Assembly: GCA_964247055.1 (NCBI GenBank)
Contig: OZ176058.1
Location: 1,674,001 to 1,738,000, forward strand
Length of the DNA: 64,000 nt
Source: Paragordius varius
Lineage: Eukaryota; Animalia; Nematomorpha
Direction of reading: 5' to 3'
Under the pieces are notes generated by a model that was given only the letters and a program-made list of their open reading frames with translations, was not told the DNA's origin and ran no database searches. A program made the position numbers and the translations under genes. Positions 1 through 64,000 of the stretch are shown piece by piece (position 1 is the stretch's first letter; the number at the start of each line of letters is the position of its first letter).

Positions 1-1053
1 TTATATGGCCATATTTTAGCTTTTAAAAAATACCTGTTTTCGCCATATATTTCAGAAACTGATTATATTTTATCCTAAGGACAATCATTATTAAGACATA
101 TATATTTTAGAGCATGGAGTGCTTTTATAGTGTCGTCGCTATTCAAATCCTTCTTTCAACATGGGTACAAACGAGCCAAGAGAACTAAATCCGTTGTCTT
201 TTGCTCTTTACGCCTTTCAGATTATTGTACTGATTTATTTATTTGATCTCCAAAAAGAGTACTTAAACAGAGTTTCACATTTCTTCCATGCGTCATATAT
301 ATTTGTTATAAGGAAAGTATCAGCCTCCAAATATCTTTTATAAGTGGTTCCATTATGTTATAGATATATTCGGCAGTCTTACTAGGATAAGATGTGTCAT
401 TAATAAAAAATGATTTTTGGGATCTTTGGCCAATAATAATTAATTGTTTGATCCCTACAAATATTAGTAAAGGAATCGACGATAAATGAAATATTATTTT
501 TACATATTCCATCAACTTCTAATTTTATATCTTCATAACATAAATCTAGTCATTCATTGGAAATCTGTTTTCTATTTTAAATATTCGGTTTTAAACTATG
601 AATGACACCCCGTTTGTTTTAACTATGTTAAGAGTTGAGGCTTTAAAAATAAATTTTACTAAATGTTTCTGGTTTTAAGATTAAACTTAAGAAATTAAAT
701 ACTTAGCTTGCTTTCGACCATCACCTTCTGTCATATAATTTATTTTATGAACTTCTTTTAGATGTTTCTTTATTTGGCTTTATATAAATATATATATATA
801 TATGTAATTGCGTTTCTTGCATGTAACTTGATTTTTTGATCGAAAAATTTCCACACGGCTTATTTCATTATGGTTTAGGAAAGAAAAAATGTGTTTATAT
901 GATATTTAAAAGAAAATAATATATATATAAATAATATAATTTTCCTAGAAATTGTAAATTTAAAAAAATAAAAAAATTAAAAAAAAATGGCCTATGTCAT
1001 TTTTTACGTGGTAGGTCGTTACCCTAGGTCATTAACTAATGGGCACAACCTTA
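1..1053 (-). mobile_element. hAT-1 (DUF659-type) transposon, copy A, cut by window start
   Basis: Near-identical to 18886-19947 and 32560-33625. Ends in ACAACCTTA (TIR, rc TAAGGTTGT). Minus-strand decayed transposase fragments, e.g. ORF 306-515. Confidence 0.85.
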
Positions 1054-1773
1054 ACTATATATAAAAGGTTTTTAAATATAAATATTAAATAATATTGTCT
1101 TTTTGGTTTTGTTTTATGCGTAAAATTCCATTTTTTTACTGTAAATATTTTTTTGATAATTTTACCTAATATAATTAGATTTCATGATTATACTTAATAC
1201 GCAATGATATTAAACTTTAATACAATGTAAAATATATAATTAATCTAATTTAATATGATTGGTAATTTATAATACGACAGTATTAAGATGGCAGATTAGA
1301 ATACGTTAGTAATACTCTTATTCAGTGATGGGGAAATATAAATATTAAATTAATTAAGTTAACCCTAATGCAATAGGTATTAACCATATTTGTTATCCAC
1401 ATTTTCTTTTGTACTAATAAAGGCATTTGAATTAACAAATATCAATATTTTTTTAGCTTTCAAGCGTTAGTTATCATCTATTTTTGAAAATTAAAATTTT
1501 TGGCTATATACAGTCATGTAGACTTTAATTTATCAAAAATTTACTTTTTTTCTTTAAATGGGTATTAATATTTGGTAAAGAATATAAAAACAAGAGCAAT
1601 ATGGTATTACCATATCATATTCTTTAAAAAAAGTAAAAAATGAAGGGGAAGGGCGTCGGAAATCTTTGGTAAAAAATGAAAATACACTAACTACTAACCC
1701 TTCACTTAAAATTGTATAAAAGGGTTAGGAAAATCGTAATTTTTATCTCAAATATAATTTTTTTTGTTTTGAT

Positions 1774-3707
1774 ATGAGAACGATAAAAGGGATTTTTACG
1801 ATAGATGCTATATTAAATAATCGATTTGATCCAATTTCATTAGGATGTAACCCTGGTATTGCGGGTATTTTTTCCTTTATAATGTTAGATTCAGATTATG
1901 TTGACGAAAATATAAGACCCACACAAAATATTGTGCCTAGCAACGATGGTTTTTTTCATTTAAAATCTAGGTGTTAATGAGATCGGCGGGAATGAATTGA
2001 TAGTAGATCCTGGTGTCCTTAATGGTTTTTTTGCCTTTATAATGTTAGATTCAGATTATGTTGACGAAAATATAAGACCCACACAAAATTTTGTCCCTAA
2101 CAACGATGGTATTTTTTTCATTTAGAATCTAGGTGTTAATGAGATCGGCGGGAATGAATTGATAGTAGATCCTGGTGTCCTTAATGGTTTTTTTGCCTTT
2201 ATAATGTTAGATTCAGATTATGTTGACGAAAATATAAGACCCACACAAAATATTGTCCCTAACAACGATGGTTTTTTTTTCATTTAGAATTTAGGTGTTA
2301 ATGAGATCGGCGGGAATGAATTGATAGTAGATCCTGGTGTCCTTAATGGTTTTTTTGCCTTTATAATGTTAGATTCAGATTATGTTGACGAAAATATAAG
2401 ACCCACACAAAATTTTGTCCCTAACAACGATGGTATTTTTTTCATTTAGAATTTAGGTGTTAATGAGATCGGCGGGAATGAATTGATAGTAGATCCTGGT
2501 GTCCTTAATGGTTTTTTTGCCTTTATAATGTTAGATGTTGACGAAAATATAAGACCCACACAAAATATTGTGCCTGGCAACGATGGTTTTTTTCATTTAG
2601 AATTTAGGTGTTAATGAGATCGGGAATGAAAATATGACAACTTCATTAAACGGTAGAGGAAAAAGGAAAAGTACCGTTTTTGTTAATTTTAGAATATAAT
2701 TTTTGGTCAGATGAAAAAAAGTCTAAAGCCTATAAAATTTTCGGGAATCCCATAAATCACGAATTATCGTCTCGTCATTTTGTAGATGATTTAAACATGT
2801 CTATAAGTTCCATAAATGCTATGAGACGAAGCATGACTCTGGGAATAGAGAAAGAGCCATTGAAAAAGGGTAGGAAAACGAAATGCAATGAAGGTCTAGT
2901 CGGGCAGGTCAAAACAATCCTCGATAGTGATTGTGAATTGACTGTCGATGAGATTCTTAATAAATTACCCACAGAATCCAAAATATCCAAAAAAACCTTA
3001 TATAAAATATTTAAAATATTAAACTACACGCGCAAAAGGTGTATTATGGAACCAACAGCGCAATTCCACGTTGGTAATTCAAAAACGATTTGAGTATGCC
3101 TGTCTTGTGAACGGCATACCCTTGGACAAAATCTATTATTTAGATGAGTCGGGGTTTTCCTTGATAGCGAAAAATATATTTGGCCGGGCACCGTCAGGAC
3201 AGGCACCTATCGTAAAGGGCTTCAATAAAGGTATATTTTTATTTTATTTTAGGTAAAAACGTCTCTTTGTTGTGTATGATTGGAATACAGGGTGTTGTTA
3301 ATTACAGCATCAAACAGGGAGCGTTAAATGGCGAGACTTTTAAGCCATTTTTGGAAGAGTCTTTGGCCATGTTACCACAAGATGCGTTTGTCATTTGCGA
3401 CAACGCACCCATACACAAATGTTCTATTTTGGGTAATTTAAGGAACAAGCTTATATATTTACCACCTTATTCGCCCCAACTTAATCCTATTGAATGTTTT
3501 TTTCACGAATTAAAATTTTATTATGAAAAAAAACCAAGATGCACTACATTCTGGGAACAATATTGCAGAATCAAAAGATTGTGCGACGAAAGAAAAACAA
3601 AATCTCTTCAAAATTATTATGATTTTTCAAAAAGAGTTTTAATTGATGTTGCTTTAAAAAAACTAAGGTTGGAAAATGAAAACAATTTTAAACATCATTT
3701 ATTGTAA
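1774..3707 (+). pseudogene. Tc1-like transposase with N-terminal 38-aa tandem repeat, 13 exons and 12 tiny introns; one frameshift near 3058
   Basis: Predicted exons 1774-1864, 1889-1948, 1971-2024, 2049-2108, 2133-2186, 2211-2270, 2295-2348, 2373-2432, 2457-2510, 2535-2585, 2608-2670, 2693-3230, 3253-3707. All introns are GT-AG, 22 or 24 nt, phase 1. Splicing gives RGKRK|KYNFWSDEKK and FNKG|KNVSLLCMIG. The frame breaks only at EPT(g)RNSTLVIQKRFEY. About 550 aa if repaired. Confidence 0.85.
1865..2625 (+). repeat. Tandem repeat, 160-162 bp unit, ~4.7 near-identical copies (coding micro-exon pairs)
   Basis: CCTTTATAATGTTAG recurs at 1874, 2034, 2196, 2358 and 2520. Unit = 60 nt exon + 54 nt exon + two 22-24 nt introns. 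Confidence 0.95.
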
Positions 3708-3880
3708 TTATCAAAGACGATTTAGTTTTTCTTTGATCGCAGAGTACGATATAAAAATAATTTCCAGATATTGCTTTTTTATAACAATTATTATAAAAAA
3801 AACATTCAATAGGGTTAAATAGTGGTAAACTGGTATATATATATGATTGAATTTTAAATTTCCCAAAATAGAGCATTTTA
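3700..3880 (-). repeat. Diverged inverted copy of the transposase 3' region (~3417-3610)
   Basis: Minus-strand translations KCSILGNLK, FNPIECFF and LCDQRKTKS mirror plus-strand KCSILGNLR, LNPIECFF and LCDERKTKS. Confidence 0.8.
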
Positions 3881-4082
3881 GGATGAAACGCATTCAGTTC
3901 GATAATATTTTTTTGTAAACGCTATATAATTCATATTCATTTCCCATGTTTTCCCTTATATACACACACAATTCATAATTTGTCCGTTCTATGTTTTATT
4001 TAATGTGTTATCCTATTATAAAAATTATAATAAATTTTTTTTACCTATATAAAAATCTATATTTAAGTGATTTGTTGTTTAA

Positions 4083-4486
4083 CAATTGGATACAACACAT
4101 TCATTTTTAAGATAAAACCAAAAGGTAAAGATTTAGTGAATGTGACATGTGTGTAATGGTAAAATTGAAAAAGAATACAAAATAAATCGCTTTTTCTATT
4201 TCTATCAAGGTTAGATGTGATTTAAATAAAAAATTATCTTTAATTTTACCCTTAACACTAAATGAAGACGACATTTTGCAAATATTTTGTAAAATAAAAT
4301 GACGTCGAAGTTGTTTGACATGGAACTTTTTTTTCAAAACAAAATTTTATTTAGATATTTGGATTTATATAATTTTTATTAGGAAAGATAAATTTAAATT
4401 GGGACCGTTTCTTTCACTAGTTTTTTAAAAATCCTAACTCAAATTTAGTCTAAGGTATATTTAGATACCCCATTTGAATCTAGGTG
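4083..4486. mobile_element. piggyBac-like MITE (TTAA-flanked) nested in the Tc1 element
   Basis: TTAA|CAATTG...GGTG|TTAA. Body aligns with 49236-49760 and 60667-61239. Confidence 0.7.
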
Positions 4487-5300
4487 TTAAATAAAAATTT
4501 TATCAAAAAAAATTAATATATAAAATTTGAAAAAATTAACAAAAATATTACCATTCCCCTTTAAACAAAATTTAAGATTTACATTTTTTACCAAAGATTT
4601 CTGACGCCCTTCCCCCACACTTCTTTTAATTTTTTTAAAGAATATGATATGGTAATACCATATTTCTCTTGTTTTTATATTCTTTACCAAATATTAATAC
4701 CCATTTAACGAAAAAAAGTAAATTTTTGATAAATTAAAGTCTACATGACTGTAAGCATATATATATTATGAATAATTATTTTATTCATCAAGGAGAGTTA
4801 TATCTAGCTTTTCTTAATTATTACACTAGAAAACAAATTTTTCTGCCACTCGAGTTTTTTACATTATATGATATTTATTATTTTTACGATAAATCTGAAA
4901 TAAAATTTATAATTACACCTAAGAATTTTGTATAATTTGATTTTTTGATTATGCGCCCTTTTATTTTACTAAATGTTACTCTTAAATATACAACAAATGC
5001 CCGTTAAAATATCATCTGAAAGAGTTATGAAAACGTTTTACTTGTTAATATTGGACATAGCGACAAACGCGAGAAGCGAGAGTGTTTTTATTAATTAATA
5101 TAAAAATAAAACTAATGAATGAAAATAGCTCAAACTTTGTCTAGATGTCAAAAGCCCAAAAAAGATAACATAAGAAGTTTTTTAATTAAACCACTAATAA
5201 AAATTACCATAGCAATATTAATTTATTTTTTTAGGAGGCTCATAATTCCAAAGACTAGTAACAAAGTTTAAATTATTTTTTATTTTTCTAAGATTAAGTA

Positions 5301-5974
5301 CAAACATGAATATTTTGTTACTTGTGTATTTTTATTGTTAAGGGAAAAGCAATTATATTAACCATATCCTTCCTATTCATTAAAAAAGTAAAAGAGTTGT
5401 GAGGGAAAGGCGTCGGAAACTTTGGTAAAAATGAAAATACACTAACACCTAACCCTTATCTTAAAATATTGTTAAAGGGGAATGGTAATAATTTTTTCTG
5501 CTAATTTTTTAGCAAAATTTTTTAACTATTTTTTTCGAAATTTTTTTTATTTTTAAAGAAAACAAATTAACCACGTTAAAATTAATTTTGATGTGTAGAT
5601 AATAAAATAAAAAATATTACAGTTTAGAGTCTCTTTTTTCCTTTTTTATTAAAGGGTAAGGACTTAAATTGTATCCGGACATGTGAAGGCTTTAACACTC
5701 GCCTGCCCAGGGCTGACAGTGATGATGGAAAAAATGCGTAGTTTCGGGGTTCGAACTCTGGCACGCAGAGTTAGAGTCCGTCGCCCTACAAAATACATAA
5801 TTTTAAGTGAAGGGTGTTAGTTGTTGGTGTTTTTTATTTTTTACCAAAAATTCCCGACGCTCTTGCTTCACACTTCTTTTATTTTTTTGATGTGATATGG
5901 TAAATGCCATAGGGCTCTTTTTAACAAATAAAATACAATTAAAAAAAATTGCCAGAATGAAAGATTCATGACTG
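5301..5974. mobile_element. Non-autonomous MITE related to the Tc1 TIR (CAGTCATG ends)
   Basis: Ends CAAACATGAA / TTCATGACTG. Internal GGGAA(A/G)GGCGTCGGAAA-type motif shared with the Tc1 TIR. Paralogous to 34689-35172. Confidence 0.7.
5620..5795 (-). mobile_element. 5'-truncated tRNA-derived SINE
   Basis: The minus strand reads GTAGGGCGACGGACTCTAACTCTGCGTGCCAGAGTTCGAACCCCG (anticodon-arm-like plus B box GTTCGAACC), then a GC-richer body and an A-rich tail. Absent from the paralogous MITE at ~34980. Confidence 0.55.
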
Positions 5975-8265
5975 TTATAAATTTACTATGGCATTTTAGT
6001 ATCCACTAGGTAAAATATTTTTGATAATAACAATTTTTATGGAAAAAGCAAACCAAAAGCTGTTTTAATTCTTTTAAATTTTTTAACTAATGTAACCATA
6101 GTAATTATATTTATTTATATCAGTTTTAAATGATTTGGTTGAAAATTTTGACTAAATAAACCCAAATAACTTTTACATCAGATAGATATAAATGACCAAC
6201 TACCATTCGAAAGATAGAGTTTTTCGAGCTTTTTCGAATGATATGAAATCGGCACTATTTTAAAAAAATTTAATTTTCAAAATTTCAAGTTTAATGATAA
6301 ATTGGGGCGAAAACTTATCGATAAATCCTGATAAAAAAATTTATAAGTATTAAACTAATTTTTTTCAGATACATTATTTATGTACTTCAATGAAATAAAT
6401 TTATAAGAATGGGAGTTGAAAAAATGTACCAGTTTTGTATTATACATAATTATTGGGGTGTTGATTTAATACACTTCGATTCAAATTGGTATCTTGTGGA
6501 CTGAGTGTTTAAGTTTATAATAAAAATTACAGAAAGAAGCGTTTAATATTTAATAGCTTCAATTCTAATACAAATGTTAAAATTAACCAAAATAAATAAT
6601 TTGGTTTTAAAAGTAACTACTTCGATGCCATTTATATTTGAGCACATAAAAATATTGTGTTTATTTGATTATAGGCTGAAGTTTAGGCTAATTTATATTA
6701 AATCATATCTAACGTTGCTTTAAAAAAAGTGGTTAAATTGCATTATTTATATTTATAGCTAATGCATATATGCTGACAAAATAAGTGATATCAAGTTTTT
6801 GTAAATAATTCTTTTTTTATAATTCGGTGCATAATTGCAATGCTTTTGATTTGTTTCATTTTAGATTTGATTTTAAACAGTCATAGAGTCCCCAAAGATC
6901 CCAAGTTAATCAGAAAATTAAATGAATATGTTGTATAGTGTTGAGTAATAACATTAAAATTCGATTTTTTATTCGCGTGAAGTTAAAACAGAATGTAGTG
7001 AAGATTTATCTTTTCAACAAATAACTGAAAAAGTGATTATTAAATATCAAAATATATTACGCTTTTAAAAATTGGTAAATTACTAGTTTAACACTTTATT
7101 ACAGTTTAATTTATTTGCCATAAATGACATTTGGAGGTAGTCTTTGACCCCAATAGCCTAAAGTAATAAAAAAAAATACTGTCGATTAAATTTAAATATC
7201 AAACCCTCTCCTATATAAGTACATGGAATTTGTAAAAAATTTAAATTCTGGAGTCTAAAATTGCGACACCTCCAAAACATGATTAAAAACTAACAGCTGA
7301 TATTATAATCAATGAATTAAATTTACTTAAAAAACTTTCCAAAGTTAATTATTTATTAATCATAATCACAGTTATTTGCGTTTTGTATTCACTGTTTAAA
7401 AAAATTGTTAAAAAGTGGCGGCGAAAAGTTGAGACGAGGATATTTTACAAATTTATATTTTTTATTAAAAATTTGTATAATGCGCTAATAAGGCTAAAGA
7501 AATCATATTTTCAATTAGCCTAATGCTAAAAACGTTTTAATATATTTAAAATTTAAATAGCCCAGTGGTATAAAACTACCTAAAAAGGTGGCAAAATGTA
7601 TATATAAGTTTAAGTCTAATATAAAAATGATTTTAATATTAAATGTAGGCACACAAAAATATGATACGATCTTTATTTTAAATATTGTTTAATCTTAACA
7701 TATTCTGCGGTAAAGGTGCACTGCAACATATCCCTCAAGATTCTAGTTTTATTTTGTTTCTATGTAACCTTAGCTTTGGTCGTTATATATCACATATTAA
7801 CTATTTTTTTCTAAATTTAAACTATATCTAGGTCCAAAAATTCTTTTATTGATCTTGACTCTTTAAATCTATTGTTGATAAATGGTATGTGAATGAAATA
7901 AACTCCGTATTAATTTGCATAAGTAAGGCATATATTAAATTTGTGACTTATTTCTTCCACAGTGAAAAGATTTAAACAATATAAATTTATAGAAAATAAT
8001 AGCTTTTATCTTTTAACCTTTTTTTCCATGCAAATTAAAATTTGCTTTAACCTCAAATGTCCATTATAATTTCAGCTTTTGCGATTTAGCATACAAAAAT
8101 ACATATAATATAAATTAGCTAATCTATCAGACGGCTATAAAACTGTTAAAGTGTTTTCTAGATATTTTTTGAATATTTTTGTGATTTAAATTACCAATAT
8201 CATTTATTTTGTACTCTATGAAAGATCCCTTTGAAATTATTGAAAAACTGTGTCTCTATTTTGAG

Positions 8266-9186
8266 TTAGTATGCCATGATACGCCAAGTTTTGTCAATCA
8301 AGTTATTTATGAAATTGCCAACAGTCATGTTTTCTAAAATATTAGATCGATTTTTTGCATTTTTTGAATTTGTTTCAGTTATATTTATACCAGTTGGAAC
8401 AAAAAACATAAATCGATTCCACACAGAAATATTTTCATGTTGTGGTATGCTTAAATTTGAATTAATATAAGAACTCAAATTTTTAACAATTGTTGGATGT
8501 TTTGAGTGTTTTCGCTTATTTTTGTGCTTTCTATGTGCGACATTAGAACTGTACCCTAAAAGAATATAAAAAAATAATGGATAATATAATTAAATGAAAA
8601 TTGATTTTATAATTCGTGGTTTTAAGACAACTTTGAATAAATTAGTATTTGGTAATAATGTTTTAAAAGTTCACACCTTCTTTTAATAAAATTTGTTATA
8701 TTTTTTGGAAATTTGTAATTTATTATAAGATATTATTTTTATTATTAGTATCGTACGAAAAAAGTATGTCCAATATAAACAAAATAAGGTTAAAATACGG
8801 AAATATTTGTTTAATTTACACCATTAGTTACTTTTTACCATACTCACTGTAAAACTTAATTTATTTTAAACATAAAACCATTATTTAATATAAGAGCTGG
8901 CTAAAACGTAATCCGCCTGCAAAAAATTTGAAATATTTTTTATACAAATTTTGTTAATATGACTAACCAAATCACATTACTAAAAAAATTGTTATCATGT
9001 GTTTGTATCTTTCAGGCTTATGTTTGAAGCGATTTATAATAAACTCCCCTGATTTATAACATATTAGTTACCATTAAGGTTGTTGAAATTACTAAGAGTA
9101 ACACCACCAGACAGTTGGGTTAGAGTACATAAATATAAATAAATGTAAAACAAAAGGACAAAATATTTTTGATTTTTAACATACAT
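8266..9186 (-). CDS. Candidate secreted protein of unknown family, copy A
   Basis: Exon 1 9072-9186 (MYVKNQKYFVLLFYIYLYLCTLTQLSGGVTLSNFNNLN+G, signal-peptide-like) ends at GTAACT. Terminal exon 8266-8555 follows TTTTAG in compatible phase 1 (GYSSNVAHRKHKNKRK...KTWRIMAY*). About 134 aa if joined. Optional exon after a 23 nt intron (9049-9071). Confidence 0.5.
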
Positions 9187-9942
9187 TTCGATACTTTTAA
9201 TAAACTTGAAACCGAAAATAATTAATTATAATTATAGCTGTTTATTAAACAGTTCAAAAAAGGCAAAGTTCAAATTTTTTTGTTTTCTAAAAAGAACATT
9301 AGCTTTAGAATGATGCAATAAATCATTAATTATGTTATGTAAGGTTTAATTGGTTTTGAAAGGTAGTATACATTATGTGTGCACTCTTAAAAATATTTGA
9401 TATTTGTATATAAAAGTTGCTATTTTTTGGCCTAACTATCAAGAATATAATTAATTAAATGTCAAAATATGAGGGAAATTGAGTTAAATTCATTTTTTAT
9501 AAAAACTATGCATTAAAGAGGGCATTTGGCCATTTCGTTTGTTAAAATATATATGTTTATCACATGAAATTCATATTAAAGCCAATTGTGAAATCGCGTC
9601 CATTTAAAAAAAGATTCGAGTGATATAAAAACATAAATCTGATTCATTTTGTTCTAGAATTCACAAAATTGATTTAAATAGTTATTTAAAGCCTAAATAA
9701 TGATCTTATTAGGTTTATATTTATTTATAGATAAAATCATTATATTATAAAATAATAATTTTTGAGCTTATTTTAAAATCCATTAAAGAAAGTTAAAATT
9801 TTTTTAAAATGCAATTAGTAATTATAGATATAATACTCGAATTATATACAAACAGATAAAGATTACCAAAATAATTATATGACACTTTGTTCGAATCGTT
9901 TATATAAATTCATCTTTTTTCGAATACGGTAACGAGAGTTTC

Positions 9943-10226
9943 ACCATATTTCAGTCAAAAGCAACATTTTTCAAGCTAACGCAGCATTTTTTAACCAGCG
10001 CAACTTTTTTTCAACCAAACGCAACATTTAACCAAACGCATCACATTTACAAGCACAGACAACATTTTTCAAGCCAAGACAATATTTTTTCAATGAATGG
10101 CAATGAAAAAATGTTGCGTTGATATATGTTATCTATGATTGAAAAAATGTTACCTTAGGTTAAATATGTTGCGTTTGTTGAAAAAATCTTGCGTTTGATT
10201 AAAAAATCTTTTGTCAGAAAAATGGT
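9943..10226. mobile_element. Foldback MITE built from short AACGCAACATTTTT-type repeats in inverted arms
   Basis: Termini ACCATATTTCAGTCAAAA and rc ACCATTTTTCTGACAAAA. Absent at the paralogous site ~40385-40395. Confidence 0.7.
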
Positions 10227-10293
10227 ATATTATGTGCCATTTCGGTATTTTAATCGCTATGGGGATTTATTTTACATATCTGTCATGTATGCT

Positions 10294-13200
10294 TAAGGTG
10301 ACCAGACGTCCCGCTTTTGGCGGGACAGTCCCGCTTTTTCACACTTAGTCCCGCCTCCGGCTACGTTTTAAAAATGTCCCGCTTTTTCATGATTATATAA
10401 AAAAAATTTTTAATACAAATAAATTTTTTTTATCCGTTTAAATTTTTTATCATTAAATATTTTTAAAATCTATTCAATTTTTAAAATTTTATATTTTTAA
10501 ATTAAAAATATTTATTTTTTCGAATTTATATCATATGATTATACACTTTGCTTCCTACTACTACTGTCATTATTATCAAAAAGCCAAGTTAATACCACAA
10601 ATCTCTAGATTAAAAGACAAATTTATACCACAAATCGGTAGCTTACACGTTTATTTCAGAAAATTAAGGTAATATAATATTTACTATGCTAATATTTTAG
10701 TTTTATTACTTGCCAACATTTTTAAAAAGCCAAATTAATACCACAAATCGGTAGCTTAAAAGACAAATTGATACCACAAATCGGTACCTTACACGTTTAT
10801 TCCAGAAAATTAAGGTAATATAATATTTATAATACTTATAGTAGTTTATAAATATGAGCACAAAAAGAGGTTGTAAATTCAACGATGAATTAATGAAAGA
10901 TTTTCCTTTTATCAAAAAAACGAATAATGAATTGTTAAATGTCTTATATGCGAGGGGGAATTCACCCTAGCACATGGCGGCAAGCATGATATTACAAAGC
11001 ATATGGAAATACAGAAACATAAAAATGTTTAGATATGGGCATTCTACAAAATGAGCGATTTATTTCGAAAAACCGCTTTTGGAGAGGAAGAAAAGAATTT
11101 GGCACTAGCTGAAGGCGTGTTATCTTTTCACGCAGTTAATCAATTCTTTTAGATCTATGGACTGTACCTCACAGGTTATTCGCACCTTATTCAATAAAAA
11201 ATTTACATGTGCCCGTAGTAGGGCTGAAGCCATTGAATGCAATGTCCTTTCGCCACACGCATTTTCTGAAATACAAAAAGATTTACTGAAAATTAATTTC
11301 ATATCGCTATACTTTGATGCATCTCACAAGGAAACAAAATTATTTCCCACTTTAATAAGATAATTTGATCCAGAAACTGGAGTAATTAAAATTTTAGATT
11401 TTATTTCGCTACCCGGTGTAAATTCCGACATAAGTTTTACTTCAATAATGAATATTTTAGAAAATAGTAATTTAAAAGACAAAATCATCGCATATTGCGC
11501 TGATACCATTACGAACTTCGGTGGAAAAGCAAGGAGGGGAACAAAAAATATTTTTCATAAATTACAGATAATCTTAATCAAAACATTATTGGCGTTGGGT
11601 GTGCAGCGCATTTACACAATGCTATTCAAACAGCTGCTGATTTGTTACCCCTAGATGTGAAAAATGGTTACTAAAATAATCTTTTTTATATGTACACGGT
11701 ACGCGTTGAAACGCTTAAGGAATTCTGTGAAAATGCAGAAGTTCAATATCAAAAAATGGTTGGGATATTGTAAAACTCGTTGGTTAGCTCTTCTGCCAGC
11801 TATCGAAAGAATTTTAAAAATGTATGATCCTTTAATATCCTATTTTTTATCATATGGCAAACCTACAACTTTAAAAAAGTTTTTGAAATTAATTCTTCAA
11901 AAATATGGTTAGAGTCCCTACATAATCAAGCTTTTCTCTTTCAAAATGTCATTAAATTGATAGAAGTTGACAAAATTTCGGCAATTGAATTAGTCAATTA
12001 AGTTAGAACTAATTCCAATGTCAAGAAAGGTTAGAAAATAATTTTATACCATTAACCATCCGCAATATAAATAATAAAACAAGGCTTAATAAATCGCCAA
12101 GATATCCTGTACCATATAAAAATGTTTTATACAAACTGTAAAGATTATTTGGAAGACTGGACGACGCAATTCAATGAAATTGATCATTTTTGGATAACAT
12201 TAAAACCAGAATTTAATTGGTGCGATGTTCAAAAATCATTTGATTATATATGTTCCCAAAAATTCTTAGTTAAAAGATATATTAATAATGAAAAACTTAA
12301 ATTATGGACAAAAAAATATACAGTAGAAAAGAAATGGTTGGAAATATTTCATCATTTTGAAGCCAATTATATTACATACAATAATATTTAAAAAATTGTG
12401 GAATTTTCAATATCTTTACCTGGAACCACGTCCACAGTAAATCAGGTGTGGACATCGGAAAAATCAAATTTAAATGTTGAACCTTTAAAGGCCGTTTTAT
12501 CTGTCAAATATAATTTGACAAATTCTTGTGAAGACTTCTACAATATTTTAAAAAATGATGACAATCTGCTAAAACGCATTCACTCAAACAAAAAATACAC
12601 CAAAGAATAAAATATTTTCTTATATTTATAAAGTTTTTATGTTAAAAAATAAACAAAATTACCTAAAATATTGTATAAGTCTTCATAATTTGTCAAATTA
12701 TATTTGAACACATAAAATGGCACTTATTCAACATTTAAATTTGATTCCTTGTCCTTACTTAATTTACTGTGGAAAAACGCGTTCAATAGCAGTGGTTCAG
12801 GTAAAGATAATGCAAATCCTACAATTAAAATATTATTGTATGGCATAATTTGTTTAAAAATGATTTTTTTAACCATTTCTATCCTACGTATTTTTTTCTA
12901 TTGTCCATAATATAAGTTTTCATTCAATATATTTATTTAATAATGAGACTTAATAAAAAAGTGTCATTGTGCACCGTCTTGTCTTCCAAATAATTGTTTC
13001 TGTTTGTATTAAACATTTTTATATTCTGGCTATTCATTGAGCCTTGTTTTTCTGGATGCTTTATAATATTGCGATTAGGTAATGGTATAAAATTATTTTC
13101 TAACCTTTTACTTGGAATGACCTTTGTCCTGTGATAAAAAATAGGATTCTAGGAGATCACATTTTTATAAATATTTCAATCGCTGGCAAAAGAGCTAACC

Positions 13201-13626
13201 AACAGTTCTACAATATCCAAGCATTTTAACATCTATATTTTCCACATCCAGGGGTAACAAATCAGCAGCTCTTTTGAAGAGCGTTGTGTATCCGCTAATA
13301 ATGTTTTGATTAAAATTATTCGCTAAATTGTTAAAAATATTTTTTGTGCCGCTTCTTGCATCACCCAGCGCCTTTTGTGATGATTTCGTCTTTATTATTT
13401 TTCTTCTAGAATATTACAATAACTTCACCCTTTGTTCGTGCACTAAATTTATTGAATAAGGTACAAACAACCTGTAAGGTACAAATTTTTTTATATTTAT
13501 AATGTATTTGTGTTAAAATAAATAAATATTACAATAAATTTGTATAAAAATTTTTGGTTGTACCCCCCAATGACCCCCCCTCTCGGATTTGTCCCGCTTT
13601 TTCCTTCAAAAAATCTGGTCACCTTA
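10294..13626 (+). mobile_element. hAT-2 transposon (3333 bp), decayed transposase plus internal inverted transposase copy
   Basis: TIR TAAGGTGACCAGA at both ends, 8 bp TSD TGTATGCT. Fragments with DAS, CADT..NFGG, KTRWLALLPAIER and LPGT dimerisation-domain motifs, with many stops and frameshifts. Confidence 0.93.
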
Positions 13627-15752
13627 TGTATGCTATAATTTTAAAGGTTACATATTTCATAAAATCACTATCTCCAAAATTTTTATTAGTCATAATCAAA
13701 AATCGCATTTTTATCCCATATTATGCCAAATAAAGTTTATTACAATAGATGAAAAAGCATCAATAAATTTTTTTGTTTTAATGAAACATAAAAATTTCAA
13801 ACGCAAAATATTATCAACATTTTGATTTTTTCTGAGGGTCTAGAGAGACTTAAAAGAATATAAGCTAAAAAATTGGACTTTTGCCCCGAATTTGAATCTT
13901 ATAAACTTGTTAAAATGTGGAAGATATTTTGGTTAAAAAATTATATATTAATATATTTAGAGTCTACCAATTTAGCCTCTAAAAAACTTAAACCTTCATA
14001 GCAGAAGCTGCAAATAATTTTTACAATACAACATATATATATATATAATAAATATCATTTACATACGATTCGATACAAAAAAAGTTCATCCACTCAGTTT
14101 TTTAATTTGGGAAATTATATGCCCTAAAGCCGGTATTAACAGCCAAAATGGCAAAAATAAATAATCAAGATTTTTGGGTAAAAAAATCCCTAAATCAAAA
14201 TTCTCCTGCATCGAATTGTATGAAAAAAGTGTTTATAAAATACAAATTGGATGTTTTTAAATCATAGCCACCTTGGTTTAAATTATTATTTTCTTTGTTA
14301 TAAAAGGCCTTTATTTTTTTAGGAGATATACTCTACATATAGAGTTATTTATATGATTTTGTAAATATATCAATTCAAATTTGACGTCAAGCGAACTTTT
14401 GGCTTATATTCTGATAAATCTTTCTAATACCCTCCAAAAAAATATAAAATATTTATTGCTAATATTGCGTTTATAATTATCCTTATGCATTCTGGTTCAC
14501 GCGTTTTCATCTTTTTATTGAATTTTACATGACCTAATGTGCTATATGAAATGCATTGATTTTGGCTAATAAATGAAATTTTCAATAATTTTTTTTCTCT
14601 CAATTTAATTGCATATATCATTTTGACATTCATAATCCTGAAGCTTTTAACTATCCAATGATATATGATATTTTTTTTACTCATTTTTGCCGCACAATCT
14701 AATAGCTCTCGTTAATATGAAATCTTTCATTCAAACGCAAAATAATTAGAGATTCTAAAATTAACTTTGTTTAATTTGGGGAAACTTTTAAACAAAAATT
14801 ACAAATGTATAAAAAACGGTATTTGCAACGGTATAATCTATAAATTTTGACAAAAAATAAATTATATGGAAAGATTTTTTTGAATTAAATAACTTTTATT
14901 GGTATTTAATAAATTTTTTAATTTACTAGACAACAGCTTAAAACTTAATTTGGATTACAATTACTATGTTAAGTTTAGCCATTTTGAAATGTTTTATAAC
15001 GTTTTATCGATAGTTTGTTTGTACGATTGGCGTTATATATAACGATTTATTGAATTTGTAGATTACTTCTTATCAAAAAGCCAAAAACTTGCATAAGCTA
15101 AAATTATTTTTTGTAGATAAAATTTTATAGAAATTATCTGTATTTACTTTATTAGTATAGGAAAAGGTATTATATAAAATACATGATCCCTTTCTATATA
15201 AAACCTATTAAACAAGATGTTTCCAACATAAATAACTTCGCGGGCCGCTTTTTCGACTATTAGATTTCATAAGACTGCAAAATGCAATATAACAATTTTC
15301 TACTTGTTTCCACGGTTGGATAGACTTATTTAGAAATAAATGGTTAAGAAATAATATTTTTGCAAATATTGTTTTGGCATATTTTTGCAAATTAGGAAAT
15401 TTAAAATTTTCGCAGGTCGCGAATACCTCTGTATTAAACACATATAGTATGGTAATAATTTATTGATAATACAAATTATAAAATAGAGCATTTGCCTAAT
15501 ATGGTGAATTGAGATGAGGCTTCATTTAAGAAAATTATAATATGGAATCTAAAAAAAGATATACTTTATGTTGAAATTACAATTTTTACAATAAAAAAAC
15601 TAGCTCGTTTCACAAAAATCTTTGAATTCTTATAAAACTTTTGACATAGATTTTGGAAATTTAAAAATTTCAATATAGATATTTGGTATTAACTCAACTA
15701 AGCTATTAAATAGATAAATATTTGTATATAGTGATATAAATAAAAAATGTAA

Positions 15753-15859
15753 TCATGTGAATTTCTGTATATTGCAACCAAATGCATTTTCAGCTGTGTA
15801 ACCAATGTATAAGAAGCTACCCGATCCTTATTTTGTTTGTAGAGATCAAGAGTATTGTA
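15753..15859 (-). pseudogene. Decayed copy of ATG8 terminal exon
   Basis: Aligns to 45410-45518; an early 1 nt deletion leads to an early TAG. Confidence 0.85.
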
Positions 15860-16211
15860 CTATTTATAGCGAAAATTATAATTTTAACAAAAGTTACTAA
15901 AAAAAGTTAAAATATTGATTAACATTCAAAAAAATCTTTTTTAATTTGATTGATAATAATTATATGAATTGTAGTGTTACCAGTTTAATTGATCATTAAT
16001 ATTTTGTTGACTAAAACAAGAGGCTCGCTCAAAAATATAGTAATTTTAAAATAGTAGATCTTTAAAATTGTAGGGAAAAAATTATATAAATTTTATCCTA
16101 TATTGCCAATAATATAGCTGTTTTATCATTGTATTTATATAATAATTAGCACCTAGATTTAGGTATCATACCCTTATTATCATACGATAGGGCTATTTGG
16201 CTTTTATAAAA

Positions 16212-16255
<44 letters not shown>

Positions 16256-16261
16256 TATATA

Positions 16262-16557
16262 CCATTTACAGTTCAAATTCCCCTTTAACAATTTAAATTC
16301 ACCCTCGAACAGTTCAAATTCACCTAAAATAAATTATGTTTTTTTTTAAACTTTAAAAATTACCTATATTTTTTATATTTAAAAAAGAAATATTGTTTAA
16401 AATTAATATAATACTGAAAAACTAATAAACTATGTCGTAAAAATATAATTCATATTAATGATGAGTTATATTAGCCCAAAACACATAAATTATTTTTAGG
16501 GGGAATTTGAATTCGAGGGTGAGTTTGAATTGTTTAAGGTTAATTTGAATTGTAAAT

Positions 16558-16559
<2 letters not shown>
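16262..16559. mobile_element. MITE with CCATTTACA TIRs in (TA)n
   Basis: TA|CCATTTACAGTTCAAATT...AATTGTAAATGG|TA. Internal TTCAAATTCACCC repeats in inverted arms. Family recurs at ~47300-48390, 53470-53735, 55367-55635 and 63203-63855. Confidence 0.8.
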
Positions 16560-16592
<33 letters not shown>

Positions 16593-16629
16593 AAAAAATG
16601 CTCTATGACTTAAAGTTCCATATTTATGC

Positions 16630-17190
16630 AGGCAATACATTAATGATATAGCACCCCATATATTAGGATATTCCAACCAATTCTGATTAATTAGATAAAG
16701 AGAGCATATATAGAATTTAGCTGGAAATAAAAGCAAATTTAATTGAAAATAAAATCTAAGGACGAGTTTAGGAATTCATAAAATACTTAGTTCCGGTAGT
16801 CTGCAATTTAGAAAACAAGAGTACATATATAGACGTATTGAGTGATGTAAGTACCTATGATTGTGACATAAAAAAATTTATAAGATTTATAGCCTGTGAA
16901 GGATAACATCGGCATCCTATATATTTATAAATATATATTTACTTTGCGTGATAATTTTTACCTAAAATATTAAAGATATCATAGTGCCCCTCTTTACAAG
17001 GTTCGAAGCGGTGCTCATCAGTTTAACGGCCACATTTTCAAAAAATAAAAATACTCAGAATTAATAAATATTTTATTGAATTTAAAACATGTATCTGAAA
17101 ATAAACTCATTAATTCAATTAAATCCACCATGTTTTCCTACTTATTCCGGGAGAATCAAAATCCAAAATTAATTTTTTGGCCATATAATT
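16630..17190 (-). pseudogene. Decayed multi-exon gene of unknown identity, copy 1
   Basis: Exon-like blocks conserved in three units, separated by short GT-AG segments (e.g. 16801-16824, 24 nt). Reading ENVAVKLMSTASNLVKRG...LLLFPAKFYICSLYLINQNWLEYPNIWG with an in-frame TGA. Confidence 0.45.
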
Positions 17191-18265
17191 AAATGAGTAT
17201 CTTATTTATATTTTAATAATAAAGTGTTATATTATAATAAAACATTAAAGTATTTCATTCAAATTCGATTTAAATTTATTATAAATTATATGAGAAAAAT
17301 TTAAATTAATACCAAAAATTTATTAAATGGGATTAGGTCTGAGTTCAATTTAGATTAAATTTTTAAAGACAAATTGCCTAATATTGATTGATTCTTTGGA
17401 GCATAAAATATTATTTAAATTAAAGTATGGTTACAAAATTTGTAAGATCCATAATCACAATCGTAGGTTATTCTAATCATACTAAACGGAAATGAATTAT
17501 AAAAAAATATTAAGAAATTTATGATGACCGCTATGACCAATATAATTGTAATATAAAATTAAATTTTATTTTTGACAAAGCTTCACATAAATCTATGAAT
17601 TTCGGCAATGAACTAGCTAAAAATGTTAGAATAAATAAATTTTTACAGTCTTTTGTTACTGCCAATACATTTTTCAAATGCGACCTACCGGATTTTTCGA
17701 TTCAAAAATGCGGCCCGCGAAGCCATTTGAGTTGGAGACCCCTGCTTAGATGATCGATGTATTTGGGACAAAAAATATCCAAAAATGATATATTTATAAG
17801 AACTTTTACAGTAACAGTTGAATTTAAAGGACAATACGTAAAAAATAATATAAAATATACCGACAATATGTAAAAATATAAAAACAAATACTTTTAAAAA
17901 TAACCATACTTTTTTAAATTTTAATTATTCTATAAGTTATCTAGTTACAAATGTAAGACATAGAATTAATTTTACTGTTTATATATGTCTCTATTCCACA
18001 TTTTACTTTTTTAAACATTGAGTATTGAAATAAATCAAGATGTAAATGTGTGGTTCTCTTTTAGAAAAAAATATTTGACTTTATATTTTTACGTCTTGTC
18101 CGTATAATTTCAGTTTTTACTTAAATAGCCAAATATTACTTCAAAACACACATCCATACTTTTTAAAACTTATAATTGCGATTAATTAATTAGATAAATT
18201 TGAGTGAATGATTAACGATGTCATTTCTATCCTCTTTTAGTAACTAAAATAGATGGGCTATATAA

Positions 18266-19947
18266 TAGGGTCGTAATTTTGACCCCTTTTTGAATAAAGG
18301 GGGTCAGACTTAGGTCGGACCTTGGACCGACCTAGGTCTTACCATATAATTACCAATAATAAATAACTACATAAATAAACACTTGACTAAATTACATAAA
18401 AAATGTTTTTAAATAAAGTATATATTTTTTTAAAGTATACTTTCACCAATACTAAATTTCTGCAATTAACGTTCTCTCATGGAATCATACATGAAAACTT
18501 ACAGAAAGTTTAAATCATTGAATAAGACTAATGAGAAAATATGGAATTATTTGTGCTCTAATTATTTATCCAAAAAATTATTGACCTGAATTTAATAAGA
18601 TTTAACATTACAAATTCAAATAATCATTTAATATTTATTTCATCCTGATCTTCATCATCACTACTGGATGTGTCAATTTCAACATCCAGCCGTGAGTTAT
18701 ATTTAACGGCCAGCAATTTGTTCAAACGATGTTTATCTAAACGATTGTACTGTATATACTTTTGCATCGAAAAGTTTCTTTCGACTGCATTACTCGACGC
18801 AGGTGCAAAAATAATTTCCATGACGAGTGATTTCTTGATAATCGGTAAATGTGCCAATAAACTTCCAGAATTCATCGACTCTCATATGGCCATATTTTAG
18901 CTTTTAAAAAATACCTGTTTTCGCCATATATTTCAGAAACTGTGAAGATATTTTATCATGAGGACAATCATTATTAAGACATATATATTTTAGAGCATGA
19001 AGTGCTTTTATAGTGTCGTCGCTATTCAAATCCTTCTTTCAACATGGGTACAAACGAGCCAAGAGAACTAAATCCGTTGTCTTTTGCTCTTTACGCCTTT
19101 CAGATTATTGTACTGATTTATTTATTTGATCTCCAAAAAACAATACTTAAACACAGTTTCACATTTCTTCCATGTGTCATATATATATTTGTTATAAGGG
19201 AGGTATCAGCCTCCAAATATCTTTTATAATTGGCTCCATTATGTTATAGATATATTCGGCAGTCATACTAGGATAAGATGTGTCATTAATAAAAAATGAT
19301 TTTTGGGATCTTTGGCCAATAATAATTAATTGTTTGATCCCTACAACTATTAGTAAAGGAATCGACGATAAACGAAATATTATTTTTACATATTCCATCA
19401 ACTTCTATTTTTATATCTTCATAACATAAATCTAGTAATTCATTGGAAATATCTTTTCTATTTGGAATATTCGGTTTAAACTATGAATAAAACTCCGTAT
19501 GTTTTAACTAACTTAAGAGTTGAAGCTTTAAAAATAAATTTTACTAAATGTTTCTGGTTTTAAGATTAAACTTAAAAAATTAAATACTTAGCTTGCTTTC
19601 GACCATCACCTTCTGTCATATAATTTATTTTATGAACTTCTTTTAGATGTTTATTTATTTGGTTTTTATATAAATAAATATATATATATATATATATACT
19701 GTAATTGCGTTTTTTGCATGTAACTTGATTTTTTGATCGAAAAATTTCCACAAGGCTTATTTCAGTATAATTTAGGAAAGAAAAAATGTGTTTTTATGAT
19801 ATTTAGAAGAAAATAATATATATATAAATAATATAATTCTCCTAAAAATTGTAAAATTAAAAAATAAAAAAATTAAAAAAATGGCCTATGTCATTTTTTA
19901 CGTGGTAGGTCATGACCCTAGGTCATTAACTAATGGGCACAACCTTA
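18266..19947 (-). mobile_element. hAT-1 (DUF659-type) transposon, copy B, 1682 bp, decayed and probably internally deleted
   Basis: TIRs TAGGGTCGT / ACAACCTTA, imperfect 8 bp TSD around GCTATATA. Empty site at ~28265-28282. Remnants of a BED-finger (WKFFD), the DUF659-like core (IVDSFTN...TAEYI) and the hAT dimerisation domain (PASSNAVERNFS, ORF 18624-18875). Confidence 0.88.
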
Positions 19948-21348
19948 GCTATATATAAAAGGTTTTTAATAAATGTTAAATAATATTGTCTTTTTGGTTT
20001 TGTTTTATGCGTAAAATTCCATTTTTTTACTGTAAATATTTTTTTGATATATTTTATTTAATATTATTAGATTTCATGATTATACTTAATACAGCAATGA
20101 TATTAAACTTTAATACAATGTAAAATATATAATTAATCTAATTTAATATGATGGGTAATTTATATTACGACAGTATTAAGATGGCAGATTAGATTACGTT
20201 AAAAATTTCTCTTATTCTGTGATGGGGAAATATAAATATTAAATTAATTAAGTTAACCCTAATACAATAGGTATAAACCATATTTGTTATCCACATTTTC
20301 TTTCGTACTAATAAAGGCATTTGAATTCACAAATATCAATATTTTTTTAGCTTTCAAGCGTTAGTCATCATCTATTTTTAAAATTAAATTTTTTGGCTAT
20401 ATAAGCATATATATATTGTAAATAATTATTTTATTCATCAAAGAAGAATTAAAAGGGCGAAGCTATTGCCGAGGCATTAATTAATGATTATATTTTTTTC
20501 GACATTTGGATTTGAATGGGTATACCGGTTTTCCGGAAACAGATCACAAATCCATCACCCTCCATTTTTAAAAATATATAGATTTTGTATCATGCGCTTA
20601 TAAGGCTTAATAAATCATATTTTTAATTCGCAATGCTTAAGATTCATTTTAAAATGGTCTCCCAAAAGTTAATGAAGTGTCAAATGAAATTTAAGTTTAA
20701 TTTAAAATGATTTTTAGATATTTTAATGAAATCACCCAAAAATATTTTACTTTAATTAAATTCATATCTTAATCGATAAAGTTATAGCGTTTAAATTTAC
20801 CTCTTAAAATTCTAGTATTCCTGTTTATTCCCTTATACCTTGTATTAAGTATCCTTAGCTTTAGTTTATTTCATATTTACAACTATTTTTTTCTTTTTGA
20901 TTCTTCAAATCTAATTTTATAGATAGTATCTGACTGAAATAAACCGCGTATTAATTTGCAGATTAAGTAAGGCATATAATATAATTTGTGACTTATTTTT
21001 TCGACAGTGATAAGATTTAAACGACAAAATTTTATAGAAAATAATAGTCTAAATTTTCTTCTTCCATGCAAACTTAAAATACTTCTCTTTAGCCTCAAGG
21101 AATGTCCTTTTTTATCTTGGCAATTGCGATTTAGATAAAAACATAATGAATTATAAATTAGCTAATCTATCAGACGGCTATAGAACTGTTAAAGTGTTAA
21201 GAGTTTAAAATCTATTTATTTTTTGAATATTTTTGTGATTTGAATTACTATAGATGTCATTTATTTTGTACTCTGTAAAAGATCCCTTTGAATTATTAAA
21301 AATTGTTTCTTGATTTTGAGTTAGTATGCCATGATATGACAAGTTTTG

Positions 21349-23491
21349 TCAATCAAAGTTATTTATGAAACTGCCAACAGTCATGTCCGAAATGTTAGAT
21401 CGATTTTTTGCAATTTTTGTTGGACTCTCAGTAATATTTATGCCAGTAGGGACAAAAAACATAAATCGATTCCACACGGAAATATTTTCATTATTTTCTG
21501 GTTTCCTTAAATTGGGATTAACATTAGAGCTCAAATTGTGGAAATTAGTTGGTTGATGTTTAGAGTGTTTTCGCTTACTTTTGTGCTTTCTGTGTGCGAC
21601 ATCGGAACTATACCCTAACAGAATATACAAAAATAATTAAACTGATTGAAAAATTATGTTAAAAGTTTTAAATATATGGTTAGTCCTAGATCAACTTTGC
21701 GAGTTAAAATATGTCAAATATTTTCCATATTAATTAGAGATTAGCATTTCCATTACCCAAATCTGGTTTTGTATAAATATTTTTTAGTTATTATGATTCA
21801 TTTGAAGATATTTAGTTTTTGAATAATATTTATTTATAGTAACTAGAGTTATCAAAAGGCCACCCGTTTTATTATTTTAAATGGTTAAAAGGGAATTTAA
21901 TTTAAATTTGTAGTGCCATGTATGAGAATTTTTGTTTTTTTTACATAATTACTGTATATTTCTCAGTATTTTTATTTAATGTAACCACCTATAAAAACAA
22001 AAAATTTACATGTCAACAGACATTCAAACTAAATCCCAATTTGCCAATTACAGTATGCATATTCATCCTTGCATATTCGATCATTGAAATATATGGTAGT
22101 ATATGGGTAAAAACAAAAAAATATGTTGAAATTAATTAATTACTCTTGTATTACAACATTAATTTTTTATTTAATAATGGCGAATTCGTTTTATAACACA
22201 TGTTACGTGGCCAACAATAATATGAATAGGCCACCATAAATGTATATACTGTGTTTTACCGTTAACACCCCACTACCTTTTGGAATAGTTTTCGAATTTG
22301 ATCATCCTTAAAAATATTTAAAACATTAACTAAAATTATTCAATATACTTTTTTAGTATTTTAGGCGCATTATACGAAACAAATTTAAAAAATATTGTAA
22401 AATCCTTAGCTCAATTTTCGCCGCCATTTTATTTCTTTAAATTTATTTAACACTTTGATTCAAATTGGGATATCTGAATACCCCAAACAATATTTTATTT
22501 GATATTTTCAAAAAATTACTGCAAGATACGGTTCCAATTTATTATGCTTTACTATCAATAAAAATTATATTAATAAGCCAAAATATCTAAATGAAAACTA
22601 GATTTGAAAAAAAATATCGTATCAAACTCTTGAACGCCATTTTACACCATTTTTGCAAAATATCGTGTTTATTTTATTTTAAGCCTAAAATAATGTTCCT
22701 TTTTTGTTAAAATTAAATTTAACATTAATATAAAAAGAGAAGCGGTATATTTTGCATCATTTTTGTATTTTGCTTTGTCATGTTGGCTAAATCTTTACCT
22801 TTGTAAATCTGAATAAGTAATATCAAGTATTTTTGAATCGATTTATTTTTATGTATTTAGGTTCATTAATGTTATATAAGTGCAAACTTTTGCCATGGTT
22901 TAAATTTATTCCATATTTTTTAAAATTTTGATCTTAAACAAGCCTAAGATATCTAACTACCTCGTATTAATAATCGAAGGACTGAAATGTGTTATATCCT
23001 AGTGTTTAATCGATAAGGTAATAGACAAATAAAATTATATTATGGTAAAATGTAAATAATTAACTTAACTTTCAGGTTACATTTTACCAGCAAAAACTTG
23101 ATATATATGATTTAAATATCAATTGTTCATTTCACTCGTGTTTTGGAGTTGTACCTCTTAAAATTAAAAAAATATAGAAACCTTAAGCTTTAATACATGA
23201 GAAGCATGTTTGATTATAAGATATTATCTAAAATAACTTTCAAAACTGTGTATATTTATGATGAGCTCTAAGATGACTACCCAATATGTCATAGCGGACA
23301 AAAAGCGAAAAAAGTCATGAAGTTTTTAATAGCTTTCGTTACTGTATTTACAAACATATTTAAACATATAAGTTACCATTTAGTTTGTTGAAATTACGAG
23401 TGGTAACACCACCAGATAGTTGGGTTAGAGTACATAAATATAAATAGATGTAAAATAAAAGGACAAAATATTTTTGATTTTTAACATACAT
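21349..23491 (-). CDS. Candidate secreted protein, copy B (C-terminus shortened by a 1 nt insertion)
   Basis: Exon 1 23377-23491 open with GTAACT donor. Terminal exon 21349-21614 (GYSSDVAHRKHKSKRK...INNFD*). Confidence 0.4.
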
Positions 23492-24914
23492 TTCGATACT
23501 TTTAAAAAACTTGAAACCGAAAATAATTAATTATAAATATAGCTGTTTATTCAACAGTTCAAAAAAGGCAAAGTTCAATTTTTTTTTGTTTTTAAAAAGA
23601 ACATTAGCTTTAGAATGATGCAATAAATCATGATATGTTATGTAAGGTTTAATTGGTTTTGAAAGGTAGTACATTATGTGTGCACTCTTAAATATATTTA
23701 ATAGTTACAAAGAGAAGTTGTTTTTTTGGCTTAATACCAAAATTATAATTACTTAAATGTTAAAATAAGAGGGACATTGAATAATAAAATTTTAAACATT
23801 TATTACATTAGCCAGCATGCCGCCTACAAAAAAATTGAAATAATTTGCAAAAATATGCTTAAAAGGCTTAACGAAATTGAAATATCTTAAATAATAATTT
23901 TTCTGATTCGGTCTACTTAATTGGCAAAAATTAGTAAAAATTGTTAAGATGTGTTTGATTTTTTTCAATATTACGTTTCAATCAATAAATTAGTTATAAA
24001 AGCCCGCCTAATAAGTCAAATGCCCGCAAGATTTTTTAAGTGAAAAATGCGGCCCGCTATGCCATTTGGGACACTCCTGCATTAAAGAGGGCTATTGAGG
24101 CCATTTCGTTTTTAATATGTATTTAAGTTTATCGCAAAATGTACACTTTATAGCAAATAACAATAAATTTTGAAATCGTGATGATTTTTAACAAGAATTG
24201 GAGTGATAGAAAAACCTAAAGCTGATTCAATTTGATTTTGTTCCGGATTTTACGAGGTATTAACGAAATTAATTTAAATAATATTCAAATGTTCTTGGAA
24301 CATATTAGATGTATATTGTTTGGTTTAATAGGTGATATATTTTTATATAATTTTACAATTTATTCTAAACTTACCTTATCGCTTTTGTCCACGGTGACAT
24401 ATTGGGGTAGTTTTATATCCCAGAGCTAAATCTTGTACATGTTATTTGAGTTTATATTTAATTATCAAACTGAACTCCATTAGAAAAATAATAATTTTTT
24501 ACAGTTTTGCAACTTTTGGACTCATGGGCCAACTCCCAAACACGTTTGAAACGAACAGCTGACATTCAATGAATATAAAGTTTTTGCTGGTTAAATTTAA
24601 CCTAGCTTACTTAAGTTTACGGTTTTTTTTAACCATAATATACATTTATTTGCCTATTGTATTTAAAATTTAAAAAAATATTAAAAAAAGGGATCTTTCA
24701 TCGTATTAGTTACATATTTAATTGCACACTATTTTCTCTCCAATTTTTTAATTAAATGTAGCTAATAAAAAGAAAAAATCTAAAGCCATTTAAGATACTA
24801 AAACGGCTTATAATAGCTATTGTCTCTAATGTACAACATTTACCATTCATATGCAAATAATGATAGGTTCTAAAATTAAGTTTCATTTAAATTTTGGCAA
24901 ACTGTATTTAAGAC

Positions 24915-25193
24915 CAGTAGTTGCCAAAAGGGGGCGAAGGGGGCGTGGAAATTCGGATAATTCAATCAAAAAAAATCAGAAACAAATCAAAGATTAATGA
25001 GATTTCAAGTGCCAATTATCAAGATTTAGATTTAAATAATTGTACAAACAAGAATTTCATTGTTTTAGATTTTTATAATATTAAATAAATTTCCATTTTT
25101 ATGTGTTTTTTTGGAGAAGGAAGGGGTGGAGTTGTGCAAGCTTGATTTTTCCAATTAAATGGGGTGTGAACAACAAAGGGTTGGGAAACATTC
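24915..25193. mobile_element. hAT-type MITE
   Basis: CAGTAGTTGCCAA...TTGGGAAACATTC with 8 bp TSD TTTAAGAC. Same insertion at 43887-44114. Confidence 0.75.
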
Positions 25194-26472
25194 TTTAAGA
25201 CAAAAGGAATAACCAAATTATCAAAAACGTCTTTTAGCATAACCTTTTTTACAAAAAAGATATAACCTTTTTGAGAATAGTTTTTTTTGAAGAAAAATTG
25301 GTAGCTTCTTCACTTTACTAAACAATAGACGCTAAAATATTACTTGGATTACAATACTATTAAAATTTTAGCCATTTAAATTTTAAACAAACGTTTAAGC
25401 GATTTTAGACAGATTAGCACGTAATGAAATCTTTTCAATAAGCCAAATAAGATGTGATAAGCCAAAATATTATTTACAGATAAATTTTTTAATGATTATC
25501 TATAAATAATTCCCATATAATAATAATTTTCGGAAAAAGCAATACAGATCCCATTGTATATATCCTATTAAACAAGATGTTTCCAACACAAATAACTTTA
25601 CAGGCCGCCTTTTCAACTCAAAAACTCAAAGAGCCAAATTTGAAATATATATATATATATATGGGCATCCATAAATAATAATTACATTTCAAATACAAGA
25701 CTGCAAAATGCATTATAACAATTATTTACTTGTTTCCACCATTGGATAGACTTATTTAGATTGTTGTGGTAATAACATTTTGGAAATATTTTTTTGCATA
25801 TTTTTGCAAATTAGAAATTTCTAAATTTTTCGCGGTCGCGAATTGAACTCTAAACATACATTGTATGGTAATAATTTATTGATAAATACAAATCATAAAA
25901 TAGAGCATTTGCTGGATAAGGAGAATTGAGATGAGGCTTGCTTGCATTTAAGAAAAATATAATACGATATCAATTAAGATATTTATAGAAAAATTACAAT
26001 ATGATTTTATAAACAATGATCGTTTCACAACATTTGTAATTAATAACTTTTGACGTAGCTTTTGGAATAAAAAAAAGTTTTATATAGATAATTGGTATTA
26101 GCTTAATTACAGTAAAACTGAAATTATACGGGCAACACGTAAAAATATAAAGCAAATATTTATTTCTAAAAGACAACCATACTTTTTAAATCATGACTTA
26201 TTTCATACTCATTGTTTTAAATAGCAAAGTGTGAAATAGGGATATATATTACTAACACAATAAATCATATATTTTACAATTGTAACTAAATAGCTTATAT
26301 ATAGAATTAAATTTAAAAAAGTATGGTTGTCTTTTAGAAAATAATATTTGTCTTTATATTTTTGTGTTTTCTCCGTATAATTTCATTTTTTACTGTAAAA
26401 ATTTACTAAATAAATAAATAGATTATTTTTAAAAAGTTTTCGAATATAAATGATATAAAATAAAAAATTTAA

Positions 26473-26581
26473 TCATGCGAATTTATGTATATTGCAAACA
26501 AATGCATTTTCAGCTGTGTAACCAATGTATTGGAAGCCATCTCAATCCTCATTTTGTTTTCAGAGATCAAAGAGTATTCTA
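26473..26581 (-). pseudogene. Decayed copy of ATG8 terminal exon
   Basis: Same 109 nt length as the intact exon, but with two in-frame TGA stops and the terminal Gly codon changed to GTT. Confidence 0.85.
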
Positions 26582-26699
26582 CTAATTACAAAAATATCCA
26601 ATTTTAAAAACGCAACCTAAAAAGCAAAAAAATTGATTAATAAATATATCTTTATTAATTTGATTGATAGAATTGTAGTGGTATTTATTAGAAAAAGAG

Positions 26700-27310
26700 A
26701 ACATATAATATAAAATTAAGCTGGAAATAAAAGCAAATTTAATTGAAAAGAAAAGCTAAGGACGAGCTTAGGGGTTCATAAAATACTTAGTTCCTGTAGT
26801 TTGCAATTTAGAAAACAAGATTACATATATAGACGTCGAGTGATGTAAGTACCTATGATTGTGACAGAAAAAAATTAGCCTGTGAAGGATAACATCGGCA
26901 TCCTATATATTTATAAATATATATTTACTTTGTGTGATAATAATTTTTACCTAAAATATTAAAGATATCATACTGCCTCTCTTTACAAGGTTCGAAGCGG
27001 TGCTCATCAGTTTAACGGCCACATTTCCAAAAAATAAAATACTCAGAAAAATATTTTATTGAATTTAAAACATGAAAATCAAGTTTTTCTAGTTGTTCCA
27101 TTGCTAAAAACTCTTTGAACACGTAATTTTAAAATAAAACAATCTTTTATTGTTAACGGAATGTGGGAATAATAATATTTAACGATAAATAATAATCTCC
27201 TGTTTTACCATCAAATAAAATATAAACAACAGATATAATTTTTCTGATTAAATTAAGACGTGGTAAAAGAGGGAGAATCGATATCCAAAATTAATCTTTT
27301 GGCTATTTAA
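26700..27310 (-). pseudogene. Decayed multi-exon gene of unknown identity, copy 2
   Basis: Micro-exons of 22, 23 and 28 nt separated by introns 26951-26973 (23 nt), 26903-26928 (26 nt), 26853-26879 (27 nt, GC-AG) and 26801-26824 (24 nt, acceptor mutated). Phases chain correctly: RGS|KNYYHTK|MPMLSFTG|TYITRRLYI|LQELSIL*. Confidence 0.5.
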
Positions 27311-29349
27311 AATGAACTTTATAAATAAAGTTATATATTAGCACATCCAAATTAGATTTAAATTTATTATTATAAAAAAAATTAAAATTATTATAAAAAT
27401 TTATAAAATGGAATTAAGTCCTAAGATTAATTACTTTCAAAAAAGCTAATATTTATTTATTCTTTAAAATATTAACTATTATTTAAATTATATAGTATGG
27501 TTATTTTTAAAATTTTTAATATCCATAATCACAATCGTATGTTATATAAATCAAACTAAACGAAATGGATTATAAAATAAAATTTAAGAAATTTATGAAC
27601 TACTATGACCAATATAATTGCAATAAATTAAATTTTATTTTTGACAAAGCTTCAGATAAATCTTCCGTATTTCGGCAATAAACTAGCTAAAAATGTTACA
27701 ATAAATAGTTATTTTTACAGTCTTTTGTTAATGCCAATACATTTTTCAAATGCGGCCTGCAAAGCGGTTTTTTTTGGAGACCCCTGCTTAGATGATCCAT
27801 ATATTTGGTTCAAAAATATAAGAAGTTTTACAGTATAAAGTTGAATTTGGGCACGTAAAAGATACAGTAAATTGGAAATTATACCAACAAAATGTAAAAT
27901 TATGAAAACAAATATTTTTAAAAATAACCATACTTTTTTTAACCTTAATTATTCTATAAGCTATTTAGTCATAAATGTAAGGCCTAAATTGATTGTACTG
28001 TTAATATATATCTCTATTCCACACTCTACTATTATAAACAATGAGTTATATTAAAATAAATCAAAATGTATATATATGGTTCTCTTTTAGAAAAAAATAT
28101 TTGTCTTTATATTTTCACGTCTTGTGTGTATAATTTCAGTTTTTACTTTAATAGCCAAATATTAGTTTAAAAAACACATCCATACTTTTCAAAACTTATA
28201 ATTGCTATATTTAATTAGATACATTAAAATGATTGATTAAAAATTTCGTCTCTATCCTCCGTGTAACTAAAATAGATGAGCTATATAAAAGGTTTTTAAT
28301 TATTAATGTTAAAAAATATGGTCTTTTGGTTTTTACGTTTAATGCGTAAAATTCCATTATTAACTGTAAATATATTTTTGGTGGATTGTATTTACAATTA
28401 TTACCAAATTTTATGATTATACTTAATACACCAATGGTATTAAACTTAATAAAATGTAAAAAACACAATTAATATATTTTAAATGATTGGTAATTTAAAA
28501 TTACTGAATTTAAATACACTTGGATGCTTGATAATAAAGTGTGATAATTGAAAATAAGTTTCGTGATTGTATAAATAAAGCTATAATTATTTATAAAAAA
28601 ATACACGCAACAGTATTAAGATGGCAGATAAGATATTAATAAGAAAAATTGTATGATAGTATGATTGATGGGGATCTATAAATAAATAAATTAATCGAGT
28701 TAACCTTAATTAAATAGCTGTTTACCATATTTGTTATATCCACATTTTTCTCTGAACTAATTAAAGCATTTGCAAACAAATTTTATTTCTCAAAGATCGT
28801 AGAGCAAACATTTATATAAATTTGTAAATTTTTCACAGTAGTCCAAATATACTAGATAATTTTAAAATAATACTAAAAATTTACTTTGATGCTTAAATTT
28901 TTTCTAATATCAAAACCTTAGCTCTAATTGCCTTGTTTGATCCACTGGTAACGATTGTAATAAAATTTCTAAATATTTAAGGATGGTATTTAGCATCCTA
29001 AAAAATATGTAGGGTTTCCTTTAATAAATTTTTTTATTTACTTGAAAACAAGTGTTTCCTTAAAAATCTAATGTGAATTTTTTTAGGGTTTCCTTAGCTT
29101 TTTATTCACTCCAAATTTAGGAATCGCTTAAAAAAGCTAAGGAAAGAGGTTTCCTTTTTTTATTCACTCCACTCAATGCCTTTATTAATTTCTGGCTTTA
29201 GCTAGCTTGTTGCCTTTAGAAAATAATATTTGTCTTTATATTTTTTGCGTTTTGTCCGTAAAATTTCAATTTTTACTGTAAAAATCTACTAAAATAAATA
29301 TTTTTTTAAAAAGTTTTCGAATATAAATGATATAAAATAAAAAATTTAA

Positions 29350-29458
29350 TTAATCATGCGAATTTATATATATTGTAACCAAATGCATTTTCAGCTGTGT
29401 AACGTATAAGAAGCCATCCAAATCCTTATTTTGTTTGTAAAGATCAAGCATTATTGTA
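29350..29458 (-). pseudogene. Frameshifted copy of ATG8 terminal exon with intact acceptor
   Basis: AAATAG|TACAATA acceptor retained. A 4 nt deletion after GFLY gives STIMLDLYKQNKDLDGFLYVTQLKMHLVTIYINSHD*, with no terminal Gly. Confidence 0.85.
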
Positions 29459-29849
29459 CTATTTACAAAGAAAATTAGGATTTTAAATACGTAACTTAAA
29501 AGGTACAAAAAAATTGATGAATATTAAAAATTATATCTTTTTAATTTGACTAATAACAATTGAATGAATTGTAGTGTTACCAGTTTAATTGTTCATTAAT
29601 ATCTTGTTGCCTCGAACGAGAAACTCGCTCAAAAATATAGTAATCTTAACATAGTAGTTCTTAAATATTGGGGAAAAAATTATATTCACTAAATTTTATA
29701 TCATAGTACCAATAATATAGCGTAATTATTGTATTTCAACAATAAATTAGCACCTAGAATTAGGTTCATAGCCTTTATTATACTAAATTGATATGGCTAT
29801 TTGGCTTTTATAAAATGTTATGGCTATATATATATATATATTAAATTGA

Positions 29850-30140
29850 CAAAATAAACCCCGAGATACACCTGATCGGCATGTGCCTCAAAATGAAATT
29901 ATCATACTTTGGTCACATTACCAGAACTAATGACTTGGAATTCCAACTAATGACAGTCAAGGAGGTCGAAGGATCCAGAAAACGTGGACGCTGCAAGATG
30001 CGCTGGATCGAAAACCTAACCTAAGAAACCAATCTCTCTTTACAACAGTTAACATCACTCACTTACAATCGAATATACTGGAAAAATACACCTTCGAAAA
30101 AGCAATAAATCGGCAACGATCTTTGCTGCAATAATAATAT
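29850..30140 (+). mobile_element. RTE-clade LINE 3' fragment
   Basis: Translates KINPEIHLIGMCLKMKLSYFGHITRTNDLEFQLMTVKEVEGSRKRGRCKMRWIENLT*, matching the RTE/BovB C-terminal YFGH...EG.RKRGR...RW pattern. Sits next to (TA)n and ends in an AAT-rich tail. Confidence 0.85.
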
Positions 30141-30189
30141 AATAAGAAAATGTGTATACCTTTAAGTTTGATATTTATGCAAGCAATAC

Positions 30190-30920
30190 ATTAATAATAT
30201 ACCACCCCATATAAAATATATAAAATATTTCAACCAATTCATCTGATTAATTTGACAAAGAGAGCATATAATATAGATTTGAGTTGGTAATAAATGCAAA
30301 ATTAATTGAAAAGAAAATCTAAAGACGAGCATAGGGGTTCATAAAATACTTAGTTCCTGTAGTCTGTAATTTAGAAAACAAGAGTATATATATAGACGTA
30401 TTGAGTAATGCAAATACCTATGATTTTGATTGAAATTATAAGATTTACAGCGTGTTTTAAACGCTTACATTTGTATTCTAAATAATTATAAAAAAATTTA
30501 CTTTATTTGATAATAAAAAATATTACCTAAAATATTAAAGATATCATACTGCCCCTCTATACAAGGGTCAAATCGGCGCTCATGAGTTTAACGGCTGCAT
30601 TTTCCAAAAAAATATAAAATACTGAGAATTAATAAATATTTTATTGAATTTAAAACATGAAACTGAAAATAAACTCATCAAACAATAAAATTCATCAAGT
30701 ATTCCTAGTTATTTCATTGCGTAAAATTTTTTGAACAAGTTATTTTAAAATAAACCAATCTTTTATTGTTAAGGAAATGTATAAATAAATATTTAACGAT
30801 AAATAATACTCTTTCTGATTTACCATCAAATAAAATATAAACAACAGATATAATTTCTCTGATTAAATTAAGACGTGGTAAAAGAGGGAGAATTAAATCC
30901 AAAATTAATCTTTTGACCAT
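30190..30920 (-). pseudogene. Decayed multi-exon gene of unknown identity, copy 3
   Basis: Paralogous to 16630-17190 and 26700-27310. Includes the probable first exon ORF 30714-30920 (MVKRLILDLILPLLPRLNLIRE...). Confidence 0.45.
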
Positions 30921-31935
30921 TTAAAATGAACTCAAATTCTTATTTATATTTTTATAATAAAGTTTTATATTAGTATAAATGATTAAAGTATTTCATCCAA
31001 ATTGATTTTAAATTATTTTAATTTATATGCGAAAAATTTAACTTAAAGCCAAAAATTTATGAAATGGGAGGTCCTGGAGTTCAATTTCGTTTAATTTTTT
31101 AAGCAAAAGGCTTAATATTATTATTTAAATTTATAGTATGGTTTTTAAAATTTTTAAGATCCGTAATCACAATCGTAGGTTATTCAAATCATACTAAACG
31201 GAAACGAATTATAAAAAAATTAAATTTGGGATAGCTATTATGACCAATTTAGTTGCAATTTCTAATTTTATTTTATTTCATACAAAGCCTCACATAAATC
31301 TATGAATTTTGGCAATGAACTAGCTAAAAATGTTAGAATAAATAATATTTTTACAGTCTTTTGTTACTGCCAATACATTTTTCAAATGCGGCCTACCGGA
31401 TTTTTCGATTCAAAAATGGGCCCGCGAAGCCATTTGAGTTGGAGATTCCTGCTTAGATGATCGATGTATTTGTGACAAAAAATATCCAAAATTGATGTAT
31501 TTATAAGAACATTTACAGTAAAAGTTGAATTTTAAGGACAAAACGTAAAAAATAATATAAATACCGACAATATGTAAAAATATAAAAAATAGTTTTAAAA
31601 ATAACCATACTTTTTTAAATTTTAATTATTCTATAAGTTATCTAGTTACAAATGTAAGACATAGAATTGATCTTACTGTTTATATATATCTCTATTCTAC
31701 ACTTTACTTTTTTAAACATTGAGTTATATTGAAATAAATCAAGATGTAAATGTGTGGTTCTCTTTTAGAAAAAAATATTTGTCTTTATATTTTTACGTGT
31801 CCGTATAATTCAGTTTTTACTTAAATAGCCAAATATTACTTCAAAACACACATCCATACTTTTTAAAACTTATAATTGCGATTAACGATGTCATTACTAT
31901 CCTCGTTTAGTAACTAAAATAGATGAGCTATATAA

Positions 31936-33345
31936 TAGGGTTGTAATTTTGACCCCCTTTTTTAATAAAGGGGATCAGACCTAGGTCGGACCTTGGACCA
32001 GGTCATACCATATCATTACCAATAATAAATAACTACATAAATATAAACACTTGACTAAATTACATAAAAAATGTTTTTAAATAAAGTATATATTTTTTTA
32101 AAGCATACTTTCACCAATACTAATAATTTAAATTTCTACAATTAACGTTCTCTCATGGAATCATACATAAAAACTTATAGAAAGTTTACATCACTGAATA
32201 AGACAAAATATGGAATTAATTGTGCTCTAATTATTTACCCAGAAAATTATTGACCTATATTTAAAAAGATTTATCAGTACAAATTCAAATAATCAATTAA
32301 TATTTATTTCATCCGGATCTTCATCATCACTACTGGATGTGTCAATTTCAACATCCAGCCGTGAGTTATATTTAACGGCCAGCAATTTGTTCAAACGATG
32401 TTTATCTAAACGATTGTGCGAAATGTATATATTTTTGCATCGAAAAGTTTCTTTCAACTGCATTATTTGAGGCAGGTTTAAAACTAATTTCCATGACGAA
32501 TGATTTCTTGATAATCGGTAAATGTGCCAATAAACCTCCAGAATTCATCGTCTCTCATATGGTGGTATTTTAGCATTTACAAAATACCTGTTTTCGCCAT
32601 ATATTTCAGAATCTGTGAATATATTTTATCATAAGGACAATCAATCATTATTAAGACATATATATTTTAGAGCATGAAGTGCTTTTGTAGTGTCCTCGTT
32701 ATTCAAATCCTTCTTTCAACATAGGTACAAACGAGCCAAGAGAACTAAATCCTTTGTCTTTTGCTCTTTACGCCTTTCATAATATTGTACTGATTTTTTT
32801 TAACTGATCTCCAAAAACAGTACTTAAACAGAGTTTCACATTTCTTCCATGTATCATATATATTTGTTATAAGGGAAGTATCAGCCTCCAAATATCTTTT
32901 ATAATTGGCTCCATTATGTTATAGATATAATTGGCAGTCTTACTATGATAAGATGTGTCGTTAATAAAAAATGATTTTTGGGATCCTTGGCCAATAATAA
33001 TTAATTGTTTGATCCTCCCTACAGCTATTAGTAAAGGAATCGACGATAAATGAAATATTATTTTTACATATTCCATCAACTTCTATTTTTATATTTTCAT
33101 AACATAAATCTAGTAATTCATTGGAAATATGTTTTCTATTTGGAATATTCGGTTTTAAACTATGAATGAAACTCCGTTTGTTTTAACTATGTTAAGAGTT
33201 GAGGCTTTAAAAATAAATTTTACTAAATGTTTCTGATTTTAAGATTAAACTTAAGAAATTGAATACTTAGCTTGCTTTCGACCATCACCTTCTCTCATAT
33301 AATTTATTTTGTGAACTTCTTTTAGATGTTTATTTATTTGGTTTT

Positions 33346-33387
<42 letters not shown>

Positions 33388-33625
33388 AATTGCGTTTTTT
33401 GCTTGATTTTTTGATCGAAAAATTTCCACAAGGCTTATTTCAGTATGATTAGGAAAGAAAAGATGTGTTTTTATGATATTTAGAAGAAAATAATATATAT
33501 ATAAATAATATAATTCTCCTAAAAATTGTAAAATTAAAAAATAAAAAAATTAAAAAAAATGGCCTATGTCATTTTTTACGTGGTAGGTCATGACCCTAGG
33601 TCATTAACTAATGGGCACAACCTTA
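31936..33625 (-). mobile_element. hAT-1 transposon, copy C, 1690 bp
   Basis: TAGGGTTGT...ACAACCTTA with the same flanks as copies A and B. Confidence 0.88.
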
Positions 33626-34688
33626 GATATATATAAAAGGTTTTTAAATATAAATATTAAATAATATTGTCTTTTTGGTTTTGTTTTATGCGTAAAATTC
33701 CATTTTTTTACTGTAAATATTTTTTTGATAATTTTACCTAATATAATTAGATTTCATGATTATACTTAATACGCAATGATATTAAACTTTAATACAATGT
33801 AAAATATATAATTAATCTAATTTAATATGATGGGTAATTTATAATACGACAGTATTAAGATGGCAGATTAGAATACGTTAGTAATATCTCTTGTTCTGTG
33901 ATGGGGAAATATAAATATTAAATTAATTAAGTTAACCCTAATACAATAGGTATTAACCATATTTGTTATCCACATTTTCTTTTGTACTAATAAAAGCATT
34001 TGAATTAACAAATATCAATATTTTTTTAGCTTTCAAGCGTTAGTCATCATCTATTTTTGAAAATTAAAATTTTTGGCTATATAAGCATATATATATTATG
34101 AATAATTATTTTATTCATCAAAGAAGAGTTATATCTAGCTTTTCTTAATTATTACACTAGAAAACAAATTTTTCTGCCACTCGAGTTTTTTACAATATAT
34201 GATATTTATTATTTTTACGATAAATCTGAAATAAAATTTATAATTACACCTAAGAATTTTGTATAATTTGATTTTTTGATTATGCGCCCTTTTATTAGAA
34301 TTTAATTAAATGTAAATCTTAAATATACAACATATGCCCGTTAGTCAAATATCATTCGAAAGAGTAATTAAAACGTTTTACGATTGTTATTATTGGACAT
34401 AGGCGACAAACGCGCTAAGCGATAGTGTTTTTATTAATTAATATATCTATAAAAATAATGGATGAAAATGGTTCAAACTTTGTCTAGATGGCAATGAAAC
34501 CCCAAAAAAGATAACATAAGAAGTTTTTGATTAAAACACTTATTTATTGCTTTTATGTCCTTTTAAGTTTTTTTGTTTATAAAAAAATTACCATCATAGC
34601 AATATTAATTTATTTTTTTAGGAGGCTTATAATTCCAAAGACTAGAAACAAAGTTTAAACTATTTTTTATTTTTCTAATGATTATGTA

Positions 34689-35172
34689 CAGTCATGAATT
34701 TTTTCTAACAACAAAAAAGTTAATTGTCTATTTTTAATTTTTTAAGGGAAAGAGCCCAATAATATTAACCATATCCTATTCTTTAAAAAAGTAAAAGATG
34801 TGTGAGGGAAGGGCGTCAGAAATGTAAAAATAAAAATACACTAACAACCTACCCTTATCTTAAAATATTGTTAAAGGGAAATAATAATAATTTTTTCTGC
34901 AGCAAAATTTTATAACTATTTTTTTCAAAAAATTTGTTATTTTAAACAAAACAAATTAATTACGTCAATTAATTTTGTATAGATAAAATTCAATAACTTT
35001 TAGTGAAGGGTTAGTTGTTAGTGTTTTTTATTTTTTACCGAAAATTCCCAACGCCCTTCCCCCACACTTCTTTTATTTTTTTGATGTGATATGGTAAATA
35101 TTATTGGGCCCTTTTTTAGAAATCAAAATACACAATTAAAAAATTTTTTGCAAAATGAAAGATTTATGACTG
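34689..35172. mobile_element. Tc1-related MITE (CAGTCATGA ends)
   Basis: TA|CAGTCATGAA...TTATGACTG. Paralogous to 5301-5974 without the SINE. Confidence 0.75.
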
Positions 35173-36112
35173 CAATAAATTTACTGTTTTAACTATTTAG
35201 CAACAACTCGGTTAAATACTCATGATAATAATTATTTTTATGGAAAAAGCAAACCAAAAGCTGTTTTAATTATTTTAAATTTTTACCCTAATAATTATTT
35301 ATTTACATCTGTTTTAAATTATTTTGTTGAAAATTTTGACTATATAAACTCAAATAGAAATCAAATTAAATGACCAACTACCAATCGAAAGATACAGTTT
35401 TTCGAGCTCTTTCGAATGATATGAAATCGAATCTATTTTAAAAAAAATTAATTTTGATTTCAAGTTTAATGTTAAATTGGGCGAAAATTTATCGATAAAT
35501 CCTTATAAAAAAATTCTTAGGTATTAGACTAATTTTTTTCAGATACACTATTTATGTACTTCAATGAAATAATTTAAAATTGGCAGTTGAAAAAATGGTT
35601 TTGTAACATCATACATAATCGTTATTAGGGGGTTGATTTGATACACTTCGATTCAGATTGGTAACTAGTGACCTCAGTGAAGTGGATATTAAAAAACTAC
35701 TGAAAGAAACATTTAAAATTTGATTGCTTCAATTCTATTACAAATTATATAAATAAGCCAAAATAATTAATTTGGTTTTAAAAGTAACTACTTTGACGCC
35801 ATTTTATTTTACCACATTCAAATATTGTGTATATTTGATTCTAGCCTTGAAGTTTAGGCTAATTTATATTAAATTATATTAAACGTTAATTTAAACCGAA
35901 AAAATGGTTTAAATTGCATTATTTATATTAGTTAATGCATACATGCTGACAAAATAAGTGATATCAAGTTTTTGTAAATAAATCTTTTTTATATTTCAAT
36001 GCATAAATGTTATATAAGTGCAAACTATTTGTTCCAATATATAATTTATTTTAAACAGTCATGGGGTTTCAAAAGATCTCATGTTAATCAGAAAGTTAAA
36101 TGAATGTGTTGT

Positions 36113-37953
36113 ATCGCACCAATTAAATTCTAGTTTCAATGTTATCCAATGATCATTGGATTGGACCGTCCAGTCTTCCAAAAATCTTTACAGTTTGTAT
36201 AAAACATTTTTATATGGTAGAGGATATATTGGCGATTTATTAAGCTTTGTTTTTCTAAATTAATTATAATATTGCGGATGGTTAATGGTATAATATTTTT
36301 TTCTAACCTTTCTTGACATTGGAATTTTAGGTTACCAACTTGGCTACTTTGATTGCCCAAATTTTGTCACCTTCTACCAATTCAATAACATTTTGAAAGT
36401 GAGACGCTTGATTATGTAGGAATTACTATATTTTTGAAGAATCACTTTCTAAAAACTTTTCGAAAGTTTTAGGACATTTGTCCTGTGAAATAGGATATTA
36501 AAGGATTATACATTTTTAAAATTTTTCAATAGCTGGCAGAAGAGCTAACCAACGAGTTTTACAATATCCAAGCATTATTTGATAATAAACTTCTGCATTT
36601 TCACAGAATTCCCTTAAGCGTTTCAACGCGTACCGTGTATATATAAAAATAGGAATGTATTTTAACAACTACATTTTCCATATCTAGGGATTATAAATCA
36701 GCAGCTGTTTGAATAGCGTTGTGTAATATATGTGCACACCCAGCGCCAATAATGTTTTGATTAAGATTATCTACTAATTTATGAAAAATATTTTTTGTTC
36801 CCCTCCTTGCTTTTCCACCAAAGTTCGTATTGGTGTTGTCAGCGCAATATGCGATGATTTTCTTTTTTAAATTATTTTTTTCTAGAATATTCATTATTGA
36901 AGTAAAAATTATGTCGGAATTTTCACCGAGAGAAATGGAACTAAAATTTTAATTTACTCCGGTTTCCGGATTAAAATATCTTATTAAAGTGGGAAATAAT
37001 TTTGTTCATGTGATTTGATGCAGCAGAGTATAGCGATATGAAATTAATTTTCAGCAAATCTTTTTGTATTTCAGAAAATGCATGTGGCGAAAGGACATTG
37101 CACAATGACTTCCGCCTTTGTGCGGGCGCATGTAAATTTTTTATTGAATAAGGTACGAATAATCTGTGAGGTACAATCCATAGATCTAAAGGAATGATTG
37201 TGATTAACCGCGTAAAAAGATAGAACGCCTTCGGCTAGTGCCAAATTCTTTTCTTCCTATCCAAAAGCGGTTTTTCGATAAAAATCGCTCATTTTGTATG
37301 ATGATGTCGGCACATGAACAATTTTTATGTTTCTATGTTTTCATATGCTTTGTAATATCATGCTTGCCGCCATGCGCTAGGGTGAATTCCCCCTCGCATA
37401 AAGAACATTTAATAAATGATTCATTCTTCGTTTTTTTGATAAAAGGAAATTCTTTGATTAATTCATTGTTGAATTAATAACTTCCTTTTGTACTCACATT
37501 TTTTTACTAATATTAGTTTATAAAAATATTACCTTTTTTCGGAGTAAACGTATAAGCTACCGATTTTTGGTATTAATTTGTCTTTTTGATAAGATTGGCA
37601 GGTAATATAACTAAAATATTAGTATAAAAATATATTTTATTACCTTAATTTTCTGAAGTTATATAAGCTACCGATTTGTGGTATTAATTAGTCTTTTTGA
37701 TAATGTTGGTAATAAGATTAGGAAGGAAAATGTATAATCACATGATATAAATGTGAAAAAAATAATAAAAAATTGTAATTTAAAGTTGATATAGATTTTA
37801 AAGATAACTAATGATAAAAAATAAAAAAAAATTTTTAATAAAATACATGCATTTAAAAAAAAATTATTTTTTATATAATCTTGAAAAAGCGGGACATTAA
37901 ACGTAGCGGGACGCGGGACAAAGTGTGAAAAAGCGGGACGTCTGGTCACCTTA
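36113..37953 (-). mobile_element. hAT-2 transposon, truncated copy (one TIR lost)
   Basis: Right end TCTGGTCACCTTA followed by TGTATAGT. The paralogous uninterrupted site TGTTGTATAGTGTT is at ~6929-6943. Minus-strand transposase fragments, e.g. 36691-36894 CADNTNTNFGG...GCAHILHNAIQ. Confidence 0.85.
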
Positions 37954-38695
37954 TGTATAGTGTTAAGTAGTAACATTAAAATCCGATTTTTTTTCGCGTG
38001 ATAATAAAACAGAATGTAGTGAAGATTTGTCTTTAAAACAAATAGTTGAAAATATGAATAATAAATATCAAAATTTTTATTTATGCTTTTAAAAATTGGT
38101 GAACTGATAGTTTTGAGGTCAATACTTTGTTACATTTTTATTTTTTTGTCATCAATGACATTTGGGGGTAGTCATCGACCCTTCATAGCTTAAAGTGGTA
38201 AAACAACTAATTAAAATTAAAATGTCAAACCCTCTCCTGTATTAGAACATAAAACTTTTAAAAATTTTAACTGCTAGAGGCTAAAATTGCGACACCTCCA
38301 AATCACGTTTAAAATTAACAGCTGATAATAAAATCAATAATTTTAAAAATTTGCTGGTAATCCAAAAAAGCTTTGCAATGTTAATTATTTATATTTTTTA
38401 ATCATAATATACAGTTATTGGCGTTTTGTATTTACTGTTTAAAAAAGTTGTAAAAAAATGGCGGCGAAAAAGTTTGAAATGAGGATTTTTAACAATTTTA
38501 AAGGATTTTGTTAATATATTTTTGTATAATGCGCCGCTAAAAAAAGCATATTTTAATTTTGCAAGGTTCCTTATTAATCTATCAGAGGGCTACAGAACTG
38601 TTAAATATTTTTTCTTATTAAATTACTATAGATATTTATTTTGTAATATGAAAGATCCCTTTGAAATTATTGAAAAACTGTCTCTTTATTTTGAG

Positions 38696-39634
38696 TTAGT
38701 ATGCCATGATATGCCAAGTTTTGTCAATCAAGTTATTTATGAAATCGCCAACAGTGATGTTTTCTAAATTAGATCGATTTTTTGCATTTTTCGAATTTGT
38801 TTCCGTTATATTTATACCAGTTGGGACAAAAAACATAAATGGATTCCACACAGAAATATTTTCATTTTGTGGTATGCTTAAGTTTGGATTCATATAAGAG
38901 CTCATATTTTTAAGATTTGTTGGATGTTTTAAGTGTTTTCGCTTATTTTTGTGCCTTCTATGTGCAACATTGGAACTGTACCCTATAAGAAATTAAAAAA
39001 TAATGGATAATATAATTAAATGAAAATTGATTTATATAAGACAACTTTGAATAAATCAGTATTTGGTAATTGTGTTTTAAAAGTTCACACCTTCTTTAAA
39101 TAAATTTTATTTTTGGAGTTTTGCATTTTATTATAATATATTTTATTTTTAAATCTAGTATCGTATAGTATAAAAAAAGATGTCCAAATTATATAAACAA
39201 AATAAGTGGTAAAATACGGAAATAATTGTTTAATTTACACCATTAGTTACTTTTTACCATACTCACTGTAAAACTTAATTTATTTCCAAACATAAAACCA
39301 TTATTTAATATAAGAGCTGGCTAAAACGCAGTCCGCCTGCAAAAAATTTGAAATAATCTGCTCATTAAATCTAAGTAAAATTATTATTTTTTATACAAAT
39401 TTTGTTAATATGACTAACCAAATCACATTACAAAAATTGTTATCATGTGTTTGTATCTTTCAGGCTTATGTTTGAAGCGATTTATAATAAACTCCCCTGA
39501 TTTATAACATATTAGTTACCATTAAGGTTGTTGAAATTACTAAGGGTAACACCACCAGACAGTTGGGTTAGATTAAATAAATATAAATAGATGTAAAACA
39601 AAAGGACAAAATATTTTTGATTTTTAACATACAT
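38696..39634 (-). CDS. Candidate secreted protein, copy C
   Basis: Exon 1 39520-39634 is open. Terminal exon 38696-38982 is open (95 codons, GYSSNVAHRRHKNKRK...KTWHIMAY*) and differs from copy A only by substitutions and a 3 nt indel. Confidence 0.5.
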
Positions 39635-40490
39635 TTCGATACTTTTTAAAAACTTGAAACCGAAAATAATTAATTACAAAAATAGCTGTTGATTCAACAG
39701 TTCAAAAAAGGCAAAGTTCAAATTTTTTTTGTTTTTAAAAAAGAACATTAGCTTTAGAATGATGCAATAAATCATTAATTATGTTATGTAAGGTTTAATT
39801 GGTTTTGAAAGGTAGTACATTATGTGTGCACTTTAAAAATATTTGATATTTGTTATTAAAAGTTGCTTTTTTGGCTTAACTATCAAGATTATTATTTATT
39901 AAATGTCAAATTATGAGGGAAATTAAAAATTTTAATCATTTTTATAAAAAGTAGGCATTAGAGAGCCCTATTGGCTATTTCGTTTTTTAAAATGTATTTA
40001 AGTTTATCGCGAAATTTAACCTATATAGTAAAGACTAAAAATAAATTTTAAAATCCTGATGATTTTTAACAAGAATTTGATTGTTACAAAATAAAACCGG
40101 ATTCAATTTGTTTTTATTCCGGGTTTCACTTATAATATAATCTGTCTAAATAGATATATAAAGACTATCTTTAAACACATTAAGTTGATATTGTTAAAAT
40201 ATATTTAATTAAAAATTATTTTTTTAATCTTTTATAATTTACTTTAATAAAATAAAAATTTAAGTGATCGAATTATAGACTGACTTACTAAAATAATATA
40301 AATACCATATGAAATTTACCAAAATAATTATGTAGCTTTGTTTGAAAAAAAATTTGTTTATATTATGGAAAATACAGTCGCGAGAGCTATTCTATGTCAT
40401 TTCGAAGTATTTTAATTGCCAAAGGCGGATTTATTTACCATAACTGTCCTATAAGAGTTCTTTCATCGTATTAGTTACATATTTAATAAT

Positions 40491-43400
40491 TAAGGTGACC
40501 AGATTTTTTGAAGGAAAAAGCGGGACAAATCTGAGAAGGGGGATGGGGGTCATTGGGGGGTACAACCAAAAATTTTTATACAAAAAATTTATTGCAATAT
40601 TTATTTATTTTTAACACAAATACATTATGAATATAAAAAAATTGTACCTTATTCAATAAATTTACATGTGCACGAACAAAGGGTGAAGTGATTGTAATCT
40701 AGAAAAAAAAATAATAAAGACGAAATCATCACAAAGTGCGCTGGGTGATGCAAGAAGCGGCACAAAAAATATTTTTAACAATTTAGCGAATAATCTTAAT
40801 CAAAACATTATTGGCAGATACACAACGCTATTCAAACAGCTACTGATTTGTTACCCCTGGATGTAGAAAATGTACCTGATATAATGCTTGGATATTCTAG
40901 AACTCGTTGGTTAGCTCTTTTGCCAGCTATTGAAAAAAATTTAAAAATGCATGATCGCCTAGAACTATTTTTTATCACAGGACAAATGTCTAAAATTCCA
41001 AGTCAAAAAAGGTTAAAAAATAATTTTATACCATTACCTAATCGCATTATTATAAATCATCCAGAAAAACAAGGCTCAATGAATAGCCAGGATATAAAAA
41101 TGTTTTATACAAACAGAAACGATTATTTGGAAGACAAGACAGTGCAATTCAATGACACTTTTTTTGAAGTATCATTATTAAATAAATATATTGAATGAAA
41201 ACTTATATTATGGCAACAGAAAAAAATACGTAGGATAAAACATCCTTTTTAAACAAATTATGTTCCATACAATAATATTTTAATTGTAGAATTTGCATTA
41301 TCTTTACCTGAACCACTGGTATTGAACGCGTTTTTAAGTAAATTAAGTAAGGACACGGAATCAAATTTAAATGTTGAATAAAAGCCATTTAATGTGTTCA
41401 AATATAATTTGACATGAAGACTTATAAATTAACACAAAAACTTGAAAGAAAATATTTTATTCTTTGGTATATTTTCGTTTGAGTGAATGCGTTTTAGCAG
41501 ATTGTCATCATTTTTTAAAATATTGTAGAAGTCTTCACAAGAATTTGTCAAATTAAATTTAGCAGATAAAAAGGCCTTTAAAGTTTCAACATTTAAATTT
41601 GATTTTTCCGATGTTAACACTTGATTTACTGCGAAAAAACGCGCTCAGTAGCAGCGTTGGTTCCAGGTAAAGATAATGCGAATTCCACAATATTTAAAAT
41701 ATTATTGTATGTAATATAGTTGGCTTCAAAATAATGAAATATTTCCAACCATTTCTTTTCTACTGATATTTTTCTTTTGTCCATAATTTAAGTTTTTCAT
41801 TATTAATATATCTTTTAACTAATAATTCTTCATAAAAAAGATCATTTTCTGAAAGATTACTTTTTGAGAATTTAACAGATATAATCAAATGATTTTTGAA
41901 CATCGCACCAATTAAATGCTGTTTTTAATGTTATCCAATGAAAATGTTCAATTTCATTGAATTGTGTAGTCCAGTCTTCCAAATAATCTTTACAGTTTGT
42001 ATAAAACATTTTTATATGGTACAGGATGGCGATTTATTAAGCCTTGTTGTTCTAAATTATTTATTATATTGCGGATCGTTAGTGGTATAAAATTATTTTC
42101 TAACCGTTCTTGACATTGGAATTTTAAGTTACTAACTTTATTGGCTACTTCGATTGCCGAAATTTTGTCACCCTCTATAAATTTAATAAAATTTTGAAAG
42201 AGAGAAGCTTGATTATGAATTCTAACCTTTTTGACGAATCACAAAAAATTTTTTTAAAGTTGTAGGACATTTGTCCTGTGATAAAAAAATGATTTTAAAG
42301 GATCATAGATTTTTAAAATTCTTTCAATAGCTGGCATAAAAGTTAACCAACGAGTTTTACAATATCCAAGCATTTTTTGATATTGAACTTCTGCATTTGC
42401 ACAGAATTCTTTAAGCGTTTCAACACGTACCGTTTATATATAAAAATAGAAATATATTTTAACAACTACATTTTCCACATCTAGGGGTAACAAATCAGCA
42501 GCTGTTTGAATAGCATTGTGTATTATGTGCGCTGCACACCTGACGCCAATAATGTTTTGATTAAGATTATCTGTAAATTTATGAAAAATATATTTTGTTC
42601 CCCTCCTTGCTTTTCCACCAAAGTTCGTATTGGTGTTGTCAGCGCAATATGCGATAATTTTGTCTTTTAAATTATTTTTTTCTAGAATATGATTATTGAA
42701 GTAAATATCGGAATTTTCACCGGGTAGAGAAATTAAATCTAAAATTTTAATTTTTACTCCGGTTTCTGAATCCAAATATCTTATTAAAGTGGGAAATATT
42801 TTGTTTAATGGTGATTTGATGCATCAGAGTATAGGGATAAAAAATTAATTTTCAGCAAATCTTTTTGTATTTCAGAAAATGCATGTGGCGAAAGGACATT
42901 GCACACAATGGGTTCAGTCTTTGTACGGGCACATGTAAATTTTTTATGGAATAACGTGCGAATAACTTGTGAGGTAAAATCCATAGATCTAAAGGAATGA
43001 TTGTGATAAACGGCGTGAAAAGATAAAACGCCTTCGGCTAATGCCAAATTCTTTTCTTCCTCTCCAAAAGCGGTTTTTCGAAAAAAATTGCTCATTTTGT
43101 AAGATGATGCCTCCATATCCAAACATTTTTTGATGTTTCTGTGTTTCCATATGCTTTTTAATATCATGCATGCCGCCATGTTCTAGCCTCGCATAAAAAA
43201 CATTTAACAAATGATTCATTATTCGTTTTGATAAAAGGAAATTCTTCCATTAATTTATCGTTGAATTTACAACCTCTTTTTGCGCTCATATTTATATAGT
43301 ACTATTAGTATAATAAATATTATTATACCTTAATTTTCTGGAATAAACGTGTAAGGTACCGATTTGTGGTATCAATTTGTCTTTTAAGCTCCAGATTTGT

Positions 43401-43690
43401 GGTATTAACTTGGCTTTTTGATAATGATGACAGTAGTAGTAGAAGCAAAGTGTATAATTATATGATATAAATTTGAAAAAAATAAATATTTTTGATTTAA
43501 AATAAAAAATTTTAATTTAAAATTGAATAGATTTTAAAGATAATAAATGATAAAAAATTTAAACGGATAAAAAAAATTTATTTGTATTGAAAAAAATTTT
43601 TTTTTAGATAATCTTGAAAAAGCGGGACATTTTAAAAACGTAGCGGGAGGCGGGACTGTCCCGCCAAAAGCGGGACGTCTGGTCACCTTA
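40491..43690 (-). mobile_element. hAT-2 transposon (3200 bp) with the same internal inverted transposase copy
   Basis: TIR TAAGGTGACCAGA at both ends, 8 bp TSD TTAATAAT. Near-empty site at ~24700-24730. Main transposase remnants on minus (42434-43219), inverted deleted copy on plus (~40640-41430). Confidence 0.93.
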
Positions 43691-43886
43691 TTAATAATGC
43701 ACACTATTTTCTCCCCAATTTTCAATTAATACAAAAAGAAAAAAATATCAAGCCATTTAAAATACTAAAACGGCCTATAATAGCTACTGTTCTCTCTAAT
43801 GTACAATATTTTTTATTCAAAGCAAATAATTATGGGTTAATCAACTTTTGTTTCATTTAGATTTGGGCCTTAACTATATTTAAGAC

Positions 43887-44114
43887 CAGTAATTCCCAAA
43901 AGGGGGCGTAAAAAATCTAGGGGGGAATTCGGATAATTCAATTACAGAATATAATCAGAAACAAATTGAAGATTAATGAGATTTCAGGTGCATATCATGA
44001 TTTGTATTTGAACAAATGTACAAACAAAAACTTCTTTGTTTTAGATTTTTATGTATTTTTTCCAATTTGATGGGGTATGAATGAATAACACAAAGGTGGG
44101 AACAGGAACCTCTG
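43887..44114. mobile_element. hAT-type MITE
   Basis: CAGTAATTCCCAA...AACCTCTG, TSD TTTAAGAC on both sides. Confidence 0.75.
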
Positions 44115-45409
44115 TTTAAGACAAAAGGAATTACCAAATTATACGTTTTTTGAATTAGTAAAACCTTTACAAAAACAACTTTATTGATAATATTGAATTT
44201 TTGATTGTATTTTATCAAAATTAATAGCTTCGTGACTTTACTAAACAAGTCGTTAAAACATTATTTGGATTACAATTACTGTTGAAATTTTAGCCATTTT
44301 ATAAAAAAAGTTTTAAACAAAACGAAATCTTAGACTGATTTGTAGGTAATAACTTCTTAGCAATAAGCCAAACAAGGTGTGGGATAACCTAAAATTATTT
44401 AAAGATAAATTTTTTTAATGATTATCTATAGTTATAATTTCCATATATAAATAGTTTTCTAAAGCAATATACAAAATATATGATCCCATTCTATATAAAA
44501 CCTATTTAACCAGATGTTTCCAACACAAATAATTTCGCGGGCCGCCTTTTTCGACTTAAAAACTCCGGCGGGCTGCATTTCAGATATATATATGGGCATT
44601 CATAAATAATAATTAGATTTCAGACATAGGATTGCAAAATGCAATATAAAAATTTCCTTGTTCTTGCCAGTGAATAGACTCATTTAGAAATGATTGGTTA
44701 AGAATTACTAGCAAATATTTTTTTATTTTTTGCAAATTATGTTTTCTAAATTTGCAGGTCGCGAGTTGAACACCCCTGTTTTAGACATATATTTTAAGGT
44801 AATAATTTATTGATAAATCATGAAATAGAGCATTTGCTTGATAAGGATAATTGAGATGAGGCTTGCTTGCAATTAAGAAACATATAATATGAAATCATAA
44901 AAAGATATACTTTATATAGAAATTACAATGCAATATAAAAAACATTGCTGGTTTTATAAAATCCTTGAAATCAATTAATGACTTTTGACGTAGATTTTGG
45001 AATAGAAAAAGTTTAATATAGATAATTGATATTAGCTTAATTACAGAAAACTGTAATTATATGGACAAACCTTAAAAATATAAGGACAAATATTTTTTCC
45101 AAAAGACAACCATACTTTTTAAATCATGATTCAATATACTCATTGTTTTAAATGGCAAAGTGTCAAATATAGATATATATTACCAACACAATAAGTTCTA
45201 TATTTTACAATACTAACTAAATAAATAGCTTATATGAAAAATATTTAGATTTAAAAAAGTATGGTTGTCTTTTTGTAAATAATATTTGTCGTTATAATTT
45301 TTGCGTTTTGTCCTTATAATTTCAATTTTAATGTAAAAATTTACTAAATAAATGAATATTTTTAAAAAATTTTCAAATATAAATGATAAAAAATAAAAAA
45401 TTTAATTAA

Positions 45410-48400
45410 TCATGCGAATTTATGTATATTGCAACCAAATGCATTTTCAGACGTGTAACCAATGTATAAGAAGCCATCCGAATCCTTATTTTGTTTGTAG
45501 AGATCAAGGAGTATTGTACTATTTACAGTAACAATTAAAATTATAAAAAAGATAAAACATATAAAATTAAAACACTAAAAACTATTTTTATAAAGGAAAT
45601 AAAATTTTTGATTATTAATTTTTTCGATAATTACATTATTTTTAAAAATAACAAAGTGTGTTAGAAATCAAAAAGTATTGTACTATTCACAGTAAGAATT
45701 AAAATTATAAAAAAATAAAACACTAAAAACTATTTTTATAAAGGAAATAAAATTTTTGATTATTGATTTTTTCGATATATCCTAAATTATTCATATTTTT
45801 GAAAATAATCAAATGAATTTATTTGTACCCCAAAACAATAGGTTTTGTTTTTGTAGAAAAAAAGATTCATATTTAATCATTTTAAAGTATATTAGTATTC
45901 TATGTTAAACGTTTTGATTTAATAATTTCAATTATTACTATTGAGAAATTTATGGATAAATTATTATATTTTATTTAATGCTTACCAGATAAGAAGATTT
46001 ACAGTAAATATTTTTATAATGATTATTGATACCCTATATAATAATATAATTTCGTTTTTAATAAATTGTGTAAAATTAAAATCTCGCCAAGTACATAAAA
46101 ATGAGAATAAAACTAAAAATTTTCGATATAATGATATAATCTACATTACAGGGATAAAACTTTACATTTTAATTAATTGATTATATCAGACTCATTCTTA
46201 AATATATGACAATGTTCGCATTTTTATTGGGTGAAATTTTAATTTGTTTTCTAAAGGGAAATAGTATTACCATAATGCATTTTACAAATATCTGGAAAAA
46301 TTTAACAAAAAAAACTAGCAATATATTTTTACAGTCATCTTAGTGTATAAAAATATAAGGTTAATTATATATTTTGATTATTTACGGTAAAACTTTGAGT
46401 TTAAAATATAGAACGCGAGATTTTAAATTTACAATTTAAAAGTTGTTAACTTAAAAAAATAATAATTATATTTTTCCAAGTTAAAATAATATAGACGGTA
46501 GAAATTAAAAAATTAGTGTTTAAGCTAACGACCTCCAAAAAAAAGCTTAAATTCCCTTATATTCTGTTTAACTCTTTATAAATTTTAAATTTCTTAAATC
46601 TAAAATTTTTATTTAATTCTTTGATGTTTTATATAAAAAACTTTTTGCACACCTAGAATTAGGTATCATAGCCTTATTAACATAAATCGAAAGCGTTTGT
46701 TCAGCTTTTATGTTTAAGCGTTTACGTATAATCCATATGAGTTAAAATTAAAAAAATTAGTGTTTAAGCTAATAACTTTAAAATCATGTATTTTACATAC
46801 ATCTAAATAAAATTATTTTAAAAATATAAAGAATTTTTATCTTTCTAATTTTTCATATTTTTCTTTTAACTATAATAAAAATATGCTTACACAGGAATTG
46901 GGTATCTTAGCCTTACTAACATAAATCTATAGCGTTAATATGGCTTTTAATAACATTATGAATACAAATACTGAAAATTTTTTGATAATTAAAATATAGT
47001 AAATTTCATATTCCCTTCAAGTTGGCCTTTATTATATTAAGAAATAAAAGTTATAGTTTTAGATTTCTTAAATCTAAAACTTTTATTTATTTATTTTGTA
47101 TATATAAAAAACTTTTCCACACCTAGAATTAGGTATCATCGTTTTATTAACATAAATCGATCGCGTTTATTTGGCTTATAAAAACATTATGAATACAAAT
47201 ATTGAAAAATTTTTGATAATTAAAATTTAGTAAATTTCATATTCCTTCAAATTGGCCTTTATATTAAGAAATAAAAGTTTTAGTTTTAGGTTGAAACTCT
47301 CAATTTACAGTCAAAACTTACCCTTTTTTAACAATTCAAATTGACCCTTGAACGATTCAAAATCATCCTAAATATAAATTTTGTGTTTTCTCACTAATGT
47401 AATTAATTATTAATATAAAATATCTCTTTATTGCATAGTTAATTATTTTTTCAATATTATTTTAATTTAAAACAAAATTTTATTTTTACATATATTAAAT
47501 TATCGGTAATTTTGAATTTTAAAAATATAGAGAATTTGAATTGTTTAAGGTTGAATTTAAATTGTTTAAGGGAAAATTTGAATTTAAGGTTTAATTCAAA
47601 TTGTTTAAAGGTAAATTTGAATATAAATTTTTTATTTGATACTTTAATTTTTTATAAAAAAATTTTGCACACCTATAATTGGGTATCATCGTTTTATTAA
47701 CATAAATCGATAGAGTTTGTTCAGCTTTTATGTTTAAGCGTTTACGTATAATCCATATGAGTTGAAATAAAAATTAGTGTTTAAGCTAATAACTTTAAAA
47801 TCATGTATTTTACATATATCTAAATAAAATTATTTTGTGACTATAAAGTAGTTTTATCTTTCTAATTTTTTATTTAATTATAATAAAAATATGCTCACAT
47901 ATCTTAGCTTTATTAATATAAATCGATAGCGTTAATTTGGCTTTTAAAAACATTATAAATACAAATACTGAAAAATTTTGATAATTAAAATTTAGTAAAT
48001 TCCATATTCCTTCAAGTTGGCCTTTATATTAAGAAATAAAAGTTATAGTTTTATTTGGCTTTTAAAACTATCAATTTACAGTCAAAATTTACCCTTTTAC
48101 AATTCAAATTGACCCTCGAACGTTTCAAATTCATCCTAAAAATAAATTATGTGTTTTCTCACTAATATAACTCATTATTAATATAAAATATCTCCTTACT
48201 GCATAGTTAATTATTTTTTCAGTATTATTTTAATTTGAAACAAAATTTTAATTTAACATTTAAAAAATATCGTTAATTTTAAATTTTGTAAATATAATTT
48301 ATTTGAGGGTTTAAATTGTTCCAGGGAGAATTTGAATTGTTTAAGGTTGAATTCGAATAGTTTAAGGGTATATTTAAATCTATAATTTTTATTTAACTCG

Positions 48401-51061
48401 TTGATTTTTTATATAAAAAAAAGTTTTTGCACACCTAGAATTAGGTATCATCGTTTTATTAACATAAATCGATAGAGTTTGTTCAGCTTTAATGTTTAAG
48501 CGTTTACGTATAATCCATATGAGTTGTGCTACGCTTAAATCTTGAGGAACCAAATATTTATGTTTATCAATGTCAGGTATGTCGGCATTTGGTATCCGTT
48601 CTATAATTATCTGTTGAATATGAATAGAAAATAAAAAGATATAGCAGAGAAACCTGAAATAAATGTATTTCAATATTTCATTTATGTCTTAAATAATCAG
48701 TTGTTTTTATTAATCAGTTGTTTTAATTAATTAGTGGTTTTAATCAATCACTTGTCTAAATAAATCAGTTTTTTTTATTAATCAGTTGTTTTAATTAATC
48801 AGTTGTCTTAATTAATCAGTTGTCTAAATTAATCAGTTGTTTTAATTAATCAGTTGAATCAGTTGTTTTATTAATCAGTTGTTTTAATTAATAGGTTGTT
48901 TTAATCAGTTTTATTCAACCAGTTGTTTTAATTAATCAGTTGTTTTGATTAATTAGTTGTTTTAATTAATCAGTTGTTTTAATCAGTTTTATTCAACCAG
49001 TTGTCATTAATCACTTGCCTAAATTAATCAGTTGTCTTAATTAATTAATTGTGATTAATCAGTTTTATTCAACCAGTTGTTTTAATTAATCAGTTGTTTT
49101 AATTAATTGGTTGTTTTAATTAATCAGTTGTTTTCATTAATCAGTTGTTTCAATAATACAATATTCATCACATTTATGTTGGCTTATTCACATTATTGTT
49201 GGTCAATTGAGTAATACAATAGCGTTTGGTATTAACACTTGCTCCAATTCAACTTGAAATAGTCGGATACCCCAAACTGATTTTATATTAAATACCTAAT
49301 AAAATATGGAAGGAATCGAAACCATAGCAGAATATAGCACTTATAATAACATTAATAAGACGGAAATGAAAAAATTTGTTCAAAAATAGTTGATTTTACT
49401 TAATACAAGGTAATGACAAAAGGTAAAAATATGGTCAACGTGACATGTGTGCACTGGTAAAATTGAAGAATAATTCAATATAAATCACTTTTTGTCTATA
49501 AAAAGCTTTAAATTTACCATTAAATTTAAATGAATACGATATTTTGCAAATATTTTGCAAAATAAAATGGCGTTCAAGTAGTTTGATATGCAACTTTTTT
49601 ACACTTAATTTTATTTGGATATTTTAGCTTATTATTTATATAATTTTTTATAGTAGGATAGAAGCATAAATTCAATTTGGTAACGTTTCCTTCGTTAGTT
49701 TAATAAAAATGTAAATTATTTAGTCTGGGGTATTTAGATACCCCAATTAAAATCGAAGTATTAAACACATTTAGTCCATAATATAAGGCAACAGTTATTA
49801 ATGTAAGATAGGCAAAAATTGTCCAATTTCAACATTGTATTGTTTTTTTCCATACACTACTGCGTTGTTACCTATTGACCGGACAAAGTATAATGTGAAT
49901 ATTTCTGTATAAATGTGCTTATTGATATTTATATTAAACAAGAAAAGTTATACAGTCATACATCCTTTATTTTATCAAAAATTTATTTATTTTCTTTCGT
50001 TAAATGTTTGGGGTATAAATATTTGATAAAAAATGGAAAAAACATAAGCTTTATGGTGTAATTCTTATATTTTTTATAGATATTGTTTATACCATAGAGC
50101 TCTTGTTTTTTCCATTCTTAAGCAAATATTTATACACACCATTTAAAAAAAAATTTTTTTTATAAAATAAAGGATACATGACTGTAAATACCAGTATTAA
50201 TAAAAAAGTATACAATGTTAGTTTTTTATTGATGATTAACAAATAGAATTTATATACAAAAAGAAGTATTATTAGTTTACAGTTATGAATATTGCATTTA
50301 TTACTGCATTTCACCAATTCGTGAAATGCTAGTTAATTTTGTCATTCAAAATTAAAATTATAAAAACAAAAATTTTTAATTAAAGGAAAAACAAAAAAAA
50401 TTTCTATTTTTATTATAAATGTAATAATTCTTTAATTTCTACCAAAATTTATGTATTAAAAATGTTATTAGGCGCATTAAAATTGATAAATAAAGTAAAA
50501 CTCTATGAAATTTCATTTTCAAATGCATTCATCAAGCGGTAACCTTAATATAAGTTTTTTTGCCCCAAATCAAATATAAAAGATATAAACGAAAAAAACT
50601 ATTTTAAGTCCAAAAGTAATATATGCATTAATTTTAGGGGTTTTATTTAAAAATATATTTTTATAAAAACTAATGGTCATATAAATGTGTTTAATGATGA
50701 TTTCATGATATATTTTCGTCAACTAAAAATATTTTTAATTTTGTGTAAAATATGCTAAAATTACGGAAAAAACTTTCAAAGTATTTGTTTTTTACGTACT
50801 TTTGGGACAATAATTAAATATTTTTTGCTATAAAAATATGTTCTAGTTAAAAATTTCTACAAAAGTTTCAAATAAGATAATAAATATATTTTCAATAAAA
50901 TCATGAAATGCTCACAATAAATAAAGATATTATTAACTTACGGGAATTTTATCGGGATATTTTGTGAAAACTTTCTGTGCTTCGGCTTGTCTTCGAGCTA
51001 TAAGTTAATATAATAAAAACTTACAAAGAACATTTTCTTCTTTAAACTTCCAATTTATCAT
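45410..51061 (-). CDS. GABARAPL2: Autophagy ubiquitin-like protein ATG8, GABARAPL2/GATE-16-like, 125 aa
   Basis: Exons 51025-51061, 50942-50997, 48435-48610 and 45410-45518, all GT-AG and phase-consistent. MINWKFKEENVLSRRQAEAQKVFTKYPDKIPIIIERIPNADIPDIDKHKYLVPQDLSVAQLIWIIRKRLNIKAEQTLSIYVNKTMIPNSSTILLDLYKQNKDSDGFLYIGYTSENAFG|CNIHKFA. ATG8 family is certain; the subfamily call rests on WxFKE, WIIRKR and ENxFG. Confidence 0.92.
46640..48430 (-). repeat. Local tandem duplications of the ATG8 exon-3 3' end and donor, interleaved with MITE pieces
   Basis: CACCTAGAATTAGGTATCAT-type segments at ~46650, 46890, 47120 and 47670. The longest (46653-46743, 47673-47764) extend ~90 nt into exon 3. Confidence 0.85.
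48693..49150. repeat. Minisatellite, ~13-17 bp unit (AATTAATCAGTTGTTTT) in ATG8 intron 2
   Basis: About 27 degenerate copies of the AATCAGTTG core. Confidence 0.9.
49236..49760. mobile_element. piggyBac-like MITE (TTAA-flanked) in ATG8 intron 2
   Basis: TTAA|CACTTG...CGAAGTA|TTAA. Aligns with 4083-4486 and 60667-61239. Confidence 0.7.
49953..50184. mobile_element. Tc1-related MITE in ATG8 intron 2
   Basis: TA|CAGTCATACATCCTTTATTTTA...TAAAATAAAGGATACATGACTG|TA. Confidence 0.8.
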
Positions 51062-51269
51062 TTTCCTGCTTAAACGCTTTTCATAAATTTTTTTCCCAAC
51101 TCAAAATTTATAAAAAAGATTAACAAAAGCTTTAAATTAAAACCTAAGAATGATAAATCATAAGACTTGTATATATATATATGTATGCGTGAAAATATCG
51201 GCCTTTATTGTTCACCATATCACGATCGTAAATCTAAAAATATTGTCAAAAAGTTAGATTTTAGTACAA
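51062..51269. promoter_or_regulatory. Probable bidirectional promoter between ATG8 and MEAF6
   Basis: Only 208 bp separate the two divergent ATGs. No specific motif was identified. Confidence 0.55.
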
Positions 51270-52871
51270 ATGGTGGTTCTGAAAACGACAAATTCCATGT
51301 CAACAACTAAAAAAACTTTAAATAATTCTTCGCTATCTCAAAGCTCATCTGCGGCGCAAACGATTAATTTTGGAGAAGCTAAAACTGAACTGTTAGAACT
51401 CATCAAAAAACGGAAAGAAATTGCGGTATTGTTAAAATATATTTTGTTTGAATTCACACAAAAATTAGTTGTTAAAATTATATTATATAAATTATAAACA
51501 GTTGACAAATCAACTTTTTTGTCATTTAAATATTAATGTTTATTAACAATTTTTTTTTTCAATATCAAACAAATATTAAATATGTTTTTTGTCATCTTTT
51601 AATATGATAAATCAAAATTTACCTTTAATTTTTTTTAAAACTATATGTTTTTAAAAAATTTGTATTTTTAAAACCTTTAAAATTAAATTTTAAAATTCTT
51701 AATATTTTTAGGAAACCTTAGCAAATTTAGAACGACAAATTTATGCTTTTGAAGGCAGTTATTTGGAAGATACAGCACAATATGGGAATATAGTTCGCGG
51801 TTGGGATAAATATTTGTTTTCAAATAAGTAATTATTTTTTTTATATAATTTTTATGTTAATCCTTTAAATTGTTTTTGTATATCATTTTTAATTTTTACC
51901 ATATAAAGTTATTTATTCGAAACCTACTTAAATATATGATTAATATAAAATTTTGTTTTTAAACAGTATGTAAGATTTTAATGTAACATAATATTTGTTT
52001 TTCAACAAGTATTTTGTAAAAAAATAAGATAAACTTGAATTTGTAGAGGAAAATTATATCAAAAATTGAAGAGTTTATTAATTAAATGTATAATTATTCA
52101 TTTTTGCAGTAATTTGTGCAACCTTAAACCGTTTTATTTTTAAAAATAAAAATCGGTATTTTTCTTAAACAAATTAATTACTTAATTTTTTATACAAATA
52201 GTAAGTGTTTTTTTTAACCAACGATAGGTTTTATCCATAAATATCTAAAAAAGTTTTTTTAAATAATTGAGTCCATTTATTTTCTAATATTTTTTTTTAC
52301 AAATATTAAGTTTATTCTTAACTTAATAATACAAGATATATATATATATATATATATATATAATTCAAAATTTAGGATTTTTTTAAAAAATATAGTATTT
52401 CTAAAATATTACAAATTTTATTTTTTATTTTATCTATGTTAGAAATGCATTTGTCAACAAACAATCAAACTCAAACTTGTCCCAAAATGGCGGAGGTGGA
52501 TCAGGTGATCAGTCATCAGCTGTTGGCGGAAACCGAACATCCTTGAACCGGAAAAGTTTTAAAGAAAGTGAACGGCTGTTTTCGCATTCATCCATAACGT
52601 CACGTGCTGCCGTTTCCGGCGCACCCAGTGATGTTGGTAAACTATTTAAAAAATTTTGGGTTTTTGAGAGTTTCAAACTTTGAAAATTGTTTAAATTTTG
52701 AAAAATTGGTATTTGTCTTTTTTTTATAACTTTATAGTTGAGGTTATTTTCAAAATTTACAGTTTTTACTATTAAACGTTTTGAATATGAATTTTTTTGC
52801 TACTTTTTTATTGATTTATTTATATAAATTTTTTAAAAAAATAGTTTATTATATATTTATGATATAAAGAT

Positions 52872-52915
<44 letters not shown>

Positions 52916-54582
52916 ACACTTAATGATGGTACAATCGGTTTTATTCCTACAATATTAAATTTTTAAGTTTGGTTTAAAAATATTAAAATTGTTTAAGTTT
53001 TATTTTATATAGAATTAGACTCATTTAAATTTATTAATCTATTTATTTGTATAGAGTTTTTTTAAAAAAGCTATTCATTTTTTGATCTTCATAAAATGTC
53101 TTTCATGAATTTTATTGTTTAGGTCACACTTAAAACTAAAAGGCCAGTACTGTCTTTAACCTATTATAATTTAATCTTTAAACGTTTCAAAAAAAGTTTT
53201 TATTTCGGGCGAAAAATATATTCTAATATATTAATTTGTTTTAGTATTATGGTTTTTTCCATGAAATTTCTTATAATGAATTTGAAATATCCAACTTTTT
53301 GCCTGTATCTCTAATTTTCCAATAAACAGGTTCATATAGATTCATTAATAAAGAGAGATTTTTAAAATAAATATCGCTATAAAATTAAATAATCGAAAAC
53401 AAATAAAACTTAATCAACTCAGTTACTTCCAATTTTGAAGATTAATAGCTTCGATGAAAATAAAAATTATATTTACAGTTTAAATTCACCCTTGAACAAT
53501 TCAAATTCACCCTCAAACAATTCAAATTTACCCTAAAATAAAATAAGTATTTTCTAAGATTAAAAATTACATATATTTATTTATATTTTTAAATAAAATT
53601 TTGTTCAAATTTAATATAATATTGAAAAAATAATAGACTTTGCCATTAAGATATATTTCATTTGAATGATGAGTTATATTAGCTTCCCGAAAACACATAT
53701 GACGAATTTGAATTGTTTAAGGGTAAATTGAATTGTAAATGGTATATTTTGCTTTTTACCATTTTATTAAATATCATAATAAAGCATACTTTTTCGTTAG
53801 TTTGGGGTGATTTTCAAGTCCGCATAAACAGCTAAAAAATAAGTTTTAAATCTATTCATATTTTAAATGAAATTTGATTAAAAAATCAATATCACTTTTT
53901 TTAAAAAAAATGTCATGATGTAGTTGGCGTTACTATACTTAAAATTGATTAATTATGAGATTTTTTAACCATTTTTGAAATTTAACAAAATTAAAGTTAA
54001 ATTCTTGTAAAATGATAATTTTGATTTAAATTTTCCATTTTATTCTTTTAATAAAAGTGTAAAATTGAATTAGTTTTAACCATTTTTGAAATTTAACAAA
54101 ATTAGAGTTTAATTTTTCTAATATCAATTTTGATTTATATTTTCCATTTTATTCTTTTAATAAAAGTGTAAAATAATTATTAGATTTTTTAACCATTTTT
54201 GAAATTTGACAAATTAGAGTTTAATTCTTCTATTATATAAATTTTGATTTAAATTTTCCATTTTATTATTTTAATAAAAGTGTTAAATTTAATTATGAGA
54301 TTTTTTATTAACATATATCTAACTTACATAGAAATATCTGGATATGGTAACCATACTCAACCACAAACCACTGTACAAAAAGGTTCTAACTCAACTGATT
54401 TTGTTAATAGTGAAACAAGCAAAGACATTATTGGAAATATTTCTACTATTTCCAAAGGAAATAAACACACTTACGAAGAAATTAACTCTGTTAATTATAA
54501 TGATCCTAATAATAACTTAAATATTGCCACCCCTTCAAATAATGGTAGTGTTAAGCGGTTTAAAAAACCCAGATATCGATAA
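51270..54582 (+). CDS. MEAF6: Chromatin modification-related protein MEAF6/Eaf6 (NuA4 and MOZ/HBO1 subunit), ~238 aa
   Basis: Exons 51270-51425, 51712-51827, 52443-52636 and 54332-54582, phase-consistent. [13 protein letters not shown]|[34 protein letters not shown] and [12 protein letters not shown] are Eaf6 hallmark motifs. The last exon is less certain; an alternative start is at 51297. Confidence 0.9.
53960..54300. repeat. ~110 bp tandem repeat, 3 copies, in MEAF6 intron 3
   Basis: TTTTAACCATTTTTGAAATTT recurs at ~53965, 54075 and 54189. Confidence 0.85.
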
Positions 54583-55333
54583 AAAAATTTCTTTTTATCG
54601 ATAAAAATTATTTCCAAAAGCGAAATAATTCTTTAAGAATACATAGTTTTAGAATAAATGTAAAATCATAAATGTGTAATTTATTAAAATAAATTATATT
54701 TTATTTGTTCAAATCAACAAAACAACTTTATGTGTATATACCATTTAAAATTTAAATTCAACCTTAAACAGTTCAAATTCACACTTGAACAATTCTAATT
54801 CACCTCGAACAATTAATAACTTAAACATTACCACCCCTTCAAATAATGGTAGTGTTAAGCGGTTTAAAAAACCCAGATATCGATGAAATAAACCTTTTAA
54901 ATGACAAATTATTTCCAAAAGCGAAATAATTCTTTAAGATTACATAGTTGTAGAATAAACAATGTATAATAATAAATGATAAATTAATATTTAAATAAAT
55001 TTATTTTAATATCTATTATAAATCAATAAAAAGCAAGTTTATGTATATGTATTAACCATTTAAAATTTAAATTCAAACTTAAACAGTTCACTCTTGAACA
55101 ATTCAAATTCACCTCGAACAATTAATAATTTAAACACTGCCACCCCTTCAAATAATGGTAGTGTTAAGCGGTTTATAAAACCAAGATATCGATAAAAAAA
55201 CTCTTTTTAAATGACAAATTATTTCCAAAAGCGAAATAGATTACATAGTTGTAGAATATATGTAAAATAATAAATGTAAAATAATAAATTTTAAAATAAA
55301 TTTATTTTAATGAACGAAAATTTTATATATATG

Positions 55334-55360
<27 letters not shown>
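54505..55360 (+). repeat. ~305 bp tandem triplication of the MEAF6 last codons, 3' UTR and a MITE end
   Basis: CCACCCCTTCAAATAATGGTAGTGTTAAGCGGTTT recurs at ~54527, 54831 and 55140. Confidence 0.9.
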
Positions 55361-55366
<6 letters not shown>

Positions 55367-55368
<2 letters not shown>

Positions 55369-55635
55369 ATTTACAATTTATAACCCTTAAACAGTTTAAA
55401 TTCATCCTTGAACAATTGAAATTCACCCTTGACAATTTAAGTTCAATAAATTATGCTATTTTAATATTAATTAATACCTATATTTTATATTTTAATTAAA
55501 TTTAAAAAAATACTAAAAAAATACTAAAATATGCCATAAAAATATATTTCGTATTAATAATGAGTTATATAATACCCTGAATTTGAATTGTTCAAGGGTG
55601 AAGAATTGTTCGATGGTGAATTTGAACTGTAATGG
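55367..55635. mobile_element. CCATTTACA-family MITE in (TA)n
   Basis: TA|CCATTTACAAT...ACTGTAATGG|TA. Confidence 0.75.
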
Positions 55636-57408
55636 TATATATATTTCATGTCTTATAAATTTTATTGTCAAATTTGTGAGACTTCTCCGTAGAATACCAA
55701 AATATTTTGGCTTAAGCTATTTAAGAAAATTATTTGTAATAATTTAATTAACTAAATAACTGCTTCATGAATTTTTGATGTCATAAGTCAAATAAAATTT
55801 TAGCACACTTATTGACCAAAAATAGTTAACCAACTCCTTAATCATTTGTAATAATAAGGGTTTGAATAGTCTAAACTACTATATTTTTATGTAAATTTTA
55901 AATATTTTATATTATTTATCAAACACAATTCAAATGTGGTTGATAACACTATTAAAAGCAATACAATTGGAAAAAAAAATTGTTTAGTTAATTAAGGTTT
56001 GAATTTTAAGTTGCTGATAGTTAATATTAACTAATGTTTATCATTTAAATTAATAATGTAAATACTGAAATTATACGGACAAAACGAATAAATAAAAAGC
56101 TAATATATTTTTTTTCAAAAGACATCCATATTTTTTTAATATTACTCATTGTTTTAAACTGCGAAGTATAAAATGTATAAGCATATCTAAATTATTTTAA
56201 ATTTATAGTTACATAATATTTTATGAGCTAAGGTTCAAAAATCTAGGGTTGTCTTTTAAAAAAAATATTTGTCTTTATTTTTACCTATTTTGCGTATAAT
56301 TTCAAATTTTACTATATATTGGATGGAATGAAACTCAAAAATTATATCGTATTTGCTAATATATTTACACATTTTTATCAATTTCGACTGTTAAAACTTC
56401 TATTTGTTACAAAAATATAATTATATTTGTTCAAATTATGATTGCCTTTAAATTACTGCTACAGATCAGTTATGAATTAAAATAGTCGAAATTACATCTT
56501 AAGGGCAGCATAAAAAATTAAGAGAAAAGTTTAATTGTATTCCTATAAAAATTCACTGAGAATCAAATCATGGATAAAACCGTCCTATAAAAGCATTCAA
56601 TGCCTAATAATAGCAATAAATACCACATCATCCTATTCAACTGTTTTATTGATTCAAAATTAGTGTTAATAAAAAATTAAATCACATACATCTATATCCT
56701 TATGAGGTTAATCATTATTTTTATTCAAAATATCTTTTCAGTTTGAATCTTTAATTTTAACAATTAATCTTAATTTGTTATCGATGTGACACCATACTAT
56801 TTTCGACCAAAGCATATATGAGTTGCAACATATTTGTTTAAAAACAATCATATTTTATGAAAATTGACACCTTTTTTACGGCAAGTCTTTTTGATGAAAA
56901 TTTGCCTTTAATGTTAAAATACCTTAAGAAATAATTAAAGTGGAATGTTTAACTTGTTTATAAAGGATGCATAGTCAGTATTTATGCATTTATTAAATGA
57001 GCTTTTAAAATTTTTTTAGATGAAGTTAATGTGCAAATTCGAAAAGATTACCAACATTATTTAAACCAGTTAAACATTTTTTAAAAAAGGAAAATAATAA
57101 AAATTACTTACCAAAATCATAATTATCAATAAAACACAATGACAATGAAAGTTATTGTCTGTATAAGAACTATTTGACCACACTTTGACAATTTTTAAAG
57201 AAAGTTATTATTTAAAGGTTATATATTTGTCAAGGGATATCAAAATATTTTTTATAACAAAGATAACAATGAAAATTTTATTTAAAATGCTTAATAACCA
57301 GAAATAACAACCGTAAAGACCGATTTTTAAATTGAAAAATATAGCAAAATATGTTTTTGATCATATAATTATTTAAAGTTTTTCTTAACACTGCGTCCTA
57401 AATCGGAC

Positions 57409-57431
57409 GGGGGGGGGGGGGGGGGGGGGGG
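57409..57431 (+). repeat. Poly-G tract (~23 nt)
   Basis: Uninterrupted G run following TTAACACTGCGTCCTAAATCGGAC. Confidence 0.85.
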
Positions 57432-60400
57432 ATAAACTGATCATATATATATATAATTATATAGTCTGATAGAAAAATGATTTCCGCACATATTTTTTCA
57501 TAGAATATTTGGAGGCTTCATTCCAAAATAAAGTATATCTTAAACTATATATAAAAAGCAAAATAATATTTTCAAAAAATTTAATTTTTAGATGTGGGCT
57601 CAGAAAGTCTTAAATACATCCCTTTTCTAAAATGGGCTAGTTATCCTCAATTAATCGCAAAAATGCCACGATTGTGCGGGAAAAATATTTAATATATGCT
57701 AAATTTTGTTATTAGCTAAAAATATTTTAAAAATGCATACTTTTAAAAAATTTAAAAATGCATACTTTTTTAAAAAATTTTAATTGTTAGCAAAATTTTG
57801 CAGAATCCTACATCAAACTATTTTGAGGCATAGTGGAAACGGTTTAAAAACGCTTATAAACACTTTTTCTATTTAATTTGAAAATGCTAGTTTCTACCAC
57901 CTAGAATTATGATTTAAAGATTTGTTTGTTTTCAAACTTGGTAAAGGTGTAAAAACACAATTTATAAATTTGAATGGCAAATATTTAAAAATTCTAGGCT
58001 GATGGAAATGTCTAGAATATTTAAATTTAAATGAAGTTTTACAAGTAATGCGTTTTAAAATTATTATAAAATGCGCTTTAATAAATCAATTTTGAGCATT
58101 TTTCATAAAATAATGATATCAAATATTATCATATATATTACTTTTTTCGCGCAATCCCGGGGTTTTTGCGTTTGTTTTAAGGTAACTAGCCCATTTTAAA
58201 TAAGTGAAAAAGTTTGGGACTTTCAAAGCCAAAAAGCCCACATTTTATATGCTTAGTGATAATTATGTAATGAAGCCGTTAGCTTTTTAAATTTATATAA
58301 AACAAATTTTGAACATTAAAAGATAGTTTTCTATATAATTTGATGTTGATTTATGTTTGTATTAATATTTGTCCTCTCTCTTAGGCAAAAATTCGTAAAT
58401 TACTATTTGTATTAACACAATTAATTTCAATTTAAAAAATATTTAGATCTCGAATTGTATAGAGAAGGGATTTTTATCACGTTTCAAAATATCATATGCT
58501 TAGATATTTGCTAAAACTTAACCAAGGTATGCTTTTTTATGTCATAACTAGCATAAAATTGCACTAGGCAATCAAGAAAAGTAGCCTATTTTAACGGCGT
58601 TTTAATATAAGATTTTTGCATCCCACGTCTGGGATTTAATATAAGTTCCTTTTTTAAAAACTATTTAATTATATATTACACAGCATCCACAAAAAAATAA
58701 CCAGATGAAATATTTATATGGAAAATTGGATTATCAGATTGCTTTTGGTTTTGATGATATAATAAAGTTATCAAAACATTTGTGGTATGTGCTCCATTTC
58801 AGAAAATAACAAATTTGCTCACATCTTTATAATAAAAATTTTTGATGAAAGGCAGAGGTTCCAAAAAATATTACTAAAATAATTATGAACTACATGTAAA
58901 ACAAAAACAGTATTTCAAAAAATTTAATTTTTAGATGGGGGCTCCGATAGCCAAATTTTTTCCTCCTCTAAAATGGGCTTGTTCTTTTAATATAAACGCA
59001 AAAATGCTGGTATTGGGCGATAAAAAATATTTTATGTGTTGAATTTTGATATAATCCAAATATAATGTTAAAAAGCATACTTTTTCAAAAATTTAAAATT
59101 TAGCAAAATTTTGTTCAAGCGTACTTTAAACTACTTTGTTTAATACCTTATACACTTTTTATATATAAGTTGATAATGCTGAATATTTCTAACACCTCAA
59201 AACATTGATATTATCATTCGTAAATTTATGTTAAAAAATTTTGTTTTTTTCCAAAAATGCTAAACATCTATTTATTTTGAAGCGAGAGAAATCTTTATCA
59301 TTAAATTGTATATAAAACGAGTGATTTTGTGGCTCAAAATAGTACAAAGTAAGTTCAAAATAATTCTGCTAAAATTTATATTTTGAAAAAGAATATGCAT
59401 TTTTACAAAAAAATTTTCAAATGATATCAAAAAGCATATATTTATTTCCATATTTGTCGCGCAACCCGATACTTTAACCTTATTTTAAAAGGATTGAACC
59501 ATTTTAATAGAGAAAAAATTTGGAACTTGAGTCCACGTCTAAAAACTTATTTTTTTGAAAATACTGTTTTTCTTTTTAAATGTAATTTATAATATTTTAT
59601 TGTAATATTTGGAATGAATCCTCTAGTTTTCAATAAAAAATAATATTAAAAATGTGCGCAAATCACTAAAAAAGTGTAAATAACTTTGTTCGTAACGATC
59701 GAAACCAAGAGCATCTTGATAATCCTGATACATTTTCCTATCAGATTATCTCTCTATATATATGTATTTTTATACCCCCAATTTTCCTAATGTTAAGTGT
59801 TTAGCTTTGACCGAAAAATTTATTGCATAATTTGCCAAAATTTCAAGTTTCCGTATGGAGCAAGTATTGTAAAAGTGAAAAAAATCCTTACCACTTCATT
59901 CAAATTAGGGTATCTGAATACCTTAGACTATATTCAAGCCGATATAATAAAAAACCCTTATTTAAATTTATGCTTCTATCCTAATAAAATTATATAAATT
60001 ATCCAAATATAATTTAGTTCTAAAAAAATCTTCCCGATATGACTTTTACGTCGCCACTTTTATTTTGAACGATTTTTGCATCGTGTTTATTAGAATCCAA
60101 TGCTAATCTTTTATAAAACTCACATATAATTAAATGAAAAAAATGGTTTAATTCTATTATTTATATTATAAACCAATTCATACATTATGTGACAAAATTT
60201 TAACCATTCGGTTTTACCTTGTAATCAAGTTTTCTGAATAGTTTTTTTATATTTTGGTTCAATGTTGTAAAACTTTTGTCAAAGTTACTAGGTATTCCTT
60301 ATTTTTTAAAAAAATTAAATTTAAAAACCTGGGGTTTCCAACCACCCCAATTTGAATCAAAGGACTGAAATGTATGTGGTATATCCAAGTGCTGATATAA

Positions 60401-60666
60401 ACACAAACCGGGATTGCGCTATTAAAAAAATTTAAATATGCAAAGTTTTGATATCAATTAAAATATTAAAAAATGCATACTTTTTCTAAAATAAAATTTT
60501 TGTTGAAGCATACCTCATACAATTTGAGGCATAAGCCGTAAATTAAGATTTACTAAACACTTTTTGCACATAATTATATCATGCTAACATTTCCCTTCAG
60601 GATTATGATTAAAATATTCGTTCGTCTTCAAATTGCTTAAATATTGCTTAATTCAGCAAAATTTAA

Positions 60667-61239
60667 CACTTGGATACAACACATTCATTTTAGTCCTTCT
60701 ATTCAAATTGGGGTAGTAAAATAGCCCAGGCTTGTTTAAAATTAAATTCTTTAAAAAATATGAAAGGAATCCACACCATTGCAAAATTTAGCACTTATAT
60801 AACATTAATAAACCGAACTATATCAAAAGTTTTATTCAAAAATACTTGATATTACTTATTTTAAGCTAAAAGCGATAGGTAAAAATTTAGTCAACGTGAC
60901 ATCTGGGCAATGGTAAAATTGAAAAATAATACAAAATAAACGGCTTTTTCTATTTTTCTCAATGTTATATGTAATTTAAATGTAATATTAGTTTTAATTT
61001 TACCCTTAAAACTAAATGAAGACGATATTTTGCAACAATATTAAATAAAAATGGCGTCGAAGTAGTTTGAGATGGAACTTTTTTTTCAATATAAAATTTA
61101 GATATTTTGGTATATTTATTTAATTTTTCTTATGATAGAAGCATAATTTTAAACTGGGACCGTTTCATTCAGTAGTTTTTTAAAATTCTAATTTAAATTT
61201 AGTCTGGGGTATTTAGATACCCCAATTTGATTCGAAGTG
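60667..61239. mobile_element. piggyBac-like MITE (TTAA-flanked)
   Basis: TTAA|CACTTGG...TTCGAAGTG|TTAA. Confidence 0.75.
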
Positions 61240-61970
61240 TTAATGTAAACGAATGTTTAGATAAAATTTTGAAGCGATAGAAAGGTTCAGCAATATTGAA
61301 TTATATAGCAAAATGTTTTTATAATATCATGCACTTTTATGCCTCAAAATAGTATAAAGTATTTCCAACATAACTTTGCAAAAAATCAAATTTAATTATG
61401 CACTTTTTAAAAATATTTTTTATGCAAAACTATTTAGTATAATTGAATTTTAATGGCGCAATCTTTGTATTTTTGGGTTTATTTTATGTGAACTAACCCA
61501 TTTTAAAAGAGCGAAAAATTGAGGACTTTCGAAGCCCACATATAAAATTATATTTTAAAAAAATACGGTTGTGCTTTTTATAAATAGGTTATGATATATT
61601 TTAGTGTTTAGAATCAAGGCTTAGCTTTCATTAAAAAATAAAAAAAATGAGCGCGACTTTTACCATCAGTGATATAGACCGCCTTCCAGAAAAGTGTAAA
61701 GAGATTTTCATATCACTCGAAAGGTTTAAGACCAAAATTTTCATACACCATATACTTTCTACAGAAAAAATATATTTTATCAAGTTTTTTCTTATACCTT
61801 CCGATTTTGAACGCATTGTAATGATGTATAAAATTTTTATTTTTGATTGTCGATTATTGCCTTAAATGACCGCATTTATCCGCAATTCGCTTTGGCTGGT
61901 TTTATGTTTTTTAGCGATTTTACATCATTTTAACTGTTAAGTTAGATAATTTCTTTATATAATCTTGTAG

Positions 61971-63141
61971 AAAATGGTTAATATTTGAAAAAATCCAGAA
62001 AATAACATTTTTAAGGTCATATTTAGTTAACTATTAGACATATGTACATTCTTTGGGCGAATCGACATATGAAACCCGCAAAATTTGAAAATAATCAAGA
62101 CGAAATTTATGCAAAATTTTATTTATCTTTTCTGTGTGATATCTTATTGGATGACTCCAATATTTATCAAGTACTAAAATTTAATAAATTTAATTAAAAT
62201 ATAGAAAGACGTCCCAAATTTACCCACCGATGAATTCGAAAACTATAAAACAGCCATATTAAAACTAATTTTATCATATAAAGAATCTGATATTAACCTT
62301 GGAATAAAAAATGGTAAAAACAGTCCAGATTTTGAGTTACCCGTTGTGAATAAAGATATTTTATACAAAAATTTGGACACCTACCTTTGTAAATGGTTAA
62401 ATTTACTGATATCAAATGATTTATTAACTAATCTCAAAGACGAATTGTCAAAATCCAAAGCATTAAATCCTGAGAAAAACGATTGTTTGACAAAAGAGAC
62501 CAGTTTTACTGAATTGGAAAACTTTTCCATTATTCAAAATATTAAAGATGATTTCAATAGTCCTCATTTATTATCAAATTCAACTTGTCCACAAAAACTT
62601 ACAAATTCAGAAATATGTAAAGGACTAAAAAGCTTATTACCAAAATATCAAAGTTTACTGTTTGATATAAAAACCATACCGATGCAACAATCTAATTTTC
62701 TGCAATACCTTAAAAACGAAGATATGGTATAATTTTAATAAATATAAATATGGGTAAAAATAAATATGGGTAATATCATTTTGTGCATTACGTAATTTAA
62801 TGTTTTATAATGAATTTATATATAAATCAATACGAAACTAAATATTATTAATTTTTATATACATTATTTTTTCTTGTTTAAATTGATTTTTTACCTTTTA
62901 ACATTTAAATTTAAAATTAGATATGCTCTGAAAATATTTTTTTATTATAATTTTTAATTTGAAATATTAGGATTTACCATTTAATTTTCTATTATAATAT
63001 ATTCATTCAGGATTTAAGTTTGAAACATACGGAACTCATAAATCAGTATAAAAGTAAATGTGAATTTCAAATGAAGTTTATGGATGAGAATTGCATTCAA
63101 ATACTAAAATCCAAAGCCAAAGCCTTGGCTGAAAAAGATAA
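61971..63141 (+). CDS. Unidentified multi-exon protein-coding gene, partial (5' start unresolved, continues past 63141)
   Basis: Phase-consistent exons 61971-62015, 62038-62170, 62205-62726 and 63011-63141, with GT-AG introns of 22, 34 and 284 nt. Reads KWLIFEKIQKITFLR|HMYILWANRHMKP...NIYQ|KDVPNLP...KNEDM|DLSLKHTELINQY...AEKD. No family recognised. Confidence 0.75.
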
Positions 63142-63202
63142 GTAATTATAATTTTCGAGTTTTAAAAAATGAAATTTTTTAGAAATTATTATTTTTAATA
63201 AT

Positions 63203-63855
63203 TACAGTTCAAATTCACCCTCGAAAGAATTCGAATTCAAAATTATTTCTTTTTAAACTAATAAAACTTATTAATAATATATGGCATAGTTTATATTTTT
63301 TCAGTATTATTTTAATTTTATACAAGTTTTATTTTTTTAAATATAAAAAAATATGATAATTTATTTGAGGATGAATGTGAATTAGGGTGAGTTTGAATTG
63401 TTTAAGGATGAATTTGAATTATAAATGGTATATTTTTAACGGGGTTTATGTGGTAAATTATTAATTATATATATATATATATATATAGTTTTGGTATTAA
63501 AATTTAAGCAAAATTTAGATTTGATTTGATATTAATAAAAAAAGTTTATATAATTTTTTCCGTGTTTTTTTCATTTATTTTTGGGACGCTTATATACCAT
63601 TTACATTTCAAATTTACCTTTTAAAAACTCAAATTTAAAACAATTGAAATTCACCCTAAAAATAAATTATGTCTGTTTGAACTAATAAACCTTTTTATAA
63701 TATATGAATAGTTTATTATTTTTTCAATATGATTTTAATTTAAAACAAAATTTTATTTTTTAAAAATATAAAAAATATGAGTGATTTTTAATCTAAAAAA
63801 CTTATAATTTTTTTGAGGGTGAATGCGAATTGTTTAAGGGTAAATTTGAATATGG
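63203..63855. mobile_element. Two tandem CCATTTACA-family MITEs with duplicated flank and (TA)n
   Basis: About 63203-63428 (left end eroded) and 63597-63855. Both are followed by TTTTTAACGGGGTTTA...(TA)n. Confidence 0.7.
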
Positions 63856-63884
63856 TATATAATTTTTAACGGGGTTTATATGGT

Positions 63885-63923
<39 letters not shown>

Positions 63924-64000
63924 TTTGGTATTTATATTTAAGCAAAATCTATATCTGGTTTAATATTAATAAAAAAAAGTTTATATATTTTTTTAGTCTT

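Follow-up and report, generated by a model that had tools for sequence, protein, structure and literature searches.

Is a minisatellite-like tandem array at the start of a transposase gene a string of working micro-exons and micro-introns, or a non-coding repeat that merely stands in front of the gene? The question is raised by a Tc1/IS630-type transposon of the hairworm Paragordius varius, in which a 162-bp unit is repeated 4.8 times upstream of the putative DNA-binding exon of the transposase. The original prediction held that the array hides a series of micro-exons that would fuse an acidic 38-residue tandem repeat to the transposase through eleven introns of 22-24 nt. The reading that we favor, which is probable while leaving real room for doubt, is that a module of micro-introns and micro-exons was amplified in tandem and in frame within the 5' coding part of the gene, where it adds a probably disordered acidic extension, and that this copy was later broken farther downstream.

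A Multi-Copy Tc1/IS630-Type Transposon

The window, meaning the whole stretch of DNA that was analyzed (64,000 nucleotides), is very AT-rich, with 24.6% GC. Positions 1509-4753 are a single DNA transposon of ~3.2 kb and of the Tc1/IS630 type. Its parts outside the gene and the promoter region are the following.

1509..1683, plus strand: left TA target duplication (1509-1510) and left terminal inverted repeat, which starts CAGTCATGTAGAC
3796..3885, minus strand: inverted partial copy of the transposon's own coding stretch 3410-3503, from an inverted-repeat search and minus-strand tblastn
4083..4445, strand unassigned: nested repeat of far higher copy number within the 3' non-coding part, with a summed contig depth 50-100x that of the transposase body
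4577..4753, minus strand: right terminal inverted repeat and TA duplication (4752-4753), from the inverted arms and the empty site

The inverted arms at 1509-1638 and 4624-4753 are 98% complementary over 130 nt and extend at 83% to 1683 and 4577, giving ends of ~175 nt. The terminal word CAGTCATGTAGAC is exact at both ends (1511 and 4739), and a TA target-site duplication flanks the transposon at 1509-1510 and 4752-4753. The boundaries are fixed by an empty site, because contigs from three DNA runs link 1508 straight to 4752 with two letters shared and the transposon exactly missing. Deletion derivatives, whose left breakpoints fall at 1713, 1751 and 1853, also occur in those DNA runs, along with many contigs that are 90-99% alike. 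Taken together, these contigs, the deletion derivatives and the empty site indicate a multi-copy family that has been mobile. Within the 64-kb window there are no other copies of the transposase gene. The nested repeat at 4083-4445 does have further copies there, at 60859-61243, 49417-49765 and 22426-22802.

The TA duplication, the long inverted ends, the match to the DDE_3 domain (E 2.1e-15) and the D/D/E residues that align with those of homologs support the assignment of the element to the Tc1/IS630 type, and the Tc1-type transposase of the original prediction is borne out by them.

The Transposase Body and Its Frame Change

The catalytic part of the gene is divided into two exons by a very short intron and is preceded by a change of frame.

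3040..3059, plus strand: this copy changes frame here; the upstream frame runs into a stop at ~3091, and the frame of the homologous downstream part opens with RNSTLVIQKRF at 3059
3059..3230, plus strand: exon with the first catalytic D (LDESGF), covering DDE_3 positions 2-28, placed by homolog alignment
3231..3252, plus strand: micro-intron of 22 nt in phase 1, confirmed by homology
3253..3707, plus strand: exon with the second D (CDNAP) and the E (NPIE), ending with the stop TAA at 3705-3707; PF13358 DDE_3, E 2.1e-15

The stretch 3255-3707 matches the Pfam profile DDE_3 (PF13358), and the stretch 3059-3229 matches the first 28 positions of the same profile, with profile positions continuing from 28 to 37 across 3231-3252. 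When these 22 letters are removed, a gapless alignment to 17 IS630-type proteins runs across the junction, and the D of LDESGF, the D of CDNAP and the E of NPIE fall in register with the 17 IS630/DDE_3 proteins. The catalytic spacing is D-77-D-30-E, four residues shorter than in the homologs. The same 22 letters are present in DNA contigs from other copies, and 3231-3252 is therefore a family-wide intron and not a private insertion. In-frame TAA and TAG are absent inside the gene, which speaks against the ciliate origin that such tiny introns and AT-richness might suggest. In a collection of 5.8 billion proteins, whose length filter would miss full-length spliced products, no other copy of the gene came nearer than 52% across 44% of the C-terminal exon.

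The single frame change at ~3040-3059 means that this copy cannot encode the full enzyme. No GT-AG piece of a suitable length to mend the frame was found there. A 20-nt GT-AG intron at 3039-3058 was considered as a repair and results in the wrong frame, as does an 18-nt variant or the use of an AAAAG acceptor near the same place; an upstream donor is absent. An uninterrupted transposase reading frame, as expected of an autonomous copy, is not present, and this copy is most likely a dead member of the family.

Between the array and the catalytic exons lies one longer exon.

2693..3038, plus strand: exon for a putative bipartite helix-turn-helix DNA-binding domain, with an open frame of 114 codons

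This exon has no Pfam match and no sequence relative among 1.84 billion representatives. An AlphaFold single-sequence model gives it five helices with a mean pLDDT of 69, and its second half is modeled at 83-90. In Foldseek, the leading matches over the full length were the Pax-6 paired domain, Mos1 and SETMAR, at E values of 0.6-1.3, which are not significant. The modeled fold would be compatible with a paired-like DNA-binding domain but is no proof of one.

Anatomy of the Array

The region upstream of the DNA-binding exon resolves into short predicted exons and shorter intron-like pieces of two alternating types.

1774..1864, plus strand: predicted exon 1, an ATG plus 30 codons, ending at a GT in phase 1; the codon-position score does not separate its frames
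1864..2623, plus strand: 162-bp tandem array of 4.8 units, each made of a type 1 piece (24 nt), exon A (60 nt), a type 2 piece (22 or 24 nt) and exon B (54 nt)
1865-1888, 2025-2048, 2187-2210, 2349-2372 and 2511-2534, plus strand: five type 1 intron-like pieces, 24 nt each and stop-free
1949-1970, 2109-2132, 2271-2294, 2433-2456 and 2586-2607, plus strand: five type 2 intron-like pieces of 22, 24, 24, 24 and 22 nt
2608..2670, plus strand: last N-terminal exon, VNEIGNENMTTSLNGRGKRK, with ATG 2634 as an alternative start and GRGKRK as a basic motif
2671..2692, plus strand: GT-AG micro-intron of 22 nt in phase 1, needed to link the N-terminal exons with the DNA-binding exon

Tandem Repeats Finder reports one array here, with a period of 162, 4.8 copies and 95% matches. 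The type 1 consensus is GT(A/T)TTTTT(T/G)CCTTTATAATGTTAG and the type 2 consensus is GT..TTTTTCATTTA(A/G)AAT(C/T)TAG. The predicted exons are 91 nt long, then 60 and 54 nt four times over, then 51 and 63 nt; the last of them resembles exon B only over its first ~24 nt. With all eleven pieces removed, the frame is open from ATG 1774 through 2693-3038. The resulting peptide would contain four acidic 38-residue repeats and a shortened fifth, followed by ...MTTSLNGRGKRK and then the DNA-binding exon. Splicing would thus shorten each unit from 162 nt of genomic sequence to 114 nt, or 38 codons.

The geometry of the original prediction was reproduced exactly by script, in that the 160-162 bp repeat divides into predicted exons of 60 and 54 nt and GT-AG pieces of 22 or 24 nt, and a pattern search with scripted splicing places all eleven of the array-side pieces in phase 1, as had been claimed. 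The amplification of a symmetric exon pair also holds, with an array that is a tandem module whose spliced length is a multiple of three. Other claims need to be narrowed. All eleven of the proposed introns are GT-AG pieces of 22 or 24 nt, but retention has different consequences for the two types: a retained type 2 piece brings in an in-frame stop, whereas a retained type 1 piece would lengthen the protein by eight hydrophobic residues. Because they are 24 nt long and stop-free, the five type 1 pieces need not be removed for the frame to stay open; only the five type 2 pieces and 2671-2692 must be. The predicted fusion to the transposase is open as far as the end of the DNA-binding exon at 3038 but does not reach the catalytic domain, owing to the frame change at ~3040-3059. 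Three kinds of length difference occur among the units. The T-run of the type 2 piece is altered by 2 nt in units 1 and 5, exon A of unit 5 lacks 9 nt, and the last exon lacks 3 nt. It is true, as predicted, that such differences are either intronic or a multiple of 3, but T-runs slip in any case and the 3-nt loss is a slip within CGG, leaving only the 9-nt loss as informative. The further proposals, of a new N-terminal domain in the making and of an activity switch that depends on splicing, are speculative.

Units 2-4 differ from one another by one to three letters, and units 1 and 5 are more diverged. Unit 2 is nearest to unit 4, which points to a last duplication that involved a block of two units. 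The gene spans 1934 nt, or 1286 or 1448 nt when four or three units are subtracted.

Other copies of the transposon also carry the array, as contigs from the DNA runs that derive from them cover it. These copies show variants in the length of T-runs, with insertions behind 1867 and behind 2586, both inside predicted introns. From the summed depth of the array relative to the gene body, an average copy would have roughly 1.6-2.9 units, which is a rough figure. A 30-nt word of exon A has no match in JGI metagenome contigs. The original prediction had proposed searches with the repeat and the upstream 30 aa; in Pfam, neither the 38-residue unit nor exon 1 has a match.

Signals of Coding Exons and Micro-Introns

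The openness of the spliced frame was compared with chance by choosing 4,000 random anchors on both strands of the window and extending an open path upstream from each, with GT-AG skips of 20-28 nt allowed. Paths reached 319 nt from 0.5% of the anchors and 400 nt from 0.2%. The observed path is 416 nt when the array is collapsed to two units (units 2-4 removed) and 830 nt when it is not. In a scan of the whole window, the path through the array is the longest, at 1877 nt versus 626 nt for the next one, a factor of three. The five in-frame units amount to about one independent observation because they are 95-99% alike.

In the N-terminal exons, a codon-position nucleotide model trained on the transposase body favors the proposed frame with a margin of 9.5 log units and P ~0.0002 against random stretches. 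Exon A, exon B and the last exon each favor this frame separately, and exon 1 is neutral.

Composition sets the predicted exons apart from the pieces between them. GC lies at 31-43% and T at 21-33% in the exons. The short pieces, twelve in all with the one at 3231-3252, are 22 or 24 nt long, as befits the 20-30 nt class of spliceosomal micro-introns, with 9-27% GC, 54-68% T and ends of the form GT(A/T)...(T)TAG; the type 1 pieces lie within these ranges at 58% T and 21-25% GC. Removal restores homology in the case of 3231-3252 and restores the frame in the case of the five type 2 pieces and 2671-2692. For the type 1 pieces, composition is the sole argument for intron status because they are stop-free. 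Among units, 3 of 114 exon sites vary, compared with substitutions at 5 of 48 intron sites plus two length changes, a contrast that is in the expected direction and involves small numbers. The window offers no clean host gene on which micro-introns could be calibrated, containing only an ATG8-like exon and decayed hAT-like frames.

The array is more than a product of chance, and the tests support the conclusion that it bears the statistical marks of coding exons parted by micro-introns.

Where Transcription and Translation Would Start

One further feature bears on how the array would be expressed.

1715..1722, plus strand: TATAAAAG, a TATA-box-like word read in the sequence, with a presumed promoter function

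This word lies 59 nt upstream of ATG 1774, which is the first ATG after it, and just inside the region lost by the deletion derivatives. A transcript that began at TATAAAAG would carry 32 ATGs ahead of ATG 2634. It follows that the array is coding, unless it is not transcribed from a promoter at TATAAAAG.

In five runs of the species that are labeled as RNA, the fraction of the sampled words present was 0.00. Contigs from four DNA runs are unspliced over 2671-2692 and 3231-3252, including those of other copies over 2671-2692, and show no joint at any predicted junction. Run X12, for which the kind of library is not stated, contains 0.39 of the array's words. The splicing out of the pieces and translation from ATG 1774 are predictions from the sequence.

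How the Array May Have Arisen

Under the explanation favored here, the gene would start at ATG 1774, downstream of a TATA-like word that adjoins the left inverted repeat, and short N-terminal exons with phase-1 micro-introns would precede the DNA-binding exon. Two micro-introns alternating with exons A and B would form a module, which would then have been amplified in tandem, probably through slippage or unequal exchange, with a two-unit block as the likely latest step. Each added unit would put one more acidic 38-residue repeat ahead of the basic GRGKRK motif and the putative helix-turn-helix domain. With all junctions in phase 1 and a spliced length divisible by three, an added unit leaves the frame undisturbed. 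The acidic repeat itself would be a tolerated and probably disordered extension of the protein.

A stronger proposal, and one that appears unlikely, is that the array is translated and that its length tunes the activity of the transposon. The acidic 38-residue repeats could mask the adjacent basic part of the DNA-binding region. Each module would also bring one more stop-containing micro-intron, such that the yield of full-length transposase might fall with the number of units. Copies with different numbers of units would then differ in activity.

The array could instead be non-coding, a minisatellite that belongs to the 5' leader or the promoter region and derives from a duplicated piece of the gene start. 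The transposase would in that case begin at ATG 2634 (MTTSLNGRGKRK...) and need only the intron at 2671-2692, and the open frame of the array would be an inherited leftover. ATG 2634 is in frame and sits ~13 codons ahead of the helix-turn-helix exon, which is the usual position for a Tc1-type start, and internal tandem repeats are common in DNA transposons. The high identity of the units also means that their frame is largely inherited from one unit, and the sampled words are absent from the five RNA-labeled runs. Yet the composition periodicity and the open-path tests favor coding in the proposed frame, and the TATA-like word and the first ATG both lie upstream of the array, with no TATA-like word directly before 2634. 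A leader that included the array would also contain the 32 upstream ATGs noted above. On these grounds we regard a non-coding array as improbable. A similarly low probability is given to an array that is transcribed but mostly removed, with an early donor (e.g., 1865) joined to a late acceptor (e.g., 2534 or 2607). The inner units would then behave as a long intron, and the protein would have zero, one or a variable number of repeats, with any combination in frame. Such splicing is made feasible by the phase-1 junctions, since pairings of donors and acceptors of like type keep the frame. However, both types of splice site in each module are 22-24 nt apart, as in the confirmed intron, and a choice of the nearest site would include every exon; exons are also less variable than introns among the units, in the small sample available.

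A final alternative concerns origin and is compatible with in-frame amplification of a coding module. The N-terminal exons, together with the promoter, the ATG and the micro-introns, may originally have been the 5' end of a host gene, with amplification following their capture, which would make the acidic repeat a host-derived fragment and not an invention of the transposase. The N-terminal exons are indeed unlike any transposase or Pfam family. Against capture, a search of the window found no host gene with the sequence of the N-terminal exons and nothing alike at any other place, and this origin seems the least probable of the alternatives.

In-frame amplification of a micro-exon module thus remains the preferred reading, and its consequences depend on expression. 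Splicing and translation of the array would mean that micro-exons and micro-introns can function while strung together as a minisatellite-like repeat, and that a mobile element could build up a new protein segment 38 residues at a time with its frame always intact. Such an array would provide a compact and datable case of domain growth by symmetric exon duplication, as well as a natural test of how the spliceosome handles introns of 22-24 nt that are spaced 54-60 nt apart. Should array length also tune activity, micro-exon amplification would have produced a self-limiting device such as has not been reported among Tc1/mariner elements. An array that goes unexpressed would be just an ordinary tandem repeat inside a dead copy of the transposon.

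Comparison With Known Systems

Parts of this picture are already known, namely introns of the host's size in Tc1/mariner-type elements and in-frame growth by symmetric exons. A search of the literature on hairworm introns and on N-terminal repeats in Tc1/mariner transposases found nothing pertinent.

Introns occur in Minos and in Tc1/mariner elements of Paramecium, where they are of the host's size, ~25 nt. The hairworm element resembles the Tc1/mariner/IS630 group in its TA duplication, in inverted ends that begin with CAGT and in a single transposase gene with the PF13358 DDE domain. Like the intron-bearing members, it also has introns of the host's size class, and its putative N-terminal helix-turn-helix part would be a further likeness. 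It departs from the group in the ~220 residues that would stand ahead of the DNA-binding domain and come from a tandemly amplified micro-exon module, and in a DNA-binding exon that is without detectable sequence relatives. Compared with its nearest aligned relatives, the distance from the second D to the E is 30 residues instead of 34.

An acidic and disordered N-terminal region has been reported to restrain transposition by the piggyBac transposase. The predicted hairworm protein, likewise a cut-and-paste transposase, would share with piggyBac an extension that is acidic, probably lacks structure and precedes the DNA-binding parts. The two belong to different superfamilies, and the piggyBac region is neither a tandem repeat nor built from micro-exons; the hairworm extension is predicted from the sequence.

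According to Patthy's rule, symmetric exons of phase 1-1 can be multiplied or skipped without breaking the frame. As in other cases of symmetric exon duplication, the protein repeats at this locus would follow the exon-intron period. The scale and setting differ from those of classic exon shuffling, given that the introns are 22-24 nt and the exons 54-60 nt, that the two-exon module is one 162-bp minisatellite-like unit and that it resides in a mobile element and not in a host gene for an extracellular protein. What appears to be new, in that no description was found in the literature searched, is a minisatellite that stands at the beginning of a transposase and has as its unit a full module of two exons and two introns.

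Insertion Site and Occurrence in Other Runs

The flanks of the Tc1/IS630-type element are found without it in contigs of the DNA runs X1, X3, and X4, where 1508 is joined exactly to 4752 with the TA in common. Either the insertion is polymorphic, and this joint is its empty allele, or the flank itself is repeated and the joint belongs to a paralog that the element never interrupted.

Element-like sequence was also found in two runs labelled as other organisms, X5 (organism B) and X11 (organism C). When these were compared over positions 1300-4900, 0.34-0.39 of the words of the element or of its 162-bp tandem array were present, and an X5 contig covering 2761-2901 has a single mismatch in 141 letters. 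Such words could come from a sibling species, from P. varius DNA carried over into a host sample, or from horizontal spread of the transposon.

Related and Nested Repeats

The subterminal stretch of the transposon (1592-1724) is common, at 76-82% identity, to short inverted-repeat elements that are probably its non-autonomous relatives:

5371-5479 / 5799-5922
34750-34878 / 34995-35097
49951-50186

A separate repeat is nested in the element's non-coding sequence on its 3' side, with further copies in the window:

4083-4445: nested repeat, ~360 bp
60859-61243, 49417-49765, 22426-22802: further copies

Because the summed contig depth over 4083-4445 is 50-100x that of the transposase body, this family is far more abundant than the transposon; the nested copy may be a MITE that landed within the element.

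Other Features of the Window

42300-43300 (-): remnant of a hAT-like transposase, with the motifs CAAH..HNA and KTRW
48389-48673 (-) and 48700-49150: ATG8/GABARAP-like exon (PF02991, E 1e-19) and preceding minisatellite

The coding pieces of the hAT-like remnant are scattered across several frames, and at least one frame change is not an intron. The minisatellite has a ~20-nt period (AACTGATTAAT...).

Transposase Coding Region

Shortly 3' of the transposase stop codon, 3796-3885 is an inverted copy (77-87% identity) of the element's own coding stretch 3410-3503. Transcription past the stop codon could thereby yield RNA able to fold as a hairpin against the transposase mRNA. Within the catalytic triad (CDNAP...NPIE, 3410-3500), the second D is separated from the E by 30 residues, whereas each of the 17 aligned IS630/DDE_3 relatives has four more; the shorter spacing may characterize the family or reflect decay.
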